Positions 1 to 64,000 of a DNA stretch of 64,000 bases are shown piece by piece. Source of the stretch: an archaeon (lineage in GTDB: Archaea > Nanobdellota > Nanobdellia > Pacearchaeales > GW2011-AR1); NCBI GenBank assembly GCA_027343665.1, contig DAHWKL010000001.1:46770-110769 (forward strand), in the 5' to 3' direction. The position numbers and the translations under genes were made by a program. Below the pieces are notes generated by a model. It saw only the letters and a list, made by a program, of their open reading frames with translations, was not told where the DNA came from and ran no database searches. Within the stretch, counting starts at the first letter, position 1; each line of letters opens with the position of its first letter.

Positions 1-1188
1 GTATATATCGACGCATCTGCGTGCCGAATCATTCCAGTTAAGACTTTTGACTTCTTTTGATCCATTATCCCTTAAACATCTTTGGAGTTCACCATATTTT
101 AAAACTGAAACAATTTTGTTTGCAATCTCATCAACATCCCAGAAATCTGCTTTGAGACAATGATTTATCACTTCTGAAACGCCTGATTGGTTTGATATAA
201 GAACAGGTGTATTGCAATTTAATGCTTCGAGAGGGCTTATCCCAAACGGTTCTGAAACAGAAGGCATAACATAAAGATCCGCCATGTGATATGCTTCCCG
301 AATATCTTTTCCTCTTAAAAACCCCGTGAATATAAATTTGTCAGCCATACCCATCTCCGCGACTTTTCTTATTATTGCTCTTTCCATATCCCCTGACCCC
401 GAGACTACAAAAACAACATCCGGATAATATTCAAGTACTTTCTTCGCAGCGTAGACAAAATAATCCGGACCTTTTTGGAGCGTCAATCTGCCTAAAAATA
501 ACACAATCTTCTTTGTTTTTTTCAGTGTATGCATTTCATGAAGGGTGTAATTTTCGAAGTCAACAGCATTGTGGACAACTTTGATCTTGTTAGAAGGTAT
601 CCCGTAATTTTCAATTATCTTCTGTTTTGTGAAATTACTCACAGCAACAACTGCATCTGCCTCTTCCATCCCTTTTTTTTCTATATCATAGACATACTGA
701 TTCACATTATTTCCGCCTGAACGATCAAATTCAGTAGCATGAACGTGAACAACGAGGTATTTCCCTGAAACTTTTTTCGCATTTATAGCAGCCTGATAGG
801 TTAGCCAGTCGTGCGCATGTATTATATCAAAATCCTCATTCCTTGCTATATCTCCCCCGATAGAAGCATATCTTTCAACTTCTTCGAAGAGGTTTCTTCC
901 ATATATCACTGGCTTTTTTTCACCATCAGCAAGGATTCTCTGTTCATAAGATTCGGATGTAGAGTATCCCTGAAGAAGAGAGTTTATCACATAACTTTTT
1001 TTGATGGAACCAAAATCATCACCATAGACAATTTTCAGAAAATCAACATCAAGGTCCACTTTTCGCGGCAAAACGAAAGTAACTTCTATATCATTGTTCT
1101 TTAGCCCACGGGTCAACCCTAGGCAGGCGGTTCCAAGTCCCCCGCTATTAAATGGTGGGAACTCCCAACCGAACATTAAGACTCTCAT
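1..1188 (-). CDS. Glycogen synthase-like GT-B glycosyltransferase (GT4/GT5 type); C-terminus runs off the window
   Basis: Absent from the ORF track because it is open to the window edge. My translation from the ATG at 1188-1186 reads MRVLMFGWEFPPFNSGGLGTAC...IIHAHDW...GRLTLQKG...EPFGISPLEA (E-x7-E motif of retaining GT-B enzymes). Confidence 0.8.
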   Translation of the reverse strand, partial: MRVLMFGWEFPPFNSGGLGTACLGLTRGLKNNDIEVTFVLPRKVDLDVDFLKIVYGDDFGSIKKSYVINSLLQGYSTSESYEQRILADGEKKPVIYGRNLFEEVERYASIGGDIARNEDFDIIHAHDWLTYQAAINAKKVSGKYLVVHVHATEFDRSGGNNVNQYVYDIEKKGMEEADAVVAVSNFTKQKIIENYGIPSNKIKVVHNAVDFENYTLHEMHTLKKTKKIVLFLGRLTLQKGPDYFVYAAKKVLEYYPDVVFVVSGSGDMERAIIRKVAEMGMADKFIFTGFLRGKDIREAYHMADLYVMPSVSEPFGISPLEALNCNTPVLISNQSGVSEVINHCLKADFWDVDEIANKIVSVLKYGELQRCLRDNGSKEVKSLNWNDSARRCVDIY

Positions 1189-1290
1189 TTCCTCTTTCCA
1201 CGACTGTGAGAAACATTCAGTATTTATAAATGTTATTTATAAAAGTCCAATTTTTTCATATGAAAAACGGCAGAATTTTTTAGTGATAGA

Positions 1291-2106
1291 TTATCCAACA
1301 AGCAAGCTGGCTCCGAGTATTCCCGGATGTTCTATTTTACTCCATAATATATCCGGCATATCCGGGACAATTGCATACTTTTTTGCCTCTTTTTGTATAC
1401 CTCTAATGAAATCTTTTCCTGCTTCCCTCGCGCCGCCCATCAAAACTATCGCTTCAGGATTAAAAATATTAATTAAAGATCCGATTGCCTGTCCGCAATA
1501 TTGATATATCCCTTCAAGTATCTTCTCCGCCTCTTTTTCTTTTGATTTCATAAGATCCTTTATCATGGGGCTTCCACCTGTAATAGCCTTTATTTTTTCT
1601 TTACTTTCCTGCCAGTGTTTTTCAAAGTCCTTCCCTTCACTGAGGATAATGTGTCCCATCTCCCCAGCATTTCCATTTCCTGTGTAAAGTTTTGAATCAA
1701 TTATTATCCCCCCCCCAACACCTGTTCCAAATGTTAAAACAAGGAAATTCTTTTTTTTGACACCGAATTTAATTTCGGAAAGCGCAACACATTTTGCATC
1801 ATTTTCAATCGCAATTTTTTTCCCGAATTTTTTTTCAAGAAATTTTTTAAGGTTGAAGTTTTTCAGGGGAAGGTTGGGTGTATTTTTTATGGCCCCATCT
1901 TTCAATGGTCCCGGGCATGCGATGCCTATCCCTGAAATTTCTTCAGATAAGCTTTCTGATATGATATTTGTAAGGCCCTCGAGAAGTTCATCTTTTGTTT
2001 TTGGGGTCTCCTTTGATAGATACTTAATGACTTTGTCATTCTCAACAATTCCAACGCGCATGTTTGTTCCACCAAGATCAACACCTATTTTCTTTGCCAT
2101 ATTCAC
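1291..2106 (-). CDS. ROK/ASKHA-family sugar kinase (glucokinase-like)
   Basis: 271 aa. It has the IGVDLGGTNMRVG phosphate-1 motif, FGTGVGGGII and GEMGH. The ROK CxCGxxGC zinc motif is absent, so the substrate is uncertain. Confidence 0.75.
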   Translation of the reverse strand: MNMAKKIGVDLGGTNMRVGIVENDKVIKYLSKETPKTKDELLEGLTNIISESLSEEISGIGIACPGPLKDGAIKNTPNLPLKNFNLKKFLEKKFGKKIAIENDAKCVALSEIKFGVKKKNFLVLTFGTGVGGGIIIDSKLYTGNGNAGEMGHIILSEGKDFEKHWQESKEKIKAITGGSPMIKDLMKSKEKEAEKILEGIYQYCGQAIGSLINIFNPEAIVLMGGAREAGKDFIRGIQKEAKKYAIVPDMPDILWSKIEHPGILGASLLVG

Positions 2107-2157
2107 TCTTTCAACATTAGAAATGGGGCAATTTTAAATAGTTTTGCTTGAGTCGTT

Positions 2158-2787
2158 TTATTTTCCCAATAATTTTTCAATCTCCCTCTTTGGGTTTTTC
2201 GCTTTTGTTATCCCGGAAGCGACAGCGACACCGGAAGCCCCCAGTTTCATTGAAGCGGTCACGTCTTCATAATTCTTGACTCCTGCGCCGACAAGGAATT
2301 TCATGTGGAGAGAGTTTGAAATCTTTTTTATCAAGTCTGGTTTTGCTGTGGAGACCGAGATGTTCCCTCCGACCAATTCAGGGGGTTCATAAGCGAGGTA
2401 ATCAGGTTTTAACTTTTCAATCTTCTTTGCCTCCGCAAGACTTGAAGCGAAAACTGCGGTCTTGAGCCCAACATCCTTGCATCTTTTCATTGTCTCTTTA
2501 AGAGTCCTGAAATCGAGCTTGTGTTCAGAATGATTGAGGAAAGTCCCGACGGCACCGTCGGCTTTCACTTCTTCAGGGATGATAAAACCCGTATTTCTAC
2601 CAGGAAAGAACGGATCAACATGCTCCGCATAGACTTTCAGCTTCGTTTTTGAAGAGATCTCTTTTATGTCTGGAGCCGGAACACCGACGATTATATTTCT
2701 GTCAACTTTCTCGGCAATCTTTGCTATCTTGAGGTTTTCTTTGCCTTTTTTATAGGTCTTGAAATTTATTATAAGAACTGGTTTCAT
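2158..2787 (-). CDS. tpiA: Triosephosphate isomerase, short archaeal type
   Basis: 209 aa. Motifs: INFKTY N-terminus, NHSEH catalytic His region, YEPPELVG catalytic Glu, GAGV/ASG phosphate loop. Confidence 0.9.
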   Translation of the reverse strand: MKPVLIINFKTYKKGKENLKIAKIAEKVDRNIIVGVPAPDIKEISSKTKLKVYAEHVDPFFPGRNTGFIIPEEVKADGAVGTFLNHSEHKLDFRTLKETMKRCKDVGLKTAVFASSLAEAKKIEKLKPDYLAYEPPELVGGNISVSTAKPDLIKKISNSLHMKFLVGAGVKNYEDVTASMKLGASGVAVASGITKAKNPKREIEKLLGK

Positions 2788-3785
2788 CCCACAATCGCCT
2801 CGCAGACTTTATTCTCGGTTATGCATTCTATGTTCCTTATAGTTATGTCTAAAATCCTTCGCAAGGCTTCCTCGCTGTAGAAAGCCATGTGGGGGGTTAT
2901 TATCACATTCTCGAAAGTCAGGAGAAGATGGTCCTCGAGGAGATTCTCGAGTTTTTCCCTTGGAAACTTAGAAGATAAAAGCTGGGCTTCTTCTTTTATG
3001 AGGCCTTCTTCCTCAAGAACATCGAGCCCAGCTCCGCCTAATTTTCCCGATGACAGGGCTTTCACGAGAGCAGTCGTATCCACAAGACCTCCACGCGCAG
3101 TGTTTATGAGTAATGCTCCTTTTTTCATGAGAGTTATATTTTTCGAATTTATCAGATGATGTGATTTTTTATCATAAGGGCAATGAAGAGAGACTATATC
3201 GGAATTTTTCAAAAGTTCATTAAGGCTTGAATATCTGAAATTCAGATCTTTCTCAAGAATTTTGTTTGGATAAGGGTCATATGCCAGCACTTTCATCTCA
3301 AATCCATTCGCTATCCTTGCGACATGCCTTCCGATACTGCCCATCCCTATTATTCCGATAGTTTTGTCTTTTATATCAAAACCTTCAAGATCATCGAAGG
3401 AAAAGTTTCCTCTCGTTGTCCGGTCATAAGCGCGGTTTATCCTTCTTGACAGTGAGAGAATCAAAGCGAAAGTATGCTCAGCAACTGTGTTTTGTCCGTA
3501 ATTTGGGACATTGTAAACTTTTACTTTTCTCTTCTTGCATTCTTTCAAATCGATATGATCATATCCTGTTGATCTTGTGACAACTGCCTTGAGATTCTTC
3601 ATTTTTTCCAAAACAATTTTATCGACTTTTGAATAGATGAATACACTTATTATCTCTGAATCTTTTACTGCAGCAAGGTCATTTTCGCTTATCGTTTCTT
3701 TTAAAAAAACTAATTTGTGACCTTTCAGGCGCTTTGTTATATATTCTTTTTCCCAATCTTTTATTTCAAAAAAAGTTATTTTCAT
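2784..3785 (-). CDS. D-isomer-specific 2-hydroxyacid dehydrogenase (lactate/glycerate/phosphoglycerate DH-like)
   Basis: 333 aa. It has the GIIGMGSIGRHVA NAD fold, NTARGGLVD and ITPHMAF catalytic regions. It overlaps tpiA by 4 nt. Confidence 0.85.
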   Translation of the reverse strand: MKITFFEIKDWEKEYITKRLKGHKLVFLKETISENDLAAVKDSEIISVFIYSKVDKIVLEKMKNLKAVVTRSTGYDHIDLKECKKRKVKVYNVPNYGQNTVAEHTFALILSLSRRINRAYDRTTRGNFSFDDLEGFDIKDKTIGIIGMGSIGRHVARIANGFEMKVLAYDPYPNKILEKDLNFRYSSLNELLKNSDIVSLHCPYDKKSHHLINSKNITLMKKGALLINTARGGLVDTTALVKALSSGKLGGAGLDVLEEEGLIKEEAQLLSSKFPREKLENLLEDHLLLTFENVIITPHMAFYSEEALRRILDITIRNIECITENKVCEAIVG

Positions 3786-3863
3786 TCTCTTTTTATCCCA
3801 GTTTAATTAAAGAACCAATATTTATAAAATTAATTCAATATAATCGATGGGAGATATCACTTT

Positions 3864-3934
3864 GGGCTTGTAGTATAACGGCATCACGTCCGGTTCGCAA
3901 TCGGGCAATCCGGGTCCGACTCCCGGCAAGTCCA
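3864..3934 (+). tRNA. tRNA-Ala (anticodon CGC), no encoded CCA
   Basis: Manual fold. Acceptor GGGCTTG/CAAGTCC carries the G3:U70 alanine identity pair and A73. Anticodon arm is TCCGG-TTCGCAA-TCGGG (U33, CGC, A37). T arm is CCGGG-TCCGACT-CCCGG. The D stem GTAT/AT(C)AC needs one bulged C. A T-tract follows the gene. Confidence 0.85.
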
Positions 3935-3936
3935 TT

Positions 3937-4656
3937 TTATTTCATCTCAGAACGATATGCATTGATTAATGCTTGTAAAACGGGATTCATCATTTCGTGA
4001 TGGTCCAGAGTATAGATTTTATTAATATTCTCTATGAAAGCTCTGGCATATTTTTTGGCAGAATCCCTCCATTCACCACTGGATAAAAGAAGCTGGATTT
4101 TTTGTTCTGATTCTGGTCTTAGAACAACATCTGCTAGTGACTTTTCGCTCGAACGTTCAATTATGCTTTTATAGTTACGCATTCCTCCTACAAATAACCC
4201 TCCTGAAGTTATCCAAGGGACATAATGAACCTCATTTACGCTGAAAATTTTAGGAGAGTAATCCATGTTGTTCTCATGCACATAAGCTTTGTCTAAAAAA
4301 TGAGATGGAATCCAAAATTTTTCGCTAAGTTTTTCCCAATCAAGCGAAATTCCAAATTGATATCCCTCTCTCAAGGAATATTCTTCCTTCAAACTCTCTC
4401 CTATCTCCTCGGCTAAACTTAAGATTTCCCATTCTGCTCTGGCAATGATTGCTTGATCTACATATTTGTAATAATCAAATTGTGTTTTTTCTGCTCCCAA
4501 ATAATAGGGAAAAAGTTTACGATAAAGATCCATGTGCCCTTCATCTTGGGTATCCCCCTCATCTACAAATCCTTTCATAAAGTTCAGGAGTCCTTTTGGT
4601 CTCTTCCCGCTCGCTTTTTCTATTTCTTTCTTGTAATCAATAATCCTTTTTCCCAT
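3937..4656 (-). CDS. Hypothetical protein embedded in the glycolysis cluster
   Basis: 239-aa ORF with no motif I recognise. It is co-directional with its neighbours and has coding-like composition. Confidence 0.55.
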   Translation of the reverse strand: MGKRIIDYKKEIEKASGKRPKGLLNFMKGFVDEGDTQDEGHMDLYRKLFPYYLGAEKTQFDYYKYVDQAIIARAEWEILSLAEEIGESLKEEYSLREGYQFGISLDWEKLSEKFWIPSHFLDKAYVHENNMDYSPKIFSVNEVHYVPWITSGGLFVGGMRNYKSIIERSSEKSLADVVLRPESEQKIQLLLSSGEWRDSAKKYARAFIENINKIYTLDHHEMMNPVLQALINAYRSEMK

Positions 4657-4716
4657 AAATTATCAATATAGATAGAACTTATAAATCTTCTCAGCTAGAG
4701 TAACTTTAAAGTGACT

Positions 4717-5178
4717 CTATTTGAAAAATCTCTTCGTGAACTTGAAATTGTAATCGTGACCGGCATCCTTTGAATAAATTGATAAGAACTCACACTTTGT
4801 ATTTCCTGTATTTATTGCTCTGTGCCCTGCTCTTCCCGGAACAAGGTAGATTCCATTTTTCTTCATGTCAACAGCTTTTGCATTTTTTCCTTCCTGAATG
4901 AGGAGTTTTCCTTTACCGCTTGTGAGAATATAAATTTCTTCTCTTGGCTTCATATGCCTGTGACCTTTTGTCATGAAATATTCGCCATTTATAGTTCCAG
5001 ATTCAATGACGGTGAGTCCTACTTCGAAAGTCACAAAATCTTTCACATAAACTGTGTAAAGAAGAGGGTTTCCATTCACTTTTGAATTCTTGAATCGGTC
5101 AGGCACGTCAGAAAGTTTTCTCACAGTCTTGCTGTCATAATGCTTTTTCAGGTCTGATGGGTTGAATTGTGGGTTCAT
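4717..5178 (-). CDS. pgiA: Cupin-type glucose-6-phosphate isomerase (cPGI)
   Basis: It has TKGHRHMKPREEIY and GHRAINTGN cupin metal motifs, as in euryarchaeal cPGI. I chose the start at M9 (5178) because it forms an ATGA overlap with the upstream stop; the track start is 5202. Confidence 0.8.
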   Translation of the reverse strand: MNPQFNPSDLKKHYDSKTVRKLSDVPDRFKNSKVNGNPLLYTVYVKDFVTFEVGLTVIESGTINGEYFMTKGHRHMKPREEIYILTSGKGKLLIQEGKNAKAVDMKKNGIYLVPGRAGHRAINTGNTKCEFLSIYSKDAGHDYNFKFTKRFFK

Positions 5179-5864
5179 TTTATGCCGTTTTTCTTGATCC
5201 ATTTAATACATTTAGTTGTCAATCTTTTAAAATTCTTGTCTTTGAGCCATTGCTTATGGATGTAAATTCTCAATTCCTGATGATTTGGATATCCTACGTC
5301 TTTTACTACCCACAAATCCCTGAATTCAAGGTTGAGCAATTCCGTCAGAGCTTCTTTAAGATTGTTCGTCTTCTCATAACCAATCTCTTTTTCCGTTGAA
5401 GGCCACCAGGGGGAATTATGCAGATGTATATGCATAAGTTCATGGCCGCATGTCTGCATAGCTCCGAATGAATTTCCAAATATATTAACATAAAACGAAG
5501 CAGTTTTAGGGTCAGCGTTGTAAGGGCATTTCTGAACAGAGGTCATGAATACAGGAATCAACTTCTTTAAGCTGAATTTATGTTTGGTTATCCTTTCAAG
5601 CCTCTTGAAATATTCCTTCTCAATTTTCGACCACGAAGAATTCCTAAGCTTAACTATATCTTCTATTAGGGGGCTTTTGTGCACCCAGACAACTTGTTTT
5701 TTGAGATCACTCTTGCATTTTCCGAATTCCTTTCCCTGACAAACTTCAAGTATGCTTTTTGAAACTGTTTTCGTGAAATCGTAACCATAGGAATCGCTTT
5801 TCTGGCAGGTTCTCCATATGTTTTTCAAATCCCTTTCCTTATCGAAGAAAAACTCTATTTTCAT
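5175..5864 (-). CDS. Hypothetical HExxH protein (putative Zn metallopeptidase-like)
   Basis: 229 aa with CGHELMHIHLH. It is translationally coupled to pgi and fba. Confidence 0.5.
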   Translation of the reverse strand: MKIEFFFDKERDLKNIWRTCQKSDSYGYDFTKTVSKSILEVCQGKEFGKCKSDLKKQVVWVHKSPLIEDIVKLRNSSWSKIEKEYFKRLERITKHKFSLKKLIPVFMTSVQKCPYNADPKTASFYVNIFGNSFGAMQTCGHELMHIHLHNSPWWPSTEKEIGYEKTNNLKEALTELLNLEFRDLWVVKDVGYPNHQELRIYIHKQWLKDKNFKRLTTKCIKWIKKNGIK

Positions 5865-6622
5865 TTTCCGAAAATTATCTTTTTTATCTTCTTAGAGAGT
5901 GCAAATGGGTCTTGGGACTGCCAGACGTTTCTTCCGACTGCAATTCCAGCCCCTCCTGCCACAACTATATCTTTTACTTCCTGTAAGAATTTGTCTTCTT
6001 CTGCTTTCGTCCCGCCCGCAATCACTACTTTTGTTTTTCCTGCTGCCTTAACAGCCCATTTTAGATCATCTTTGTTTCCATTGTATCTTATCTTTGCAAT
6101 ATCAGCGCCGACTTCAAGTCCAACCCTTGCAGAATACGCCATTAGTTCAGCCTCGCTTTTTCCCTCAGTTCCCTTCCCTCTTGGATAAATCCATGTGATA
6201 ACGGGGATTCCAATATTATGAGCTTCCTCTTCTATTGCAGAGAATTCTTTCATCATATCTTCTTCAAATTCACTTCCGATGTAGATTGTATATCCCACTG
6301 CGACTGCACCAAGAGATAATGCTTCTTTTACACTGCAAATCTGGTGAGAAATCTGTTCACCCCCCCTAAGGCTCGTTTTTCCATTAAGTTTTATTATCAA
6401 CGGAACTTTAGATTTTTTAATTTCTTCGCTGTATTTTTCAGCGATACCTTTTTGGAAGATGATCGCATTGTACCCACCCTTTTTAGCAATCTCTATTATA
6501 TAATTTGGATCGGCATTCTTGTCATTGAAATCTTTTGTCGGGCCATGCTCTAAGCCCTGATCATAAGCAAGAAACATTGCCTTTCCGTTGTCCATTATTT
6601 TGTCAAGATTCGGTTTTCTCAT
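5861..6622 (-). CDS. Class I fructose-bisphosphate aldolase, archaeal DhnA/FbaB type
   Basis: 253 aa. It shows LAYDQGLEHGP, IIKLNG and ADIAKIRY (Schiff-base lysine region), typical of DeoC/FbaB-family aldolases. Confidence 0.8.
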   Translation of the reverse strand: MRKPNLDKIMDNGKAMFLAYDQGLEHGPTKDFNDKNADPNYIIEIAKKGGYNAIIFQKGIAEKYSEEIKKSKVPLIIKLNGKTSLRGGEQISHQICSVKEALSLGAVAVGYTIYIGSEFEEDMMKEFSAIEEEAHNIGIPVITWIYPRGKGTEGKSEAELMAYSARVGLEVGADIAKIRYNGNKDDLKWAVKAAGKTKVVIAGGTKAEEDKFLQEVKDIVVAGGAGIAVGRNVWQSQDPFALSKKIKKIIFGK

Positions 6623-6679
6623 TTTTCACCAGTTTTATTTAAAGTTAAAGATGATATCTTTTAATAATCTTCTGGATAT

Positions 6680-7795
6680 CTATTTTTCCCTCATGCTTTT
6701 CTTGTTGACATAATAAAGAGCGGCAATGAACATTGATTCTGACCAGCCCAGAGGTGTATTCTCATTGTATTTGTCAGAATTGGAGTAATAAAGTTCCGGA
6801 ATGCCCTCTTTTGTTAAATCCTTCAATTCTTTCTTTATGAAATTTTCGGCTTTATTTTTTTTCCCAAGCATTTCATAAATCAAAGCTAACCATGAGAATC
6901 CGAAAGTCCATTCGGCCTCTTCGGAGAAATTATCCTGGTTTTTGTTGTAATAATGGTCTCCCTTGTATCTTATTACTCCCCTTTTTCTTACAAGATGGTA
7001 TTCAACATTTTTCAGGATCTCATTTTTCTGTTCTTCATTTAATATGTTATAAGGCCATATTAATGAGAGCAGTGCAAGGTCCACAAATTTTTTCTCAGAC
7101 TCCCTTGGCAATATTTTTCTGAGTGCTTCTTCCCCGTTTTTTATAAGCTGGGAGCGGACTTTTATCCCACCAACATTTTTGATCATCTTAAGACCTGCAA
7201 GGCAGGCTCCGACGCTTGAAGCATGGACTTCCTGATTTTCCTCCCACATTCCGGAGTCAGGGTCATGCCAGTATTCAAGAGTTGATAAATAATCGACTAA
7301 TTTCTGGACTATTCTATAATCGTTTTCGTCCTCAAGTATTTTTACTTTCTTAATTGACTCCAGCTCTCCTATCTTAAATAAAATGCATCCTATGGAATCA
7401 TTTTGTTTGTTCCCCCATTCTTCCCAAAACTCATCAAATGTTTCCGGGTTATACCTTGCGTGAATATACTGATGAGGGTATTCAGGTTTTCTTGTTATAG
7501 CATAATCAATCTTATATTCATGTTTTTTGAATATTTCAAGAATAGCACGATAAGTTTTTTTAACAGTTGTCCAATCGTTTAAGACTTCAAATGCGATACA
7601 TTCGTAGAAATTATCTCTGAGCCATGCTTTGTCATAGCCGGTATCGACATTTTTCTTTGATGCCAGAAATAGCCCTGACTTTGTCTGAAGTCTTTTCAGG
7701 ATCTTAAGATGCTGTTTTATTATCTCATTATAATCAATCGGGATTTCTTCCTTTTCTCCAAAGATGCTTTTGAAAATTTTTTGAAGAGCAGTCAT
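6680..7795 (-). CDS. GH15-like glycoside hydrolase (glucoamylase/glucodextranase-type (alpha/alpha)6 domain only)
   Basis: 371 aa with AWLRDNFY and GMWEENQEVHASS, the GH15 catalytic-region signatures. Confidence 0.7.
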   Translation of the reverse strand: MTALQKIFKSIFGEKEEIPIDYNEIIKQHLKILKRLQTKSGLFLASKKNVDTGYDKAWLRDNFYECIAFEVLNDWTTVKKTYRAILEIFKKHEYKIDYAITRKPEYPHQYIHARYNPETFDEFWEEWGNKQNDSIGCILFKIGELESIKKVKILEDENDYRIVQKLVDYLSTLEYWHDPDSGMWEENQEVHASSVGACLAGLKMIKNVGGIKVRSQLIKNGEEALRKILPRESEKKFVDLALLSLIWPYNILNEEQKNEILKNVEYHLVRKRGVIRYKGDHYYNKNQDNFSEEAEWTFGFSWLALIYEMLGKKNKAENFIKKELKDLTKEGIPELYYSNSDKYNENTPLGWSESMFIAALYYVNKKSMREK

Positions 7796-8433
7796 TTTCT
7801 CAACCTCTCAAGATATTCATCAGTGATTTCATTTAGTGAAATAACCAGATTTTTTGTTGGGTATGATTTTCTTTTGTCTTTAACAAGTCCTATACAGAAC
7901 ATCCCTCCAGCTTTAGCAGCTTGCATCCCACTTCTCGCATCTTCTATGACAAGGCAATCTTTTGGATTCACCTCAATTTTTGACGCAGCAAGCAGGAATA
8001 TTTCCGGATCAGGTTTACCATTCTGAACCATATCTCCGCTTATTATAGCTCTGAAATATTCCTTGATTTTTAATTGATTAAGGATAGCTTTGACATATCC
8101 TATATTAGAAGCTGAAGCAACAGCGAGAGGAAGTTTTTTTTCATAAACTTTTCTGATGAAATTAATGGCCCCTGGAATTTCTTTAGCTTCCAGAGATAAT
8201 TTCGCCATCTCTTCCCATTTCTTTCTCATTATCAAATTAAGGTCATAGTCTTTTCCCTTAAGAAGTTCTTTGAAGATTTCTGTGCTCTTTACACCAGCAT
8301 ATTTCTCAGTTAATTCTTCAGGGGGAAAATCAATCCCAAAAGTTTTTAGAAGATCGGATTCCACATTTGCATGAATCCATTGAGTGTCTGATATGACTCC
8401 ATCCATGTCAAAGATTACTCCTTTGATTTTCAT
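7792..8433 (-). CDS. HAD-superfamily hydrolase, beta-phosphoglucomutase-like
   Basis: 213 aa. Motifs: FDMDGVISDT (motif I), ASAS (II), GKPDPEIF, and EDARSGMQAAKAGG (IV). Confidence 0.8.
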   Translation of the reverse strand: MKIKGVIFDMDGVISDTQWIHANVESDLLKTFGIDFPPEELTEKYAGVKSTEIFKELLKGKDYDLNLIMRKKWEEMAKLSLEAKEIPGAINFIRKVYEKKLPLAVASASNIGYVKAILNQLKIKEYFRAIISGDMVQNGKPDPEIFLLAASKIEVNPKDCLVIEDARSGMQAAKAGGMFCIGLVKDKRKSYPTKNLVISLNEITDEYLERLRK

Positions 8434-9344
8434 TTTTTAAGATTTCTTCTTAGAAGCTTGTTTTTGGCACCACGCGATCTTATAACGGACTCACTTTCTT
8501 CAAGACCCAATTTAAGACTTTCATCAATTGATTTTCCTATTATCTGGCCTGCTACAAAGCCTGAAGCAAAAGCATCTCCTGCACCTGTCCTTTCAACGAC
8601 TTTTATCTTATGAGGAGTTATCGAATAGATTTTTTTACCGTCATAAGCAAGAGTTTCCTTATCTTTATTCGTAACAATCACAATTTTTGGACCAAGTTCT
8701 TTTAAGCCCCTGAGAATATCTCCTTCTTCTACAAGCAGGCGTGCTTCCTCATGGTTAAGAATAAAAACATCGCAAATCTTAAGCAATGGCCTGATATTTT
8801 GAGTTTTTATTTGGTATTCGGTTGTGTTGAATGCAATTTTTGTCCCATTTTTGTGCATTTTCATTGCGAGCTTTTCCTGTGTCCTGAAGCTTTCATCAAG
8901 CATAGTTGAAAGATAAATCCACTTTGACTGAATTTTTTTCGTGTCAAGTTCTGAGAATCTGAGAAAATCGTTCGCCCCAGAATATTTCAGGATTGTCCTG
9001 TCGTTACCTTTGCTGTCCAGGATTATCGAATACCCCCCATTAACCGAATTGTTTCTGTCTATGCTCCCAAGAAATCCAACTTTTTCTTTTTTCAAAAGAT
9101 CTAAAATCTCTTTCCCCCCAAAACCCGAGTCAAGTTTTCCTATATAGCCTGTTTTGAAGCCAAGCCTGGCAAAAGCTACAGCAGTATTTGTTCCGCCCCC
9201 ACCAATGCTGAATTTGATTTCCTTAAGAAGAATCTTGCTCCCGATTGGATATCCAACATATTTTCGTTCCTCTTTCAAGTCGTGTATATCTGTCTCCGCA
9301 AAAACGTCAACAGTTGCAGAACCGAAAGTTATTATATCGAACAT
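8430..9344 (-). CDS. PfkB/ribokinase-family sugar kinase (possible ATP-phosphofructokinase)
   Basis: 304 aa with GGGGTNTA and the TGAGDAFASGF anion-hole motif. Confidence 0.8.
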   Translation of the reverse strand: MFDIITFGSATVDVFAETDIHDLKEERKYVGYPIGSKILLKEIKFSIGGGGTNTAVAFARLGFKTGYIGKLDSGFGGKEILDLLKKEKVGFLGSIDRNNSVNGGYSIILDSKGNDRTILKYSGANDFLRFSELDTKKIQSKWIYLSTMLDESFRTQEKLAMKMHKNGTKIAFNTTEYQIKTQNIRPLLKICDVFILNHEEARLLVEEGDILRGLKELGPKIVIVTNKDKETLAYDGKKIYSITPHKIKVVERTGAGDAFASGFVAGQIIGKSIDESLKLGLEESESVIRSRGAKNKLLRRNLKK

Positions 9345-9412
9345 TATTGATCACACCCTTTAACAAGATAAAAGAAAGCAGGAATAAAAAGGTTTTGGAT
9401 GAGGAATCCTTA

Positions 9413-9895
9413 TTAATTTATCCTTTTGTTTATCGCTTCAAGATAGATTTTATCTTCGCATCTAAGATATTTGAAAAAGAAATCCATGACGAGTTGGCAT
9501 TCACGTTTTATTCTTTCTTTATTTGTGTATCTATCTTTACTGAAATCTGGTTTTATGTTATGATTATATTTACCTGAAAGAATTCGAACGTTTTTTGGAG
9601 GATTTGCTTTCCTCCCTTGGGAATATTTATAAAAATAGATTGAAATCAAGACAGGATGCTTATTTAATAAGACAATTTCATAATAAGGTTTTTTGGCAGA
9701 TTTCCCCCAGACTTCTATATCAAAGTCCGAAAATTTTCTCGCTGGTTTGTACGCTGTTGAACCTCTAACAAGAATTAAAGAACTTTTTTTCGAGAATCTT
9801 TCTAAGCTATAATTGAAGACTTCTTGGTTGTTTTTGAAAGAGAGCATTTTATCTATGGGACTTACCAACTTTATATTCCTTTTTAGAATTTTCAT
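9413..9895 (-). CDS. Nucleotidyltransferase-fold protein (KNTase-like)
   Basis: It has VRGSTAYKPARKFSDFDIEVW (G-S...DxD NTase signature) and a helical C-terminus. An alternative start at 9847 would remove the 47-nt overlap with the upstream gene. Confidence 0.6.
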   Translation of the reverse strand: MKILKRNIKLVSPIDKMLSFKNNQEVFNYSLERFSKKSSLILVRGSTAYKPARKFSDFDIEVWGKSAKKPYYEIVLLNKHPVLISIYFYKYSQGRKANPPKNVRILSGKYNHNIKPDFSKDRYTNKERIKRECQLVMDFFFKYLRCEDKIYLEAINKRIN

Positions 9896-10820
9896 TGATA
9901 ATTCTATTAATTATCTTCTTATGTTTCACGATTATCCAGCTCAATCTCTTTTTCCTGAACCATATGGACCTCGACACGGCAAGAAGGTGAAGAATGAAGT
10001 AACCTCTTATCATAAGGATCTCTTTTTCAGAATAATCCTTCTTGTATCCTTGCAGAAAACTAGGGAAATTCCTGAAGTCATCGACGCCAAAAACTATCCA
10101 ATACTCTGTCTGGCCCAGGTCTGCCAAGCTATGTCCTTTCATCGCATTATCAAAATCAAATATACCTGTAACCTCCCCATGACGATCGATGTTGATGTTC
10201 GAGAGATGGTAATCCCAATGGAGAGGAACAAAATCTATTTTTTCACATTCAAGAATGTTCCAAAAATCCCAAAGCTCTTTCTCAAGAAAGGGGTAAATAT
10301 CTTCAAATTTTTTCCTGAAAAATTTAAGGTATTTTTCAATTCTCAGTTTTGTCCAAGATTTCCATTCTTTATCGTTTTTTATCTCATGGTTCTGGTGGAC
10401 CCAGAAATCCGGTACTCTGAGATTATGAATATTCCTTAAGGCTTTTCCTGAATTCAAAAGAATCTTCCTTTTCATTTTCTGACTTGCGTTTTTATAGACG
10501 GATGTCCCATTCTCTCCCGGGGCTAAATCCATTATTGTAATGAACTTTCTGTCGAAAACACCATCATAATAAACTTTTGGCGCGGGAATGCCCCTCTCGC
10601 TCAAATAATTCAAAATAAGGTTATTCTTTTTTATAGTAGACTTCCTTTTCAGCCGACCTAATTTTACAACAAGTGTCTTTGAAGGATTAGAAATGCGAAC
10701 CCTGAAAGTCGGGTTGACCAAGCCCTCTGAAAATCTCTCATGACATTTAACAGAAGATTTAGGGAAAACTTTACGTATTAGAGTTTGAACTTTATTTTGG
10801 TTGAATTTCAACTCAGGCAT
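9849..10820 (-). CDS. APH/choline-kinase-family phosphotransferase
   Basis: 323 aa with the HWDYHLSNINI (Brenner HxDxxxxN) and IFDFDNA (DFD) catalytic motifs. Confidence 0.8.
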   Translation of the reverse strand: MPELKFNQNKVQTLIRKVFPKSSVKCHERFSEGLVNPTFRVRISNPSKTLVVKLGRLKRKSTIKKNNLILNYLSERGIPAPKVYYDGVFDRKFITIMDLAPGENGTSVYKNASQKMKRKILLNSGKALRNIHNLRVPDFWVHQNHEIKNDKEWKSWTKLRIEKYLKFFRKKFEDIYPFLEKELWDFWNILECEKIDFVPLHWDYHLSNINIDRHGEVTGIFDFDNAMKGHSLADLGQTEYWIVFGVDDFRNFPSFLQGYKKDYSEKEILMIRGYFILHLLAVSRSIWFRKKRLSWIIVKHKKIINRIINENSKKEYKVGKSHR

Positions 10821-10926
10821 GGTATTTAGAATAGGAGATTGTTTTTAAGAATTATAGTTGAAGTTTTTAAGAGCAATATTTCAAAATGAAAAAGTTTATA
10901 AATTATAACTTTTACAAAGTGATAAC

Positions 10927-11625
10927 ATGGCAAGACTCTATATGGTTGGAACAAATCACAGAGACTTGAAAGGGCCAAAGAGACTTGAAAAGTTCTTAAA
11001 TTTTGTAAGACCAGACCTTATTGGGATAGAGTCTACGGAGGAAGATTACATTAGTCGTATTGAGAATCATGAAAAATTGAAATCTTCTGAGGCTCTTATG
11101 AAGCTGAAGCTCTCACAAGAGTATGGGTGGAAAAAGACTGAATTTATTCTGAAATATCTAAATTCACAGAATTATGAATCATGGGTTTCATATGAGTTTT
11201 CAAAAAGAAATATCGGAACGAAAGTAATTCCTTGTGATAAATTCAAAAAAGAAAAAGTTACGGCTATAATTAATCAAATATACGAAGTCGGAAATGCTTC
11301 CGCTGACTTTTTAAACAGAAACCTTTCAATAGAAGAGTTATCTAAATTGGATTTTGAAGAATACCAATCCCATATGGATTTGGTTTATCACCTTAGCTCA
11401 ATTGAAGAATTCAAAAAAGATCCAGAAATGTTTAGAAATCTATTCTTGTTAAGGGATTCTTGGACAGAGTTAAAGATAAAAAAAGCCTTCTCAGAAACAG
11501 AACATACAATGGTTTATGTAGGAGGGGCTATGCATATCTTTGGGGATTATTATAATCTAGGTGAAAGACTGAGCGATTTGTCTCCAGTGAGAATCAAACT
11601 TCCTGAGATGGATAAGTTTAATTAA
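10927..11625 (+). CDS. TraB/PrgY/GumN-family protein
   Basis: 232 aa. It has an N-terminal MVGTNHRD...PDLIGIES and a C-terminal VYVGGAMHIFG, the two conserved His-containing blocks of this family. Confidence 0.5.
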   Translation: MARLYMVGTNHRDLKGPKRLEKFLNFVRPDLIGIESTEEDYISRIENHEKLKSSEALMKLKLSQEYGWKKTEFILKYLNSQNYESWVSYEFSKRNIGTKVIPCDKFKKEKVTAIINQIYEVGNASADFLNRNLSIEELSKLDFEEYQSHMDLVYHLSSIEEFKKDPEMFRNLFLLRDSWTELKIKKAFSETEHTMVYVGGAMHIFGDYYNLGERLSDLSPVRIKLPEMDKFN

Positions 11626-11632
11626 ATACTCT

Positions 11633-12790
11633 TTAATCTTTGTAGTACCCCAACACTTCCAGCCCTGGAAGTCTTTTTCCTGCGACGTAATCAAGAAGAG
11701 CGCCGCCTGAGAGGCTTATATATCCGAATTTCTTTTTCGGAATCTTGGATCGGTCAATGGCCTCATTAAGCTGTCCTCCGCCTAAAAGAGAGAAAGCTTT
11801 GCTTTTCGCGACTGCCGTGAGTAATGCTTTTGTCCCTTGTATGAACTGCGGATCGAGGTAATAACCTGCCGGTCCTTTCATGTAGATAGACTTGGCTTTC
11901 TTTATCTCGTCTAAATAAATCTTCTGTGTTTTTGGGCCTATATCAAAAATCTCATAATTCACGGGGAAATCTTCAAGTGCTACATCTTTTCTTTTGCCTT
12001 TTTCATCTTTAACTCCAAAGTCGACAGGAGTTTTCACGAGACTTCCAACTTCTCCGAGCCTTGACTTTAAGTCAGTTAGGGATTTATCATAATCTGAAAT
12101 CGTTTTTTTCAGATATTCATCCTGAGCTCCGAGTTTTTTCCCCGTTGCCGAAATGCACATCTGACCAAAGAGTCCGCAAGCAAGGACTTTATTTTTTTTC
12201 AACAGATTTATGTCATCGGCAGGTTTTGCGCCTGCTAGGATGTAAAGGCAGTTCTTCAGGCTTATTTTCTGAAGAGCTTTGACTTCTTTCTCCAAGAGCG
12301 GTCCTGCATAACTTTTCATGTGCTTTGGGAAACCCACAATAGAAGCCTGTGACCTATGCGAGACAGAGAAAGCATCATTAACATAGACGTTGCACCAAGA
12401 GCTCAATTTTTTCACAAAATCTGTGTCTTCTTCCGAAAATTCATCCTTCAGATTTCTAACATTATCCAAAAGAATAGCCTCACCATCCTTCAAATTTTTT
12501 ATCGCAATCTCGGCCTTTTCTCCGATTATATCCGGAATAAAATTGACTTTCGTGAATTTGCTCAGAAGTTTAGCATGCTGCTCCATTGATGTAAAATCCT
12601 CTCCTCCGGGTCTTCCCTGATGAGCGATTATGACAACTTTTGCACTTTTTTTCTTGAGAAATTTTACTGATTCAGAACTTTGCTTTATTCTTTCAGACAT
12701 CAAAACTTTGCCCTTATTTACATCAGAATTAAGATCCTCTCTTAAAAGGACTATCTTTCCTTTTATGTTAGCTTTTGTTATGAAATCCAT
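11633..12790 (-). CDS. pgk: Phosphoglycerate kinase (archaeal-like N-terminal LREDLNS motif)
   Basis: It has IAHQGRPGG and a GGG/GGALLD C-terminal hinge. I set the start at MDFITKANIKGK (12790), 4 nt after the gap stop. The track start 12862 would overlap gap by 68 nt. Confidence 0.9.
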   Translation of the reverse strand: MDFITKANIKGKIVLLREDLNSDVNKGKVLMSERIKQSSESVKFLKKKSAKVVIIAHQGRPGGEDFTSMEQHAKLLSKFTKVNFIPDIIGEKAEIAIKNLKDGEAILLDNVRNLKDEFSEEDTDFVKKLSSWCNVYVNDAFSVSHRSQASIVGFPKHMKSYAGPLLEKEVKALQKISLKNCLYILAGAKPADDINLLKKNKVLACGLFGQMCISATGKKLGAQDEYLKKTISDYDKSLTDLKSRLGEVGSLVKTPVDFGVKDEKGKRKDVALEDFPVNYEIFDIGPKTQKIYLDEIKKAKSIYMKGPAGYYLDPQFIQGTKALLTAVAKSKAFSLLGGGQLNEAIDRSKIPKKKFGYISLSGGALLDYVAGKRLPGLEVLGYYKD

Positions 12791-12794
12791 ATTC

Positions 12795-13787
12795 TCACAA
12801 GAAGTGCCCGAGCTTCTTAACAAATTCAGCGAGCCTGTGAGAGTAACCGTACTCATTGTCATACCATGAGAGAACTTTTACAGTGTCTCCTATGAGCATT
12901 GTCGATAGACCGTCTACAATCGAAGAATGAGTGTCACCGATGATATCAGAAGAAACTATCTCATCTTCAGTATAATCAAGAATGCCTTTCATCTTACCGG
13001 CAGCAGCTTTTTTGAAAGCTTCATTAACAGCATTTTTATCTTTTGGCGGCCTTTCGAGGTCAGCAACAAAATCAACTATGCTTCCTGATGGAACTGGCAC
13101 CCTCATTGCAAGGCCATCCATCTTTCCGGCAAGCTTTGGAATCACTTCTATCACAGCTTTTGTTGCTCCTGAAGTTGTGGGCACAATATTAAGCGCCCCT
13201 GCTCTTCCTCTTCTGAGCTTTTTATCCGGGCCATCAACGATTTTCTGTGAAGAAGTGTAAGCATGAACTGTAGTCATGAATCCTTTTTTTATCCCAAAAT
13301 TTTCCTCAAGAACTTTCGCCACAGGCGCAAGGCAATTCGTGGTGCAGCTTGCCATCGAAAGTATCTGCTGTTCCTTTTTTATTGCCTCATCATTAACTCC
13401 CAGGACTATAGTTGCATCAGGATTTTTCGCAGGAGCTGATATCACAACTTTTTTTGCACCGGCTTTTATATGTTTCATGGCTCCTTCTTTGTCTGTGAAA
13501 AATCCTGTAGACTCCACCACAATATCCACACCTAATTTTTTCCATGGAAGTTTTTCCGGATCTTTTTCTGAGATTATTTGTATTTTTTTCCCGCCTACTT
13601 TTATAAAATCTGTCCCAAATTCAACATTATCCTTTAGCTTTCCGTGAACAGAATCATACTTTACAAGATAAGCAAGAGTTTTTGGATCAGTCAAATCATT
13701 TATTGCAACAACATTCAAACCTAAATCCAAGGCATTTCTCAAAACCAATCTCCCTATCCTCCCGAGACCGTTAATAGCTACTTTCAT
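12795..13787 (-). CDS. gap: Glyceraldehyde-3-phosphate dehydrogenase, class I (bacterial/eukaryal type)
   Basis: It has MKVAINGLGRIGR, SCTTNCLAP (catalytic Cys) and WYDNEYGYS. An AGAGGT Shine-Dalgarno-like sequence lies 6 nt upstream of the ATG at 13787. Confidence 0.9.
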   Translation of the reverse strand: MKVAINGLGRIGRLVLRNALDLGLNVVAINDLTDPKTLAYLVKYDSVHGKLKDNVEFGTDFIKVGGKKIQIISEKDPEKLPWKKLGVDIVVESTGFFTDKEGAMKHIKAGAKKVVISAPAKNPDATIVLGVNDEAIKKEQQILSMASCTTNCLAPVAKVLEENFGIKKGFMTTVHAYTSSQKIVDGPDKKLRRGRAGALNIVPTTSGATKAVIEVIPKLAGKMDGLAMRVPVPSGSIVDFVADLERPPKDKNAVNEAFKKAAAGKMKGILDYTEDEIVSSDIIGDTHSSIVDGLSTMLIGDTVKVLSWYDNEYGYSHRLAEFVKKLGHFL

Positions 13788-13907
13788 TTTAACCTCTTTT
13801 ACGGCTATATGAAACAATTGCCTTTTAAAAATCTTATGAAATATAAATTTTGGAAAGCAAGATAAGAAATCGCCAAAATTTAAAAACAGCCCCGGGGTTC
13901 TTAGAAC

Positions 13908-14702
13908 ATGGAAAGTTATCTTTTAATAGAAAAAATGTTCAGACTTATGAATGAGGGAAGCAATGAGGCAGTTGAATTCCTAAAAGATATAGCGAAAGGC
14001 CACCCTTGCCCCATTGTGAGGCATGAAGCGATATTCGCGCTTGGTGAGATGGCGGTGAAAGAAGATGTGGAATTCCTTAAAAAAATTGTTGAGGAAGATT
14101 CTGATTATATTGTCAAGCATGAGGCACTTGTTGCAATAGGAACTCTCGGGAAAAATGAAGATATTCCTTTTCTTGAGAAGTATGTCAAAAATGAAATTCC
14201 TGAAATCTCAAACTCAGCTCTCGTCGGAATCCAAAGGATAAAAGATGATGAAGACTACCCAAGAACAGTTTCCCTTAATCCAGAGAAGTATGTGCTGGAA
14301 TTGAAAAATTTTTCTCCGGGCAACCAAAACAGAAGGATACAGATATTATTTCAGCTTATGCTTATAGGAGATAGCAAATCAGTGGAAGCGATTGCTTATT
14401 CTCTTGAGAATGATCCTTCATCAATTGTCAGACATGAAGCAGGGTTTGTCATGGGGGAGATAGGAGATGATTATGCTGTTAAAAAAACGAGCTATTTGGT
14501 TCAAAAGGAAAGAGCACCCATTGTTTTGCATGAAACGTTATTTGCTTTAGGGACGAGCGGAAAACCTGAAGCTCTGAAAACGATAGAAGAATATCTTAAT
14601 CACGGAGATTATCTTGTCAGTGAATCGGCAAAGATAGCTAAAGACAGGTTATTAAATTTAAAAAATCCTTATTCAGGTGCAAGACATTTCAAGAGAGTTT
14701 AA
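13908..14702 (+). CDS. HEAT-repeat protein with four His-Glu motifs (deoxyhypusine hydroxylase-like)
   Basis: 264 aa. The motifs are VRHEAIFALGE (H39/E40), VKHEALVAIGTLG (H71/E72), VRHEAGFVMGEIG (H176/E177) and VLHETLFALGTSG (H208/E209). They form two pairs spaced 32 aa, separated by a linker. Confidence 0.6.
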   Translation: MESYLLIEKMFRLMNEGSNEAVEFLKDIAKGHPCPIVRHEAIFALGEMAVKEDVEFLKKIVEEDSDYIVKHEALVAIGTLGKNEDIPFLEKYVKNEIPEISNSALVGIQRIKDDEDYPRTVSLNPEKYVLELKNFSPGNQNRRIQILFQLMLIGDSKSVEAIAYSLENDPSSIVRHEAGFVMGEIGDDYAVKKTSYLVQKERAPIVLHETLFALGTSGKPEALKTIEEYLNHGDYLVSESAKIAKDRLLNLKNPYSGARHFKRV

Positions 14703-15007
14703 TCCTTCATCTCGATCTTGATATTAACAGATTTAGGAACTCTCATCCTCATAATGCTGTGGAGAACCTTCTCGTTTGCAGGAATATCTATAAGCCTTTT
14801 GTGAATCCTCATTTCGTATCTGTCGAATGTCGCAGTCCCGTTACCACAAGGTGATTTTCGCGTCGTAACTTTGAGCTTTTTTGTGGGAAGAGGCACGGGT
14901 CCTGATATAGTGATGCCTGAAGTCTTGGACATATCTTTTATAGAATTGCAGATTTCATTAAGCATATTTATATCTGTTGAGTTCAACTTTATTCTTACTT
15001 TTGCCAT
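14699..15007 (-). CDS. rps10: 30S ribosomal protein S10 (uS10)
   Basis: 102 aa: MAKVRIKL...GPVPLPTKKLKVTTRKSPCGNGTATFDRYEMRIHKRLIDI. Confidence 0.95.
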   Translation of the reverse strand: MAKVRIKLNSTDINMLNEICNSIKDMSKTSGITISGPVPLPTKKLKVTTRKSPCGNGTATFDRYEMRIHKRLIDIPANEKVLHSIMRMRVPKSVNIKIEMKD

Positions 15008-15112
15008 AATGGATTTATCATAAAATGGTTTAAAAACCTTTCTTTAAATGATCAAAACAGGTGCTCCTTATACACATAAATCTTTAAAAATGGGGATTGC
15101 GGCCAAGGTAAA

Positions 15113-15406
15113 ATGCATTGGTATTTTCCCGAACCTGATGACCCGGTTTGGTATACGGATTACATGAGAGGACTCGGAGACAGAAAACTCCCTGCTCCTG
15201 CAAAGAAGTTGTTGGAATATCTTGACAAAGGAGAGTGGAGGAATAGCATCAAAAGAGCCGGTGCAGGAAAGAAGTCAATAGAAGCCTGTTTAGAGATAGG
15301 TCTTGTCAAAAAAAAGAATTTTCAAATCTCGGAAAAGAATAAAATCACAAGATACAGGATAACCAGAGAAGGTGAGAAAGCACTCGAGACGGGAGAACTG
15401 CCCTAA
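15113..15406 (+). CDS. Small hypothetical protein, possible winged-helix
   Basis: 97 aa. The C-terminal ...KITRYRITREGEKAL resembles a wHTH wing. There is no firm family call. Confidence 0.45.
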   Translation: MHWYFPEPDDPVWYTDYMRGLGDRKLPAPAKKLLEYLDKGEWRNSIKRAGAGKKSIEACLEIGLVKKKNFQISEKNKITRYRITREGEKALETGELP

Positions 15407-15459
15407 TAACCAATAACCTTTTTATATATCTCCGACATGATTATTGAAAAGGGGAGAAA

Positions 15460-17163
15460 ATGGACACGACTTTTTTAGGCCTTGCAGTCATTCTTTTTGC
15501 AGCTTTTATAGTATCCTACATCGTAAAAACTCTCAATCAACCCCTGATTATAGGTTATATAATCTCAGGAATTATCATAAGTCCTTTTCTTGTAAACATC
15601 GGTGCATCGACTTCAACTATAGGCATATTCAGCGAGTTAGGGATATCTTTCCTTCTTTTCATTGTAGGTTTGAGACTTAATCCAAAAGTTATAAAAGAGA
15701 TAGGCGGAGCATCATTGCTGATAGGATTGGGACAGATGATTATCACTTTTGGGGCTACTTATGCGGTGTCTAATTCCCTTCTTCACGCAGATGTTATCAC
15801 TTCAATCTATTATGGAATAGCAGTTGCGTTCTCCTCGACAATAATCGCGATGAAACTCCTGTCAGATAAAAAAGAGATAGATTCACTTGCATCAAAGATT
15901 TCTATAGGTATACTTATACTTCAAGACTTAGCTGCCGCAGTTGTTCTTATATTCATATCATCCATGTCTGGTATAGGAGACGGCGGGACATGGGAATCTG
16001 TTGTGGGAGGTGGGCTGCTCATATTCCTTCTTCTTGGTGGTGGGTATTTTGCCCTTCCCGGCATAATGAAAAGAATCGCAAAATCCCAAGAACTCCTCTT
16101 CCTTTTTTCAATAGGATGGTGTTTTGTCCTGGCTGCATTGTTTTCCTATATAGGGTTTTCGATGGAAATAGGTTCCCTTCTTGCAGGGATTATACTTTCT
16201 ACAAGCCCTTATGCGACAGAAATTTCCTCAAAAATTAGACCATTGCGTGATTTTTTTCTTATAATATTCTTTATAATTTTGGGCTTGAGTCTCCATGTTT
16301 CGGAAATACAGACAATATTGTTCCCTGCAATAATACTTTCCGGTCTCTCTTTAATTTTCAAGCCATTCATTCTGATGCTTTTTGGCAGATTCTTTAATTA
16401 CACAAAGAGGACAAACTTCCTCGTCGGTTCCACTCTCTCACAAATATCAGAGTTCTCGCTGATTGTAGGATCATTGGGTTTGTCAATAGGGCAAATAACA
16501 GGGACAACTTTTGACACAATAATACTCACACTCCTGATAACAATCTTCCTGTCAAGTTATCTGATAACTTACTCGGGGGACATATACAATAAGTTCTCGT
16601 GGCTTTTTTCAGTGTTTGAAAGTAAAAAGATAAAAAAGTCTGCGCATCTGAAGAGAGAATATAATACAATCCTTTTCGGTTACAACAGAATAGGTTTCAG
16701 CATATTAAATGCTCTGAAAAGAATGAAAAGGAAATATATTGTTGTTGATTTCAACCCCGATACCATCGCGAAACTCAACAAATTTGGAATCCCTGCACTT
16801 TATGGTGATGTTTATGACAAAGATTTTTTAGATGACCTGAAACTTGATGGTTTAAGTCTTGTGATATCCACAATACCGGAAGTTGAGACCAATGAACTTT
16901 TAATTGAGACCGTAAGAGAGGTAAATAAAGATGCCATAATAATTCTAAGGGCACATACGGTTGAGGACGCGATGAAACTTTATGATCGTGGAGCGAACTA
17001 TGTCTTGACCCCTCATTTTCTGGGAGGAGAGTTCGTCGCGAGAATGATAAAACAGGAAAAGGTCGGCGATCATGATTATGGCGAAGAAAGGAAAAAGCAT
17101 ATAAAAATGCTTAAAGAGATTGTCGAACAGATTGGAGATCATCCAATGATTGAGAAGAATTAA
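15460..17163 (+). CDS. CPA2-family monovalent cation:proton antiporter (Kef-type) with C-terminal RCK/TrkA-N domain
   Basis: 567 aa. About 12 hydrophobic helices are followed by ILFGYNRIGFSILNAL...VVDFN, a Rossmann-type RCK domain. Confidence 0.85.
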   Translation: MDTTFLGLAVILFAAFIVSYIVKTLNQPLIIGYIISGIIISPFLVNIGASTSTIGIFSELGISFLLFIVGLRLNPKVIKEIGGASLLIGLGQMIITFGATYAVSNSLLHADVITSIYYGIAVAFSSTIIAMKLLSDKKEIDSLASKISIGILILQDLAAAVVLIFISSMSGIGDGGTWESVVGGGLLIFLLLGGGYFALPGIMKRIAKSQELLFLFSIGWCFVLAALFSYIGFSMEIGSLLAGIILSTSPYATEISSKIRPLRDFFLIIFFIILGLSLHVSEIQTILFPAIILSGLSLIFKPFILMLFGRFFNYTKRTNFLVGSTLSQISEFSLIVGSLGLSIGQITGTTFDTIILTLLITIFLSSYLITYSGDIYNKFSWLFSVFESKKIKKSAHLKREYNTILFGYNRIGFSILNALKRMKRKYIVVDFNPDTIAKLNKFGIPALYGDVYDKDFLDDLKLDGLSLVISTIPEVETNELLIETVREVNKDAIIILRAHTVEDAMKLYDRGANYVLTPHFLGGEFVARMIKQEKVGDHDYGEERKKHIKMLKEIVEQIGDHPMIEKN

Positions 17164-17212
17164 TATCTTGAAGGAAATATATTTTTATAAACCACCAAAC
17201 TTAAGCTTTTCT

Positions 17213-17536
17213 ATGGACCTTGAATATGAACCATACTATATCAGTATAAAACTCGGAGAGAGATACAAATCTGAAAAAGAAAATAGAAATAAGTTTGGGG
17301 ACACTCTTGGGGAACTCTATTCAATTTTAACAGAAAACTCAGCTGATTTGCCCTTCGGGAAATTCGAGAAGATGACTTCCGGGATAAATAAAGTCGGGCC
17401 TGACTGGGCAGTGTTAAAATTCCATCCCGAAATCGACTTCGAGAACCCCCTTCCTAAAGCTATGGCCCATCTTAGAAGTCTTGGACTTGAAGCAGAAGTG
17501 ATGGATTCTAATAGAGTTATAAAACTTGAGGAATAA
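17213..17536 (+). CDS. Hypothetical protein
   Basis: I chose the start at MDLEYEPYY (17213) because it lies 28 nt downstream of the TATA-like ATTTTTATAA at 17181-17190. The track start 17150 overlaps the antiporter gene. Confidence 0.45.
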   Translation: MDLEYEPYYISIKLGERYKSEKENRNKFGDTLGELYSILTENSADLPFGKFEKMTSGINKVGPDWAVLKFHPEIDFENPLPKAMAHLRSLGLEAEVMDSNRVIKLEE

Positions 17537-17564
17537 ATTATCTCGCGAGAATATTTTCAATCTT

Positions 17565-18218
17565 TTAATTTTTCCCTATATCTTTCTCATCATAAACTTC
17601 AAAAGTGATGAAAATTATATCAACAAGCCTTAATATGAACTCGAGAATTACTATAAAAACAAGATAAACCCATATCTGCGAAAAGAAGTTCGGTATTTCC
17701 TGTATCTGTCCGAAAACTTTTGGAAAATCAAAGAGCCCTTGCGTTATTGCAAGTGCAAGCAAGTTGAAAGGGATAAGTTTTGCAAGATCCTGTGACAAAG
17801 GCTGTTTATAATAAGCAGTCATCCTTATTGCTGCAACTACAACGACAGAAATTATCAATAGCGTCGAGAGATCCAATGATTTTGTCATGAGGACAAGGAA
17901 GATAGTGAAAACCCCAAACCATAAAAACACCACAAAAGGCAAAATAACAAGATACTCGAAAAAGTAAATTATCCCACCAACTATTTTTTCAACCACAGCA
18001 TGATCTGATTTATTGAATCTTGACAGATTGAGCTCAAGGATATCTTTTTTGGATATCCATTTGCAGAATTTCCATATGAATATAGAATAAAGCATAATAA
18101 GAAGAGCCCAAAAGAATAGTCCCAAAAAGTCCTGGATCCATACAGGAAGGCCACTAAAAAAACTGCTGTAAGTCCCTATTATTGCAGGGGCAAGATTCAC
18201 AACAGTGTTATTCATCAA
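17565..18218 (-). CDS. Integral membrane protein, unknown function
   Basis: 217 aa with about 6 predicted hydrophobic helices. Confidence 0.55.
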   Translation of the reverse strand: MMNNTVVNLAPAIIGTYSSFFSGLPVWIQDFLGLFFWALLIMLYSIFIWKFCKWISKKDILELNLSRFNKSDHAVVEKIVGGIIYFFEYLVILPFVVFLWFGVFTIFLVLMTKSLDLSTLLIISVVVVAAIRMTAYYKQPLSQDLAKLIPFNLLALAITQGLFDFPKVFGQIQEIPNFFSQIWVYLVFIVILEFILRLVDIIFITFEVYDEKDIGKN

Positions 18219-18302
18219 ATACTCACGTGAAAAGAACTTTTAAATTTTCCTTATTGATGCTGTTCCAATTAAATTTAAATACAACCTGTATCTCTTGACT
18301 TC

Positions 18303-19589
18303 ATGATTGATATAAATCTTGTCCGTGAAAATCCGGAAAAAGTAAAAGAGAATATAAAGAAAAAATATCAGGATGATAAGATTCATCTTGTCGATGAAAT
18401 CCTGAAAATTGATGGTAAATGGAGGAAGCTAAAATTCGATGAGGATAATCTGCGTTCAGAAAGGAATAAAGTATCAAGAAGCATAGCGAATGAGTTAAAG
18501 TCAGGCCACAAAAAAGAAGCTGAAAAACTTAAGGAAAAGGCGAAAGAGATACCTTTTGAGATTGAAAAAATAGAAGTGAAAAGGAAAAAATTTGAGGATG
18601 AGATGCGCAATATACTTCTGAAAATCCCCAACATGATGCATGAGAGTGTGCCATTGGGAAAAGATGATAGTGATAATGTAGAATTAAAAAGATTCGGCGA
18701 TCCCAAAGTTCCTTCTTATGAAATAATGAATCATGCTGAACTTGCCGAAAAAATTGACAGCGTTGACTTTGATACAGCGAGAAAAGTCTCCGGGAATGGA
18801 TTTTATTATCTTAAAGGCAATTTATCAAGGCTTCATTCTGCATTAATATCTTTTGCCAAAGATTATATGGTCAAAAATGGATTTGAGTTTGTGATTCCAC
18901 CCTTCATGATAAGAAGCGAAGTCGTTGAGGGAGTGATGAGTTTTGCGGAGAAAGACGCCATGATGTATAAAGTTGAAGGCGAAGACCTTTATTTGATAGG
19001 AACTGCCGAGCATTCTTTAATAGCAATGTTTGCAGGGAAGACATTAAATGGAAAAGATTTGCCTTACAAAATTACAGGAGTTTCTCCATGCTTCAGGAAG
19101 GAAGTCGGGGCCCATGGAATTGAAGAAAAAGGTTTTTACAGAGTTCATCAATTTGAAAAACAAGAGATGATCGTCTTGTGTGATCCTGCAGATTCTTATG
19201 ATTGGTATAATAAAATGCTTGAACTGTCCGTCGGAGTCTTCAAAGAAATCGGAATCCCAGTAAGAATACTTGAATGCTGTAGCGGAGATTTGGCCGATCT
19301 TAAAGCGAAATCTGCAGATGTTGAAGCGTGGAGTCCAAGACAGAAAAAATATTTTGAAGTGGGTAGTTGCTCAAACTTAACTGATGCACAGGCACGCCGC
19401 CTTAATATTCGTGCTGAAAAAGGTGGAAAAACATATTTCGTACACACCTTAAATAATACGGTCATTGCATCTCCTCGTGCACTTATTGCAATAATGGAAA
19501 ACTTCCAGAATGCTGATGGATCAATAACAATCCCAACAGTCTTGCAGCCTTACATGAGCGGAATGAAAAAGATTGAGGCAGGAAAATAA
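18303..19589 (+). CDS. serS: Seryl-tRNA synthetase
   Basis: 428 aa. An N-terminal coiled-coil arm is followed by a class II core (SPCFRKEVGAHG motif 2, GSCSNLTDAQARRL, TLNNTVIASPR). Confidence 0.95.
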   Translation: MIDINLVRENPEKVKENIKKKYQDDKIHLVDEILKIDGKWRKLKFDEDNLRSERNKVSRSIANELKSGHKKEAEKLKEKAKEIPFEIEKIEVKRKKFEDEMRNILLKIPNMMHESVPLGKDDSDNVELKRFGDPKVPSYEIMNHAELAEKIDSVDFDTARKVSGNGFYYLKGNLSRLHSALISFAKDYMVKNGFEFVIPPFMIRSEVVEGVMSFAEKDAMMYKVEGEDLYLIGTAEHSLIAMFAGKTLNGKDLPYKITGVSPCFRKEVGAHGIEEKGFYRVHQFEKQEMIVLCDPADSYDWYNKMLELSVGVFKEIGIPVRILECCSGDLADLKAKSADVEAWSPRQKKYFEVGSCSNLTDAQARRLNIRAEKGGKTYFVHTLNNTVIASPRALIAIMENFQNADGSITIPTVLQPYMSGMKKIEAGK

Positions 19590-19605
19590 TTATAATAAAA
19601 TGGAG

Positions 19606-19636
19606 AGGGGTGAAAACATGATAAGTTTTCGCCCCT
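19606..19636 (+). terminator. Strong hairpin directly 3' of serS
   Basis: AGGGGTGAAAAC-atgataa-GTTTTCGCCCCT forms a 12-bp stem (one G-U) with a 7-nt loop. It starts 17 nt after the serS stop. Confidence 0.5.
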
Positions 19637-19753
19637 GATGTCCAACCGAAATTGAACATTTTATCAAGGCTTCTGAAGTTTAATTATTTTTCCTTTTGTC
19701 TGCTTATTATGTAGTACAATAAAATTTATAATTATCTTTAATTTGATGGGTTT

Positions 19754-20254
19754 ATGGGAATTATTAACGGAATATCTCCGAGCAGAATTGAAAAAATAAT
19801 TTCTGATTTTGAAATTGAGGAAGAGGGTTGGACAGTACCTGAAGCACTTGAACTATGTCAGAACTCAAAAGGGTATCTCAACTTGAACAGCCCTGTTTCA
19901 TCACAGATTAATCTGAAAGATAATATGACTATGTACATAAAAAGAACTGGTATCGGAAAAGATGATTTTTCTGTTAGAGTAAATGATGTTGAGAATTATA
20001 AATGGAAAATAAATGCAATGGATGAAGACACTTTTGAAAATGTAAGAGAAAATCCGGCTTATGCAATATTGGAGTATAATTTAGAGAACTCAACGGAAAG
20101 CCAAAACCAAGTGTACAAGAAGGAAAATGAGCCAAAGACAGCTTCAAAAAAGAAAAAAAAATTTTCATTTTTGGAATCTTTGAAAACTGGCTCAAAATTA
20201 AAAGATGAAATTAAAAAAATTGAATCGGAAATAAATAATGAAAATCATCCATAA
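19754..20254 (+). CDS. Hypothetical protein with Lys-rich C-terminus
   Basis: 166-aa ORF with no recognisable family. Confidence 0.45.
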   Translation: MGIINGISPSRIEKIISDFEIEEEGWTVPEALELCQNSKGYLNLNSPVSSQINLKDNMTMYIKRTGIGKDDFSVRVNDVENYKWKINAMDEDTFENVRENPAYAILEYNLENSTESQNQVYKKENEPKTASKKKKKFSFLESLKTGSKLKDEIKKIESEINNENHP

Positions 20255-20297
20255 CACTTATAAACAGACATTTGTTATTTAGTCTAAGAGGTGAAAA

Positions 20298-22679
20298 ATG
20301 GCTGACAGAAAAAAAGTTTTTATTCTTAAATTTGATGAAGTGACGATAAAAGATGTTCCACTCGTCGGCGGTAAAAATGCTTCCCTTGGAGAGATGTATC
20401 AGGATCTTACAAGTAAAGGTGTAAGAATTCCAAATGGATTTGCAGTCACAGCATATGCTTACAGGTATTTCCTTGAAAAGACTGGACTCAAAAAAAAGAT
20501 AAAAGAGATACTTTCCGATTTGAATACTAAGGACACAAGAAATCTTTCAGAACATGGAAAAAAAGTTCGTGAAGCAATATTAAAAGCTGACCTTCCACTT
20601 GAAATAGAAAAAGAGATAATAACACATTATAAGGAACTTTCAAAAGAATATGAGGCAGATTATACTGATGTTGCTGTACGTTCATCAGCAACAGCGGAGG
20701 ATCTTCCAGATGCTTCGTTTGCTGGTCAGCAGGACACTTATTTAAATATTAAAGGTGAAAAAGATCTTCTTGAAGCATGCAAGAAATGCATAGCATCACT
20801 TTTCACGGATAGGGCAATTTCTTACAGGGAAGACAAGCATTTTGACCATTTCAGTATTGCATTATCAATAGGTATCCAAAAAATGGTAAGAAGCGACCTT
20901 GGAGCTTCGGGGGTTATGTTTTCACTTGATACCGAGTCGGGATTCAAGGATGTCGCTTATGTTACGTCAATTTATGGTCTTGGTGAAAATATTGTCCAGG
21001 GGGCTGTTAACCCTGATGAGTTTTATGTTCATAAACCGACGCTCAAGAAAGGCTTCAGATCAATCGTGTCAAGGAAAGTTGGGGATAAAAAAGTGAAAAT
21101 GATCTATTCTGGTAGCAGAGAAGATCCCGTGAAAAATGTTCCTGTGAAGCCTGAAGATAGATTAAATTTTTCTATAAATGACGATGAAGTTTTGCAACTC
21201 GCCAAATGGGCAGTACAAATAGAGGATCATTATCATAAACCCATGGATATGGAGTGGGCAAAGGATGGGAAACTCAATAAACTCTTCATTGTCCAGGCAA
21301 GACCAGAAACTGTACAAAGCCAGAAAGACCTGACAAAACTTGAGGAATATAAGCTTCTAGAGAAAGGGAAAGTATTGATTGAAGGAAACAGCGTTGGTTC
21401 TAGGATAGGAAGCGGGAAAGCAAATGTGATAAGAGAAGTTTCAGGGATAGGAAGGTTCAGGAAAGGTGAAATCCTTGTGACAGATATGACAACTCCTGAT
21501 TGGGAGCCTATAATGAAAATAGCTTCGGCAATTATTACAAATAAGGGTGGAAGGACATGTCATGCAGCAATAATCTCAAGAGAACTTGGAATCCCCTGCG
21601 TTGTCGGAACAAATAATTCGACAGAGAAACTGAAGACTGGAAAAGATATAACTGTTGATTGTTCTCAGGGAGAGAAGGGATATGTTTATGAAGGAATATT
21701 GAAATTCAGGGTGGAGGACCATGACCTGAAAAAACTCCCCAAGCTTAAGACCAAGATAATGATGAATATAGGTACGCCCGAGCAAGCCTTCGAGCAAAGT
21801 TTCATCCCTAATGATGGTGTGGGCCTCGCAAGAGAAGAATTCATAATAAATTCAGCAATAAAAATACACCCAAATGCACTCATAAATTACTCAAAGATAA
21901 AAGATCCCAAAGTCAAAAAGCAGATTGATGAATTGACGCATGGCTATAAAGATAAAAAACAATATTTTGTGGACAAACTGGCTGAGGGGATAGGGACAAT
22001 AGCTGCCGCATTTTATCCTAAAGATGTGATTGTGAGAACTTCCGATTTCAAAACGAATGAATATGCAAATTTGATTGGAGGAACAGAATACGAACCAAAA
22101 GAAGATAATCCTATGATAGGATGGAGAGGAGCTTCAAGATATTATAAGGAAGGGTACAAAGAAGGTTTCGTTCTTGAATGCAAAGCTTTTGTCAAAGTGC
22201 GTGAAGTGTTCGGCCTGAAAAATGTCAAGATAATGATTCCTTTTTGCAGAACAATAGATGAAGGAAAGAAAGTTCTAAAAATAATGGAAGAAAATGGCCT
22301 TAAAAGAGGAAAAGACGGGCTTGAGGTGTATGTGATGTGCGAGATTCCTGCTAATGTGATACTCGCTGATGAATTCTCTAAGATATTCGACGGCTTCTCC
22401 ATAGGATCAAATGATTTAACGCAGTTGACTCTTGGTGTTGACAGGGACTCTGAGATAGTCTCAGATGTTTATGATGAAAGGAACGCAGCTGTCAAGAATT
22501 TCATAACTGAAGTCATAAAGAAAGCAAAAAAGAACAAGAGACACATTGGGATATGCGGTCAGGCACCATCGGACTTCCCAGACTTTGCGGAGTTTTTAGT
22601 TAAACAGAACATAGATTCGATTTCTTTGAATCCAGATACAGTTCTTAAAACAATGGTAGCGATTTCTAAGAAGAGATAA
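20298..22679 (+). CDS. ppsA: Phosphoenolpyruvate synthase (pyruvate, water dikinase)
   Basis: 793 aa. It has the VGGKNASLGEM ATP-grasp N-terminus, the GGRTCHAAIISRELGIPCVVG phosphohistidine domain and a PEP-utilising C-terminus (GSNDLTQ). An AGAGGTGA Shine-Dalgarno-like sequence lies upstream. Confidence 0.95.
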   Translation: MADRKKVFILKFDEVTIKDVPLVGGKNASLGEMYQDLTSKGVRIPNGFAVTAYAYRYFLEKTGLKKKIKEILSDLNTKDTRNLSEHGKKVREAILKADLPLEIEKEIITHYKELSKEYEADYTDVAVRSSATAEDLPDASFAGQQDTYLNIKGEKDLLEACKKCIASLFTDRAISYREDKHFDHFSIALSIGIQKMVRSDLGASGVMFSLDTESGFKDVAYVTSIYGLGENIVQGAVNPDEFYVHKPTLKKGFRSIVSRKVGDKKVKMIYSGSREDPVKNVPVKPEDRLNFSINDDEVLQLAKWAVQIEDHYHKPMDMEWAKDGKLNKLFIVQARPETVQSQKDLTKLEEYKLLEKGKVLIEGNSVGSRIGSGKANVIREVSGIGRFRKGEILVTDMTTPDWEPIMKIASAIITNKGGRTCHAAIISRELGIPCVVGTNNSTEKLKTGKDITVDCSQGEKGYVYEGILKFRVEDHDLKKLPKLKTKIMMNIGTPEQAFEQSFIPNDGVGLAREEFIINSAIKIHPNALINYSKIKDPKVKKQIDELTHGYKDKKQYFVDKLAEGIGTIAAAFYPKDVIVRTSDFKTNEYANLIGGTEYEPKEDNPMIGWRGASRYYKEGYKEGFVLECKAFVKVREVFGLKNVKIMIPFCRTIDEGKKVLKIMEENGLKRGKDGLEVYVMCEIPANVILADEFSKIFDGFSIGSNDLTQLTLGVDRDSEIVSDVYDERNAAVKNFITEVIKKAKKNKRHIGICGQAPSDFPDFAEFLVKQNIDSISLNPDTVLKTMVAISKKR

Positions 22680-22710
22680 TTTTATCGCAAAGAAAGATTC
22701 CTAATCGGGG

Positions 22711-23037
22711 TCACTCATTGAAAATTTTATAGGATTCTATCGCATTCCAGTCGTATTCTGAGGCGTTATAATCAACTCCACTTTTCCACACCCTGTTAAG
22801 ATCATTGTTTTGGTATAGAACAAATCTCTTTCTGACGTTGCCCAATTCACTCTCATTGACTTTTTCCAGATATCTCCCAGCACTTTCTATATGCAAATCC
22901 GTATTGTCCCTGTCTTCAGGATTTTCTAAGAATAGATATTTATTTCCCTCTATGCATCTAGTCCCCACCTTGAGGACAAGACTTACTATAGACTTGTCTT
23001 TCAATCCTGCAGCTTTCATATCTTCAAGTGTTATCAT
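22711..23037 (-). CDS. Hypothetical protein
   Basis: I chose the start at MITLEDMK (23037). A TTATAAAT TATA-like box lies about 25 nt upstream on the minus strand. The longer track ORF (to 23280) overlaps the divergent cyclophilin gene. Confidence 0.45.
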   Translation of the reverse strand: MITLEDMKAAGLKDKSIVSLVLKVGTRCIEGNKYLFLENPEDRDNTDLHIESAGRYLEKVNESELGNVRKRFVLYQNNDLNRVWKSGVDYNASEYDWNAIESYKIFNE

Positions 23038-23131
23038 AGTTGAATTTTGTATAATTGATTTATAAGGATTATTGCATACAATTATATCACAATCCATAAC
23101 ATTTTTAAAAAAATATTTCTTTAATAAGAAG

Positions 23132-23731
23132 ATGAATATAAAGAAGTCCACGCTCAGGAGATCTGGAATGATCTTGGGAATAATTATCGTTATTGTTGTT
23201 GTCACCATGATCTTCTCATCGCTATCTGGAAGCGGGACGAAGAACGAGGTTCTTATACAGACAAACATGGGAAATATCACCGTGCAGCTTTATCCTTCAA
23301 AAGCACCGATAACAGTTCAGAATTTCGAGAATTACGTTAAGGCAGGTTTTTACAATGGAACGGTTTTCCATAGAGTCATGAAAGGTTTTGTCATACAAGG
23401 AGGCGGATACACTATTAACGGAACATTAAAACAGACGAATCCTCCGATAAAACTTGAATCGGATAATGGCCTCTCAAATATTAAGTATACAATTGCAATG
23501 GCAAGAACAAATGACCCCAATTCAGCCACATCACAATTTTTCATAAACACTGCCGATAATACTTACCTGGACTACAGCACATCCAATCCCGGATATGCTG
23601 TTTTCGGAAAAGTTGTTTCAGGCATGAATATTGTAGATGAGATAGAGAATATTCCCGTGACAACAAAATATGGAATGCAGAATTGGCCCGTGCAGAATGT
23701 TGTGATCGAGAAAATGAGTATGATAAACTGA
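23132..23731 (+). CDS. Cyclophilin-type peptidyl-prolyl isomerase with N-terminal membrane anchor/signal
   Basis: I chose the start at MNIKKST (23132), with a TATA-like TTTTTAAAAAAATA about 25 nt upstream. A TM segment GMILGIIIVIVVVTMIF is followed by FHRVMKGFVIQGGG and SQFFINT. Confidence 0.85.
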   Translation: MNIKKSTLRRSGMILGIIIVIVVVTMIFSSLSGSGTKNEVLIQTNMGNITVQLYPSKAPITVQNFENYVKAGFYNGTVFHRVMKGFVIQGGGYTINGTLKQTNPPIKLESDNGLSNIKYTIAMARTNDPNSATSQFFINTADNTYLDYSTSNPGYAVFGKVVSGMNIVDEIENIPVTTKYGMQNWPVQNVVIEKMSMIN

Positions 23732-23771
23732 TAACCACAATCTTTAAAACTAAAATTTCTTTCCAAAAAGT

Positions 23772-24233
23772 ATGACTAAGGTGAAACTTTCAACTAATTA
23801 CGGGGAGATTATCTTGAATCTTTATGATGATATGCCCGTCACTTCGGGAAATTTCATAAATCTTGTGAAAAGAGGAGTCTATAACGGGGTAATATTCCAC
23901 AGGATAATAGACGGATTTATGATACAGGGAGGAGACCCAACAGGAACGGGTTATGGAGATCCGAGAATCCCTGAAATCCAAGATGAATTTACTCATGCTT
24001 CAGGAAACAAGAACAATCGTGGGACAATATCCATGGCAAATGCAGGACCAAATACGGGCTCTTCACAGTTTTTCATAAACTTAGTTGACAATAATTTCCT
24101 TGATACAAAACACCCAGTTTTCGGAAAGGTTGTGGAAGGGATGAGTGTCGTCGATAAAATCTCGAAAGTCACGACAGATGCCAATGATAAGCCGCTAAAA
24201 GAAGTGAAAATCATGAAGGCTGAATTGATTTGA
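23772..24233 (+). CDS. Cyclophilin-type peptidyl-prolyl isomerase, cytosolic
   Basis: 153 aa with FHRIIDGFMIQGGDPTGTG, GTISMANAGPNTGSSQFFI and HPVFGKV. Confidence 0.9.
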   Translation: MTKVKLSTNYGEIILNLYDDMPVTSGNFINLVKRGVYNGVIFHRIIDGFMIQGGDPTGTGYGDPRIPEIQDEFTHASGNKNNRGTISMANAGPNTGSSQFFINLVDNNFLDTKHPVFGKVVEGMSVVDKISKVTTDANDKPLKEVKIMKAELI

Positions 24234-24350
24234 TAGGGAACCGCTTCATGGTCGGTTCTCATAGACCTAATTTTTGGATTTATCGAGAAATTCTTTATTG
24301 ATCATCTCATCACGAAAATAATTAAAAAGAGTTTTTACCAATAAATCAAT

Positions 24351-25577
24351 ATGCTTACTGGGTACACTATTGGAAGATTTGACCCTAAAAAAGATTGGAG
24401 AGACGAGCTTAAGGAAAAAGTTCCGGGCGTGAAATGGGTCGATCCAAGAAACAATGAACAAAGTTCTATAAAAAGGTTAAATAATGATGATTTTGGTGAA
24501 AATGGAGTAAACGGATCATATTTTTCGTATGGGCACGTCGACAATGGAAAAGTTATCGGAACAACTTCATATGCAGAAGTAGGGGATGCCTGGGCTCTCG
24601 GAAAACCCTTGATAATCGCCGATGAAAATTCCCACGCTGACCCTTTACTCGAGGAAATTTTTTCTTATCTTTTCCCATCAGACGAAGAAGCGGCAAAATA
24701 TCTGAGAAAAAATGCAGATCATTTAAAAGCAATGGATCATAGACCCATTAGAAAAAAAGGGTCCATTTCATCTTTTGATAATATCTTATTCGCAGGGGAC
24801 CTTGAAGGAGCAAAGAACACTATCGAAAGATTATCCCACCGTCATGGAGTTTTTGAAGCTCAAAATATCTCTGAAGCGAAAAAACTCATACCAAAAACAG
24901 ACCTTGTTGTCATCAATTTTGAAAAAGGATATAATCCTGTCGGCGTTTCTTATCTTGGCATTGCATACGGAATGGGAATCAATTCAATTTCACTTGACGG
25001 CAACAAGATACTCTATCCGCCGCTTACAGGCCTTGCAAAGATAGTTTTTATGGGGGATAACAGGGGGGAAAATTTCATGGATTTCATCCAAAACCCAAGA
25101 ATTTGTTCCAGATATCAATTATCATCGCAAATTGAATCTGCAAAAGCTCACGCAAGATCAGCAGGACTTGAATCGGACGATAAAACTAAAAAAAACATAG
25201 AGTATAATAGTATTTATTTCAGCGGAAGTTCATGGGAACTTATGGAACTCAAAGAAAATATGAAAGGCAAAAAAGAGATCCATGAAAACTTTTCATCGCA
25301 AACAGACCTTGCTGTCATCGAGATTTCCAATGACATTCAAAAAAATCAAAAGTCTTTTTGGGATATCGCTTATGCATATGAAATGAGGACACCTGTCCTG
25401 CTTTTGCATGAAGGAGACATTGCTCACAGAGAGTTGATTGAACTCTCAAGAAGGCCTTTGTTCGGCGAAGCAAGGTATCAACAGGCAAGAGAATACCTAG
25501 AAAATCTCAAATCACAAATAATAGAAGATGAAGCCAAAGTCTATTATAACCTGATGAACAAGTTTAATTCGGTGTAA
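24351..25577 (+). CDS. Protein with three tandem Rossmann-like repeats resembling nucleoside 2-deoxyribosyltransferase-like (NDT/YtoQ-type) domains
   Basis: 408 aa. The internal triplication is visible in TSYAEVGDAWALGKPLIIA, GVSYLGIAYGMGINSISL and KSFWDIAYAYEMRTPVLLL. Repeats 2 and 3 are each preceded by (I/L)xF(A/S)G. Confidence 0.45.
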   Translation: MLTGYTIGRFDPKKDWRDELKEKVPGVKWVDPRNNEQSSIKRLNNDDFGENGVNGSYFSYGHVDNGKVIGTTSYAEVGDAWALGKPLIIADENSHADPLLEEIFSYLFPSDEEAAKYLRKNADHLKAMDHRPIRKKGSISSFDNILFAGDLEGAKNTIERLSHRHGVFEAQNISEAKKLIPKTDLVVINFEKGYNPVGVSYLGIAYGMGINSISLDGNKILYPPLTGLAKIVFMGDNRGENFMDFIQNPRICSRYQLSSQIESAKAHARSAGLESDDKTKKNIEYNSIYFSGSSWELMELKENMKGKKEIHENFSSQTDLAVIEISNDIQKNQKSFWDIAYAYEMRTPVLLLHEGDIAHRELIELSRRPLFGEARYQQAREYLENLKSQIIEDEAKVYYNLMNKFNSV

Positions 25578-25614
25578 TCAAAACATTTAAATAAGAAATT
25601 ATTTTTTATGAAGG

Positions 25615-25911
25615 ATGGAAAAAGATATCGGGAAAATCCAGAAGAATGATCAGTCTGATATTGTCATAAGGGTAGATGATTTTGGAGGAAGAAAGGGTCT
25701 TACAATAAGAGAATACGTAACATCTGAAAGATATACCGGATTTACTAAAGCAGGCGTGAGAATTCTTTCTAAGGATTTTCCTAAATTCAAAGAAATGATT
25801 AATTCTGTTTCTGATGAGGATATGGCTGAAGCAGAAGGTTCAGAAGAACCTGAAAAAAAGCCAGTAAGAAAATCTTCTTCGAAAACACAGGAAGAATTAC
25901 CTGATTATTAA
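25615..25911 (+). CDS. PC4/Sub1-like ssDNA-binding domain protein with acidic/Lys-rich tail
   Basis: 98 aa. IVIRVDDFGGRKGLTIREYV...TKAGVRILSKDFPKFKEMINSV aligns with the PC4 core VSVRDFKGKVLIDIREYW...GRKGISLNPEQWSQLKEQI. Confidence 0.65.
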   Translation: MEKDIGKIQKNDQSDIVIRVDDFGGRKGLTIREYVTSERYTGFTKAGVRILSKDFPKFKEMINSVSDEDMAEAEGSEEPEKKPVRKSSSKTQEELPDY

Positions 25912-25953
25912 ATTCAGTCTAAGTATACAAATCTTTAAATTTCGTTTTCTTTA

Positions 25954-26337
25954 ATGATTTGGATGGACAAAGAAACTCTTAATGCCTTAGACAGTCTTTT
26001 CTCAAATATAGAATCACAAAGAGAATTTTTGAAGGAACAATTTTACCCCCCCTACAAGAAAAGTCCTCTTGAATTTTCAGTTTACGAACTTGCAGATATG
26101 GCTGGAAATCATATCTTTGATGATCATCCAAAAAAGTTCGGGATAACAAAAAAACAGGCTCAACTTGTTAGGGAATATTTTCAGACAACAAATCCCTTGG
26201 AGAATGCCATAAACGAACTCTATGGGCTATTTCCGGATTTTCTCCATGGAGAACCGATTTTCAAGTTAAAATCACCCTCAACACTCAACAAATATATTCC
26301 TTGGTACGCTGAAGAAGAAATTGCCAGAGTTAATTGA
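25954..26337 (+). CDS. Hypothetical protein
   Basis: 127-aa ORF with no family call. Confidence 0.4.
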   Translation: MIWMDKETLNALDSLFSNIESQREFLKEQFYPPYKKSPLEFSVYELADMAGNHIFDDHPKKFGITKKQAQLVREYFQTTNPLENAINELYGLFPDFLHGEPIFKLKSPSTLNKYIPWYAEEEIARVN

Positions 26338-26956
26338 TTTTGTAAGAAACCATCCATGGAAGGGTGTTCATATGATCTATCATTCTCCTAAGTTTTTTCC
26401 CGCTGCAATTGACCAGATACACCAATTTTTCAGTCTCATTCTTCTTGTCCGATTCGATGGATATCATTTTGACATTATTAAAATTTTTAAGCAGCATATT
26501 GAACTTACTCATATCTTTGCTTTTCACTTCGAAGAATATCCTTTCCTGATAAGACCCTACCCCGTTTTTTTCAAAATAACTATCAATGAAAATGATTACC
26601 CAAACCAAAGCGTATAATGTTCCTGCTATGAAATAACTTCCAATACCAATAAGCATACCAAAGATTGAGAAAACCCATATACTTGCTGCGGTTGTGAACC
26701 CAAAAATTCTGTCTGAAGTCCTTATTAGCGCACCGGCACCCAAAAAACCAATACCTGTGACTATTGCCCCTATGATCGGGAGAGGATTTCCCTCCCCAAA
26801 GCTCATTCCTATTATTGCCAGACCGCATGAGCCCGTTGCAACGAAAGTGAAAGTTCCAAAACCCGTGGGTTTGTGGGCTCTTTGTCTTTGAAGGCCGAAG
26901 ATCATTGAAAATACAAAAGTAACCACCATTTGAATTAAGATAATTTCAGTTCCCAT
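26330..26956 (-). CDS. MgtC/SapB-family membrane protein
   Basis: 208 aa. It has GLQRQ...GFGTFTFVATGS...TGIGFLGAGALIR...TTAASIWV and a soluble C-terminal domain. Confidence 0.8.
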   Translation of the reverse strand: MGTEIILIQMVVTFVFSMIFGLQRQRAHKPTGFGTFTFVATGSCGLAIIGMSFGEGNPLPIIGAIVTGIGFLGAGALIRTSDRIFGFTTAASIWVFSIFGMLIGIGSYFIAGTLYALVWVIIFIDSYFEKNGVGSYQERIFFEVKSKDMSKFNMLLKNFNNVKMISIESDKKNETEKLVYLVNCSGKKLRRMIDHMNTLPWMVSYKIN

Positions 26957-27089
26957 GAAAAATCCAGAAAGAAGTTGTATTTAAATTTAAATAAGATTAT
27001 GAGAGTATAATAATTCTTAAAAAGGAGTTTGATAATTAAAGACAATGAGAAAAAACCTCGCCAGGCTGACTGATTAAGAATTCTAAGTA

Positions 27090-27434
27090 ATGATATCTAT
27101 GTTAAAATCATGGGTTCCAGAAGAGGACGGGGAAGGAACAAAAGTTCATTGTTTTATCTACAAAAGAAAGATGAAAAAAAGTGAATTCAATCCGGGAGAT
27201 GAAAAACTCTCCGGTCAATTGATTCTGGATGATTCTGTCAATTCGCCTGCAGTTTATTTGTCTGTAGAAAGTAAACTTATGCCTGCAGAAATCCATGGAC
27301 CTAAGTTAAGTTACGGAGAGATCACAATAAATGGAAATGGGATCTATTACCGTCCATATGGAAAGGATTCAGTTAATGTCACATCAGTAGAAGCAACAGC
27401 TTATCTTCAAAATCAAGGTTATGAATTTAAATGA
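27090..27434 (+). CDS. Hypothetical protein
   Basis: 114-aa ORF with no family call. Confidence 0.4.
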   Translation: MISMLKSWVPEEDGEGTKVHCFIYKRKMKKSEFNPGDEKLSGQLILDDSVNSPAVYLSVESKLMPAEIHGPKLSYGEITINGNGIYYRPYGKDSVNVTSVEATAYLQNQGYEFK

Positions 27435-27437
27435 ATT

Positions 27438-27776
27438 TTATTTCTTCAATCCGGCGCTAACTTCTTTCCCATTGTTCAGATAACTGGGCATCAAGGAATT
27501 GTGACCGAATTGTATCATCATGTCAATTCCGAGCTTGTCCATCCCGACAGGATAATCGCATGCGCCGAAACAGCTTCCGAGATAAATAATGAACTCTGAG
27601 TTGGTTTTTTCAGCCAAATAATCAACTATTGCCGTTGCATACTGTTTCAAACCGTCAGGAAATTGCACTAAGACCCGTCTTGCTTCCTGTTTCTTTATAG
27701 ATTCTACAGCACCTTCTAAGTCTAGGGAATATTCTTCTTCAAGATCCTTAAGTGTCCTTTCTTTCGCATCTTTCAT
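27438..27776 (-). CDS. Dph2 (diphthamide synthesis radical-SAM enzyme) N-terminal domain only; truncated gene or remnant
   Basis: 112 aa. ARRVLVQFPDGLKQYA...YLGSCFGACDYPV...GIDMMIQFGHNSL matches the first roughly 100 aa of archaeal Dph2 (about 340 aa in full). The ORF then stops. Confidence 0.6.
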   Translation of the reverse strand: MKDAKERTLKDLEEEYSLDLEGAVESIKKQEARRVLVQFPDGLKQYATAIVDYLAEKTNSEFIIYLGSCFGACDYPVGMDKLGIDMMIQFGHNSLMPSYLNNGKEVSAGLKK

Positions 27777-27850
27777 AAAAATAAAATCTCTCTGGGTATT
27801 ATAAATTTAACTTCAGACAAATTTATATAATTATAAGCTCTCTTGAATGG

Positions 27851-28474
27851 ATGAAATTTTATTTATCTTCATACAAAATGGGGAATGAAGTGGAAAAGTT
27901 TAAAGCGTTAATGCCAAGATTAAATAAAAGATTGGGTTATGTTCCAGATGCACTTGATTTTTTAAGTGCAGATCCAAAAAGGAGAGAAGAGGGTATAATC
28001 AAAGAGAGGGGAGACCTGCAAAGTTTAGGGTTCAATGTTGAAAGATTACATCTCAAAGACTATTTTGGGAAGAAGAAAGATTTGGAAAGTAAGTTAAGCC
28101 AATTAGGCGGGGTTTTCGTCAGAGGAGGAAATACTTTTGTCCTCAGGGAAGCAATGAAACTCAGCGGTTTCGATAATGCAATAAAGAAGATGATTAAGAA
28201 GGATTTCCTTTATTCAGGATACAGTGCAGGAATTTGTGTCCTTGCCCCCAGTTTAGAAGGACTCGAAACAATGGATCACCCTGAAGATTCTCCTTACAAG
28301 GATATTCAAAAAACGATCTGGAAAGGTTTGGGAATTTTGGATTATATGATAGTACCTCATTACAAATCCGATCATCCAGAATCTGCAGATGCAGATAAAA
28401 CTATTGAATTGTATAAAAAGAAGAATATCAAATTCAAAACTCTCCGGGATGGCGAAGCGATAATTATAGAATGA
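27851..28474 (+). CDS. Peptidase S51 (dipeptidase E)-like / class I glutamine amidotransferase-like protein
   Basis: 207 aa with GGVFVRGGNTFVL and YSGYSAGICVLAP (nucleophile Ser elbow). Confidence 0.7.
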   Translation: MKFYLSSYKMGNEVEKFKALMPRLNKRLGYVPDALDFLSADPKRREEGIIKERGDLQSLGFNVERLHLKDYFGKKKDLESKLSQLGGVFVRGGNTFVLREAMKLSGFDNAIKKMIKKDFLYSGYSAGICVLAPSLEGLETMDHPEDSPYKDIQKTIWKGLGILDYMIVPHYKSDHPESADADKTIELYKKKNIKFKTLRDGEAIIIE

Positions 28475-28540
28475 GTTCTTAACTCTGGAAATCCATAAGA
28501 TTTTAAAAAAGAAATGGCTTTCAAGCTTTAAGAGGTGTTC

Positions 28541-31054
28541 ATGACCATTAATACGAACGATTATCAGAAAAAATTACCTAAAGATGTTCTTTTAGAGTTT
28601 AATACAGATGTTTCGAAAGGATTGAGCGAGAATGAGGTAAAAAAACGCGTTCTGAAGTACGGCACAAATGAGGTGAAAGAGAAGGAAGAAAGTTTTTTCC
28701 ACAGGATATTCAGAAGATTCTATGGACCGATACCTTTAATGATAGAGCTTGCAGCGATACTTTCGGCTTTTGTTGGGAAATGGGATGATTTCTTCATAAT
28801 TTTGTTTCTTCTTTTTACAACTGCAGGAATTGATATATGGCAGGAGAATAAAGCTCTGAGCGCACTTAAAGTTCTTAAAAATAAAATTGCAAAGAAATCG
28901 CTTGTGTTGAGAGACGGGAAATTTTCGGAGGTAGAATCAAAAGAATTGGTCCCTGGCGATGTTGTGAAGCTGAAAATTGGTGATATAATCCCTGCTGATG
29001 TCAAGATTTTTGAAACTGACGAACTCGAGATAGACCAGTCTGCCTTAACAGGAGAGTCTCTCCCGATCAATAAAAAAGAATCTGACATAGCTTATGGGAA
29101 CAGTATTGTGAAAAAAGGTGAAGCAATTGCAGTTGTCATAAACACAGGTATAGACACTTATTTCGGAAAGACCGTTTCACTTGTCGCTAGAGCTGACAGA
29201 GAAAGCAAAAGCCATCTTGAGAAAGCTGTAATAAAAATAGGAAAATATCTTATTTTCATAACTCTTTTCCTTGTAGCATTGATTTTCGCAGTTTCCCTCA
29301 TAAGAGGTGAGCCGTTTTTGGAGATACTACGTTTCGCCCTTATCCTGACGGTAGCTTCAATTCCTGTTGCGATGCCCGCGATACTTTCAATAACAATGGC
29401 CATAGGAGCACTGGCTTTATCAAGAAAACAGACAATTGTATCCAAGCTCTCTTCTATTGAAGAGCTTGCGGGGATGGACACTTTATGCTTTGATAAGACT
29501 GGAACATTGACCCAGAATAGGATGTCCCTATCCGACCTTGTGACATTCGGAAAATACAAGAAAGATGATCTCATGCTTTATGCTGCTCTCGCATCAAGCG
29601 AAGAAGAAAATGATCCCATCGAAACTCCAATATTTGAATATCTTAAAGAGAAAAAAATTTATGATGAATTAAAAAATTATGAGAAGCTCAAGTTCAAGCC
29701 TTTCAATCCTGTAGATAAAAGGACAGAAGCAATAGTAAAAAAAGGATCAGCAAAATTCTCAATCACAAAAGGAGCTGTTCCAGCAATACTCAAAATGTCA
29801 AGGACAGTTTATTCAAAAGAGATACAGGAAAAAGTCGATGAGTTCTCGGGGGAAGGGATGAGAACACTTGCAGTTGCTGTAAAGAAAGGGGCTGGAAAAT
29901 ATGATTTTGTAGGGATAATACCTCTTCTTGATCCGCCGAGGGAAGATTCAGCAGAGATAATAAAAGAAGCAAGAGGTTTGGGATTGGATCTTAAGATGCT
30001 TACAGGGGACAATCTCTCAATTGCCAAGTATATCTCCGGATTGGTTGGAATAGGAAAAAATATACTCAATGCATCAACTCTAAAAAAAGATGAAGTGCAA
30101 AATGTCCCGGGAAAAATTCAAAGTATGGAGATAAAAAGTCCTTCGGTGATAAAAGAAATTGTTGATGCCAATGGATATGCACAGGTTTATCCTGAAGACA
30201 AATATATGATTGTTGAGAGCCTTCAGAAATCCGGGCACATAGTCGGAATGACCGGAGATGGTGTTAATGATGCACCTGCTTTGAAAAAAGCGGACGGCGG
30301 AATCGCGGTTTCGGGCGCGACTGACGCCGCAAGAGCATCAGCTGATTTAATTTTGATGGATAAAGGACTTTCAGTCATAATCGATGCGATAAAGGAAGCA
30401 CGTAAAATATTTCTGAGAATGAAAAGCTATTCAACATACAGAATAGCTGAAACAATAAGACTCATTTTCTTCATAACAGCTTCCATATTGATTCTGGGTT
30501 TCTATCCAATAACAGCGATAATGGTCATACTTATACTTATCTTGAACGATTTACCTATAATGACAATAGCGTATGATAACACGGAGATAGAAGGGCGACC
30601 CGTCAAATGGAACATTAAAGAAGTCCTGACTGTATCAACTGCAATAGGCCTTACAGGAGTCATCGCAAGCTTCGGTTTTTTATATTTCTCCAAAAATATT
30701 TTTGGTTTGTCTATAATTATTATACAAACAATGATTTTCCTAAAGCTTGCAGTCGCCGGGCATTCAACAATATATGTTGCAAGAACGGACAAAAGATTCT
30801 GGCAAAAACCTTATCCATCTCCAATTCTCCTTATTGCAGGGGTAGGAACGGAAATACTTGCAACATTATTTGCTGTTTACGGATGGTTCATAGCCCCAAT
30901 AGGGTGGACTTACGCAGGTATAATTTGGATTTATGCAATGATATGGCTTTTCATAGATGATGAGGTGAAAATCCTGATTTACAAATATATAAACAGGAGA
31001 AGGACTAAAGAAAATTTAGACCGAGAAAAACTAAAACAGTCAAAAATAGAGTGA
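28541..31054 (+). CDS. P-type ATPase, P3A (plasma-membrane H+-ATPase-like)
   Basis: It has TGES, CFDKTGTLTQN, MLTGD and MTGDGVNDAPALKKADGGIAV, with 10 TM helices. I used the ATG at 28541, which has an AGAGGTG Shine-Dalgarno-like sequence just upstream. The track uses a GTG at 28535. Confidence 0.9.
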   Translation: MTINTNDYQKKLPKDVLLEFNTDVSKGLSENEVKKRVLKYGTNEVKEKEESFFHRIFRRFYGPIPLMIELAAILSAFVGKWDDFFIILFLLFTTAGIDIWQENKALSALKVLKNKIAKKSLVLRDGKFSEVESKELVPGDVVKLKIGDIIPADVKIFETDELEIDQSALTGESLPINKKESDIAYGNSIVKKGEAIAVVINTGIDTYFGKTVSLVARADRESKSHLEKAVIKIGKYLIFITLFLVALIFAVSLIRGEPFLEILRFALILTVASIPVAMPAILSITMAIGALALSRKQTIVSKLSSIEELAGMDTLCFDKTGTLTQNRMSLSDLVTFGKYKKDDLMLYAALASSEEENDPIETPIFEYLKEKKIYDELKNYEKLKFKPFNPVDKRTEAIVKKGSAKFSITKGAVPAILKMSRTVYSKEIQEKVDEFSGEGMRTLAVAVKKGAGKYDFVGIIPLLDPPREDSAEIIKEARGLGLDLKMLTGDNLSIAKYISGLVGIGKNILNASTLKKDEVQNVPGKIQSMEIKSPSVIKEIVDANGYAQVYPEDKYMIVESLQKSGHIVGMTGDGVNDAPALKKADGGIAVSGATDAARASADLILMDKGLSVIIDAIKEARKIFLRMKSYSTYRIAETIRLIFFITASILILGFYPITAIMVILILILNDLPIMTIAYDNTEIEGRPVKWNIKEVLTVSTAIGLTGVIASFGFLYFSKNIFGLSIIIIQTMIFLKLAVAGHSTIYVARTDKRFWQKPYPSPILLIAGVGTEILATLFAVYGWFIAPIGWTYAGIIWIYAMIWLFIDDEVKILIYKYINRRRTKENLDREKLKQSKIE

Positions 31055-31069
31055 TCGATCCGGGATTAT

Positions 31070-31450
31070 TTAATTATTACTAAACCTATATTTTCTCATG
31101 GGTGCCGGAAGCCCGACCAATTTTGTGAGATCATTTATATGATCACTCAATGGTTCAAACTCAGTGGTTATATGAATCTGTTCATCATTCTCATTGAAGC
31201 TCAGATTATCTCCATTTACGAAAAAATAACAGCTGGAGGGATCAATTTTCTCAAAGTAGGTCAACCGTGACCCAATCTCACGTATTGCTCTGCTTGCATT
31301 TTTGAATTGCTCTCGGGTTATTCTTTGGTAATAATCAAAAGAAGGATCTAAATCTTTTTTTGTTCCGTCAAAAACATAATATAATATCTCATAAGCATCA
31401 TTGCCTTTATATTCTTCATCAGGAAATTTTCCCATAAAAATCATCTGCAC
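31070..31450 (-). CDS. Hypothetical protein
   Basis: 126-aa ORF with no family call. Confidence 0.4.
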   Translation of the reverse strand: MQMIFMGKFPDEEYKGNDAYEILYYVFDGTKKDLDPSFDYYQRITREQFKNASRAIREIGSRLTYFEKIDPSSCYFFVNGDNLSFNENDEQIHITTEFEPLSDHINDLTKLVGLPAPMRKYRFSNN

Positions 31451-31485
31451 TTAATATTTAAAAAGATTATTACAATTTATGATTC

Positions 31486-33231
31486 ATGGAAACTCAAACA
31501 AAAATAAGGCAACCCATAGTTACAGTAGCGGGGCATGTAGACCATGGTAAGACTTCAATACTCGATGCACTCAGAAGCTCATTTGTCCAGGAAGGTGAGG
31601 CGGGGGGGATAACACAAAAAATATCTTTCACATCTTTTCCGGCAGAGAATCTTAAGAAAGCCTGTCCTTTAATTGAAAAGTCCGGGATAAATCTGAGGAT
31701 TCCTGGATTTTTACTCATTGATACACCTGGTCACGCTGCGTTCTCGAACTTAAGGAAAAGAGGCGGATCACTTGCTGATCTTGCGGTCTTGGTAATAGAT
31801 ATAAATGAAGGGATAAAACCTCAGACAGCCGAAGTCATACAAATACTGAAAATGAACAAGACCCCTTTTGTGATCGCGATGAACAAAATAGACAAGATTA
31901 CTGGGTGGAGGAAAATGAGTGATGACTTAAGAGAATCAGTAGAAAGCCAGGGAGAAAGGGTAAAAGAAAATTTTCTTGAGAAATATTATACATTACAAGG
32001 TGCACTCCAATCTTATGGATTTGAAACGGATTTGTTTTATAATATAACTGACTTCACAAGAAGCATAGCAATAGTGCCTTGCTCAGCTTATACAAAAGAA
32101 GGTATTCCTGAGCTGATCTTCATGTTGGCCGGACTCTCTGAAAGATTTCTCTCGAAAAAACTCGAACTTCATGACGATCCAAAAGGCGTGACTCTTGAAG
32201 TGAAAAAGGACAAGGCTATATCCGCTATCGAGGCCATATTGTATGACGGAAATTTGAAAAGGACAGATGAGATAGCTGTCGCCTCACTTTCAGGGGATCC
32301 AATTGTGACAAAAATAAGGATACTTGAGGAGATAAAACCGATTTCAGACAAATTTGAAGTCGTTGAAGAAGCAAAAGCTTCGACAGGGATAAGGATGCAG
32401 CTGACTGATAAGACAGAGATACTTCCCGGAATGCCTTTTGTGAGATTCAAGAATAACCTTGAGGACATAAGAAAAGAATTCAAAAAAGAGATAAGCGATG
32501 CTATAAAAACAGAAAGCCACGGAATAATCGCCAAAGCAGATTCTTTAGGGAGCCTTGAAGCTTTAATGGTGCTATTGAAGCAAAGCAATATCTCAATTGT
32601 TCGCGCAGGCATAGGTGATATAAACAAAGCTGATGTGATAAATGCGAAAGCGAACGTCGATATAAACGAACTTGATGCTGTGATTGTGGGTTTCAATGTC
32701 GGAATCTCGGAAGAAGCGAGGGAATTTTTGGGGAAGATGAAAGTCATATGTGGAGATGTCGTCTACAAGATAATAGAAGATCTCGTTGCCTGGAGGAAAA
32801 AGACACAAATCGAAATAGAAAAAAAGAGGCTTATGGGACTTTCGACTATATGCAAGATAGAGCTTTTGCCCCAGTATGTTTTCAGAAATACAAAGCCGGC
32901 GATTTTCGGGGTCCGTGTCGCTGGAGGGAAACTGATTAGAGGACTTTCAATGATAGATGAAAACGATGAGAAAATTGGCGAAATAAAAAACATCCAAGCA
33001 GACAAGAATTCAGTGGAAGAGTCACATGAAAGCGACGAAGTCGCAATATCAATATCAAATGTAAACTATGAAAGACAACTTAAGGGGAAAAAATTCCTTT
33101 ATTCGAATTTAGGTGAGTCTCAATTCAAAAAGTTCAAAGAGAATAAAGACTTACTGACAGGAAATGAGATAAATGTTCTTAGAGAAATCGCGGAACTTAA
33201 GAGAAAAACAAATCCCAAGTGGGGAGTTTGA
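31486..33231 (+). CDS. infB: Translation initiation factor aIF5B (IF-2 homolog)
   Basis: 581 aa with the GTPase motifs AGHVDHGKTSILD, DTPGH and NKID, followed by domains II-IV. Confidence 0.95.
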   Translation: METQTKIRQPIVTVAGHVDHGKTSILDALRSSFVQEGEAGGITQKISFTSFPAENLKKACPLIEKSGINLRIPGFLLIDTPGHAAFSNLRKRGGSLADLAVLVIDINEGIKPQTAEVIQILKMNKTPFVIAMNKIDKITGWRKMSDDLRESVESQGERVKENFLEKYYTLQGALQSYGFETDLFYNITDFTRSIAIVPCSAYTKEGIPELIFMLAGLSERFLSKKLELHDDPKGVTLEVKKDKAISAIEAILYDGNLKRTDEIAVASLSGDPIVTKIRILEEIKPISDKFEVVEEAKASTGIRMQLTDKTEILPGMPFVRFKNNLEDIRKEFKKEISDAIKTESHGIIAKADSLGSLEALMVLLKQSNISIVRAGIGDINKADVINAKANVDINELDAVIVGFNVGISEEAREFLGKMKVICGDVVYKIIEDLVAWRKKTQIEIEKKRLMGLSTICKIELLPQYVFRNTKPAIFGVRVAGGKLIRGLSMIDENDEKIGEIKNIQADKNSVEESHESDEVAISISNVNYERQLKGKKFLYSNLGESQFKKFKENKDLLTGNEINVLREIAELKRKTNPKWGV

Positions 33232-33233
33232 AA

Positions 33234-33584
33234 TTATTTCCCAAATTTGTTCTTCCATCCTTCGACTTGGATTTTCAATAAAGCTTTCTCAAGAGTCTCT
33301 TTATCAATTCTCTGTGTTTCAGGTGTAGAAATGTCAACTCTTAAAGGATCATACTCAGGATCATCCATATGAAATAAGAAGCCCCTACTTTTTTGTATTC
33401 CCCCTTTCCAAACCTCAGACATATCAAGATTAGCTAAAGGTCCGTCCAGATACGGGCGATTGGTAATTATATATGGTTTATTTCCATCATGTATATTAAC
33501 AAAAACTTTTCCAGAAATTCCCCCTTCAAAGAGATAATCATTCAGCTTTTTCCCATCAGGATCATAATTTAATTTCATTGGCAT
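33234..33584 (-). CDS. Hypothetical protein
   Basis: 116-aa ORF with no family call. Confidence 0.4.
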   Translation of the reverse strand: MPMKLNYDPDGKKLNDYLFEGGISGKVFVNIHDGNKPYIITNRPYLDGPLANLDMSEVWKGGIQKSRGFLFHMDDPEYDPLRVDISTPETQRIDKETLEKALLKIQVEGWKNKFGK

Positions 33585-33629
33585 GTATTAACACTACTCT
33601 TATGATTTAAAAATATTTATATAATAAAA

Positions 33630-33866
33630 TCAGTGTACCATTCCTGACAAAGCGCTTCCGAGATAATATGCCCAAATCAGTATTGCAAGAACTGCCTTCC
33701 AAAATGAGAGTTTAAGAAAACCTATTGTAAATAGCCAGCCTGCTGCCCAGAAACCGGCGAAAGTCACTTTCACTGTATTGCCGCTTTTCCCGTTCTTTAC
33801 CATTTTGAATTGAGGACTTTGAAATTTATATATCTTTGTTGTACGCACATCAATTTGTCCCGACAC
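33630..33866 (-). CDS. Small membrane protein
   Basis: 78 aa with two hydrophobic helices in the C-terminal half. Confidence 0.4.
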   Translation of the reverse strand: MSGQIDVRTTKIYKFQSPQFKMVKNGKSGNTVKVTFAGFWAAGWLFTIGFLKLSFWKAVLAILIWAYYLGSALSGMVH

Positions 33867-33912
33867 CCATTTGAAAAAGTCAAAATATTAATTAAAGAAA
33901 ACTCTGAATAAT

Positions 33913-34803
33913 TTACTTTATACTCTTCATCCTTCTTTCCTGAAGAGCTTTTTTCCTTTTCTGCCTTTTGTAAAACCAATACCCAAGGAGAATAACAACA
34001 ACGGCAACAACAATCCAAGTCACAGCAGAGCCGGAATTCGAGCTTGAAGTTGTACTCTGGAAGAATTTTGAATCATAATTAACTGTTTCATTAACACTTC
34101 TTCTCACACCGGCAAGATCTGTATAAGAAAGCGTGAGGTTCAATTCCCCGGTAACAGGAATAGCAGAGAAGTCAGCAGTAGTATATTCATTTGATCCAAG
34201 ATCACCGATTATATTAACATTAGAACCTTTCATTTGTATATTCGGCTGTTCTGGAATCTGAAGAGTCACGGCCTTGGCATCAACATTAGCTGTGTTAAGC
34301 ACTTCTAAAGTAAGATCGTTTGTCAACGGATCATAATTTTGGACGTAAACCTCAAAGCTTGCTCTTGAATTCTGAATCGAAACATTAAATACTTGAGACA
34401 AGAATCCTTCGGCTGAGGGTGCTCCCGAACCGGGAGAGTAATAAGCAGTAACTAAAGCTTCTCCGTCCGGAGCAGCTCCATTGACAGTAAGCGTATAAGG
34501 TATAGCCCAATTGTTATTGTAATTTTGCGTATAAGTGCTTCCTTGCAAGGTCCTTACACTATTGTTTTGTGTAAGTGAAAAAGCATACCCTGGATCAAGC
34601 CTGAAATAAGCTCCATTGCAATCCGGATTCGATATCCCATTAACCTGGAACAAAAGCTTCACAGTGTCACCCTGAACTGCAGGATAAGGATCCTGATTAA
34701 CAAGAGATACTTGGAGGTTGCATGGATTTGCGGTTGCAAAAACTCCCCCAATGCTCAAGGCAAAAACAGCCATGGCGAATAAAAATATGACACTTCTTTT
34801 CAT
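33913..34803 (-). CDS. Secreted cell-surface protein with C-terminal TM anchor
   Basis: I chose the start at MKRSVIFLFAMAVFALSIGG, a signal peptide. The body is beta-rich and Asn/Thr-rich. The C-terminus has the TM segment WIVVAVVVILLGYWF followed by KRQKRKK. Confidence 0.6.
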   Translation of the reverse strand: MKRSVIFLFAMAVFALSIGGVFATANPCNLQVSLVNQDPYPAVQGDTVKLLFQVNGISNPDCNGAYFRLDPGYAFSLTQNNSVRTLQGSTYTQNYNNNWAIPYTLTVNGAAPDGEALVTAYYSPGSGAPSAEGFLSQVFNVSIQNSRASFEVYVQNYDPLTNDLTLEVLNTANVDAKAVTLQIPEQPNIQMKGSNVNIIGDLGSNEYTTADFSAIPVTGELNLTLSYTDLAGVRRSVNETVNYDSKFFQSTTSSSNSGSAVTWIVVAVVVILLGYWFYKRQKRKKALQERRMKSIK

Positions 34804-34879
34804 ATGAAAGTAAACCAAATTTTGTTTTTAAATGTTTCTCATCTAAAAAGTTTATAAATCAAAATAATCTGGCTTTTTT

Positions 34880-35734
34880 ATGGAAAAACTAATCTTGAAA
34901 GCACAGAAAAATGAAGCTACTGAAAAAGCTATTTATGCCGGGCTTGCAGAAAAGACGAAAGACCACAGGAATAAAAAAATTTTGAAAAGGCTCTCTGATG
35001 ATGAATCCAGGCATTACGATTATTTTAAAAAAATATCCGGGGAAGAAGTAAGATCAAACAAGATAAAAGTATTTTGGTATATTTTCTTAGCAAAACTCCT
35101 TGGTTTGAGTTTCTCGCTAAAGTTTATGGAAAGAGGGGAGATACTTGCTATTGAAGCTTATGAAAAATTAAAAAAGAATTACAAAATAGGATCCATTATA
35201 AAAGATGAGCAGACACATGAAAAAGCTGTTCTTGATATGATAAAGGAAGAAAGAATAGAATATGCAGGAAGTGTGGTCCTTGGCCTTAATGATGCGCTTG
35301 TCGAACTTACCGGCGGTCTCGCAGGTCTTACACTAGCATTGCAAAATAATAAAATAATTGCAGTTTCAGGTTTCATAATTGGTGTTGCGGCCGCGTTATC
35401 CATGGCAGCTTCTGGATATTTTGCATCTAAAGAAGAAGGCTCCGAAGAGAAAAATCCTGTGAAAGCATCAGTTTATACGGGTGTTGCTTATCTTATCACA
35501 GTTCTCGTACTTATCCTGCCTTACATTATTTTACAAAGCGTTTTTGTCGCTTTAATAGTTACAGTTATCCTTGCAATCATTATAATCGCAGGTTATACTT
35601 TTTATATCACTACTGCAAAGAACCAAAAGTTCTTGGCAAGATTTGCAGAGATGGCAGCTATATCAATAATCGTTGCGATAATAAGCTTCGGAGTTGGATT
35701 CTTAATGAAACATTTCTTCGGCATTAGTGCTTAA
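34880..35734 (+). CDS. Ferritin-like (rubrerythrin-type) domain fused to VIT1/CCC1 iron transporter domain
   Basis: 284 aa. The N-terminus has ExxH pairs (DESRHY, DEQTHE). GLNDALVELTGGLAG and the C-terminal TM helices are typical of VIT1. Confidence 0.75.
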   Translation: MEKLILKAQKNEATEKAIYAGLAEKTKDHRNKKILKRLSDDESRHYDYFKKISGEEVRSNKIKVFWYIFLAKLLGLSFSLKFMERGEILAIEAYEKLKKNYKIGSIIKDEQTHEKAVLDMIKEERIEYAGSVVLGLNDALVELTGGLAGLTLALQNNKIIAVSGFIIGVAAALSMAASGYFASKEEGSEEKNPVKASVYTGVAYLITVLVLILPYIILQSVFVALIVTVILAIIIIAGYTFYITTAKNQKFLARFAEMAAISIIVAIISFGVGFLMKHFFGISA

Positions 35735-35745
35735 AATTCCTTAAT

Positions 35746-36951
35746 TTATTCATATCTCAGTGAATCTACGGGATTTATCTTGGATGCTTTTATTGCCGGG
35801 ATAACCCCAGATATCGCACCTGTCACAACAGCAAAAAGTATGCAACCCAAGAAAAGCCATGGTGTGTAATAAGGCGCAAGGAAAGACCATCCAAGACCTG
35901 AAAGAATATTTTTAGCCAACTGTGTCGCTCCAAAACCCAAAAGAACTCCAAGAGCTCCAGCTACAAATCCCAAGAAGGCTGATTCAAAAAGGAAAATTCC
36001 GAATATCTCAGGGTTTCTTGCACCTATAGATTTCAGGACGCCTATCTCTTTGTATCTTTCAAGAACAGAAGTTATCATTGTGTTTGCTGTGTTAATCCCA
36101 GAAACAAGAACGGAAATAAGAGCTATAAGAACAACAAAACCTATGATTATATTTAGAGCTGAGGTGTAAGAATCCAAAATACTCTGGAAAGATTCAACAT
36201 AAAAATCTTCTTCACCTTTTGTTTCATTTCTTTCATTCCTTAGATTTCTTTGTATATTTGATATCACCTGATCGATGTTTTTCGTATCAATCTTTGCAAC
36301 AATCTCCGTATAAGATTTTTTGTCAGGATACATTGTCTTGAAATAATTATTTGTCATATAAATATTGGAATCATCCCCGGGATTTCCTATCGGAGCCAAA
36401 AATCCGGCAACCTTCAAAAGTGTTCCGTTTATTTTTATCTGGTCATTCACGTTAAGTCCTTTAGTGAAAATCTTTCCGGCAATTTCATAATTGTATCCCA
36501 GAACAACACTTCTTGTGTCTCCGGGCTCAAGAAATCTTCCTTTGTCAATTTCTGCATTGAAAGTATCCAGTATAAGGGAATTTGACGGATCGTAACCTAT
36601 CAAGTATGCATATTTCTGTTCATCACCCTTGCTAATCTGAACGACATTCGTGTAAACTCCAGACACCTGAAGAACACCTGCCGAACTTCTTATTGCATTA
36701 AGGTCGGTGTCATTCAAAACAATTGAACTTGACCCTGTGGCACCTGCGAGGCCTTTAGCCATTACTATAACTTTGTCTGCCGAACCGCTTCCTGCAAGCT
36801 GCTGCGTGTAATTGTAAAGTCCCAATCCAAAACTTATGAATATGAAAATTGTTGCTATTCCGACGAGGATCGAAAATACTGTAAGAAAGCTCCTCCCTTT
36901 CTGATGCTTCAGATTCCTTAACGAATAGCGAATTGTTTCGGTGTTTATCAT
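35746..36951 (-). CDS. ABC transporter permease, FtsX/MacB type (copy 2)
   Basis: 401 aa. An N-terminal TM and a large periplasmic-type domain are followed by the FtsX module (VLERYKEIGVLKSIGA). Confidence 0.85.
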   Translation of the reverse strand: MINTETIRYSLRNLKHQKGRSFLTVFSILVGIATIFIFISFGLGLYNYTQQLAGSGSADKVIVMAKGLAGATGSSSIVLNDTDLNAIRSSAGVLQVSGVYTNVVQISKGDEQKYAYLIGYDPSNSLILDTFNAEIDKGRFLEPGDTRSVVLGYNYEIAGKIFTKGLNVNDQIKINGTLLKVAGFLAPIGNPGDDSNIYMTNNYFKTMYPDKKSYTEIVAKIDTKNIDQVISNIQRNLRNERNETKGEEDFYVESFQSILDSYTSALNIIIGFVVLIALISVLVSGINTANTMITSVLERYKEIGVLKSIGARNPEIFGIFLFESAFLGFVAGALGVLLGFGATQLAKNILSGLGWSFLAPYYTPWLFLGCILFAVVTGAISGVIPAIKASKINPVDSLRYE

Positions 36952-37553
36952 TTCAACTTCACCCCTAGCTTAATTAAATCTTTTTTCAACTGTAACGCAT
37001 CTATGAAAAGAATAGCTTTTATCCCCATTTTTTTAGGTGTTTCGAGATTCAACGGAAAATCATCTATGAATATTATCTCTTCAGGTTTTAGTTTAGTCCT
37101 TTTTAAGAGTACCTTATAAAATTTTTTCAGAGGTTTCCTAGTCTTCAGTTCAAAAGATTTAAGATTAATGTCAAACATGGAATAAACATTCATTTTTCTT
37201 CTGACAATCTCATGAGAATAATTAACATCTGTAAGGCTTACAAGAGTATATTTGTTTTTTTTAAGTTTAGCTATTATCTTTTCCACATCTCTATTTACTT
37301 CGAAATATTTGTCTTTAAGATCCATCCAGAGATTTATCAGCTGATTAGGATTCAGATCTAGCCTTTTTGCAATTTTCTTCTCAAGCCAGAAGTCTTCCTC
37401 TTTTCTTGAAATAGCCCGATTCAAATATTTTAAAATAATCTCCCTTGCCTTGTCATTTCTTCTTCCCAGCTTCTTCCAAAGTTCCGCTTCTATCTCTCCG
37501 TTCTTTTCCTTGAGAAGGACTTCACCTATATCAAAAACAACAGCTTTGATCAT
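36948..37553 (-). CDS. HAD-superfamily hydrolase (FDxGxV subtype)
   Basis: 201 aa with VVFDIGEVLL and IFIDDFPLN. It has 4-nt overlaps on both sides. Confidence 0.65.
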   Translation of the reverse strand: MIKAVVFDIGEVLLKEKNGEIEAELWKKLGRRNDKAREIILKYLNRAISRKEEDFWLEKKIAKRLDLNPNQLINLWMDLKDKYFEVNRDVEKIIAKLKKNKYTLVSLTDVNYSHEIVRRKMNVYSMFDINLKSFELKTRKPLKKFYKVLLKRTKLKPEEIIFIDDFPLNLETPKKMGIKAILFIDALQLKKDLIKLGVKLK

Positions 37554-38509
37554 TTTAATTTCTCACACTCCATTATAAGCTTTTTTGAGAGGTTTAATTT
37601 TTGTTCAACCAAATTTTTTTCAATAGATTCTAATCCCAAAACTTTTAATAACGAATCTGAAAGAATTTTCCGAATTGTATCATCAAGCTTTTTGTCTGAA
37701 GCCCACATTGCAAGACAGCCAACTATAAACCTATGAGCAAAAACAAAGGGGTAATCATTAAAAGTCATTTTCAACCCATCAAGATTATATTTTACCTTAG
37801 ACTTTTCAAAAAATCCCAGGTTTTTCACTTCTGAGTTTTCTCTTTTTTTTAGATCACTCATAAATAGATAAGATTTTTTGAATTCAGACAATATCTTTTT
37901 CTTGTCCATATTGTTGAAATGATAAATCTGTTCGAAGATAGGGTAGAATACTGTTTTATTGATTTTATCAACCTCTTTTATGCTGCTCATGAGCCTGAAG
38001 CTTGGAAAAGGCAAATTAAATCTTCTTGGAAGCGAATGCATCAGAATAAATGACGGTCCATTCCCAATAAGAGTATACAGGCAGTTTTGATAATCTTTTT
38101 TCCTGAAAAAATTCTCTGCAATTCTATATAATCTTTTTGATTCAGATAAATCACTTCTAAATTTATTCCGGGCTTTCCTTCCATCAAATTCAGGAATTTT
38201 TATTTTTCCAGTTTTGTCATAAATAATCTTCTCTTCCGGGAGTAAATTTTCATTTTTCAAATTTTCAATGGAAGAATAATGTTCCTCGATGTATTTGCCT
38301 TTGAATTTATAAAAACCCCTCACAGTTTCGGGTAAATCTGCTTCCTTAACATAAAAATTGATATCAATATCACTATGCTTTGTTTCTTCACCCCTTGCAA
38401 CACTCCCCCCAAGTACGACTGCTTGGATTTCTCTTTCATTTATTCTCTTTTTGACAAGTGCATCAACAATCTCCATAAACTTTCGATGAATTCTTTCGGG
38501 GCGTGTCAT
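37550..38509 (-). CDS. Nucleotidyltransferase-fold protein with large helical C-terminal domain
   Basis: 319 aa with the NTase signature VVLGGSVARGEETKHSDIDINFYV. Confidence 0.65.
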   Translation of the reverse strand: MTRPERIHRKFMEIVDALVKKRINEREIQAVVLGGSVARGEETKHSDIDINFYVKEADLPETVRGFYKFKGKYIEEHYSSIENLKNENLLPEEKIIYDKTGKIKIPEFDGRKARNKFRSDLSESKRLYRIAENFFRKKDYQNCLYTLIGNGPSFILMHSLPRRFNLPFPSFRLMSSIKEVDKINKTVFYPIFEQIYHFNNMDKKKILSEFKKSYLFMSDLKKRENSEVKNLGFFEKSKVKYNLDGLKMTFNDYPFVFAHRFIVGCLAMWASDKKLDDTIRKILSDSLLKVLGLESIEKNLVEQKLNLSKKLIMECEKLK

Positions 38510-39735
38510 TCTCTCAGCGCCTCCACGGGTTTTTGTGTTGCTGCTCTCATAGCAGGAATTATGCCCGCGATTCCCCCAATCAAAAAGCTTCCAAAAAGAG
38601 CGCTTATTATCAACCCAAAGTTCACGGTTATGGGAAGGTGCCCGTTTATGAGACTATTTATCGAGAGAGTCCCGACTACCCCTAAGAGTTCTCCAGCAAT
38701 AGATCCGACAAGCCCGCCAACGAGACCCAATAAACTTGACTCTATGAAGAATTGGGTAAAAATTTGGGCATTTGTTGCACCAATGGATTTCATTATCCCG
38801 ATATCTTTTCTTCTTTCGAGCACAGAAGTTGTCATTGTATTTACAATCCCTATAGCTCCGATAAATATTGAGATAGATGCAACAATAACGATAAAGATCT
38901 GAACACCCCCCAGAACCTGATTAACCTGCGCCAAACTTGCCTGCGGTGTGGAAATCTCAAAGTTCTCTGTGTTTTTTGTAACGCTCCTTAGCCTTATCAA
39001 GAGATTTTCAATATCATTTTTGGTCTTGTTTACATTGTTAGGATCTGTCGGCTCAACAGCTATGATGTCGACCTTATTTCCATAATTAGAGATTGAATCT
39101 AAATCATTCTGATTCATATAAATTACATTATCAAAAATAAAACTCCCCTGTCTAGATAGAACTCCTACGACTTGGAAAGTTCTGTTTTGAATTGTGATAG
39201 AGTTTCCCGGAACAATTGCCTTCCCAAAACCATTTGAATCAGAAGCAAGATTATATCCTAAAACAACTTTTCCTGCATCACCGTCCTTAAGAAGCCTTCC
39301 CGATATAGGTTTAGCATTTATTTGATCATAAACAAATTGCCTATCAGACCCCGATGGAATATTTGTCGCATATGTGAAAGCTGCTTTCTGATTAAATATC
39401 ACCTTTACAGGCACTATATCTCTTCCTATTGCACGTTTGACACTCGAAAGCTCTTTTATTGCATTTAAATCTGTTTTTGTTAAAGGATCTGCAGCTCCAC
39501 TTCCAGGTGCTCCAGCTGAAATTCCTCCTGCCTGCACTGTCAAAAGATCGGTTGAGCTTATGCTAAACTGACTTGCCACAGCGGCCTGAAGCCCATTACC
39601 AAGAGATACCAATGAGACAACTGCAGTCACACCTATAAAAATTCCAAGAAGGGTTAGCCATGAACGCAAACCTCTATGTTTCAGATTCTTGAATGAAAGA
39701 ACAAATGCGTCACTTATCATATTTTCACCTTCCAA
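38506..39735 (-). CDS. ABC transporter permease, FtsX/MacB type (copy 1)
   Basis: 409 aa with the same architecture as 35746-36951 (VLERRKDIGIMKSIGA). Confidence 0.85.
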   Translation of the reverse strand: MEGENMISDAFVLSFKNLKHRGLRSWLTLLGIFIGVTAVVSLVSLGNGLQAAVASQFSISSTDLLTVQAGGISAGAPGSGAADPLTKTDLNAIKELSSVKRAIGRDIVPVKVIFNQKAAFTYATNIPSGSDRQFVYDQINAKPISGRLLKDGDAGKVVLGYNLASDSNGFGKAIVPGNSITIQNRTFQVVGVLSRQGSFIFDNVIYMNQNDLDSISNYGNKVDIIAVEPTDPNNVNKTKNDIENLLIRLRSVTKNTENFEISTPQASLAQVNQVLGGVQIFIVIVASISIFIGAIGIVNTMTTSVLERRKDIGIMKSIGATNAQIFTQFFIESSLLGLVGGLVGSIAGELLGVVGTLSINSLINGHLPITVNFGLIISALFGSFLIGGIAGIIPAMRAATQKPVEALRE

Positions 39736-39777
39736 AAAGAAAATGATTGGGGAGTTATAAAGTTGTTTATTCGAATT

Positions 39778-40383
39778 TCACTTTTTTCTATTTACAGAAA
39801 CAAATGAGGAGAAAGTCCTTTCAAAGATTATAGTATCTAAACCCTCCTTTTGAATTATATCTTCCATCTCTTTTCTTGTGTATCCTCTGACAAAAGTTCT
39901 ATATTTCCCCGTCTTCATTATAAAACCATCTTTGTATAAGGCTCCTCGACCATCATAAAAGTCGCGGTCAATTTCATTTTTATTCCTTAACGATAAAATA
40001 AAATAGCCGTTTTTCTTGAGTGCAGAAAGTGCGTTGCCCAAGACTTCATCACGTTGTTTTTGCGTTGGCAGAACCTGAAGGACAAAGTTTAGCATAACAG
40101 TATCATAATCTTTATTCTCGAGATTTGTAGAAATCGAATGTATTTTTTGAATCAGTACGGGATCTATCCTTTCAATTTGTTCCGCCAGATCAAGTGCGTC
40201 TACCGTAAAACCCTTTTCAGATAAGTAAAATGAATCACGGAGGAATTTCCCGCAGCCATAATCGAGAATTTTTTGTACACCATGACCTTGCAAAAACGGC
40301 ATGACAATCTCTTTCATTGCTTTGTTAGGTTTTGTCTCCCGTGATGTCAATGGATAAGCAAGCTCTTCAAGATTTATTTTCAT
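39778..40383 (-). CDS. Class I SAM-dependent methyltransferase
   Basis: 201 aa with KILDYGCGKF (motif I), VDALDL and DTVMLNFVLQ. Confidence 0.75.
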   Translation of the reverse strand: MKINLEELAYPLTSRETKPNKAMKEIVMPFLQGHGVQKILDYGCGKFLRDSFYLSEKGFTVDALDLAEQIERIDPVLIQKIHSISTNLENKDYDTVMLNFVLQVLPTQKQRDEVLGNALSALKKNGYFILSLRNKNEIDRDFYDGRGALYKDGFIMKTGKYRTFVRGYTRKEMEDIIQKEGLDTIIFERTFSSFVSVNRKK

Positions 40384-40417
40384 AAATTATGCAGAGAAAA
40401 TTTGTTTAAATCATTAC

Positions 40418-41179
40418 TTATTTCCTCTTCTCAACTAATTCTTTCAAATCCCCATCTATATACTTTGCGCCTTTTTTCTTCTTGGTTACTTTTTCTATTT
40501 TCCCGTCGCGCAGCCAATAAACTATATCCGCATGGTACTCTGCAAGCTCCGGTTCATGTGTGATCATAATTATTGTCTTCCCCTCTTTGTGAAGTTTATC
40601 AAGAAAATGCATGACAATATCCCCCGTTTTTGTATCTAAGTTTCCAGTTGGTTCATCAGCAAGAATCACTTCAGGATCATTAGCAAGTGCTCTGGCTATT
40701 GCAACTCTCTGCTTCTGCCCGCCTGAAAGTTCACTTGGGTAATGATTCATCCTTTCAGAAAGCTCTACCAGGTCAAGAAGTTCTTCTGCCTTTATTTCCC
40801 TCTCTTCAAGAGGGATATTCTGAAAAGTCATCGGAAGCATAACATTCTCTTTTGCAGTCAGATTCGGAATAAGATTGAATGATTGGAAGATAAAACCAAT
40901 TTTCCTACCTCTAAGCTGGGCAAGATCCGACTCCGTAAAAGTGGAAATGTCTTCTCCGTCCAAGAAAATGCGACCTTTGGTCGGGACGTCAAGGCTCCCT
41001 ACAAGATTCATCGATGTAGACTTCCCTGATCCGGAGGGCCCCATTATAGCGACGAAATCCCCTATATTCACTTTTATTGAGATCCCATCGACAGCCTTTA
41101 CAACATTCTCACCCATATAGTAATATTTGAATACATCTTTCAACTCAATGAACACGGAATCTTTTTCACTCTTCTCCAT
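40418..41179 (-). CDS. ABC transporter ATP-binding protein (MacB/LolD-like)
   Basis: 253 aa. Motifs: GPSGSGKST (Walker A), LSGGQKQRVAIARAL (signature), ILADEPTGNLD (Walker B). Confidence 0.95.
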   Translation of the reverse strand: MEKSEKDSVFIELKDVFKYYYMGENVVKAVDGISIKVNIGDFVAIMGPSGSGKSTSMNLVGSLDVPTKGRIFLDGEDISTFTESDLAQLRGRKIGFIFQSFNLIPNLTAKENVMLPMTFQNIPLEEREIKAEELLDLVELSERMNHYPSELSGGQKQRVAIARALANDPEVILADEPTGNLDTKTGDIVMHFLDKLHKEGKTIIMITHEPELAEYHADIVYWLRDGKIEKVTKKKKGAKYIDGDLKELVEKRK

Positions 41180-41891
41180 CTGACGAAAAAGTTTGAGAAT
41201 TATTTAAATGTAATCTTTTATCATCAAAACCCGTTCTTTCTTTGAGCCATCTTAGATAAATTCCGGAATATTTCCTTTCAAGCTCAAAGATATCAATCAG
41301 TTTTTCGCCGTCTGTTCTGTAAAGTTTATTTATCTCTTTTCTGTCACCGCCGAACTTTTCAAGGAGTATTCTTTTGCCTTTTTCATAAATTTTCCTTTTT
41401 TTTGAAAAAAATTTCTCATAATAATCTTTTCCTATAAAAGTCATAAAGACATCAGGAATTTCCACAACCCTTTTGTAGTTGGGGAAGTGAGTTGAAATCA
41501 ATTCTGCGTCGCCTTCTATAAGATAAGGGTAAGGATTTGCCCCGCCTTTACCAAAGTCATAAGAGTGAGAGAAATGCAAGATTTCTGGGAAAGAACTAAA
41601 TTGCGCGTTATGCATCAGTTCATGCGCAAGGACAGAGGAATAAATACTTTCTTCAACAAGTTTAGAAGATATGCTTAATCGCCTGAGCTCATGACTATAT
41701 GAACCGGCCTGATGATAATGCAAAATCATAGCATTCCTTAATGATAAACGACTTAAAAGGATGGGAGCAATAAAATTTCTGGTTAATTTAAAATAAACCT
41801 GCTCAAGGTTACACTTCAAGCCACTTAATTCCTCGACCTGCGGAGCAATTCTTTTTGCTTCTTTATAAAGAAAATCCTGCATTGATCCCAC
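41166..41891 (-). CDS. HExxH putative Zn metallopeptidase (paralog of 46283-46822)
   Basis: 241 aa with LAHELMHNAQFSSF and YLIEGDAELIS. It overlaps the ABC ATPase start by 14 nt. Confidence 0.55.
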   Translation of the reverse strand: MGSMQDFLYKEAKRIAPQVEELSGLKCNLEQVYFKLTRNFIAPILLSRLSLRNAMILHYHQAGSYSHELRRLSISSKLVEESIYSSVLAHELMHNAQFSSFPEILHFSHSYDFGKGGANPYPYLIEGDAELISTHFPNYKRVVEIPDVFMTFIGKDYYEKFFSKKRKIYEKGKRILLEKFGGDRKEINKLYRTDGEKLIDIFELERKYSGIYLRWLKERTGFDDKRLHLNNSQTFSSDGEE

Positions 41892-41949
41892 AAAATATTA
41901 CAATTAAATTGATATATAAAATTATCCCTGTTTTTTGGAAATCCTTGGA

Positions 41950-42303
41950 TCAATAAAACTCTGAGATATCTTTTTTGAAGAGATTAAAATTAGATATAAT
42001 CCCCTTATAGTGTGTTCCTTCAATTGCCGAGACAAGACCTTTAATTTTTCCGGCATCACCATCGGCTCCGATATTATCTATAAATGCACGCATTTTCTTC
42101 CCGTCAAAAGTGAAAACTGTAACACTGTACGGATCAAATGAATCTCTGAATTTTGCAACGGTGAAATAATAAAAACCTTTTTTTGGCTGCATGATTTCAG
42201 TTGCCAGATAAGTCCCAAAAACACTCGGAGTAGCCTGATCAAGATAACAAGAAATCAGATTCCTGAGAGCATAAAAATCCACCCTCAGCAAATCATTTGG
42301 CAT
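41950..42303 (-). CDS. Hypothetical protein
   Basis: 117-aa ORF. It begins immediately after the stop of the RecJ-like gene. Confidence 0.4.
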   Translation of the reverse strand: MPNDLLRVDFYALRNLISCYLDQATPSVFGTYLATEIMQPKKGFYYFTVAKFRDSFDPYSVTVFTFDGKKMRAFIDNIGADGDAGKIKGLVSAIEGTHYKGIISNFNLFKKDISEFY

Positions 42304-42304
42304 T

Positions 42305-43942
42305 TTAGTTCCTGTGTTTTATAAATTCTTTAAGATATTTTACTATCTCATCTTTTTTGTAAGGCAAAAATGTGAGCGAACCTGCATTCTTGTGACCTCC
42401 GCCAGCGACAAAAGCCTCGGGAACCTTTTCATTAAGGAATCCTAAAAGTTCATGGAACGAGAAATTTGCTTCATCTGTTGCCCTCAGGGTTATTGCAGTC
42501 GACATCACACCTGCTGTGACAAGAGCCGAAACATTCTTTTCGTGCTGGTAATTATCATGTATGAGACTGACTGCCCTTCCAGGTTTTGGAAAGAATCCGA
42601 ATCCGGGGAAGGTCTCTTCAATTTCTATCGTCTGCAAAGTTACTTTTCCAAATTTTTCATGTTTCGCATTGCTTTTCCCTATAGACACACCTCTTTTATC
42701 AAGGTCATGAATATAAGGAGCCATGAGTTCAATCAATTTCTTCTGCTTATCCCTGGGTTCTCCAAAAAGAACTTCTATATATTCCCTAGCTTCCATAAAT
42801 CTGAGTTTTGCAGATGCATAATCAATCACCAGCGCAATGTCAGCGAGAAGTTCTTTTGAGTATCCTTCTTTTTCCGCAATTTTGAGGTATTGGTCCATAA
42901 CATTTGGATTTGCTAAATCAATCTTGTCAGCGAATCCCGCCATTGCCGGAATCTGAGATATATTTTTCACTTCCGGGTTTATGAACCTTGCAATCTCCGT
43001 GCAAAGCATACCTGCCGAAAATTTAGTTCCTTCTTCTCCTACGAGGAAAGGATTTATATGGACAAGAACTTCCTGAGAGATGACGTCAGTATCATAAGGA
43101 TGGTGATCAATTACAATAAAATCAGCCCCATGGACTTTCCCCTGCTTTATTCCCATAAGGTCTTCCTGAGTCGAACCATTGTCAGCGATTATAATCAAAG
43201 GCATCTTATTTGAGAATTTCGCGACATTCCTTAAAGAGTTCGCCATGTCTTTTATTGAATCATCAATTTCGTAATAAGGTGCCTGGCACGGAGCCCTTAA
43301 GAAAAATTCCCAAGGCGCTTTGACTGAACTGTGCTGTTTTATTATCAATGGCAAAATTGCTCTCTCAAGTGAGAATCCTGAAGAATATCCGTCAGCATCA
43401 TTGTGATGCCTTACAATTATCGGCCTGTTCTGGATTATGGCCAATCTTATCTGAGTTGCCGCTTCCACAAATCTTGATTTCAATTTATCAAGGATAACAT
43501 CTTTCACCAAAAATTCCGGAGGTGTGACTTTCGCCCTTTCTTTTTCCATGTCAGAAAGTTTTTTCAGAAACTCTTTTTTCTCTTCATCACTTAATTTTTT
43601 TATATGACTTATCTCACCTTCAAGCTCGCCCTGGAATTCTCCAACTGAAACTGTGGCTTTTACAGCATCACCTTCATCTATTTCTGGATAAGCTCTCTGT
43701 CCCGGACCTATGAAACCTTTTATCGCAAGGCTTCCAGTCCCATCGCTGACTCCAAAAATAGTGGGTCCGCCGGTCTGCACGACACGATCTACAATACCCT
43801 CCACAATTATCTTTCCTTTTGAGTTCAAGTTAATATTTTCAATAGAAACATGCTTTGCATCAAAGTTATGAATGGGTTTTTTGAAATCACGGGACCCACC
43901 TTTGAAACCATGTGATTTTCCGTTATGTTTTTTGTCTTTCAT
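42305..43942 (-). CDS. RecJ-like DHH/DHHA1 phosphoesterase with N-terminal OB fold (archaeal RecJ/Cdc45-type nuclease)
   Basis: 545 aa. An OB-like segment VEGIVDRVVQTGGPTIFGVSDGTG is followed by DHH motifs VRHHNDADGYSSG, IADNG and IVIDHHP, and the DHHA1 motif GGGHKNAG. Confidence 0.8.
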   Translation of the reverse strand: MKDKKHNGKSHGFKGGSRDFKKPIHNFDAKHVSIENINLNSKGKIIVEGIVDRVVQTGGPTIFGVSDGTGSLAIKGFIGPGQRAYPEIDEGDAVKATVSVGEFQGELEGEISHIKKLSDEEKKEFLKKLSDMEKERAKVTPPEFLVKDVILDKLKSRFVEAATQIRLAIIQNRPIIVRHHNDADGYSSGFSLERAILPLIIKQHSSVKAPWEFFLRAPCQAPYYEIDDSIKDMANSLRNVAKFSNKMPLIIIADNGSTQEDLMGIKQGKVHGADFIVIDHHPYDTDVISQEVLVHINPFLVGEEGTKFSAGMLCTEIARFINPEVKNISQIPAMAGFADKIDLANPNVMDQYLKIAEKEGYSKELLADIALVIDYASAKLRFMEAREYIEVLFGEPRDKQKKLIELMAPYIHDLDKRGVSIGKSNAKHEKFGKVTLQTIEIEETFPGFGFFPKPGRAVSLIHDNYQHEKNVSALVTAGVMSTAITLRATDEANFSFHELLGFLNEKVPEAFVAGGGHKNAGSLTFLPYKKDEIVKYLKEFIKHRN

Positions 43943-44132
43943 TTTATTATTTGCCTCATATAAGTTAAAAATCTTTGTATATATCTAGTAACCAGAATTA
44001 TTTTTCACCAAAATCAATTCTTAATTGTATGGATAATTTTTCATGAGTATATAAATTTTTCGGCAGCCTAACTTTGTGCATAAAGTGTCTTTCCATTCAA
44101 AATTTATACACAAAACCAATCTAACAGCAATC

Positions 44133-44140
44133 TTTATAAA
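44133..44140 (+). promoter_or_regulatory. TATA box of the rps6e promoter
   Basis: TTTATAAA lies 29 nt upstream of the ATG, consistent with a short-leader or leaderless archaeal transcript. Confidence 0.5.
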
Positions 44141-44161
44141 TCAAATTACGCAAAATAATTC

Positions 44162-44599
44162 ATGGCATTCAAAATTAACATCGGAGAAAAATCTGGGAAG
44201 ACTTACAAACTTGAAGCAAACGCACCAGGCATTATTGATAGAGAGATAGGAGATAAGATTGAAGGAAAAGAGATAAAAAATGATCTTGAAGGTTATGAAT
44301 TTGAGATAACTGGCGCTTCAGATAAATCCGGGTTCCCCTTATTAAAAGAAATTCCCGGGCAAATACTCCAGGGAGCACTTTTAACTTACGGCAAAGCTAT
44401 GCATAAAAAACCGAAAAGAGAAGGCAAAAAACCAGCAAGGGACAAAAAACCCAAAGGACTAAGATTAAGAAAGACTGTAAGAGGTAAAGTAATTTCAGAA
44501 GCAGTTGTCCAAGTTAACCTTAAAGTCACAAAAGAAGGGAAGAAACCTCTTTCCGAAATTTTTGCAGTTACGGAAAAAGCTGCTGAAGGCACAAGATAG
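44162..44599 (+). CDS. rps6e: 30S ribosomal protein S6e
   Basis: 145 aa: MAFKINIGEKSGKTYKLE...ITGASDKSGFPL...RLRKTVRG. The TATA box TTTATAAA at 44133-44140 lies 29 nt upstream of the ATG. Confidence 0.9.
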   Translation: MAFKINIGEKSGKTYKLEANAPGIIDREIGDKIEGKEIKNDLEGYEFEITGASDKSGFPLLKEIPGQILQGALLTYGKAMHKKPKREGKKPARDKKPKGLRLRKTVRGKVISEAVVQVNLKVTKEGKKPLSEIFAVTEKAAEGTR

Positions 44600-44945
44600 A
44601 TGAAATGCCAAAGAGCATAGAATGAATATTAGGTAATAGTTCTGTTTTGAATATCAAATTAAAATCTTTATAGATTGTTTCTTTTATGCTGTCTCTTGCC
44701 CTAAGAATAATATCATAAATCTGGATTCTCACTTTCCTTGAGCCACAAGATTGACAATCATTTATTGAAATATTCTCTTTTTCAGGCCTGACATTCCTTT
44801 CAAGATGGCTCAAGATTATCTCATTTTCAGGACCAAGAACTCTCTTCTCATAAAGCCTGCGCTCAACCTGATTCATAAAACAAGCTGGGCAAATGTCGTT
44901 TCCTATCTGTTTCACAAACATTTTCGAAGATTTTTTCTGTTCCAT
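44568..44945 (-). CDS. Small Cys-containing protein (degenerate zinc-ribbon paralog)
   Basis: 125 aa with ICPACFMNQVERRL and DCQSCGS. It is a paralog of the adjacent 44958-45293 ORF. Its 3' end overlaps the rps6e 3' end by 32 nt. Confidence 0.45.
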   Translation of the reverse strand: MEQKKSSKMFVKQIGNDICPACFMNQVERRLYEKRVLGPENEIILSHLERNVRPEKENISINDCQSCGSRKVRIQIYDIILRARDSIKETIYKDFNLIFKTELLPNIHSMLFGISSILCLQQLFP

Positions 44946-44957
44946 ATTCTTTTGATC

Positions 44958-45293
44958 TCAGTGTGTCCAGATGGCATAATTGAAGATATCGTCGAAGTCC
45001 TCAACAATTCCCTTGTCACGAAGTTTTTTCAATACCCACCTTGTCCTAAGGACAAGACAATAAGTGCAAAAATCAACAGTATTTTGATGGCATATCACAC
45101 AGTCAATATCTGAAAGTCCTTCATCAGAAATCTCAATTACTCTTTTGAGTTCATTAACCACTTCTTTTTTCTTTGCAGAATCAATATCCCTTCCGGCAAG
45201 CCATTCATTGACATGTTTCAAAAAGCATTCAGAACATACAGGATTAGATATCACATGCATACACTTTTTGCAAAGGTAATATTCCATTTTCAT
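44958..45293 (-). CDS. Small zinc-ribbon protein with four CxxC pairs
   Basis: 111 aa with CKKC, CSEC, CVIC and CTYC. VCSECFLKHVNEWL resembles the N-terminal Zn finger of TtuA/NcsA-type PP-loop ATPases. Confidence 0.5.
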   Translation of the reverse strand: MKMEYYLCKKCMHVISNPVCSECFLKHVNEWLAGRDIDSAKKKEVVNELKRVIEISDEGLSDIDCVICHQNTVDFCTYCLVLRTRWVLKKLRDKGIVEDFDDIFNYAIWTH

Positions 45294-45368
45294 GACAGAG
45301 TTAAGTCTTTTTCATTTATAATTGAAAGCAGTATGCAAAAAAAATAAGGTGTATTTCGGAAAACAACA

Positions 45369-46133
45369 TCATTTCGTTTTTTTGGATATTGACCATAAAA
45401 GATCAAATATATTGTCGAAGTTTCCAGCAAGAAGATTATTTTTGAACATTATGCAAAAGACGGGGTTCATAAGAACCCCTATCACAAACATATTCCCGCA
45501 GGAAAGTCTAAAAACTTTTGAACTTTCTTTAGATACTAACCTTCTAATAAAGATTATCTTGTCTCTCTTAATTTTTCCAGCACTTTTTAATCCTAGACCG
45601 CTGAAGATTATTTTTGTTTCAATCTTATTTTTCAGGATCTCCCTGAAATAATCATGGATAAAAGCTTCACCCAGCAAATCTTCCAATTCCTTGGTGTAAT
45701 CATAAAATTTTATCGATTTTTTCTCCCTGAGAAAATCATAAAGTATGGCTTTGAGTGCAAAAACACCCCTGTGAAAAGAAATACTCTCATTATCTGTTTC
45801 ACGCAATGGAGAAATCTTAACCTTGGATATTTCCTCTTTTAGTTCAACTTCTTTCCCCTTAAAATAATCGGAAAGTTTTTCCATAGGTAAAGCAGAATAT
45901 TCCCTTTTTTCATCTTTTGTTATAGTGTAAACAAAGCCCTTTTCTATAAGACTCCTGAGCGAATCATACACATTTGTCCTGTGGACATTGATTTTTTTAG
46001 AGATATAAAGAGCTGAAGAAGCTGGTTCTCTTAGCAAGAAAAAATAAATCAAGATTTCATTCTTTGAGAAGCCGATTGAAGACAGGATTCCTGCGATTTT
46101 TTGTAACGAGTTCTCATCTGAGATCTTTGTCAT
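45369..46133 (-). CDS. TrmB-family transcriptional regulator
   Basis: 254 aa. The N-terminal wHTH is GFSKNEILIYFFLLREPASSALYISKKINVHRTNVYDSLRSLIEKGFV, followed by a TrmB-like C-terminal domain. Confidence 0.75.
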   Translation of the reverse strand: MTKISDENSLQKIAGILSSIGFSKNEILIYFFLLREPASSALYISKKINVHRTNVYDSLRSLIEKGFVYTITKDEKREYSALPMEKLSDYFKGKEVELKEEISKVKISPLRETDNESISFHRGVFALKAILYDFLREKKSIKFYDYTKELEDLLGEAFIHDYFREILKNKIETKIIFSGLGLKSAGKIKRDKIIFIRRLVSKESSKVFRLSCGNMFVIGVLMNPVFCIMFKNNLLAGNFDNIFDLLWSISKKTK

Positions 46134-46201
46134 ATTAATCCAGATTGATGAAACCTTCCGCTTTTTTTATAAAGCTCTGGTTGTATATAAGGGTTTTTAT
46201 C

Positions 46202-46232
46202 CTGCAGTAGTTATTAATAATAACTCCTACAG
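46202..46232. promoter_or_regulatory. 31-nt palindrome in the divergent trmB-like/HExxH intergenic region (candidate operator)
   Basis: CTGCAGTAGTTATTA-A-TAATAACTCCTACAG. 13 of 15 arm positions are complementary. Confidence 0.4.
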
Positions 46233-46282
46233 AGGAACAACAAAATCGAAAGGTTTATATAGCGCTTTGCGCTTTATGCTCC

Positions 46283-46822
46283 ATGATAATAACAGAAGAT
46301 TTCGCACGTAAGGCAATATTAGAAGTAGCTCCACTTGTCGAAGATATTGGTAAGCTTAAGACAGAATTGGATAATTATGAAATCCATGTAAAAAATATAC
46401 CCTCACAAGCAAGTTATCTCCCCCCATTTAAACTGTTCAGTTTTAATAATGCATTAAGCGGGAACAAAGTTTATCTTAAGAGTGTAATAAGTCACGAACT
46501 GTTTCACAATGCCCAATTTTCCACTATTAAAGATTTGTGGAAGAGACACTTAAATATTAACCAAATCTCCTCAAAACAGCTCGAGAATAGGTCTTCTCTC
46601 ACAAAATTAATTGAAGGAGATGCCACATTTGTAGAGATGGAAGTAGAAAAAGTGCTTCAAAATAATATATTGGCCCGCCAGTTTGATAGATTAAAGTTCC
46701 CTAAATATTACAAGTCTTGGGAAAATATTCTTCGAAAAAAATTTAGTGGGAAAAGGAAAGATATAAACGAACTTTATACCGCACCAATCGAAGAATTAAA
46801 TAAAATATTTAAATCAGACTAA
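46283..46822 (+). CDS. HExxH putative Zn metallopeptidase (paralog of 41166-41891)
   Basis: 179 aa with ISHELFHNAQFSTI and KLIEGDATFVE. Confidence 0.55.
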   Translation: MIITEDFARKAILEVAPLVEDIGKLKTELDNYEIHVKNIPSQASYLPPFKLFSFNNALSGNKVYLKSVISHELFHNAQFSTIKDLWKRHLNINQISSKQLENRSSLTKLIEGDATFVEMEVEKVLQNNILARQFDRLKFPKYYKSWENILRKKFSGKRKDINELYTAPIEELNKIFKSD

Positions 46823-46850
46823 AAAGAGAACAAAAAGGAGGAAAGATAAA

Positions 46851-47318
46851 ATGACAAACAAAAAACATTATAAGTTTATGGGAACAGGAGAGCCTGCAAA
46901 AATAACTAATGAGAAATCAGATACTCTGATTGGTATGGATGGCAAAATGTTCAGCAAAGAAGATTTAGAAAATGAAATCAAAAGCAAGGTTAAATTCAAT
47001 CTTAGGGAATCAAAACTCGCTAAGACCGTTGTATTTGCCATCTTATTTGCTTCAGGATTAGGAATTGGCGGAAAGGCTGCTTATGATATGTATATAAGGT
47101 CCCCTGAAGTTGTTCTGAATGCACCTGGAGTTTATAATCCAATTAAAGCACCTGAAAGATTGTGGGATGCTTATACAAAAGAAAAAGCAGAAAATGGTTT
47201 TTACCATAATCAAGATTCATGGCGAGCATACATTGAAAGAACCATGGAACTTAACGGTGGAAGTCTTAAAGATATAAGATACACCCCAGATGCCAACCAT
47301 AACGGAAAGACTAATTGA
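46851..47318 (+). CDS. Single-pass membrane protein, unknown function
   Basis: 155 aa with a central TM segment VVFAILFASGLGIGG. A strong AGGAGG Shine-Dalgarno sequence lies upstream. Confidence 0.5.
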   Translation: MTNKKHYKFMGTGEPAKITNEKSDTLIGMDGKMFSKEDLENEIKSKVKFNLRESKLAKTVVFAILFASGLGIGGKAAYDMYIRSPEVVLNAPGVYNPIKAPERLWDAYTKEKAENGFYHNQDSWRAYIERTMELNGGSLKDIRYTPDANHNGKTN

Positions 47319-47329
47319 GGGATAAAATT

Positions 47330-47893
47330 ATGGGAGAGATAATCAAGCTGGATAAGAGTAGGATAAAACCGATTCAGAAGAATTTTAATTTGGAATCTGC
47401 AAAGAGATTTCTCATAAACTACCTTAAAGATCCAGATGATATTATAGTGCCTGTGAGGAATAATCCCTATAAAAAAGGGATGATTCTTTTGGATGGGCAT
47501 CATAGGAGTGGGATTATTGACACTTTATCTGAAATCAAAAATATCCCTTTATATGGCTGGTTTGCAAAAAGTGAAGACGATTTCATATCCAATAAAGACC
47601 TTCATGGAAAGCTCAGAATTGACAATTATTATGCCAGACAATTAGTTTTAGAGTCTAATCATTATATTTCCCAGAATTTTGGATGGTCTATCGGACCGTT
47701 TTACAAATCTGGACCTGAAAATATCTATGAAATGAGGAAAACCTCTGAAGTTTTCTCTTCACCGGAAAGTTTACTGACACATCTTTTGGATTTTGAAGAA
47801 TTTGAAGAATGTAAAAAAGGTAAATCAAAGAAGCTACTTGAGAAATTCCTTGGAAAAAAAAGAGTAAGACCTAAAGACTTTGCAAGAGCATAA
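47330..47893 (+). CDS. ParB/sulfiredoxin-like nuclease-domain protein
   Basis: It has IIVPVRNNPYKKGMILLDGHHRSGI, the ParBc DGHHR motif. I used the ATG at 47330, with GAGG 10 nt upstream. The track start is a TTG at 47315. Confidence 0.6.
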   Translation: MGEIIKLDKSRIKPIQKNFNLESAKRFLINYLKDPDDIIVPVRNNPYKKGMILLDGHHRSGIIDTLSEIKNIPLYGWFAKSEDDFISNKDLHGKLRIDNYYARQLVLESNHYISQNFGWSIGPFYKSGPENIYEMRKTSEVFSSPESLLTHLLDFEEFEECKKGKSKKLLEKFLGKKRVRPKDFARA

Positions 47894-47932
47894 CCCCCAA
47901 ACCTTTTTTAACCTAACTTCTCTAAATTTTTC

Positions 47933-49123
47933 ATGTCAGAAGAATTACCTGAGATAAATGTAGGGGTTGTGGGGCATATAGATCATGGAAAAACAACACT
48001 TCTTTCGAGACTTACCGGAAAGTTCACAGACACACATTCGGAAGAGTTGAAAAGAGGAATAACGATAAAATTGGGATATGCAGAGCTTATTCTTTACAAT
48101 GATAACGGCAACTTTAATACAGAGAAGAAAGGGAAACCAGTAAGGTATGTATCTTTTATAGATGCTCCCGGACACGAAATGCTCATGGCAACAATGTTAT
48201 CAGGCGCGGCAATAATAGATTCGGCAATATTAGTAATCGCTGCAAACGAAGGGATAAAACCCCAGACAAAAGAACATTTTATGGCTCTGCAGGCAAAAAA
48301 AATAAAAAATATAATAATTGTCCAGAATAAAATAGATCTGATTTCAAAAGAAAAAGCACTTGAAAATTATCGGGAGATAAAAAATTTCGTGAAAGGAACT
48401 TTTGCGGAAAATTCACCTGTAATCCCTATATCAGCTCAGCAAAATGTTAATATTGATAAACTCCTTGAAGCACTGAGTGAAATTCCCATACCCAAAAGGA
48501 ATGAGAGTGAAAAACCAATTTTCCTGATCGCAAGAAGTTTTGATATAAATAGACCCGGAACAGAAATAAAAAATCTGCATGGGGGGGTTCTAGGAGGGAT
48601 ACTAAAACAAGGGAAACTCAAAGTTGGTGATGAAATTGAAATAAAGCCCGGAATGACAATAAAAAGAAACAATCAATATTTCTATGAACCTATAACGACA
48701 AGAATTCTTTCCATACACAAAGGAGATTTATCAGTCAATGATGTAAGCCCAGGAGCTAGCATATCAATAGAAACCGAACTGGACCCTTTTATGACCAAGA
48801 CAGATTCTCTTACAGGGTCAATTATTTCGACAAAAGGAAATCTTCCTGAGATAACTTCAAGGACAAAAATAAAAGCGGAATTATTCAAAGAAGTCCTTGG
48901 TGAAGAAGAAAAAAATAAAGTAGAGGGATTAAGAACAAAGGAGATGCTTATGCTTTCTGTAAACACAACAATAACAGTCGGCACTGTCGAAAAAGTATCT
49001 GGAGATCTTGTGGAGATGAAACTTAACATCCCTATAGTCGGGATAAAAGGGGATAATGTCGGGATTGCAAGAAATATGAATGGCCACTGGAGACTGATAG
49101 GATTCGGAGAGATAATTGAATAA
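47933..49123 (+). CDS. eif2g: Translation initiation factor aIF2 gamma subunit
   Basis: 396 aa with VGHIDHGKTTL, DAPGH and QNKID. The Zn-knuckle region appears reduced. Confidence 0.95.
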   Translation: MSEELPEINVGVVGHIDHGKTTLLSRLTGKFTDTHSEELKRGITIKLGYAELILYNDNGNFNTEKKGKPVRYVSFIDAPGHEMLMATMLSGAAIIDSAILVIAANEGIKPQTKEHFMALQAKKIKNIIIVQNKIDLISKEKALENYREIKNFVKGTFAENSPVIPISAQQNVNIDKLLEALSEIPIPKRNESEKPIFLIARSFDINRPGTEIKNLHGGVLGGILKQGKLKVGDEIEIKPGMTIKRNNQYFYEPITTRILSIHKGDLSVNDVSPGASISIETELDPFMTKTDSLTGSIISTKGNLPEITSRTKIKAELFKEVLGEEEKNKVEGLRTKEMLMLSVNTTITVGTVEKVSGDLVEMKLNIPIVGIKGDNVGIARNMNGHWRLIGFGEIIE

Positions 49124-49196
49124 ATTTGTTATATCTTGAAAAAGACAACAAACCAAAAATTTAAAAATATAATTTCTATGAATAGATTATAAGAAA

Positions 49197-49601
49197 ATGG
49201 GATTGTTAAGAGACATTTCAAACAGATTACATGGAAGGAAAAAGATTGAGAGCAAACACCAAACCCTCCAAGAGATCTTAGACAGGTTAGAATTTTTAGA
49301 TGAATCTATCAATATTAATATAGTGTATGGTATCGGATCGTGGTATTTTCATTCATTCAAAAATCAGAAATCAAAAGAAGCTTCACACATAATAACAGAA
49401 CGTTTTGATCAACCCCAAGAAAAGAGAAGATATTTCGAAGCTGACTGTGAGGTTTTCGCCGGAAGAAAAATACAAAAGCATTATATTTGGGTAAAAAACG
49501 GTTTTGTGGATAAATATGGATTCCGCGATCCGCCATCTTGGGATGCAAGTGTCTGTTATGCCGTAAAAGATAAAGGGGAACATGAGCAAAGCTCATTATG
49601 A
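49197..49601 (+). CDS. Hypothetical protein
   Basis: 134-aa ORF with no family call. Confidence 0.4.
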   Translation: MGLLRDISNRLHGRKKIESKHQTLQEILDRLEFLDESININIVYGIGSWYFHSFKNQKSKEASHIITERFDQPQEKRRYFEADCEVFAGRKIQKHYIWVKNGFVDKYGFRDPPSWDASVCYAVKDKGEHEQSSL

Positions 49602-49653
49602 GAATTGCCAAGTAATCCACAATTTTTAAAAAGGCATTTTTCTTAATAATGCA

Positions 49654-50676
49654 ATGAAGGGTGAAAAATTTTTCATAGGATTTGTTCTTGCAATCGGGAT
49701 TTTCATGGTGTTAAGTTCTTTTGCACTTGCAGATAATTCTACAAACATAAATTCAAGTAATTCGACTAATATTACATTTAAAACAAATATGACCTCAAAT
49801 TCAACTGGAGTCGGATCCAATAGTTCTTCCAACGTTACCGCAAATTACACCCAAAGTGACAATGGCGGGAATATTGAAGTAAATTCTTCAGGAAATGCAA
49901 CGATTGATAATGAAACCGAACATGAAGTCGAAATAATGCAAGGCACAAGACCAGGTGCGCAAATAAGAGTATTGCAATTGGAAAGAAGCATCGAAATAAA
50001 AGTGCTTGAGGCACAAGCAGTACTAAATTATATACAAAACAAGACCTCAAATTATACTTCAAACCTTCAAGATATAATAAACAAACTTCAAAATCTGAAA
50101 AACGAAGCTGGGAACGTTTCAATCACAAACAGAACTTATGCCGCGGGACAGTTTGTAAGCATAAAATCACAGGCAGCGATCTTAGTTAGGGAGTTTAGGG
50201 GAAATGCTTCAGTTTATCTTAATGAAAATGACAGGAAATCTCTGCAGGCACAATTTAACCAAATAGAAAGAAATTCTTTCCAGGATACGAGAAAACAAAT
50301 TGAAGATTTACAAAAGGAACTTTGGAGGGAACAGATCCAAAAGGTCCTGAACAGATTCGGAAGAAATGACAGTGAACTCCTGGACAGGCTAAATCAAAGC
50401 AATATAACTACAGAAGAGATAAGATCCAGACTTCAAGAGGATTTTTCAAACCTGAGCTCCCAGCAAAGAGAAAATGCGCAGATAAAATTAAGGGAAGATG
50501 CTATACAGCTCCAGCAGCAAAAACTTGATGCATTAAAACAAGTTGAAAAGGAAAGAGAACAACAAATCAATAGAAGTTTAAATCAACTGAGATCAATTCA
50601 GGAAAGAGAAGCTAACCGAAGTGAAAATATAAACAATTTCGTTCAAAAATTTAAGAATAGGAGTCAAGATGGATAA
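49654..50676 (+). CDS. Secreted protein, N-glycosylation-sequon-rich N-terminus and Gln/Glu-rich coiled-coil C-terminus
   Basis: 340 aa. It has a signal/TM segment FFIGFVLAIGIFMVLSSFALA. About a dozen N-x-S/T sequons occur in the first roughly 100 aa and about two dozen overall. The C-terminal half has heptad-like Q/E/R/L repeats. Confidence 0.55.
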   Translation: MKGEKFFIGFVLAIGIFMVLSSFALADNSTNINSSNSTNITFKTNMTSNSTGVGSNSSSNVTANYTQSDNGGNIEVNSSGNATIDNETEHEVEIMQGTRPGAQIRVLQLERSIEIKVLEAQAVLNYIQNKTSNYTSNLQDIINKLQNLKNEAGNVSITNRTYAAGQFVSIKSQAAILVREFRGNASVYLNENDRKSLQAQFNQIERNSFQDTRKQIEDLQKELWREQIQKVLNRFGRNDSELLDRLNQSNITTEEIRSRLQEDFSNLSSQQRENAQIKLREDAIQLQQQKLDALKQVEKEREQQINRSLNQLRSIQEREANRSENINNFVQKFKNRSQDG

Positions 50677-50896
50677 AAAAGCTTGGATAGGAATAATTGT
50701 GGGAATCGTGATTGTTTTGGTTATAGCAGGATTGCTAGTATTTGGGGGCCACAATACAAACCAAAATGCAAGCACAAATTCGGGCAATCAGGTAACACCT
50801 TCAGTCGCAAACAGTGTCTCTAATAACAGCAGTCAGTTAATAGCAAATTCTGTCTCCAACAACAGCACTTCTGTCAACTTAGGAAGCCTCATATAA
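50669..50896 (+). CDS. Small membrane-anchored Asn/Ser-rich protein
   Basis: 75 aa with the TM segment AWIGIIVGIVIVLVIAGLLVF and a repeated ANSVSNNS. It overlaps the upstream gene by 8 nt. Confidence 0.45.
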   Translation: MDKKAWIGIIVGIVIVLVIAGLLVFGGHNTNQNASTNSGNQVTPSVANSVSNNSSQLIANSVSNNSTSVNLGSLI

Positions 50897-50944
50897 GCCT
50901 TTTTACTAAAAATTTATAATCTGTATTTTCCAAAAGAAGTTGAA

Positions 50945-51799
50945 ATGACACTCTATTCACATTCAAGATTATCAACTTTTGAGCAATGCCGTTATAAATA
51001 TAAGTTAAAATATATTGATAAAATTCCAAGTCCAGTAAAGAAATCAGTTGAAGCACATCTTGGCGAATGCGTTCACGATGCGCTTGAATGGCTTTACAAA
51101 AATATCCTTTCAGGTAGGGTCCCTGAGATGGACGAGGTGATAGAGAGATATGCAAACACATGGCAGGAAAAAGATACAGAAGAGATGATTATTGTCGGAG
51201 AAACTCCGAAGCAGGAATATTTCAACAAAGGAGTAAAGTTCCTGATCGATTATTACGTTAAAAACACCCCTTTCCAGGACGGGACGATAGACACAGAAAA
51301 ACGTGTCTGGATAAATCTCGGAGAAGATTTCCCCCACAAAGTCGTGGGTTATATCGACAGACTTACATATAACAAAGAGAGAAATGAATATGAAATACAT
51401 GATTATAAGACAGCCAATACTCTGCCAAACAAGAGCAAATTTGAGAACGACAGACAACTGGCTCTTTATTCGATCGCTATAAAAGAGCTTTATGGAGATA
51501 AACCAGTAACACTTACATGGCATTATCTGAATTATAATATCAAGATAATATCAAAGAGAACGGATGAACAGCTTGAAGAGCTGAAGAAAGACACAATAAA
51601 ACTGATAAATGAAATTGAAAATACAAAGGATTTTCCAGTCAATAGGTCAATTCTTTGCAACTGGTGTGAATACAAGCAATATTGCAAAGCATGGGGAAAT
51701 TCAATTCCTGAACATTTGCTCAGGGAAAAAGTGCCTTCACCTTATAAAAAATATGAATCGGAAGAATTTCCCACTTTAGAAAAATATTTCAAAAACTGA
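50945..51799 (+). CDS. PD-(D/E)XK nuclease, Cas4/AddB-like with four-Cys cluster
   Basis: 284 aa. It has an N-terminal SRLSTFEQCRYKY, GYIDRL...EIHDYKT (D...D/ExK) and a C-terminal CNWCEYKQYC. Confidence 0.75.
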   Translation: MTLYSHSRLSTFEQCRYKYKLKYIDKIPSPVKKSVEAHLGECVHDALEWLYKNILSGRVPEMDEVIERYANTWQEKDTEEMIIVGETPKQEYFNKGVKFLIDYYVKNTPFQDGTIDTEKRVWINLGEDFPHKVVGYIDRLTYNKERNEYEIHDYKTANTLPNKSKFENDRQLALYSIAIKELYGDKPVTLTWHYLNYNIKIISKRTDEQLEELKKDTIKLINEIENTKDFPVNRSILCNWCEYKQYCKAWGNSIPEHLLREKVPSPYKKYESEEFPTLEKYFKN

Positions 51800-52094
51800 A
51801 CTTGCCATTAAGGTAATCTTCTATACCAATAAGCCTTGAAAGCATAAGTTCAGGCGGGATTAATGGAACTGATTTCTTTGCAAGCATCTTTTCTATGTTT
51901 TTTGGCATTTCATCTATCATCTTATTAACTCCATCAAATAAAAAATGCTTTCCGTATCTTTTTCCGAGTTTTGAATATAATCCTTCCCTGATTTCTTTAA
52001 GATCAAAATAATCTTCACAATAATTTCTTAAAAAGCAACCCTTATCAAGATTGGATATGGCCTCCTTTATATCACCATCGTTCATCTTCTCCAA
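51789..52094 (-). CDS. Hypothetical protein
   Basis: 101-aa ORF. It makes a convergent 11-nt overlap with the nuclease gene. Confidence 0.4.
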   Translation of the reverse strand: MEKMNDGDIKEAISNLDKGCFLRNYCEDYFDLKEIREGLYSKLGKRYGKHFLFDGVNKMIDEMPKNIEKMLAKKSVPLIPPELMLSRLIGIEDYLNGKFSF

Positions 52095-52149
52095 AGAACG
52101 TATTTTTTTATAAATTTAATGATAATCCAGCATACAAAAAATTTATATA

Positions 52150-52175
52150 TTCATATGAACTCATAGTCATATGAA
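52150..52175. promoter_or_regulatory. Two TTCATATGAA-type palindromes at the arsR-like operon start
   Basis: TTCATATGAA at 52150-52159 is a perfect 10-bp palindrome. GTCATATGAA at 52166-52175 contains the start codon. The two sites are 16 nt apart centre to centre. Confidence 0.3.
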
Positions 52176-52476
52176 AAACATACATTGCGATGCTTATCAT
52201 GTCTTTTTCAAGAATCTGGCAAACCCGCTGAAAATAGGAATTATAGCAGAATTGAAGGAAAAACCATCAAGCGTAAACGAGCTTTCGGAAAAGCTTAATG
52301 TAGAGCAATCAAAACTTTCACATTCACTTGCAAATTTGAGATTCTGCAGCCTTGTCAATTCAAAACAGGTCGGAAAGAAAAGAGTTTATTCTCTTAACAA
52401 AAAAACCATTCTGCCAATATTGAAGATAATTGATAAGCACAGACAGACAGAATGCACAGGCTGTAAAGTAAAATGA
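52171..52476 (+). CDS. ArsR-family transcriptional regulator with N- and C-terminal Cys/His
   Basis: 101 aa. The HTH is SSVNELSEKLNVEQSKLSHSLANLRFCSLV, with HCDAYH at the N-terminus and ECTGC at the C-terminus. Confidence 0.75.
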   Translation: MKNIHCDAYHVFFKNLANPLKIGIIAELKEKPSSVNELSEKLNVEQSKLSHSLANLRFCSLVNSKQVGKKRVYSLNKKTILPILKIIDKHRQTECTGCKVK

Positions 52477-52946
52477 AAAACAGGTTACAAAACCTTGCCG
52501 CAAAATTTCTAAACCTGAAACCGATATATTCTCAGCTTCCGGTTGTTGTAGGGGTCCCGGTTATAGTCAAAAATTCGAAAGGTGAGATCCTTCTTGGAAA
52601 AAGAGACAAAAACATGTATGCCTATCCGGATTTTTGGAATCTTCCAGGTGGGCTTGTGGATTATGGTGAAAGCCTTTCACATGCAGCAAAAAGAGAATTT
52701 GAAGAGGAAACAGGTGCTAAAGTAAAAATAATCCGTCAATCAAAAAATATTTATGAAGTCTTCCCAACAAAAGAATCACATTTTCATTCTCTGAATATAC
52801 CTTTTTTTGGAAAGATCATAAAAGGGACTCCAAAAGCAAAAGACGAAACACAGGAAGTGAAGTGGTTCAAACCAGCGGAAATAAAAAATATGAAACTTGC
52901 TTACACGCATAAAGAAATCCTCAAAAAGGAGGGAATACTGAAATGA
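52473..52946 (+). CDS. NUDIX hydrolase
   Basis: 157 aa with the Nudix box GGLVDYGESLSHAAKREFEEETG. Confidence 0.85.
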   Translation: MKNRLQNLAAKFLNLKPIYSQLPVVVGVPVIVKNSKGEILLGKRDKNMYAYPDFWNLPGGLVDYGESLSHAAKREFEEETGAKVKIIRQSKNIYEVFPTKESHFHSLNIPFFGKIIKGTPKAKDETQEVKWFKPAEIKNMKLAYTHKEILKKEGILK

Positions 52947-53443
52947 AAATTGAAGAGGAATTAATAAATAAAATGAAAGAGAGTGGCGGATATCTAATTA
53001 CAATGGATTATAATTTATATAAAAAGATAATTTCAGATCTTGCAAGACCTTTCCACGGCACAAAAATAGACAAAGTAGTCTCTCCTGAAATGAAAGGCAT
53101 GCTTTACGGTCCTTTAATCGCTCAGAAACTCAAAATACCTTTCGCACCGATATTCAAAGAAGGTAGAGTTCCAAAAAAGTTTGTTTTAACAAAAAAATAC
53201 GTTGATTACTCAAAAAAATCAAAAAGCCTGGAAATTGGCAAATCCGAAATAAAAAGAGGAGACAGGATATTAATTGTCGATGATGAATTTGAGAGTGGGG
53301 AGAGTGGGAAGGCAATAATAAAGATGATTGAAAAACTAGGCGGCAAAGTGGTTGGGATAGCAATAATATATAACAAGCTAAACCAAAAAGCAGAAGAATT
53401 TTTCAAAAAGTATAAACTAAACTACCTTGTAAAATTAAAATGA
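52943..53443 (+). CDS. Type I phosphoribosyltransferase (adenine PRT-like)
   Basis: 166 aa with the PRPP loop RILIVDDEFESGESG. Confidence 0.7.
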   Translation: MKIEEELINKMKESGGYLITMDYNLYKKIISDLARPFHGTKIDKVVSPEMKGMLYGPLIAQKLKIPFAPIFKEGRVPKKFVLTKKYVDYSKKSKSLEIGKSEIKRGDRILIVDDEFESGESGKAIIKMIEKLGGKVVGIAIIYNKLNQKAEEFFKKYKLNYLVKLK

Positions 53444-53871
53444 AAATAAGAAAAGCTGCAAGAAAAGATTTTGAAGATGTTGCTAAGATCTACAAAGAAG
53501 GATTTTCAGAGCCACCGTATAATGAAGGTTGGACATCAAAAGAAGCCAGAAAGAAAATTGAAGTATTCTCGAGGTATTGTGACATATGGGTCTGCGACAT
53601 AGACGGAGAAATTGCAGGATTCATGATTGTAAACCCCCACCAATGGAAAGATGGGGAAACGATCTTCCGGGAAGAGACAGGAGTCAAAAAAGAGTTCAGG
53701 AGGAAAGGAATTGCAGCTGAGATGATGAAGAAAGTTTTTGATTTCTACAAGAAGAGAGGCTACAAGACTTCCGTTGGAATAATAAATAAAAAAGCTAAAA
53801 GCTTTGGATTCATAAAAAAGTTTGGCATGAAAGTAGATAAGAACAATCTTTTGGCAATTAAGGAGTTATGA
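53440..53871 (+). CDS. GNAT-family N-acetyltransferase
   Basis: 143 aa with VKKEFRRKGIAAEMMKK (Q/RxxGxG/A acetyl-CoA motif). Confidence 0.8.
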   Translation: MKIRKAARKDFEDVAKIYKEGFSEPPYNEGWTSKEARKKIEVFSRYCDIWVCDIDGEIAGFMIVNPHQWKDGETIFREETGVKKEFRRKGIAAEMMKKVFDFYKKRGYKTSVGIINKKAKSFGFIKKFGMKVDKNNLLAIKEL

Positions 53872-55025
53872 TGGAACCGGTATATTTGGACAATGCAGCC
53901 ACGACGAAAGTTGACAAGGAAGTCTTGAAAGCTATGGCTCCGTATTTTGACGAATTTTACGGTAACGCTTCATCGATGCATGTGAAAGGCCAAGAAGCGA
54001 AAAAAGCTGTTGAGAAAGCAAGGGAAACAATTGCACGGGCCATAAACGCAAAACTTGAAGAGATTTATTTCACTTCAGGTGGGACCGAATCAAATAACTG
54101 GGCTTTGAAAGGAGCTTTTTTTGAGAATTTCCCTAAGAAAAACCATATCGTGACTGTGAAAACTGAGCATGATTGCATATTAAACACCGCAAAATGGCTC
54201 GAAGGAAAAGGTGCTAAAGTGACTTATCTTGATGTTGATAAAGAAGGTTTCATTAATATCGAAAAACTCAAAAAAGCAATCACACCTAAAACTTTCCTCG
54301 TCTCGGTCATGCAAGCAAACAATGAAATCGGAACGATACAAAATCTTGAAGAGATAGGAAATATCTGCAGGGAAAGGAAAATTCTTTTCCATACAGATGC
54401 GGCACAGAGCTTCACAAAAATTCCTCTTGATGTAAAGAGGATGAATCTGAACCTTGTTACAATAAATGCACATAAAGTTTACGGACCAAAAGGTGTGGGA
54501 GCTCTGTTCATTCGTGAAGGAGTAAAGATCACCCCTCTCCTCCATGGCGGTGGGCATGAAAGAGGACAAAGAAGCGGAACTGAAAATGTCCCGGGAATCA
54601 TCGGATTCGGAAAAGCAGTTGAAATATCCGGGAAGACAGACTATAAAAAAATGTCTGCTCTCAGAGATAAGCTGATAAAATGGATAATTGAAAAAATTCC
54701 AGACAGCAAGCTGAACGGTCCAGTTGGAGATAAGAGACTTCCAAACAATGTGAATATAACCTTCAAAGGATGTGAAGGAGAAGCCCTCGGCGGATATCTT
54801 GAAAACAAAAATATCTACGTCTCTACAGGTTCTGCTTGTATGTCAAACACAAACGCACAAAGCCATGTCCTTGCCGCAATCGGTCTCTCAAGAGAAGAGC
54901 AGGAGTCATCTATAAGATTCACGCTTGGGAAAGAAACGACAGAAAAAAATATAGATTATGTCATGAAAGTTCTTTCGGAAATCATTGAAAAGATGAGGAC
55001 TGCTGGGAAAATAAAGAACGGTTAA
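53868..55025 (+). CDS. Cysteine desulfurase (NifS/IscS class I)
   Basis: 385 aa with YLDNAATT, TSGGTESNN, NAHKVYGPKG (PLP lysine) and GSACMS (catalytic Cys loop). Confidence 0.9.
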   Translation: MMEPVYLDNAATTKVDKEVLKAMAPYFDEFYGNASSMHVKGQEAKKAVEKARETIARAINAKLEEIYFTSGGTESNNWALKGAFFENFPKKNHIVTVKTEHDCILNTAKWLEGKGAKVTYLDVDKEGFINIEKLKKAITPKTFLVSVMQANNEIGTIQNLEEIGNICRERKILFHTDAAQSFTKIPLDVKRMNLNLVTINAHKVYGPKGVGALFIREGVKITPLLHGGGHERGQRSGTENVPGIIGFGKAVEISGKTDYKKMSALRDKLIKWIIEKIPDSKLNGPVGDKRLPNNVNITFKGCEGEALGGYLENKNIYVSTGSACMSNTNAQSHVLAAIGLSREEQESSIRFTLGKETTEKNIDYVMKVLSEIIEKMRTAGKIKNG

Positions 55026-55885
55026 GTTATCAGGATTAATATTACACCTACGACCATTATTGTTGCTCCGATTATTCTTCTTATCATATTCTTTTCCTTG
55101 AGCAGAAAATCTCCGTAAAAAACGCTGAAAAGAATACTCAATCTCTTTACAGAAGTCACATATGGAACAATTTGAGTCATGAAAGCTATGTTTACTGTCA
55201 ATGATGACAATGCAGTCGCAGCACCTAATAGGACGACCAGCCAAAATCCTCCCCGAGATTTGGATGAATTTTTCTTTTGGGTCATCTGCAACATTATAAG
55301 GAATACCGCACCAAGACAGAAATATACAATAGTGGAACCGAAGATGAAATCTGAGTTTTCAAGAAGCATCTTCCCGTAAGTTGTAGTGATACTGTAAAGG
55401 AACGCTACAATTAACATATAGATAGTTCCCCTATCCCGGAAAATAGATCTGAGAGGTGCAAAAATTCCTGAATCATCTTTTGTCGAATTCAAAACATATG
55501 AACCTATAACAACGACAAAAATACCTATAGCACCAATCCAGCTGGGAATTTCGCCAAGTATAAGGAAAGAGATTAATATGAGAAAAACAGGCGTGAAAGA
55601 AAGCATAGGAACAGCCACCGAAAGATCTGTTTTTTCCAAAGCCTTGAAATATAATATTGCAGCAACAGCATTGGTTACAATGGTTATTATTAATGCAGGA
55701 TAAAAATTGCTTCCGAGGGCGGGAAATCCTTTTATGTAAGAGACAATCAGGGAAAGTATTCCGGCGAAAAAAAAGACTTTTGTGAAAAGAGCATAAGGAT
55801 TGACATTACTGGCATGCTTTTTAATAAGAAGATAATAGGTTGCGTCGAAAAACGCCGCAAGAAGAGCGAATATCACCCAATCCAT
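55022..55885 (-). CDS. EamA/DMT-family transporter
   Basis: 287 aa with 10 hydrophobic helices forming two EamA-like halves. Confidence 0.75.
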   Translation of the reverse strand: MDWVIFALLAAFFDATYYLLIKKHASNVNPYALFTKVFFFAGILSLIVSYIKGFPALGSNFYPALIITIVTNAVAAILYFKALEKTDLSVAVPMLSFTPVFLILISFLILGEIPSWIGAIGIFVVVIGSYVLNSTKDDSGIFAPLRSIFRDRGTIYMLIVAFLYSITTTYGKMLLENSDFIFGSTIVYFCLGAVFLIMLQMTQKKNSSKSRGGFWLVVLLGAATALSSLTVNIAFMTQIVPYVTSVKRLSILFSVFYGDFLLKEKNMIRRIIGATIMVVGVILILIT

Positions 55886-55923
55886 TAAGATTAAAAATTA
55901 AATTGATATATAAATTTGTTGAA

Positions 55924-56205
55924 ATGACAGAGAAAAGAGCAAAAGAAAAAAGGAAAGAACAGAAGAAAGAGAAGCCAAAGAAGAAAAAAATAGTGATAAC
56001 TAAAGATATGAGCATACTGGAGATAATAGACAAGAAGCCGGAAGCTATAGAAGTCCTGTTTGAGTTCGGTCTGGGGTGCATAAGCTGTGCTTTCTCGCAG
56101 ATAGAGACGATAGAACAGGGAGCATTAGGACACGGCATGAGCGAAGAAGTGATAGACAAAATGATTGAAGAGATAAACAAGATAGAACCTGAAGAAGAAT
56201 GGTAA
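55924..56205 (+). CDS. DUF1858-type redox-disulfide protein (hybrid-cluster-protein-associated family) with Lys-rich N-terminal extension
   Basis: I chose the start at MTEKRAKEKRKEQKKEKPKKKK (55924). The core is ITKDMSILEIIDKKPEAIEVLFEFGLGCISCAFSQIETIEQGA. Confidence 0.6.
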   Translation: MTEKRAKEKRKEQKKEKPKKKKIVITKDMSILEIIDKKPEAIEVLFEFGLGCISCAFSQIETIEQGALGHGMSEEVIDKMIEEINKIEPEEEW

Positions 56206-56364
56206 ATAATTGTCCCGCTAACACTAATCTTAATCCGTTGATTGCTACGAAATTGATTTCTTCACTAAAGAGAATTAATCCCAAAAAAACTCACTTATTA
56301 ATTTAATAAATTTGCAAAATCTTGTACTCAATTTTTAGAGTAATTTGCGCCTTAACCTATTTAA

Positions 56365-56397
56365 GCGGAGCATCCAGGCAAAGCCTGATGCGAAGCA
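56365..56397 (+). repeat. Hairpin repeat family 1, copy A
   Basis: GCGGAGCATCCAGGCAAAGCCTGATGCGAAGCA. It has a GC clamp, a 3x3 purine internal loop, and a 9-bp stem with one unpaired base in the 5' arm. Confidence 0.75.
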
Positions 56398-56482
56398 GTT
56401 AGAATTCTTTTAAGTCCTGCCTTCCACACAATCGTCCGCAAAATTTATATATGAACTGTTTTTAATTTTCTTAGGTGAAAAA

Positions 56483-57136
56483 ATGAGAGAAAATTGTGAG
56501 TGCGAAGATGAAGAATGCGGGTGCAGCAACAATGAGTGCAATTGCGAAAATTGCAGCTGTGATGAAGAAGGATTTTTAGCAATAAATCATCCTGCTCCGG
56601 ATTTCACTGCTGAAGCTTATCATGAAGGAAAGATAAAAAAAGTCTCTTTGGAAGATTATAGGGGGAAATGGGTGATAGTATTTTTCTACCCGGCCGATTT
56701 CACTTTCGTATGCCCCACCGAACTGGGAGAGATGGCAGAGAGGTACGAGACTTTCAAAAAATTAGGATGCGAAATCCTTTCTGTATCAACAGACACACCT
56801 TTTGTCCACAAAGCATGGCATGATGCTTCTGACACGATAAAGAAGATAAAATTCCCGATGGTTGCTGACCCGACACATGAGATATCCTACAAATACGAAA
56901 CGATAATACCTGAAGAGGGAGTCGCATTAAGGGGATCATTTTTGATAGACCCAGACGGGATACTCAAAGCTTACGAGGTACATGACAATTCCATCGGAAG
57001 AAGCGCTGACGAACTCATAAGAAAACTCGAAGCTGCTATTTTCGTGAGAGAAAACGGCGGAGAAGTCTGCCCCGCGAACTGGAAGCCGGGACAAAAGACT
57101 CTTCACCCCGGACTTGATTTGGTCGGGAAGATTTAA
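56483..57136 (+). CDS. Typical 2-Cys peroxiredoxin (AhpC/Prx1 type) with metallothionein-like Cys-rich N-terminal extension
   Basis: 217 aa. The Prx core has FFYPADFTFVCPTE (peroxidatic Cys) and EVCPANW (resolving Cys). The N-terminus MRENCECEDEECGCSNNECNCENCSC carries 8 Cys as four CxC pairs. An AGGTGA Shine-Dalgarno-like sequence lies upstream. Confidence 0.9.
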   Translation: MRENCECEDEECGCSNNECNCENCSCDEEGFLAINHPAPDFTAEAYHEGKIKKVSLEDYRGKWVIVFFYPADFTFVCPTELGEMAERYETFKKLGCEILSVSTDTPFVHKAWHDASDTIKKIKFPMVADPTHEISYKYETIIPEEGVALRGSFLIDPDGILKAYEVHDNSIGRSADELIRKLEAAIFVRENGGEVCPANWKPGQKTLHPGLDLVGKI

Positions 57137-57168
57137 GACGAGAGAAGAGGGGAGGATATCTAATTTCT

Positions 57169-58008
57169 CTACAAATCCTCCAAAGGACTCTTTGTGTTGA
57201 TTAAATTCGGGGAAGCGATATGCGTGTAAATCAAGGTCGTTTCAGGGGACTTGTGACCTAAGAGCGCCTGGACATTTGTGACATCATACCCGTTTTCTAT
57301 TAAATGAGTCGCAAAACTATGCCTTAAAGTGTGCGGATGAATCTTCCTTTTTATCCCGCAAGACTTTGCCGATTTATCGATTATTTTTTGGAGAGTCCTT
57401 ATTGAATATTTTCTTTCGCGATTGCTTTTGAATAGATAATCCGCCTCTGAGAGTTTTTCATCCTTGATTACTTTGTTTATTGCAGGAATCAGATTGTTAG
57501 ACAAGGTGATCAACCTATCCTTTCCACCCTTTCCGTTTCTGACAAATCCGAAATTTTTGTCCAGATTCAAGTCTTTGACTTTCATGTTTATCAGTTCAGA
57601 GACTCTCAAACCTGAAGAATACATAAAACAAACCATCAGCTGATGCTTGAAATTTTTAATCGAGTCTATCAATTTTTTGACTTCATCCTTGGATAAAACT
57701 TCAGGAAGCCTTACAGGGGTCTTTGAATATCTTATGTCAAGCCACATCTTTTTGTCCAGGACTTGAGTAAAAAGAAATCTGATGGCCATATGATAAGTGT
57801 TCAGAGAGTTCCCGGACAAATCTTTCTCAGACAGGTGTTCGAGAAAAAGCCGGACATCTTTTTTTGAGATCTTATCAAGAGTCTTGGGGGAATATTCCAG
57901 AAATCGATTGATGCAGTATAAGTAGGTTTTAGTCGTCCGCGGACTCAACCTCCTTCTTCTGCATTCCTTCTCAACAGATCTCTCGATGTTCACAGGAACA
58001 TAAGACAT
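57169..58008 (-). CDS. Tyrosine recombinase, Xer/phage-integrase family (SAM-like N-domain plus catalytic domain)
   Basis: 279 aa with GLRVSEL (Arg I), HPHTLRHSFATHL (H-x-x-R), LLGH and LIYTHI (catalytic Tyr). There is no IntI-specific insertion between them. Confidence 0.9.
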   Translation of the reverse strand: MSYVPVNIERSVEKECRRRRLSPRTTKTYLYCINRFLEYSPKTLDKISKKDVRLFLEHLSEKDLSGNSLNTYHMAIRFLFTQVLDKKMWLDIRYSKTPVRLPEVLSKDEVKKLIDSIKNFKHQLMVCFMYSSGLRVSELINMKVKDLNLDKNFGFVRNGKGGKDRLITLSNNLIPAINKVIKDEKLSEADYLFKSNRERKYSIRTLQKIIDKSAKSCGIKRKIHPHTLRHSFATHLIENGYDVTNVQALLGHKSPETTLIYTHIASPNLINTKSPLEDL

Positions 58009-58048
58009 GAATAATCAAAGGAGGGGATATATAAAAATTTTTCGAATC

Positions 58049-58083
58049 GTTTTCTGAATTCCGGACTTTTAACGCGGGAAAAC
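58049..58083 (+). repeat. Hairpin repeat family 2 (TTTTCCGG type), copy F
   Basis: GTTTTC...TTCCGGACTT...GAAAAC. It shares the 10-mer TTCCGGACTT with 63353-63362. Confidence 0.5.
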
Positions 58084-58144
58084 CTAAAATTCACCGGAGT
58101 TCGTTAAAAGTCTGTTAGTTGTAATTTCGCACCCAAAAAGTAAA

Positions 58145-58381
58145 ATGGTAAATAAAGTTTATATTGAAGACGCAGAAGATTTAATGAGAGAAAGCAAAAC
58201 TTATAGAAAGATACTTGAGCATAGAAGAAAATGCTCAAAATGGGGAAAAGAGTTTTGCTTAGAATGTTTTGGTGGAGGACTAACTTTATTTACAAAGAAT
58301 TTAAGTGAAGAATTATATTTTAAAGAAAAGGAGGGTGCGAAACTTGGCTCTAACGAGCCACCTGCTACGCAGGACAACTAA
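58145..58381 (+). CDS. Small hypothetical protein (CxxxxxxxCxxC)
   Basis: 78-aa ORF. It is AT-rich apart from its last roughly 50 nt. It may be a spurious read-through into spacer sequence. Confidence 0.3.
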   Translation: MVNKVYIEDAEDLMRESKTYRKILEHRRKCSKWGKEFCLECFGGGLTLFTKNLSEELYFKEKEGAKLGSNEPPATQDN

Positions 58382-58397
58382 TAGGAATTAAATGAAA

Positions 58398-58412
58398 TAA
58401 ATTTTGGCGCGC
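58398..58412. repeat. Left arm of the perfect 15-nt inverted repeat bracketing the panE-like gene
   Basis: TAAATTTTGGCGCGC. Its reverse complement occurs at 59342-59356. Confidence 0.9.
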
Positions 58413-58458
58413 TCAAATAACAAAGCTTTTTAATTAGAATGATTTTTGATATTATAAT

Positions 58459-59340
58459 ATGGATATTTTAATTGTTGGTGCGGGATCAATAGGAGTTTAT
58501 CTAGGGACTTTGCTCCATAGCAAAGGACATAATGTTTTTTTGCTTGGAAGAAAGAAATTGAAGAAATTGCATGAAACAATTCTTATTGGGGAACAAATTT
58601 ATGAAATTCCAAAGAGAATTTATGCCTTCCCAAAAAATAAAACTTATGATTTTGTTTTTATCACATCAAAACTCTACGATTTTGAAAACAATTTGAAGAA
58701 AATAAATGATAATCAGATAAAAACAAAACATCTGGTGAGCATTCAGAATGGAATTGTTGAAAATGAATTATATGAAAAATACACTAAAAAGTTTTCTTTC
58801 TCATCAATATCCGTTTTTGAAGGATTTAGAATTGTAGAAAACCAGCTTATTGTAAATCAATCAAAATCAGGATGGAAAACAGACAATTCAAAAACAGGGA
58901 TTGAGACTTCAAAGGTTTTACAAGATGCAGGAATAAATTGTACAACAGAAGAAAACCTAGATTCAATAAAAGCAGAAAAAACAATAATGAATTGTTGTGC
59001 TAATATTTTATCCGCAATTAAGAAAAAAACATTTTTTGAATTATATAAAAACCCAACAACAAAAGATATAATGGACAATCTTTTCAATGAATCATATGAT
59101 ATTCTGAATCAAGAATACAAATTAAAACCTAAGGAAGAGTTAAGAAAACTTTTTTACCAAATAATACAGCCAATGAAACATTATTCCTCAACATATCAGG
59201 ATGCAATTTCTGGCAGAAAAACAGAAGTTCAATTTCTAAATGGATTGATAATAAAACTAGCAAAAAAACATAAACTCCAGGCACCAACAAATCAGAAATT
59301 ATTAGATGAATTCTTTAGTAAATATCCAAAATCAAAATAA
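58459..59340 (+). CDS. Ketopantoate reductase (PanE/ApbA)-family oxidoreductase
   Basis: 293 aa with MDILIVGAGSIGVYLG (Rossmann fold) and SSTYQDAISGRKTEVQFLNG (family C-terminal signature S-x-x-QD...G-x-x-TE...NG). Confidence 0.75.
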   Translation: MDILIVGAGSIGVYLGTLLHSKGHNVFLLGRKKLKKLHETILIGEQIYEIPKRIYAFPKNKTYDFVFITSKLYDFENNLKKINDNQIKTKHLVSIQNGIVENELYEKYTKKFSFSSISVFEGFRIVENQLIVNQSKSGWKTDNSKTGIETSKVLQDAGINCTTEENLDSIKAEKTIMNCCANILSAIKKKTFFELYKNPTTKDIMDNLFNESYDILNQEYKLKPKEELRKLFYQIIQPMKHYSSTYQDAISGRKTEVQFLNGLIIKLAKKHKLQAPTNQKLLDEFFSKYPKSK

Positions 59341-59341
59341 C

Positions 59342-59356
59342 GCGCGCCAAAATTTA
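59342..59356. repeat. Right arm of the perfect 15-nt inverted repeat bracketing the panE-like gene
   Basis: GCGCGCCAAAATTTA, starting 2 nt after the ORF stop codon. Confidence 0.9.
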
Positions 59357-59362
59357 CTCTGC

Positions 59363-59384
59363 GGTTTTTCCTTCGGAAAAATCC
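59363..59384 (+). repeat. Hairpin repeat family 2, copy B
   Basis: GGTTTTTCC-ttc-GGAAAAATCC forms a 9-bp stem. CTTCGCTCAC follows at 59409-59418. Confidence 0.55.
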
Positions 59385-59480
59385 TCGGGGACGTCTTGCA
59401 GACTTTCGCTTCGCTCACCCTCATTTAACAGCGATTATATAAAATTACCCTGTAACTTCATATAACAGATCCCCGCAACC

Positions 59481-59508
59481 TTTTTATATGAACCCTCTTT
59501 CATATGTT
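59481..59508 (+). promoter_or_regulatory. Conserved 28-nt TATA + inverted-repeat block upstream of the ferredoxin-like gene
   Basis: TTTTTATATGAACCCTCTTTCATATGTT. The inverted repeat is ATATGAA-N6-TTCATAT at 59486-59505. The block is 25/28 identical to 60803-60830. Confidence 0.6.
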
Positions 59509-59530
59509 CGGGAGAATCATATAACTGAAC

Positions 59531-59794
59531 ATGCCAAAGATAAAGTTCAATGACAAAGACGCCGAGGTAGCCGAAGGCGAGAATCCTTATGACACATTCG
59601 AGAAACTCGGGATGGAATTCTCATGCTTCAACGGGATATGCGGAACATGCAAGATGAAGGTCAATAAAGGAATGGAGAACATAAACCCCAAGACAGAAGA
59701 AGAGAATGAATTTCCCCTTGATGATGACGAGAGGCTCGGGTGCCAATGCTCAAGATTAAAAGGAGATATCGAAGTTGAATATGAAGGGTGGTGA
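59531..59794 (+). CDS. 2Fe-2S ferredoxin-like protein
   Basis: 87 aa with a CFNGICGTC...C pattern (C-x4-C-x2-C...C) in SCFNGICGTCKMKV...RLGCQC. Confidence 0.7.
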   Translation: MPKIKFNDKDAEVAEGENPYDTFEKLGMEFSCFNGICGTCKMKVNKGMENINPKTEEENEFPLDDDERLGCQCSRLKGDIEVEYEGW

Positions 59795-59953
59795 CGCCCA
59801 GGGATTTGACTGAAAAGCTCCGAAACGTACTCGCGTCATGTTTCTACGCCAGGAAATAATTATTATCGTCAGATTATGTCCACAGATTAATCAATTTTGC
59901 AAAAGTTAATAATCAACTCCGATGGTTTTTATGACATTAACTATTTTTAACCG

Positions 59954-59986
59954 GCGGAGAAATCAGGCAAAGCTGATTTCGGAGCA
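59954..59986 (+). repeat. Hairpin repeat family 1, copy C
   Basis: GCGGAGAAATCAGGCAAAGCTGATTTCGGAGCA. It has the same architecture as copy A, with a compensatory stem change. Confidence 0.75.
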
Positions 59987-60056
59987 TTGAATATAAACCG
60001 GAGGCAAATTTTAAAGGGGAACAAAGTGCCGGGCGGGCGGGACAGTTCTGAATAAA

Positions 60057-60701
60057 TCACACATCCCAAAAATTGGAGAAATTGTACAAATTTTTCAAGC
60101 CTCTATTTTTAACTTCCCCAGTCACCATAAAAGCAGGATTTAACTCTTGCCCATATCTTACCAATTCCCCGACATTTCCACTCCAAGAATTTCGGGTTTC
60201 ATTGAAAAGGAGATTCACTAACAATCTGCGTGAACGCCTTACATCATTGATACCAAGGTGGTCCAGCAAGGAGCCAGATATCTTTTCTTTTAATGAATTA
60301 TTTTTACTTTGGATATAAACTCTTTTCATATTGGCAAAAAGGTCTTTTGCCTCTGATAAATCATCCTCGCTTAAGAAACTCCAGTAACCTTCTTTCAAAA
60401 ATGAAACAATCCTGTCTGAACCATAATCAATCCCATATTCCAAATTGTATAATTTTCCTTTTTTGTTAAACGTAACCCTTGCAAACGCGTGGGATCCATA
60501 ATGACCTTCTGGGGGTCTATTACTGAAATGAATCTGGAAAGAATTATCCCCCTTGAATCTTCCATTATTTGAGCGCAGAGTTAATCCTAATTCTATCTCA
60601 GGTAAAAATATGCCCTGGTTTTCACATTTGACTGCTTCATCCAACGTTTCATACCCCTTACTGCAAATTTCACAGACATATTTTATTTCTTGCTTTGCCA
60701 T
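60057..60701 (-). CDS. Hypothetical protein with N-terminal CxxC...C zinc-ribbon-like segment
   Basis: 214 aa beginning YVCEICSKGYETLDEAVKCENQG. No family call. Confidence 0.45.
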   Translation of the reverse strand: MAKQEIKYVCEICSKGYETLDEAVKCENQGIFLPEIELGLTLRSNNGRFKGDNSFQIHFSNRPPEGHYGSHAFARVTFNKKGKLYNLEYGIDYGSDRIVSFLKEGYWSFLSEDDLSEAKDLFANMKRVYIQSKNNSLKEKISGSLLDHLGINDVRRSRRLLVNLLFNETRNSWSGNVGELVRYGQELNPAFMVTGEVKNRGLKNLYNFSNFWDV

Positions 60702-60802
60702 GCTCTAAATTCTTATATGGGAGTCTATTTAAGAATTTCCGTACTCCAATGGGATACTAATAAAAAGACTCTGGGAGAACTAATTACCCCTTCATCAAAA
60801 CA

Positions 60803-60830
60803 TTTTTATATGAACACCTTTTCATATGTT
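60803..60830 (+). promoter_or_regulatory. Conserved 28-nt TATA + inverted-repeat block upstream of sufB
   Basis: TTTTTATATGAACACCTTTTCATATGTT. The inverted repeat is at 60808-60827. The block ends 10 nt before the sufB ATG at 60841. Confidence 0.6.
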
Positions 60831-60840
60831 TCAGATTAAC

Positions 60841-62226
60841 ATGTCAAAAATACAGGAAGCATACGCTATGAAGAACCCGGAGGACCTTAAGTTCAAGAGT
60901 CCGGAGGGTCTTTCTGAGGAGCTCGTGAGGCAGATATCCAAAGACAAGAAAGAACCTGGGTGGATGCTCCAGAGGAGACTGAAAGCCCTTGAGATATTCA
61001 ACTCAAAACCAATCCCGACATGGGGACCTAGTCTCAAAGGTCTGGATCTTGACAGGATACACTATTACATTCGCCCCAACGCCAAGAATTCGAAATCATG
61101 GAAAGAAGTTCCGAAAGACATTTATGAGACATTCGAGAAACTTGGAATACCTGAAGCTGAAAGAAAAGCTCTTGGAGGAGTCGGAGCCCAATATGAAAGC
61201 GAAACAATTTACCACAACCTCAAAAAAGACCTTGAGAAAAAAGGAGTCATATTCACGGATTGTGACACGGGCCTGCGTGAGCATGAAGAACTTTTCAGGA
61301 AATATTTCATGACTACATGCATATCGCCGAACCTTCACAAATTTGCGGCTCTTCACGCTGCAGTATGGAGTGGAGGGACTTTCATATATGTCCCTAAAGG
61401 CGTGAAAGTGGAAATCCCTTTACAGGCATATTTCAGGATGAACGCGCAAAAAGGCGGTCAGTTCGAGCACACATTAATAATCGCTGACGAAGGCTCGGAA
61501 ATCCATTACATAGAAGGTTGCTCTGCCCCGCAATATCAGGAAAGTTCTCTTCACGCGGGATGCGTCGAGATACATGTTTTGAAAAACGCACGCGTCAGAT
61601 ATTCCTCAATTGAGAACTGGTCGAAAAATACTTACAATCTTAACACCAAAAGAGCAGTAGTTGAAGAAAGTGGAATAATAGAATGGGTGAATGGAAACCT
61701 CGGAAGCCATACGACAATGCTTTATCCGTGCAGCGTACTCAAAGGAAAAAACGCGAAATCAGATTATATCGGAATAGCTTACGCCGGGAACGGGCAATAC
61801 CAGGACACAGGATGCAAAGTGTATCACTTAAAGGAAAACACATCTTCGACTGTGCTCTCAAAAGGCATAAGCGTGGACGGCGGAGTGACTTCATACAGAG
61901 GCCTTGTCCAGATAAATCCAGGAGCAACCAATTCAAAATCTAGCGTGCGCTGCGACGGGCTTATGCTGGACAACAAGAGCAAAGCTATGACTTTGCCATC
62001 AATGGATGTACATGAAAGCCAGGTCGAAGTCTCACACGAAGCGGTCGTCGGGAAGATAGGAGAAGAGGATCTGTTTTACCTGATGAGCAGAGGACTCTCA
62101 GAGATGGAAGCGACAAAACTGATCGTCTCAGGATTCATAGAGCCTGTAGTTAAAGAACTCCCACTTGAATACGCAGTCGAATTAAATAAACTAATCGAAC
62201 TCGAGATAGAAAACTCCGTTTGTTAA
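60841..62226 (+). CDS. sufB: Fe-S cluster assembly protein SufB
   Basis: It has GLSEELVRQISKDKKEPGWMLQRRLKALE and a beta-helix core ending in EEDLFYLMSRGLSEMEATKLIV. I chose the start at MSKIQ (60841). The track ATG at 60826 lies inside the upstream inverted repeat. Confidence 0.9.
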   Translation: MSKIQEAYAMKNPEDLKFKSPEGLSEELVRQISKDKKEPGWMLQRRLKALEIFNSKPIPTWGPSLKGLDLDRIHYYIRPNAKNSKSWKEVPKDIYETFEKLGIPEAERKALGGVGAQYESETIYHNLKKDLEKKGVIFTDCDTGLREHEELFRKYFMTTCISPNLHKFAALHAAVWSGGTFIYVPKGVKVEIPLQAYFRMNAQKGGQFEHTLIIADEGSEIHYIEGCSAPQYQESSLHAGCVEIHVLKNARVRYSSIENWSKNTYNLNTKRAVVEESGIIEWVNGNLGSHTTMLYPCSVLKGKNAKSDYIGIAYAGNGQYQDTGCKVYHLKENTSSTVLSKGISVDGGVTSYRGLVQINPGATNSKSSVRCDGLMLDNKSKAMTLPSMDVHESQVEVSHEAVVGKIGEEDLFYLMSRGLSEMEATKLIVSGFIEPVVKELPLEYAVELNKLIELEIENSVC

Positions 62227-62227
62227 A

Positions 62228-62590
62228 ATGAAAATAGACTCCATCTACAAAGAAGAGATAATGGAAATTTATTCGGAGAAGCCCAACTTTGGGGAACTCA
62301 AAGTGAAGACCCACGAGGCAAAACTCAAGAATCCCGGATGTGAAGATGAATTCAGTATAGAACTCCTTGTCAAAAATGGAAAAATAAAAGACGCGAAGTT
62401 CACTGGGAAAGGCTGCGTCATATCAACTGTCTCGACAGCAATACTTACAGAAAAGATAAAAGGGATGAAACTCTCTGACGCTCAGAAAATGTCAAAAAAA
62501 GACATGGACAATTTTTTAGGGATAGAGGTCATTCCCACCAGAGTTAAATGTGAACTTCTCGGGCTTGAGATATTAAGGAGAATGAAATGA
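62228..62590 (+). CDS. IscU/SufU-like Fe-S scaffold (NifU N-terminal domain)
   Basis: 120 aa with three conserved Cys in NPGCEDE, GKGCVIS and RVKCELL. Confidence 0.8.
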   Translation: MKIDSIYKEEIMEIYSEKPNFGELKVKTHEAKLKNPGCEDEFSIELLVKNGKIKDAKFTGKGCVISTVSTAILTEKIKGMKLSDAQKMSKKDMDNFLGIEVIPTRVKCELLGLEILRRMK

Positions 62591-63330
62591 AATCAAAAAA
62601 AATCCTTGAGATAAAAGACCTGCACGTTGAAGTCGAAGGAAAAGAAATCTTAAAAGGGCTAAATTTAACCCTTGACTTTGGAAAAGTCAACGCTCTCATG
62701 GGTCCCAACGGTTCAGGGAAATCAACTCTTGTCAATGCAATAATGGGCCATCCCAAATATATTGTGACAAAAGGACAGATTCTTTTTGAAGGAGAAGATA
62801 TAACAAAATTATCTCCTGATAAAAGAGCTAAGAAAGGCCTCTTCCTTTCTTTCCAATACCCTCGGGAGATATCGGGGGTCACAGTCTCAAAATTCCTCAA
62901 GACAGTCTCAAAAGAACTAGACCAAGATTTTTCGCTTTTCAATTTCAAGAAAAACCTGAAGGAAAAGTCGCATATACTCGGAATCTCAAAAGAAATGAAT
63001 GAGAGGTATTTGAATGAAGGTTTCTCCGGGGGGGAGAAAAAGAAAAACGAGATACTGCAGATGTTGATGATGAACCCAAAACTGATAATGCTCGATGAAA
63101 CGGATTCGGGACTTGATGTTGATTCTCTCAAGACCGTCGCAAAAGGCGTTAACTCCGTGATGAAGAAAGACAAATGCACCATCATCATAACACATTACAA
63201 GAGAATGCTCGAATACGTGAAGCCAGACATGGTCTTCATAATGGTAAACGGGAAGATCGCTTTATCAGGTGATGGCAATTTAGCTGACGAACTCGAAAAA
63301 AAAGGATATGGGTGGATAGAGGAAGATTAA
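62587..63330 (+). CDS. sufC: Fe-S cluster assembly ATPase SufC
   Basis: 247 aa with GPNGSGKST, LNEGFSGGEKKKNEILQ, IMLDETDSGLD and ITHY. Confidence 0.95.
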   Translation: MKSKKILEIKDLHVEVEGKEILKGLNLTLDFGKVNALMGPNGSGKSTLVNAIMGHPKYIVTKGQILFEGEDITKLSPDKRAKKGLFLSFQYPREISGVTVSKFLKTVSKELDQDFSLFNFKKNLKEKSHILGISKEMNERYLNEGFSGGEKKKNEILQMLMMNPKLIMLDETDSGLDVDSLKTVAKGVNSVMKKDKCTIIITHYKRMLEYVKPDMVFIMVNGKIALSGDGNLADELEKKGYGWIEED

Positions 63331-63348
63331 ACTTTCAGTCGCCCGCTC

Positions 63349-63376
63349 GATTTTCCGGACTTCGTCACGGTAAATC
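63349..63376 (+). repeat. Hairpin repeat family 2, copy E'
   Basis: GATTTTCCG-gacttcgtca-CGGTAAATC forms 8 bp plus one mismatch. CTTCGCTCAC follows directly at 63376-63385. Confidence 0.55.
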
Positions 63377-63463
63377 TTCGCTCACTTTTATAAAAATAAA
63401 TGATATGTGGGAAAAGTTTAGAAGTATTATCAACTAATATTAGCTTTTATCAACCTTTCATAT

Positions 63464-63496
63464 GCGAAGAGATCAGGCAGAGCCGATTTCGTAGCA
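63464..63496 (+). repeat. Hairpin repeat family 1, copy E
   Basis: GCGAAGAGATCAGGCAGAGCCGATTTCGTAGCA. Same architecture. It ends 5 nt from the stop of the minus-strand ATPase gene. Confidence 0.75.
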
Positions 63497-63501
63497 ACCA
63501 A

Positions 63502-64000
63502 TTAAATCCTCTTCCCTCTTAACAAATTAGCATTCGTGACGACAGTTATTGATGACAATGCCATCGCGAGTTCTGAGATGACTGGACTTAATATTCCTGA
63601 AATCGCGAGAGGGACTGCTACAATGTTGTAAGCGAAAGCCCAGAAAAGATTCTGCTTTATCTTGCCGAAAGTCGCTTTGGAGAGGTTCATGGCCTGGATG
63701 ACTTTCGTGAGTGACCCTTTCTCTAAGACGATATCTCCGGATTCAATCGCTATATCCGAACCTGTTCCTATCGCAATGCCGACATTTGCCTGCTTCAATG
63801 CAGGCGCATCATTTATGCCATCACCTACAAAAGCGACAGGTCCTTCATTCTGGAACTCTTCGACTTTCTTTGCCTTGTCTTCAGGCAAAACATTAGAGAC
63901 GACCTTGTCTATTCCCACTTCTTTTGCTATAGCTTGCGCTGTCTTTTCATTGTCTCCTGTGACCATGGCAACTTTTATCCCTTTTTCTTTCATTTTTGCT
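63502..64000 (-). CDS. Heavy-metal (P1B, CopA-like) P-type ATPase, C-terminal part; 5' end lies beyond the window
   Basis: It has [30 protein letters not shown] and two terminal TM helices, an organisation typical of P1B ATPases. Confidence 0.8.

Follow-up and report, generated by a model that had tools for sequence, protein, structure and literature searches.

What kind of element is a 33-nt hairpin that recurs three times between the genes of a short genomic region? We addressed this question for the window, the whole stretch of 64,000 nt that was analysed. This stretch comes from the genome of a mine-drainage archaeon of the DPANN group. The preliminary description had reported three intergenic copies (A, C and E) on the plus strand, and re-reading of the window recovered all three with the same coordinates and sequences, lying between the genes for DUF1858 and AhpC (A), ferredoxin and a 214-aa ORF on the minus strand (C), and SufC and a CopA-like protein on the minus strand (E).

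56365-56397, plus strand: hairpin copy A, stem type CAUC/GAUG, covariance model (CM) score 49-50 bits; the DUF1858 stop lies 160 nt before it and the AhpC ATG 86 nt after it
59954-59986, plus strand: hairpin copy C, stem type AAAUCAGGC, supported by pattern match, fold and CM; the ferredoxin stop lies 160 nt before it, and it sits 70 nt past the stop codon of the convergent ORF of 214 aa
63464-63496, plus strand: hairpin copy E, stem type AGAUCAGGC with one G-U pair, supported by pattern match, fold and CM; 134 nt after the SufC stop, its 3' end and the stop of the convergent CopA-like gene are 5 nt apart

These copies were the only exact matches to GCGRAG-N20-CGNAGCA in the 64 kb. When up to two mismatches were allowed, the foot pattern was matched 8 times, compared with 2.8 +/- 1.5 times in shuffled sequences, and none of 100 shuffles reached 8. 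In total the window holds 3 full and 3 degenerate copies, confined to 56.2-63.5 kb. The GC-rich island that the outermost copies were thought to bracket is poorly marked, with a GC content of 0.30-0.45 over 56-64 kb against about 0.36 elsewhere. The genes beside the hairpins of the window have redox, Fe-S or metal functions (DUF1858, AhpC, ferredoxin, SufBC with a NifU-like protein, and CopA), and NifS is encoded nearby.

Each copy folds as had been proposed, into ((...((((((.(((...)))))))))...)). or a one-base variant of it, with RNA fold z-scores of -4.0 to -4.4 on the plus strand for the three copies, weaker values on the minus strand, and DNA fold z-scores of -2.4 to -3.1. From the base upward, the hairpin consists of a 2-bp GC clamp, a symmetric 3x3 loop, the pair G6-C27, a 5-bp outer stem, one extra base on the 5' side, a 3-bp upper stem and a purine-rich loop of 3 nt. 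Within the 3x3 loop G3.A30 and A5.G28 are invariant and the middle pair 4.29 is free, the invariant portion of the element being its foot, that is, the GC clamp, the G.A / N.N / A.G loop and the G-C pair.

The three window copies could be aligned with five further members, drawn from a sister strain and from metagenomes of groundwater or soil, to give a set of 8 distinct members. In this alignment 96.6% of the stem cells are paired and both sides have changed in 16 cells, compared with 21-38% paired when the register is slid. The compensatory changes seen among the first three copies therefore hold, and more strongly with the added members, as five pairs compensate; the covariation score was 0.529 against 0.214 +/- 0.042 for shuffled alignments, 0 of 500 of which reached it, and RNAalifold returned the same structure. 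G-U pairs occur at 8-25, 13-21 and 15-19, solely on the strand that carries the G.A mismatches. Because mismatches and wobbles keep to one strand while the stems compensate, sequence comparison establishes that selection acts on the element in its folded, single-stranded form. Two other details of the preliminary description need correction. The AGGCARAGC apex is common to the three window copies but is replaced by AGAUGAAGU in copy C of the sister strain and by AGACAAAGU, AGCCAUAGA or UGCCAGAGG in other members. Likewise, the supposedly invariant unpaired base is A12 in seven of the eight members, whereas copy A pairs A12 with U22 and leaves C11 bulged instead; member L057a has UU opposite U at this position.

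Members occur in a mine-drainage DPANN genome and on contigs from groundwater or soil, and every one of them is 33 nt long and intergenic. The repeat has sharp 33-nt boundaries, and an identical 33-mer, GCGAAGAAATTAGACAAAGTCAATTTCGGAGCA, is found at two loci (L057 and L071) with unrelated flanks. L057 carries two hairpins on the same strand, 138 nt apart and preceded by an identical 5' flank (TTTTTGGTTTTA), and L071 has 1 copy in 14 kb. Six of the eight hairpins are co-oriented with the upstream gene and lie 83-210 nt downstream of it, and four face a convergent gene. The neighbours outside the window encode FttA/aCPSF1, the 23S rRNA 3' end and small ORFs without a Pfam match.

Inspection of the sequence upstream of each window copy revealed a degenerate inverted copy, so each site is a doublet of 150-170 nt. 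These partners were absent from the preliminary description.

56243-56265, minus strand: degenerate inverted partner of A, GUGAAGAAAU-ca-AUUUCGUAGCA, CM scores 18.6 bits (R1) and 19.2 bits (R2)
56266-56364, no strand: spacer of unit A, 99 nt, AT-rich, with a TTGCAAAA box and a TTAACC block
59816-59849, minus strand: degenerate inverted partner of C, GCGUAGAAAC-13 nt-GUUUCGGAGCU, regex match, CM score 16 bits
59850-59953, no strand: spacer of unit C, 104 nt, AT-rich, TTGCAAAAGTTAATAATCAAC ... CATTAAC
63345-63381, minus strand: probable degenerate inverted partner of E, GCGAAGAUUUaCCG...CGGaAAAUCGAGC, read by eye
63382-63463, no strand: spacer of unit E, 82 nt, AT-rich, GGAAAAGTTTAGAAGTATTATCAAC ... 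TATCAACC

The composite unit thus runs from the upstream stop codon through 15-38 nt to the degenerate inverted copy, an AT-rich spacer of 82-104 nt and the well-kept hairpin, and the outer feet of one unit are able to pair with each other. Partner A, which begins 38 nt past the DUF1858 stop codon, keeps the foot and the outer stem without the upper stem; its R1 match had an E-value of 0.0036 in a search of 8.2 kb, and it is identical in the sister strain (L018 3072-3094). Partner C begins 22 nt past the ferredoxin stop, and its fold was not better than that of shuffled sequences. Partner E, 15 nt past the SufC stop, gave no match in the CM search and is the weakest part of this layout. A fourth doublet was found at L147; in units A, C, E and L147 the partner lies 82-113 nt upstream on the opposite strand, with scores of 16-26 bits (partner E being read by eye). 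Alignments showed the spacers of A, C and E to be homologous to one another and to that of L147, which comes from another habitat, with AAAAGTT-ATAAT and CATTAAC blocks in common. The relatedness previously noted among the upstream flanks is real, but it follows no fixed register, and no column is conserved at a fixed distance up- or downstream of the hairpins.

These features led us to a tentative reading, which we rate a little short of probable: the copies would form a small, previously uncatalogued family of 33-nt strand-asymmetric intergenic hairpin repeats of DPANN archaea, with REP/BIME/REPIN elements as the closest analogue. The REP/MITE-type option of the preliminary description was the best fit among those proposed, given the sharp boundaries, the 33-mer shared by two loci, the doublets around a homologous spacer, the position downstream of genes and the switch of stem type at one orthologous site between two strains, although no RAYT was found in the window or the hairpin loci. 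Published REPs lie downstream of ORFs, form head-to-head dimers and contain G.T pairs (PMC3733652). In the same way, the hairpins described here are imperfect palindromes within the 20-40 nt range, exclusively intergenic and mostly downstream of ORFs, their conserved asymmetry sets an orientation, and they fall into sub-families through complementary stem changes and G.T pairs; the frequent head-to-head doublets with a spacer correspond to units A, C, E and L147 (PMC3733652). In contrast with REPs, the host is archaeal, the partner copy is degenerate, and the unpaired GTAG/CGTC tag at one end is missing, since the foot reads CGNAG on both sides (G-C-G-N-A-G ... C-G-N-A-G-C-A) and yields GTAG only when N = U, as in copy E, L147 and the minus-strand partner of A. 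A genome usually carries tens to hundreds of classical REPs, whereas the copies look few here, both in the window and in the 14 kb of L071. In a search for a RAYT, the window and the hairpin loci yielded no Y1_Tnp other than a fragment that lies 0.8 kb away from the L147 doublet; reports of RAYT classes do not extend to Archaea (PMC6006769). We also saw no copy whose presence or absence varied together with a target-site duplication.

Comparison with the sister strain, which is about 95% identical, showed how the repeats vary. The orthologous copy C differs by 7 substitutions, all within 59964-59975, and its stem stays paired while becoming the AAAUUAGA type, the one seen in L071 and L057b; 7 of 12 bases of the upper stem have changed, against about 5% in the flanks. 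At copy A, by contrast with both flanks, which differ, the segment 56343-56481, from the hairpin to the AhpC start, has 0 substitutions where about 4.7 would be expected, a hint of a local role in cis as opposed to a selfish repeat. The strains are further distinguished by three indels in this 8-kb region (+1081, -1320 and +2933 nt, with junctions at 57135/57161, 58114/59435 and 59792/59900). The idea that hairpins coincide with synteny breakpoints holds for the last junction, which falls inside unit C, but the other two indels touch no hairpin unit. At unit C, 59793-59899 is replaced by 2.9 kb in the sister strain, so that partner C is missing there, and the spacer borders directly on the start of a 205-aa gene, which places it in promoter territory.

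On the repeat-family reading, copies would have spread or been homogenised among intergenic sites by copying or gene conversion, with discrete stem types moving as blocks. As to function, we infer by analogy that read-through from neighbouring genes would place the hairpin in their 3' or 5' untranslated RNA, where, like a REP, it may form a stable structure that protects the end or binds protein.

The strand-specific selection, including the G-U wobbles, and the clearly better RNA fold on the plus strand would also suit a structured RNA motif transcribed from a promoter of its own, an alternative that we consider possible but rather unlikely. Here an archaeal BRE/TATA-type promoter in each spacer would fire toward the hairpin, which would be the 5' module of a leader (for AhpC, the 148-aa gene of L071 or the membrane ORF of L099) or would sit on short RNAs antisense to the 3' ends of convergent genes; it would be bound by a putative protein that recognises the bulged base together with the G.A / N.N / A.G loop, and this could tie together the redox, Fe-S and metal genes of the window in an IRE-like manner. 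The substitution-free stretch up to the AhpC ATG argues for this, as do the genes found beside the hairpins of the window, the shared spacer blocks, the position of the unit C spacer at the start of the 205-aa gene, and the conservation of the side upstream of hairpin C (1 change in the 54 nt of 59900-59953, against 7 in the 70 nt downstream). On the other hand, the neighbours outside the window are unrelated to redox or Fe-S functions, two of the three window copies are aimed at convergent genes and run directly into their 3' ends, the inverted partner that accompanies each window copy would not be expected of a cis-regulatory RNA, no flanking column keeps a fixed distance, and intergenic DNA of 30-36% GC should contain TATA-like strings by chance. 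An IRE or aconitase-binding hairpin resembles ours in its size of about 30 nt, 5'-side bulge and location in untranslated regions, and the window offers Fe-S, ferredoxin and peroxiredoxin neighbours, but the hairpins lack the CAGUGN loop and differ in bulge geometry, and we rejected an Fe-S regulon motif given the unrelated genes that adjoin members elsewhere. The G.A and A.G pairs beside a short GC helix in an archaeal host recall the k-turn/loop-E option of the preliminary description, and in particular a kink-turn bound by L7Ae; however, a kink-turn is built from a 3-nt bulge in one strand and, next to it, two adjacent sheared G.A pairs, whereas G3.A30 and A5.G28 are split by the variable pair 4.29 rather than in tandem, and the symmetric 3x3 loop and the covarying stem register exclude that layout. 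An archaeal SECIS, a UTR hairpin with a GAA/A internal loop serving a gene with an in-frame UGA, was also discarded, since no upstream gene is split at a UGA, all being intact ORFs whose domain matches span the full length, and the loop is of another type. The Rfam search suggested in the preliminary description was run and linked the hairpins to no Rfam 15 family at E <= 10 in the window and the loci, SECIS included; matches above the gathering threshold were tRNA only in the window and LSU rRNA only in the loci.

A further alternative makes the hairpins single-stranded DNA sites that mediate gene gain and loss in the region, read by a Y1/HUH transposase (as IS200/IS605 ends or the miniature PATEs derived from them) or by a tyrosine recombinase (attC-like, Xer-dependent); we judge it quite unlikely. 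IS608 TnpA, RAYT and IntI all read a bulged base and strand-marking mismatches in their hairpins, features also present here, and this alternative could draw in addition on the three inter-strain indels, with one junction inside unit C, on the PATE-like same-strand pair of L057 with its shared 5' flank, and on the Y1_Tnp fragment near L147. Resemblance to attC, raised in the preliminary description, extends to the folded single strand, the extrahelical bases, the 3' side of genes and an adjacent tyrosine recombinase gene. That recombinase, however, is a conserved single-copy housekeeping XerA and not an integron integrase: it scored 233 bits with the archaeal XerA equivalog NF040815 (cut-off 220), failed the integron-integrase models (TIGR02249, 196 against 265 bits; PRK15417, 126 against 435 bits), and at 279 aa is without the extra domain of IntI. 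Orthologues with 72-82% identity to it occur widely in DPANN; their neighbourhoods are different and contain no hairpin, and a search for hairpins around xerA in nearer relatives found none. Moreover, attC sites measure 57-141 nt and carry R''/L''/L'/R' boxes, whereas the hairpins have 33 nt and no such boxes; RYYYAAC/GTTRRRY core sites are missing from copies C and E, and copy A has CCTTAAC ... GTTAGAA, both imperfect. With only one of three indels at a unit, the strain-variable modules are not bounded by hairpins, as attC cassettes of a gene plus its site would be. As for IS200/IS605 and PATE, they share short imperfect hairpins with an extrahelical base and the reading of one DNA strand, and Y1 transposases are present in related DPANN contigs. 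In IS200/IS605, though, same-strand subterminal hairpins flank tnpA/tnpB or a short internal segment, while the window pairs are inverted and have no transposase gene inside or next to them. Around homologues of the Y1 transposase of L147 (L172-L180), as around the IS200 copies sampled, the palindromes are unrelated ones, among which the CM found none of this family, and no link to a transposase emerged. No inversion or excision joints were seen in the contigs, although contigs hide rare forms. Finally, the near-palindromic sequence, the inverted pairs bracketing an AT-rich segment of about 100 nt, the adjacent xerA and the ParA-like gene beside xerA in several relatives could point to a double-stranded palindrome for a dimeric protein, such as an operator, an ORB-like origin box or a parS-like site. 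We find this highly improbable: the copies and partners examined all show one and the same difference between their half-sites, with G and A on one strand and never a perfect palindrome, the stems vary freely while remaining paired, the G-U wobbles amount to A.C mismatches on the other strand, and three origins or centromere clusters among genes in 7 kb would be implausible.

A bolder proposal, and a fairly remote one, is that the hairpin is the recognition module of a single-strand-specific DPANN system. If so, an RNA-binding protein would read the G.A / N.N / A.G loop and the bulge on leaders or antisense RNAs, or a nuclease or recombinase acting on the folded DNA strand would move or convert intergenic modules, as an archaeal counterpart of REP-RAYT or attC-IntI without a homologous enzyme. 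The stem types common to mine-drainage and groundwater lineages would then be specificity codes.

Three 33-nt hairpins, all on the plus strand and all intergenic, were located exactly where the preliminary description had placed them, and GCGRAG-N20-CGNAGCA has three exact matches in the 64 kb searched. Every copy adopts the proposed fold, with a 2-bp clamp, a 3x3 loop, a 9-bp stem carrying one extra base on its 5' side, and a 3-nt loop. RNA folding gave z of about -4 for the plus strand of the copies, the complement being clearly weaker, and DNA parameters gave z from -2.4 to -3.1. At up to 2 mismatches, the foot pattern (the clamp, the loop and the G-C pair beyond it) matched 8 times compared with 2.8 +/- 1.5 in shuffled sequence, a count of 8 being reached in 0 of 100 shuffles. 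These shuffles, the fold z-scores and the covariance-model scan rule out a chance origin of the copies. The "GC-rich island" of the same description is weak.

Overlooked in that description were degenerate inverted copies on the minus strand, which we detected with a relaxed regular expression and then with successive covariance models built from the hairpin family (R1, later R2). Each lies 15-38 nt past the stop codon of the upstream plus-strand gene and is followed, after 82-104 nt, by the full hairpin, and every site in the window is therefore a 150-170-nt inverted doublet around an AT-rich spacer (units A, C and E).

Hairpin units and the neighbouring recombinase gene
56243-56265, minus strand, partner of copy A (covariance model, 18.6-19.2 bits)
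56365-56397, plus strand, copy A
57169-58008, minus strand, xerA
59816-59849, minus strand, partner of copy C (covariance model, 16 bits)
59954-59986, plus strand, copy C
63345-63381, minus strand, candidate partner of copy E (by eye only)
63464-63496, plus strand, copy E

Alignment showed the spacers of the units to be homologous to one another, with AAAAGTT-ATAAT and CATTAAC-like blocks in common, and the outer feet of one unit are able to pair. The DNA upstream of the hairpins shows no column conserved at a set spacing, which rules out a fixed-distance archaeal promoter. An intrinsic terminator was rejected since neither strand has a T-run after the hairpin, as was an invertible promoter between the inverted copies, since the contigs, in which minor forms are not visible, hold no strand-switch joints.

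The window comes from a mine-drainage metagenome and encodes aIF2, aIF2-gamma, the HAN nuclease and XerA, so that the host is an archaeon; the nearest relatives of its XerA carry the labels Nanoarchaeota or Pacearchaeota, and on that account we place it in DPANN. This organism is absent from the RNA runs belonging to the study that produced the metagenome. Genomes in DPANN are tiny and hold very little DNA that does not code, and to our knowledge next to nothing has been learned about their non-coding elements. The gene order is EamA (-), DUF1858 (+), unit A, AhpC (+), XerA (-), a 78-aa ORF, PanE-like, ferredoxin (+), unit C, a 214-aa orphan (-), SufB, NifU-like, SufC (+), unit E and CopA-like (-). 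The AhpC-type peroxiredoxin carries a Cys/Glu-rich N-terminal extension of about 30 residues (56483-56580, MRENCECEDEECGCSNNECNCENCSCDEE), which may be a metal-binding tail, and its AhpC domain begins at residue 34. The 214-aa ORF (60057-60701, minus strand) has a CxxC...C motif at its N-terminus and no match in Pfam or NCBIfam; a search of 5.8 billion clusters returned no homologue beyond its own 90% cluster of 3 members.

Further members were sought in metagenome contigs with a pattern of the 16 positions invariant among four sequences, which matched at least 120 loci. Among the matches listed, most were chance hits forming no more than 9 of 11 pairs, and four low-GC contigs held true members with 10-11 of 11; the covariance model then added a second same-strand copy in one metagenome contig (L057) and an inverted partner in another (L147). 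Across the family's eight different sequences, pairing holds in 96.6% of cells, both sides have changed at 5 pairs (16 cells), and the covariation score is 0.529 against 0.214 +/- 0.042, a value reached in 0 of 500 shuffles. Slid registers pair only 21-38% of cells, and RNAalifold returned the same fold, so that the compensatory stem changes first seen in three copies are now borne out by the covariation of eight members. The foot is invariant (G1-C32, C2-G31, G3.A30, A5.G28, G6-C27), with a variable middle loop pair for which G.A, G.G, A.U, A.G and U.G were all seen. In the metagenome members A12, G13, A18, G19 and T25 are invariant in part because the search pattern fixed these positions, and L057a, recovered by the covariance model, has U at position 12. 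The AGGCARAGC apex, described as conserved, is not so across the family; a first scan of the genome contig collection that included it was consequently too strict, and its 15 matches, from GC-rich bacteria and with at most 8 of 11 pairs save for one unrelated GC palindrome, were judged to be chance. Of two viral contig scans one gave 0 matches and the other 22 chance matches, and Rfam 15 holds no family for the hairpin. Outside the window, one setting is between FttA/aCPSF1 and a gene of no assigned identity, and another is 143 nt beyond an archaeal 23S rRNA 3' end. The hairpin also follows a 133-aa cysteine-pair protein that Pfam does not match, and elsewhere precedes a membrane ORF.

We aligned sister-strain contigs (L018 and L022, about 95% identical) to the window. 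Copy A and its partner are identical in the two strains, and from 56343 to the AhpC start there are zero substitutions, both flanks differing. Copy C has seven substitutions, all inside 59964-59975 (AAAUCAGGCAAAGCUGAUUU to AAAUUAGAUGAAGUCAAUUU), which keep pairing (C-G to U-A, G-C to A-U, C-G to U-G) and leave the foot unchanged. Within 3 kb the strains also differ by indels of +1081, -1320 and +2933 nt (sister versus window; junctions 57135/57161, 58114/59435 and 59792/59900), only the +2933-nt one touching a hairpin unit.

Several named elements can be set aside. The neighbouring recombinase scores above the XerA equivalog cut-off and below those of both IntI models, against the attC-like reading in the preliminary description, and R''/R' boxes are absent at the hairpins. 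XerA orthologues of 72-82% identity occur commonly in other gene neighbourhoods, which lack the hairpin; this, the XerA identity itself and indels not bounded by hairpins led us to reject an integron or cassette. The k-turn suggested earlier is ruled out by the symmetric loop and the stem register. Anatomy and Rfam exclude it, as they do group II intron domain 5 and SECIS, and the intact upstream genes also count against SECIS. An Fe-S/redox (IRE-like) regulon was rejected since members elsewhere adjoin FttA, 23S rRNA and small ORFs without Pfam match. The doublet in L147 has a Y1_Tnp fragment 0.8 kb away; we followed this fragment through 15 homologues and 9 loci, where different palindromes flank the homologues and the family hairpin is in none, and we dropped the RAYT/IS200 link. 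Only classical IS200 transposases, no RAYTs, are reported in Archaea (PMC6006769).

We tentatively regard the hairpins as REP-like in look and probably in behaviour, yet not as members of the bacterial families. Among the readings first proposed, the REP/MITE-type one fits best, and the bacterial REP/BIME/REPIN class (PMC3733652) suits the features better than any alternative. The 33-nt boundaries are sharp, one copy recurs identically at two unrelated loci, mine-drainage and groundwater or soil lineages have discrete stem types in common, the stem type has switched as a block at one orthologous site, the doublets are inverted and have homologous spacer, most positions are downstream of genes, and G.T/G-U pairs occur. 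Unlike the bacterial elements, the hairpins have no GTAG/CGTC tag and no associated RAYT transposase, and because of these differences we call them REP-like only. A limited literature search turned up no REP-type family described from Archaea, and we know of none.

The main rival, a promoter-driven RNA module (leader or antisense RNA) bound by a protein, seems to us unlikely: strand-specific selection, the unusually conserved stretch between hairpin A and the start of AhpC and the blocks common to the spacers speak for it, but the alignment has no conserved column at a set spacing from the hairpin. The half-sites differ alike in every full copy and partner, with G and A on the same strand, so that the foot is never a perfect palindrome, and all three G-U wobbles fall on the G/A-bearing strand. 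Because both features sit on one strand, the sequences argue for a folded RNA or ssDNA over a dimer-bound duplex operator, ORB or parS. A duplex operator is very improbable, and a ssDNA recombination site is doubtful and less likely than the RNA module. With a non-Watson-Crick foot strictly conserved across mine-drainage and groundwater lineages, the hairpins may be a REP/BIME-type repeat family, which would be the first on record for Archaea, where RAYT, the enzyme that mobilises the bacterial repeats, is not known; or they may be a new protein-binding RNA module. On both readings model R2 (33 nt) offers a handle for scanning DPANN genomes, marking variable regions near xerA, and binding or cleavage assays.

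Some further observations concern the contigs compared. Three near-identical contigs of 44-47% GC (L100 877-909, L134 3073-3105, L153 13525-13557) carry GCGCAGTATTAAGATGAAGATCAGTACGGAGCA, GCGCAG...CGGAGCA, with a similar foot, 9 of 11 pairs and 23.6 bits, which may be a distant relative or chance and is doubtful. In L099, a 29% GC contig, a GC-rich stretch (about 1040-1100, minus strand, gtcgccccacccgccagcatttcgttcccccctcctgccctactcgcgcttgcac) some 300 nt upstream of the hairpin has no Rfam match and could be an unrecognised small RNA. In the groundwater or soil DPANN contig L147 (1-490 and 1325-2474), a fragment of an IS200-type Y1 transposase overlaps a gene for a HicB-like antitoxin, and a LAGLIDADG homing-endonuclease ORF interrupts an archaeal 23S rRNA gene.

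In the sister strain, AhpC and xerA are separated by an additional gene, for a 2-hydroxyacid dehydrogenase, the 78-aa and PanE-like segment is missing, and between ferredoxin and unit C there is an extra 2.9-kb cluster (76-aa ORF, YcaO, nitroreductase-family protein, 205-aa ORF) that resembles a RiPP cluster. An inverted repeat, (A/G)GACTTTTAACG ... 27-29 nt ... CGTTAAAAGTCTGTTA, sits 55-110 nt ahead of the start of xerA (58063-58117) and recurs in L018 (about 165-220) and L020 (9861-9914); the sister strain keeps it, as does a relative whose XerA is only 75% identical, the surrounding DNA not being kept. The 1320-nt strain-specific segment (78-aa ORF and PanE-like, about 58115-59434) starts right where this repeat ends (...CTGTTA), and the repeat could be dif-like or could serve to control xerA, with a module integrated alongside.

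Follow-up and report, generated by a model that had tools for sequence, protein, structure and literature searches.

The PanE-like gene in the analyzed 64,000-nt stretch of DNA (the window), which comes from a DPANN archaeon, probably resides on a mobile cassette. Together with a second cassette carrying ORF78, it is integrated at an attachment site that is conserved and adjoins a gene for a XerA-type tyrosine recombinase. The locus is integron-like or IMEX-like and not a canonical integron, because its recombinase lacks the IntI-specific domain. Table 1 gives the coordinates of its features.

Table 1. Features of the xerA-linked cassette locus (positions in the window)
Feature	Position	Strand	Sequence or content	Basis or remark
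XerA-type tyrosine recombinase, probable integrase	57169-58008	-	279 aa	Pfam, NCBIfam
Attachment-site hairpin	58062-58114	+	12-bp stem CGGACTTTTAAC / GTTAAAAGTCTG, 29-nt loop	Conserved beside xerA
Insert	58115-59434	+	1,320 nt; two tandem cassettes (ORF78 and PanE)	blastn of L027 against the window, junction alignment
ORF78 cassette	58115-58387	+	ORF 58145-58381	
5' core arm of PanE cassette	58388-58395	+	TTAAATGA	Complementary to TCATTTAA at 59421-59428
Left 15-nt arm	58398-58412	+	TAAATTTTGGCGCGC	Innermost part of the subterminal inverted repeat; direct reading, repeat and string search
Left heptamer	58415-58421	+	AAATAAC	Direct reading
Putative BRE/TATA-like promoter	58422-58437	+	AAAGCTTTTTAATTAG	22-37 nt before ATG
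PanE/ApbA-family 2-dehydropantoate 2-reductase-like gene (cargo)	58459-59340	+	293 aa	Pfam, TIGR00745
Right heptamer	59335-59341	+	AAATAAC	Holds the TAA stop of PanE
Right 15-nt arm	59342-59356	+	GCGCGCCAAAATTTA	Exact reverse complement of left arm; direct reading, repeat and string search
Structured spacer module, arm to core	59357-59420	+	Small hairpins GGTTTTTCC-TTCG-GGAAAAATCC and GTCT-TGC-AGAC	
PanE cassette end ('collapsed' recombination site)	59421-59434	+	3' core arm TCATTTAA and 6-nt spacer CAGCGA	
Native right half of attachment site	59435-59469	+	TTATATAAAAT ... ATATAACAGA	Runs into the Fer2 promoter

Empty and filled sites beside the recombinase gene

Alignment with a sister strain (L027; 94 to 98% identity in the flanks) revealed the empty site. 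This strain lacks positions 58118 to 59437 and reads GTCTG|TTATAT beside the recombinase gene (junction GTTAAAAGTCTG|TTATATAAAATTACC), with the native right half of the site contiguous with GTCTG. The crossover point maps between G58114 and T58115, and the shared TTA allows the insert to be described equally by the coordinates missing from L027. An earlier reading of the sequence alone had proposed a 920-nt insert within a hairpin; the true insert is longer and includes the ORF78 cassette. A second, independent pair is formed by L029 (empty) and L034 (filled with a CntK_N cassette), whose XerA proteins are identical and whose junction again falls at G|TTA. The right junction of L034 is R'' plus 5 nt followed by TTA, as at the end of the PanE cassette. 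In both pairs, G|TTA is located 105 to 140 nt from the start of the recombinase gene (∼105 nt in the window).

The attachment site is kept beside xerA in L027 to L035, and identity ceases right past GTCTG|TT(A). The same ...AAAGTCTG|TT end was found in the more distant lineages L036 to L045; throughout L027 to L045, divergence starts exactly after this sequence, and L031 stops at that base. The chromosomal site thus described consists of the stem-loop followed by G|TT and a variable right side, and 15 of 19 xerA contigs end 60 to 640 nt past it. An attC covariance model matched the xerA-adjacent sites in the right orientation but weakly (16 to 21 bits, E of 0.06 to 1). Rather than a dedicated attI, this may be the dif site of the organism, and the name attI would depend on the enzyme that uses it. 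A scan of IMG/VR for the left half-site returned chance matches inside coding sequence only, and no tRNA or other RNA gene that might serve as integration target was found near the locus.

The probable integrase ends 390 nt left of the left arm, in agreement with the ∼400 nt first reported. It has Phage_integrase and SAM_4 domains (Pfam) and scores 233 bits with NF040815 (recomb_XerA_Arch), over the cutoff of 220, whereas its scores with the IntI models TIGR02249 (196 bits; cutoff, 265) and NF011946 (126 bits; cutoff, 435) remain under threshold. The nearest solved structures are the XerA entries 5hxy (151.6 bits) and 4a8e (147.8 bits). Residues 13 to 181 align with residues 10 to 181 of VchIntIA, and residues 202 to 277 align with 243 to 318, which leaves the protein ∼40 residues short in the IntI additional domain. 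Homologues of this XerA type, 60 to 98% identical, occur across Nano-, Pace-, and Woesearchaeota. This neighboring recombinase very probably takes part in cassette movement, a catalytic role that we infer because of gene adjacency and site conservation only.

Neither a recombinase nor a transposase gene was found within 58115 to 59434, consistently with the cassette-type mobile unit without transposase that had been suggested. The G+C content of the insert is 30.1%, close to that of related arrays (30 to 31%), compared with 36.9% for the window and host. The ORF78 cassette has its own core arms (TTAGTTGT, 58115 to 58122; ACAACTAA, 58374 to 58381), spacer (TAGGAA, 58382 to 58387), and bracket arms (TTTCGCACCC, 58125 to 58134; GGGTGCGAAA, 58333 to 58342). 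Its positions 58142 to 58304 are 94% identical to a gene on a virus- or plasmid-like contig (L046), and this truncated mobile-element gene fragment is the sole content between its arms.

The PanE cassette

Direct reading together with repeat and string searches confirmed the perfect 15-nt arms, the AAATAAC heptamers just inside them, and the single enclosed ORF. The right arm begins 1 base past the PanE stop codon. The ORF has both the N- and C-terminal PanE/ApbA domains (Pfam) and scores 158.5 bits with TIGR00745 (cutoff, 141.35), which supports the family first assigned to it; its homologue series is DPANN throughout. With a G+C content of 27.6% and a GC3 of 20.4%, PanE is the lowest among 71 ORFs (z = -3.0). 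The AT-richness claimed for the interior therefore holds over whole genes, whereas the 47 to 53% G+C claimed for the surroundings was too high: the neighboring genes have 39 to 44%. As predicted, the gene is foreign and distinct in composition. The promoter-like leader stands as well. A BRE/TATA-like element is common to cassette and non-cassette PanE loci (L011 and, partly, L006) and would function as a promoter, probably of a leaderless mRNA.

The PanE cassette, roughly 1 kb long (58388 to 59434), starts at T58388. Upstream neighbors differ between PanE contexts up to G|TTAAAT, which precedes the left arm by 10 nt, and the contexts agree from there onward. PanE and the arms occur together in at least five different neighborhoods, and wherever the arms were found (45 loci checked), PanE accompanied them. 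Within this small comparison set of metagenome contigs, four PanE lineages share both arms with 100% identity, against just 80 to 88% for their ORFs and 63 to 76% at third codon positions. They are unchanged in the window, L003, L004, L005, L007, and L008 and decayed in L009. Contigs L001 and L002, which encode the exact protein, do not differ from the window; L001, whose end is an inverted chimera, adds no independent information. These comparisons show that the arms are part of the mobile unit and move with it, and the hairpin was accordingly not the insertion target that the sequence-only reading had taken it for. That reading had also denied the element terminal inverted repeats; the arms belong to its own subterminal inverted repeats.

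Between the right arm and the core, the spacer module has undergone compensatory changes between lineages (TTTTTCC/GGAAAAA versus TTTGC/GCAAA; GTCT/AGAC versus GGCT/AGCC), and other cassettes have analogous structured modules ahead of R''. The terminal site consists of R'' (ATTTAAC) plus 5 nt, without a hairpin. The same R''+5 nt|TTA junction recurs in L034, twice in L009, and at 58374 to 58387. No intact cognate attC was found beside PanE in any PanE locus examined, arrays included. Six attC-type sites in L003, L005, L007, and L008 have a 22-bp stem, in which 12 pairs show compensatory changes and a GA bulge is conserved, and model R1 adds two such sites in related arrays. It matched none in the window, which has just R''+5 nt at 58374 to 58387 and 59423 to 59434, and none in the DPANN PanE loci L009 and L011 to L026. 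PanE in the genomes of the latter loci is native, or fixed without recognizable sites.

Complementary cassette ends

Joining the ends of the PanE cassette, as in an excised circle, creates an 8-6-8 palindromic core, TCATTTAA-CAGCGA-TTAAATGA, and cassette circle junctions generally have perfect 8-6-8 cores. Each cassette start is matched by its own R'': TTAAAT with ATTTAAC in PanE, TTATAT with ATATAAC in the serpin cassette, TTAGGC with GCCTAAC in L007, TTATGT with ACATAAC in L003, TTAGTTGT with ACAACTAA in ORF78, and TTAAACGA with TCGTTTAA in CntK_N. Beyond the core, cassette-specific complementary blocks reach the ORF, the block next to it being the pair of 15-nt arms; in several cassettes, two or three such blocks are nested. 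Scored as best matches in a 15-nt window/longest perfect run, cognate 5' and 3' ends reached 15/15 in the PanE and serpin cassettes, 14/14 in the L007 cassette, and 13/12 in ORF78, whereas no non-cognate pair exceeded 13/9. In the CntK_N cassette of L034, stretches of 15 nt and 14 nt pair perfectly, and the layout is that of PanE, i.e., stop codon, C, and arm. A bracket of this kind occurs in five of six unrelated cassettes; the sixth (L003, with two genes) has a split 6+6 match only. The bracket arms of the other cassettes are unrelated in sequence and often G+C-rich (GGGGTTGTCGTCGCC, AAGAGTCGGTAACC, ATTCTCGGGGGCT, and TTTCGCACCC). In circle-junction folds, cognate ends were 13 to 30 kcal/mol more stable than non-cognate ones, a comparison for which we used energy differences, as counts of outer pairs are noisy (weak AT-rich pairings inflate the non-cognate values). 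Ends that stay complementary as far as the ORF are a previously unremarked cassette architecture.

In the favored mechanism, the circle would open at the center of a long interrupted palindrome on integration, and the two halves would land on opposite sides of the gene. A hairpin cut open, rather than a loop invaded, would give the gene-in-loop appearance. The XerA-type enzyme probably catalyzes a single crossover at N|TT in the manner of integrons or IMEX. After excision, when the circle may be single-stranded, the arms would zip its entire non-coding part into one hairpin, which may present or stabilize the recombination site; after chromosomal fixation, they would be free to decay, as in L009. 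The excised form should have the junction ...TCATTTAACAGCGA|TTA..., with ...CTCATTTAACAGCGA|TTAGTTGTAATTTCG... expected for a two-cassette circle, ...CTCATTTAACAGCGA|TTAAATGAAATAAATTTTGG... for PanE alone, and ...GACAACTAATAGGAA|TTAGTTGTAAT... for ORF78 alone.

A weaker version of the sequence-only reading, which we regard as unlikely, is that PanE and its promoter were inserted at the hairpin tip of a gene-less palindromic cassette. The arms between which the gene was captured would then be a historical footprint that was later maintained, and the AAATAAC heptamers would be junction microhomology or a duplication. In this direction point the limits of homology between cassette and non-cassette PanE (L011 and L006), which extends from ∼AAC|AAAGC to the stop codon; both limits lie no more than a few bases from where the arms end on the inside. 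The nature of the ORF78 cargo and a gene-less 225-nt unit in L041/L043, with a short hairpin at the cargo position, also fit such a capture. So does the serpin cassette (L005), in which a 7-nt direct repeat (CCCACCC) sits immediately inward of the innermost arms (null probability of a direct repeat of at least 7 nt, 0.0077 per cassette). However, five of seven cassette types do not have a direct repeat of this kind, and with the ascertainment case removed it occurs in one of six, a weak statistic. The left heptamer is probably native to the gene, as non-cassette PanE genes have a similar sequence ahead of their promoter (L006, GAATAAGAAAG; L011, AAAAAACAAAG); its originally proposed origin as a target duplication is improbable on both counts. 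The heptamer matches at 7/7 positions in the window, L007, and L008 and at 6/7 in L003, L004, and L005, where the left copy reads AAATAAG. The empty PanE hairpin that had been predicted was found neither in 185,579 species genomes nor in IMG/VR (zero matches to the pattern AAATTTTGGCGCGC-N0-30-GCGCGCCAAAATTT in these genome and viral contig collections) nor among the fetched loci. Finally, arms conserved so strongly indicate a function at present and not history alone.

Still less probable is a regulatory origin of the symmetry, with arms that act as outward BRE/TATA-like promoters or as insulators or terminators and not as a pairing structure. They would block read-through or drive transcription into the flanking recombination sites, and their divergent orientation would account for the inverted repeat. 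The arms do look like the host BRE/TATA consensus: GCGCCAAAATTTA resembles the D1 family (CCGCAAAATTTATATA, at 56436), and the same 10-mer recurs as an inverted pair at 13844 to 13882. The latter was rejected as an intact copy of the hairpin, since its halves fit divergent BRE/TATA promoters for two genes, one that begins at 13817 on the minus strand and one at 13908 on the plus strand, and what they resemble is the host promoter consensus. The PanE arms are also invariant, with zero compensatory substitutions, and therefore may have a sequence-specific role, e.g., in protein binding. On the other hand, the arms of other cassettes bear no resemblance to promoters and are nevertheless complementary to their own partners, and two or three nested blocks fit a stem, not a promoter pair.

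The idea that chance alone placed an inverted repeat around an ordinary gene of low G+C content, inherited vertically, can be dismissed: a perfect 15-nt inverted repeat within 1.5 kb, of which the window has exactly one, is not improbable on composition alone (at least one in 27% of windows simulated with a first-order Markov model; mean, 0.52), but exact conservation of the arms in four diverged lineages with different neighborhoods and the absence of the gene, a compositional outlier, from the sister strain refute this reading.

Relation to integrons and Xer-dependent elements

Integron integrases are relatives of Xer recombinases, and their IntI-specific domain is thought to be necessary for attC recombination. 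The attC site itself is an imperfect palindrome, R''(RYYYAAC)-L''...L'-R'(GTTRRRY), that folds into a bulged hairpin. The xerA-linked locus shares with integrons a tyrosine recombinase with an adjacent attachment site, cargo ORFs that point away from the recombinase gene, the G|TT crossover, and first cassette bases complementary to the cassette's own RYYYAAC-type 3' box. In the related arrays, imperfect palindromes form bulged attC hairpins in which compensatory changes have occurred. Single genes, toxin-antitoxin pairs, and gene-less units are among the cargo. Moreover, the attI-like point beside the recombinase occurs in empty and filled states, and the empty strain resembles In0. Unlike in integrons, the recombinase scores as XerA and lacks the additional domain around patch III, the xerA-linked junctions are collapsed (R'' + 5 nt | TTR...) without an attC hairpin, and the attachment site is itself a hairpin. 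Integron cassettes are mostly promoterless and depend on the platform Pc, whereas the cassettes described here appear to carry their own promoters. End complementarity also extends far past the 6- to 7-nt R box and up to the ORF, which to our knowledge has not been described for integron cassettes. Archaeal integrons are the subject of Ghaly et al. 2022 (PMC9668308).

Like the IMEX (CTX-phi, TLC-phi, and the gonococcal island), the cassettes have no recombinase of their own and would use a site on which an Xer-family enzyme of the host acts, and the single mapped crossover with 2 to 3 nt of identity is like XerC-only CTX-phi integration. The recombinase belongs to the archaeal XerA family (NF040815, structures 5hxy/4a8e, and DPANN conservation). 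The cassettes differ from IMEX in being single-gene cassettes, not phages or islands, and the dif identity of their site is putative. A dif site occurs once per chromosome, in the terminus region, and has 11-bp inverted arms around a 6-bp spacer. The circle-junction cores are likewise inverted arms around a 6-nt spacer, but these arms are cassette-specific in five of eight positions, and the related arrays use long hairpin sites. As in the XerS/difSL system, the site adjoins the recombinase gene; the characterized archaeal dif is a plain 11-6-11 site that is not beside xerA (PMC2958812).

The pdif modules of Acinetobacter are also small gene modules with inverted brackets, thought to be moved by Xer recombinases; their repeats are conserved Xer sites, whereas here every cassette has brackets of its own, situated inward of the recombination sites. 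Short length, near-end inverted repeats, and the involvement of hairpins recall TIR transposons, MITEs, and hairpin- or REP-targeting IS elements. We rejected a TIR transposon or MITE, which differs from the site-specific insertion of unrelated cargo at one common point: there is no transposase and, except for the 3-nt TTA, no direct repeat outside the arms or cassette ends. Hairpin-targeting IS elements (IS200/IS605 and IS110/IS1111) were rejected because there is no TnpA(Y1) or DEDD gene and the element itself carries the arms.

More tentatively, the locus could represent a DPANN-wide gene-capture platform, i.e., a conserved XerA-type recombinase with an adjacent hairpin site that is an integron analogue or proto-integron. 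This wider reading is a serious possibility that falls somewhat short of our expectation. Such a platform would integrate and exchange single-gene circles whose entire non-coding part is one long cassette-specific palindrome centered on an 8-6-8 core. It could explain why IntI is missing from most archaeal attC arrays and would connect the way integrons arose with Xer/IMEX biology, in a system that works without the IntI-specific domain. No xerA-linked cassette system in DPANN was found in the literature searched, which leaves its absence unproven. The questions touched are the origin of integrons, the making of cassettes, and the enzyme that serves archaeal attC arrays lacking IntI. If the enzyme assignment holds, the system would be a simpler, possibly ancestral gene-cassette system and a route of gene exchange among small DPANN genomes. 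Natural pairs of strains with and without the insert capture cassette acquisition beside a XerA-type enzyme at single-base resolution; in the window, the exchanged material is a coenzyme A-pathway-type reductase and a virus- or plasmid-like gene fragment.

The PanE locus and the site beside xerA

Direct reading confirmed the inverted repeat (arms; TAAATTTTGGCGCGC and its exact reverse complement, also recovered by a repeat search) and the inner AAATAAC heptamers described in a sequence-only reading of this locus. The single ORF between the arms carries both PanE/ApbA domains and passes the TIGR00745 cut-off, and the tyrosine recombinase gene announced nearby lies 390 nt to the left (Table). 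The repeat on its own is not statistically compelling: perfect 15-nt inverted repeats with both arms inside 1.5 kb turned up in 27% of simulated windows. The reported low G+C content persisted over whole genes, PanE being the lowest among 71 ORFs (27.6% G+C, z = -3.0, GC3 20%), so the contrast withstood the refuting condition set in the earlier reading, but its neighbors have 39-44% G+C rather than 47-53%.

Table. Positions of features in the window and, where a contig is named, in its relatives
Feature	Position	Remark
Promoter-like pair	13844-13882	TAAATTTTGG-N19-CCAAAATTTA
~100-nt repeated element	56301-56397; 59886-59986	families D4, D5
44-nt motif	56436-56479; 59473-59516; 60795-60838	CCGCAAAATTTATATATGAAC...
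Gap at extra-gene position	57137-57168	32 nt
Recombinase gene	57169-58008	minus strand
Insert	58115-59434	1,320 nt
ORF78 cassette	58115-58387	
ORF78, first 53 codons	58142-58304	truncated fragment
PanE cassette	58388-59434	
Left arm	58398-58412	15 nt
Left heptamer	58415-58421	AAATAAC
PanE ORF	58459-59340	
Right heptamer	59335-59341	AAATAAC
Right arm	59342-59356	15 nt
Spacer module	59357-59420	small hairpins
Region with dehydrogenase gene	L027 1114-2201	314 aa
Region of truncated PanE site	L003 3728-3899; L005 2853-3017	
Toxin-antitoxin pairs	L003 3996-4594; 8681-9267	MazE/PemK type
ORF78-like gene segment	L046 2875-3037	68-aa gene

The recombinase scored 233 bits with the archaeal XerA model of NCBIfam, above its cut-off of 220, and failed the IntI models, and its closest solved structures are XerA of Thermoplasma and Pyrococcus. 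In the alignment it has ~20 residues where VchIntIA has ~62; the IntI-specific additional domain is therefore absent. Homologues are abundant (60-98% identical, nearly all 274-291 aa), with named members in Nano-, Pace- and Woesearchaeota; accordingly, the host is a DPANN archaeon too.

Exact-sequence clustering of the recombinase retrieved the sister strain L027, a contig from another sample encoding a 98%-identical protein. Across the recombinase and its left-hand genes, identity of L027 to the window is 94-98%, and the alignment then skips from 58117 straight to 59435, thus delimiting an insert of two units with a shared TTA. The empty site of L027 reads ...GACTTTTAAC-N29-GTTAAAAGTCTG↓TTATATAAAATTACC... 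(arrow, crossover point) and the filled site of the window ...GTTAAAAGTCTG↓TTAGTTGTAATTT...(ORF78)(PanE)...ATTTAACAGCGA↓TTATATAAAATTACC... The G+C content of the insert (30.1%) is like that of cassette arrays in relatives (30-31%) and unlike that of the host (36.9%). A second, independent empty/filled pair was provided by L029 and L034; the latter carries a CntK_N-domain gene at the same G↓TTA, with the right junction GTTTAAC AAGGA↓TTAATCGCC... followed by L029 sequence. L027 also has an extra 2-hydroxyacid dehydrogenase gene between the recombinase and peroxiredoxin genes, where the window has only a short gap, which is a second strain-level difference in gene content flanking xerA.

We retrieved xerA loci from further lineages (19 contigs; L027-L045). 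The site adjacent to xerA is conserved as ATTCCAGACTTTTAAC-N29-AAGTTCGTTAAAAGTCTG (...ATAAAGTCTG in remoter lineages), and identity breaks off exactly past GTCTG↓TT(A), even between contigs with identical XerA. Fifteen of the 19 contigs end within 60-640 nt past this site, and L031 ends exactly at the base where identity breaks off (...GTCTGTTA). Population heterogeneity makes assemblies break, and this systematic break at the xerA site suggests that its content varies within populations. Two of the contigs, L041 and L043, contain a unit (beginning TTAGCCAAACAAT..., ending ...GACTAAC ACCGA) located at about 140-355 nt, counted from the start of xerA. At least the first 55 nt of this unit recur after it, so that the attachment site holds a tandem repeat, inside which both contigs end.

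Arms, arrays, and hairpin sites

PanE homologues form a graded series within DPANN archaea. Flank comparison of the contigs encoding them revealed five independent contexts (L003/L004, L005, L007 [= L015], L008, and L009) with 81-86% identical proteins and flanks common to all. The upstream neighbors all differ: L003 has a two-gene unit there, L005 a serpin, L007 a 3-kb unit, and L008 a reverse-oriented gene. Identity between contexts starts at G↓TTAAAT, 10 nt before the left arm is reached. The two arms and TTAAATGAAA are 100% identical across four lineages in which the ORF is 80-88% and its third codon positions only 63-76% identical; in L009 the left arm has decayed. The arm sequence never occurred apart from PanE in 45 fetched loci, and remoter PanE genes (72-77% identity; L006/L016, L011, and L012) are without arms but retain the promoter-like AAAGCTTTTTAATTAG. 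That the arms accompany PanE into differing neighborhoods, with identity beginning outside them, contradicts the earlier proposal that the gene had inserted into the loop of a target hairpin; the intact empty hairpin which that proposal predicted had no match in 185,579 species genomes or IMG/VR. On these comparative grounds, the arms are part of the mobile unit, not of its target.

Two PanE contigs have peculiarities of their own. L007/L015 (CAZKIP010000028.1) is 4.2 kb long and carries the PanE cassette along with two attC-type sites; the MAG to which it was assigned is labeled Methanosarcinales, every other relative being DPANN; the label reflects either a binning error or cross-phylum cassette transfer. 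One end of L001, an ENA contig that encodes the identical PanE, is an inverted duplication (L001 1-341, the reverse complement of 57944-58284, joined to 58185 onwards), most likely an assembly or amplification chimera.

In the arrays of L003, L005, L007, and L008, units are divided by 84-131-nt hairpin sites with the layout RYYYAAC-AG-[stem]...CCAAAT...AACTTC-[stem]-CGAT-G↓TTRRRY, whose consensus folds into a 22-bp stem with a conserved 2-nt bulge and compensatory changes in 12 pairs. A covariance model trained on six array sites found two further sites and matched the xerA-adjacent sites weakly, in the correct orientation. As in integrons, a unit starts with bases complementary to its own 3′ box (e.g., G↓TTAGGC ... 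GCCTAAC in L007). Junctions beside xerA, and those of copies fixed in a chromosome, are collapsed to this RYYYAAC-type box (R″) plus 5 nt, then TTR... (two in the window, two in L009, and one in L034). Joining the 3′ end of a unit to its own 5′ end yields a perfect 8-6-8 palindromic core: TCATTTAA-CAGCGA-TTAAATGA for PanE, ACAACTAA-TAGGAA-TTAGTTGT for ORF78, and TCGTTTAA-CAAGGA-TTAAACGA for CntK_N. Cassette starts follow the common pattern TTRNNY-[G/T]NAAT. The PanE site itself (ATTTAAC AGCGATTAAGAG...) is cut off after ~50 nt in the L003 and L005 arrays, where it gives way to a different type of site that is complete (R″ AATGAAC), and its 3′ half is unpaired in L008; no intact cognate hairpin site was seen with PanE in the fetched PanE loci. 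Downstream of the PanE cassette, L003 carries two toxin-antitoxin pairs, typical cargo of sedentary cassette arrays; the covariance model detected no attC-type sites of the modeled kind around them.

Role of the inverted repeat and origin of the cargo

Other cassettes bracket their ORFs with complementary blocks of their own, unrelated in sequence: GGGGTTGTCGTCGCC / GGCGACGACAACCCC plus two further blocks in the serpin cassette, three blocks in that of L007, TTTCGCACCC / GGGTGCGAAA in ORF78, TAGGGCAGGTGTC / GATACCTGCCCTA at the reverse-oriented gene of L008, and perfect 15-nt and 14-nt blocks in CntK_N, the inner beginning one base past the stop codon, like PanE. Scored as best matches per 15-nt window/longest perfect run, cognate end pairs reached 15/15, 15/15, 14/14, and 13/12, and non-cognate pairs at most 13/9; cognate complementarity was not significant in the L003 two-gene cassette. 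Folded as DNA, the circle junction forms a single long hairpin from stop codon to promoter, cognate junctions being 13-30 kcal/mol more stable than non-cognate ones. The hairpins of the spacer module show compensatory changes between lineages. From block complementarity and junction folds, we infer that each cassette would be a circle whose entire noncoding part is one interrupted palindrome centered on the core. Integration would split this palindrome at its center, so that one half flanks the ORF on each side. Its innermost block is formed by the PanE arms, which may stabilize or present the recombination site while the cassette is an excised, possibly single-stranded, circle.

A 7-nt direct repeat just within the innermost arms occurs in the PanE and serpin (CCCACCC) cassettes (null probability, 0.0077 per cassette) and is absent from five other cassette types. 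For PanE, the proposed origin of the repeat as a target duplication is unlikely, because the sequence of the left PanE heptamer is also found upstream of the promoter in non-cassette PanE genes. A less likely alternative is that genes were captured by a palindromic unit without a gene of its own, into the space between its arms. In its favor, non-cassette PanE homology stops only a few bases from the arms, the 225-nt unit of L041 and L043 has no gene, and the ORF78 cassette holds just a truncated gene fragment, the full gene being on a virus- or plasmid-like contig. Specifically, the first 53 codons of ORF78 are 94% nucleotide-identical to a gene on the 10.9-kb L046, and the reading frame continues into cassette sequence. 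L046 is probably a DPANN virus or plasmid, because its small ORFs (YopX, a 217-aa integrase) are tightly packed and its G+C content is 26.6%.

Relation to known systems and neighboring motifs

Archaeal integrons, Nanoarchaeota included, are defined by an IntI with the additional domain (PMC9668308), and the characterized archaeal dif is a plain 11-6-11 site not next to xerA (PMC2958812). The locus resembles integrons in its attachment site by the recombinase gene, G↓TT crossover, cassette-end complementarity, and attC-type hairpins in related arrays, whereas its recombinase fails the defining integrase test. Like IMEX, it holds recombinase-less cargo, integrated through one mapped crossover at a host site of the Xer family, dif being here only a candidate identity of the site. 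The literature searched describes neither a DPANN cassette platform linked to xerA nor cassettes whose end complementarity reaches the ORF. As a wider interpretation, an integron analogue built on Xer and present throughout DPANN is plausible; the initial observation stands, and its interpretation as an insertion is partly supported.

Three further motifs were recorded in the window. The 44-nt promoter-region motif sits 5′ of the peroxiredoxin, 2Fe-2S ferredoxin, and SufB genes and has the appearance of a signal shared by a regulon of redox and Fe-S genes. The copies of the ~100-nt element (71-73% identity), one lying 5′ of the peroxiredoxin promoter and one 3′ of Fer2, contain a small hairpin (CATCCAGG-CAAAG-CCTGATG versus AAATCAG-GCAAAG-CTGATTT). 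The PanE arms are similar to the host promoter consensus, and the pair at 13844-13882, with outer 10 nt and spacing as in the hypothetical empty hairpin, fits two divergent BRE/TATA promoters, for genes that start at 13817 on the minus strand and at 13908 on the plus strand.
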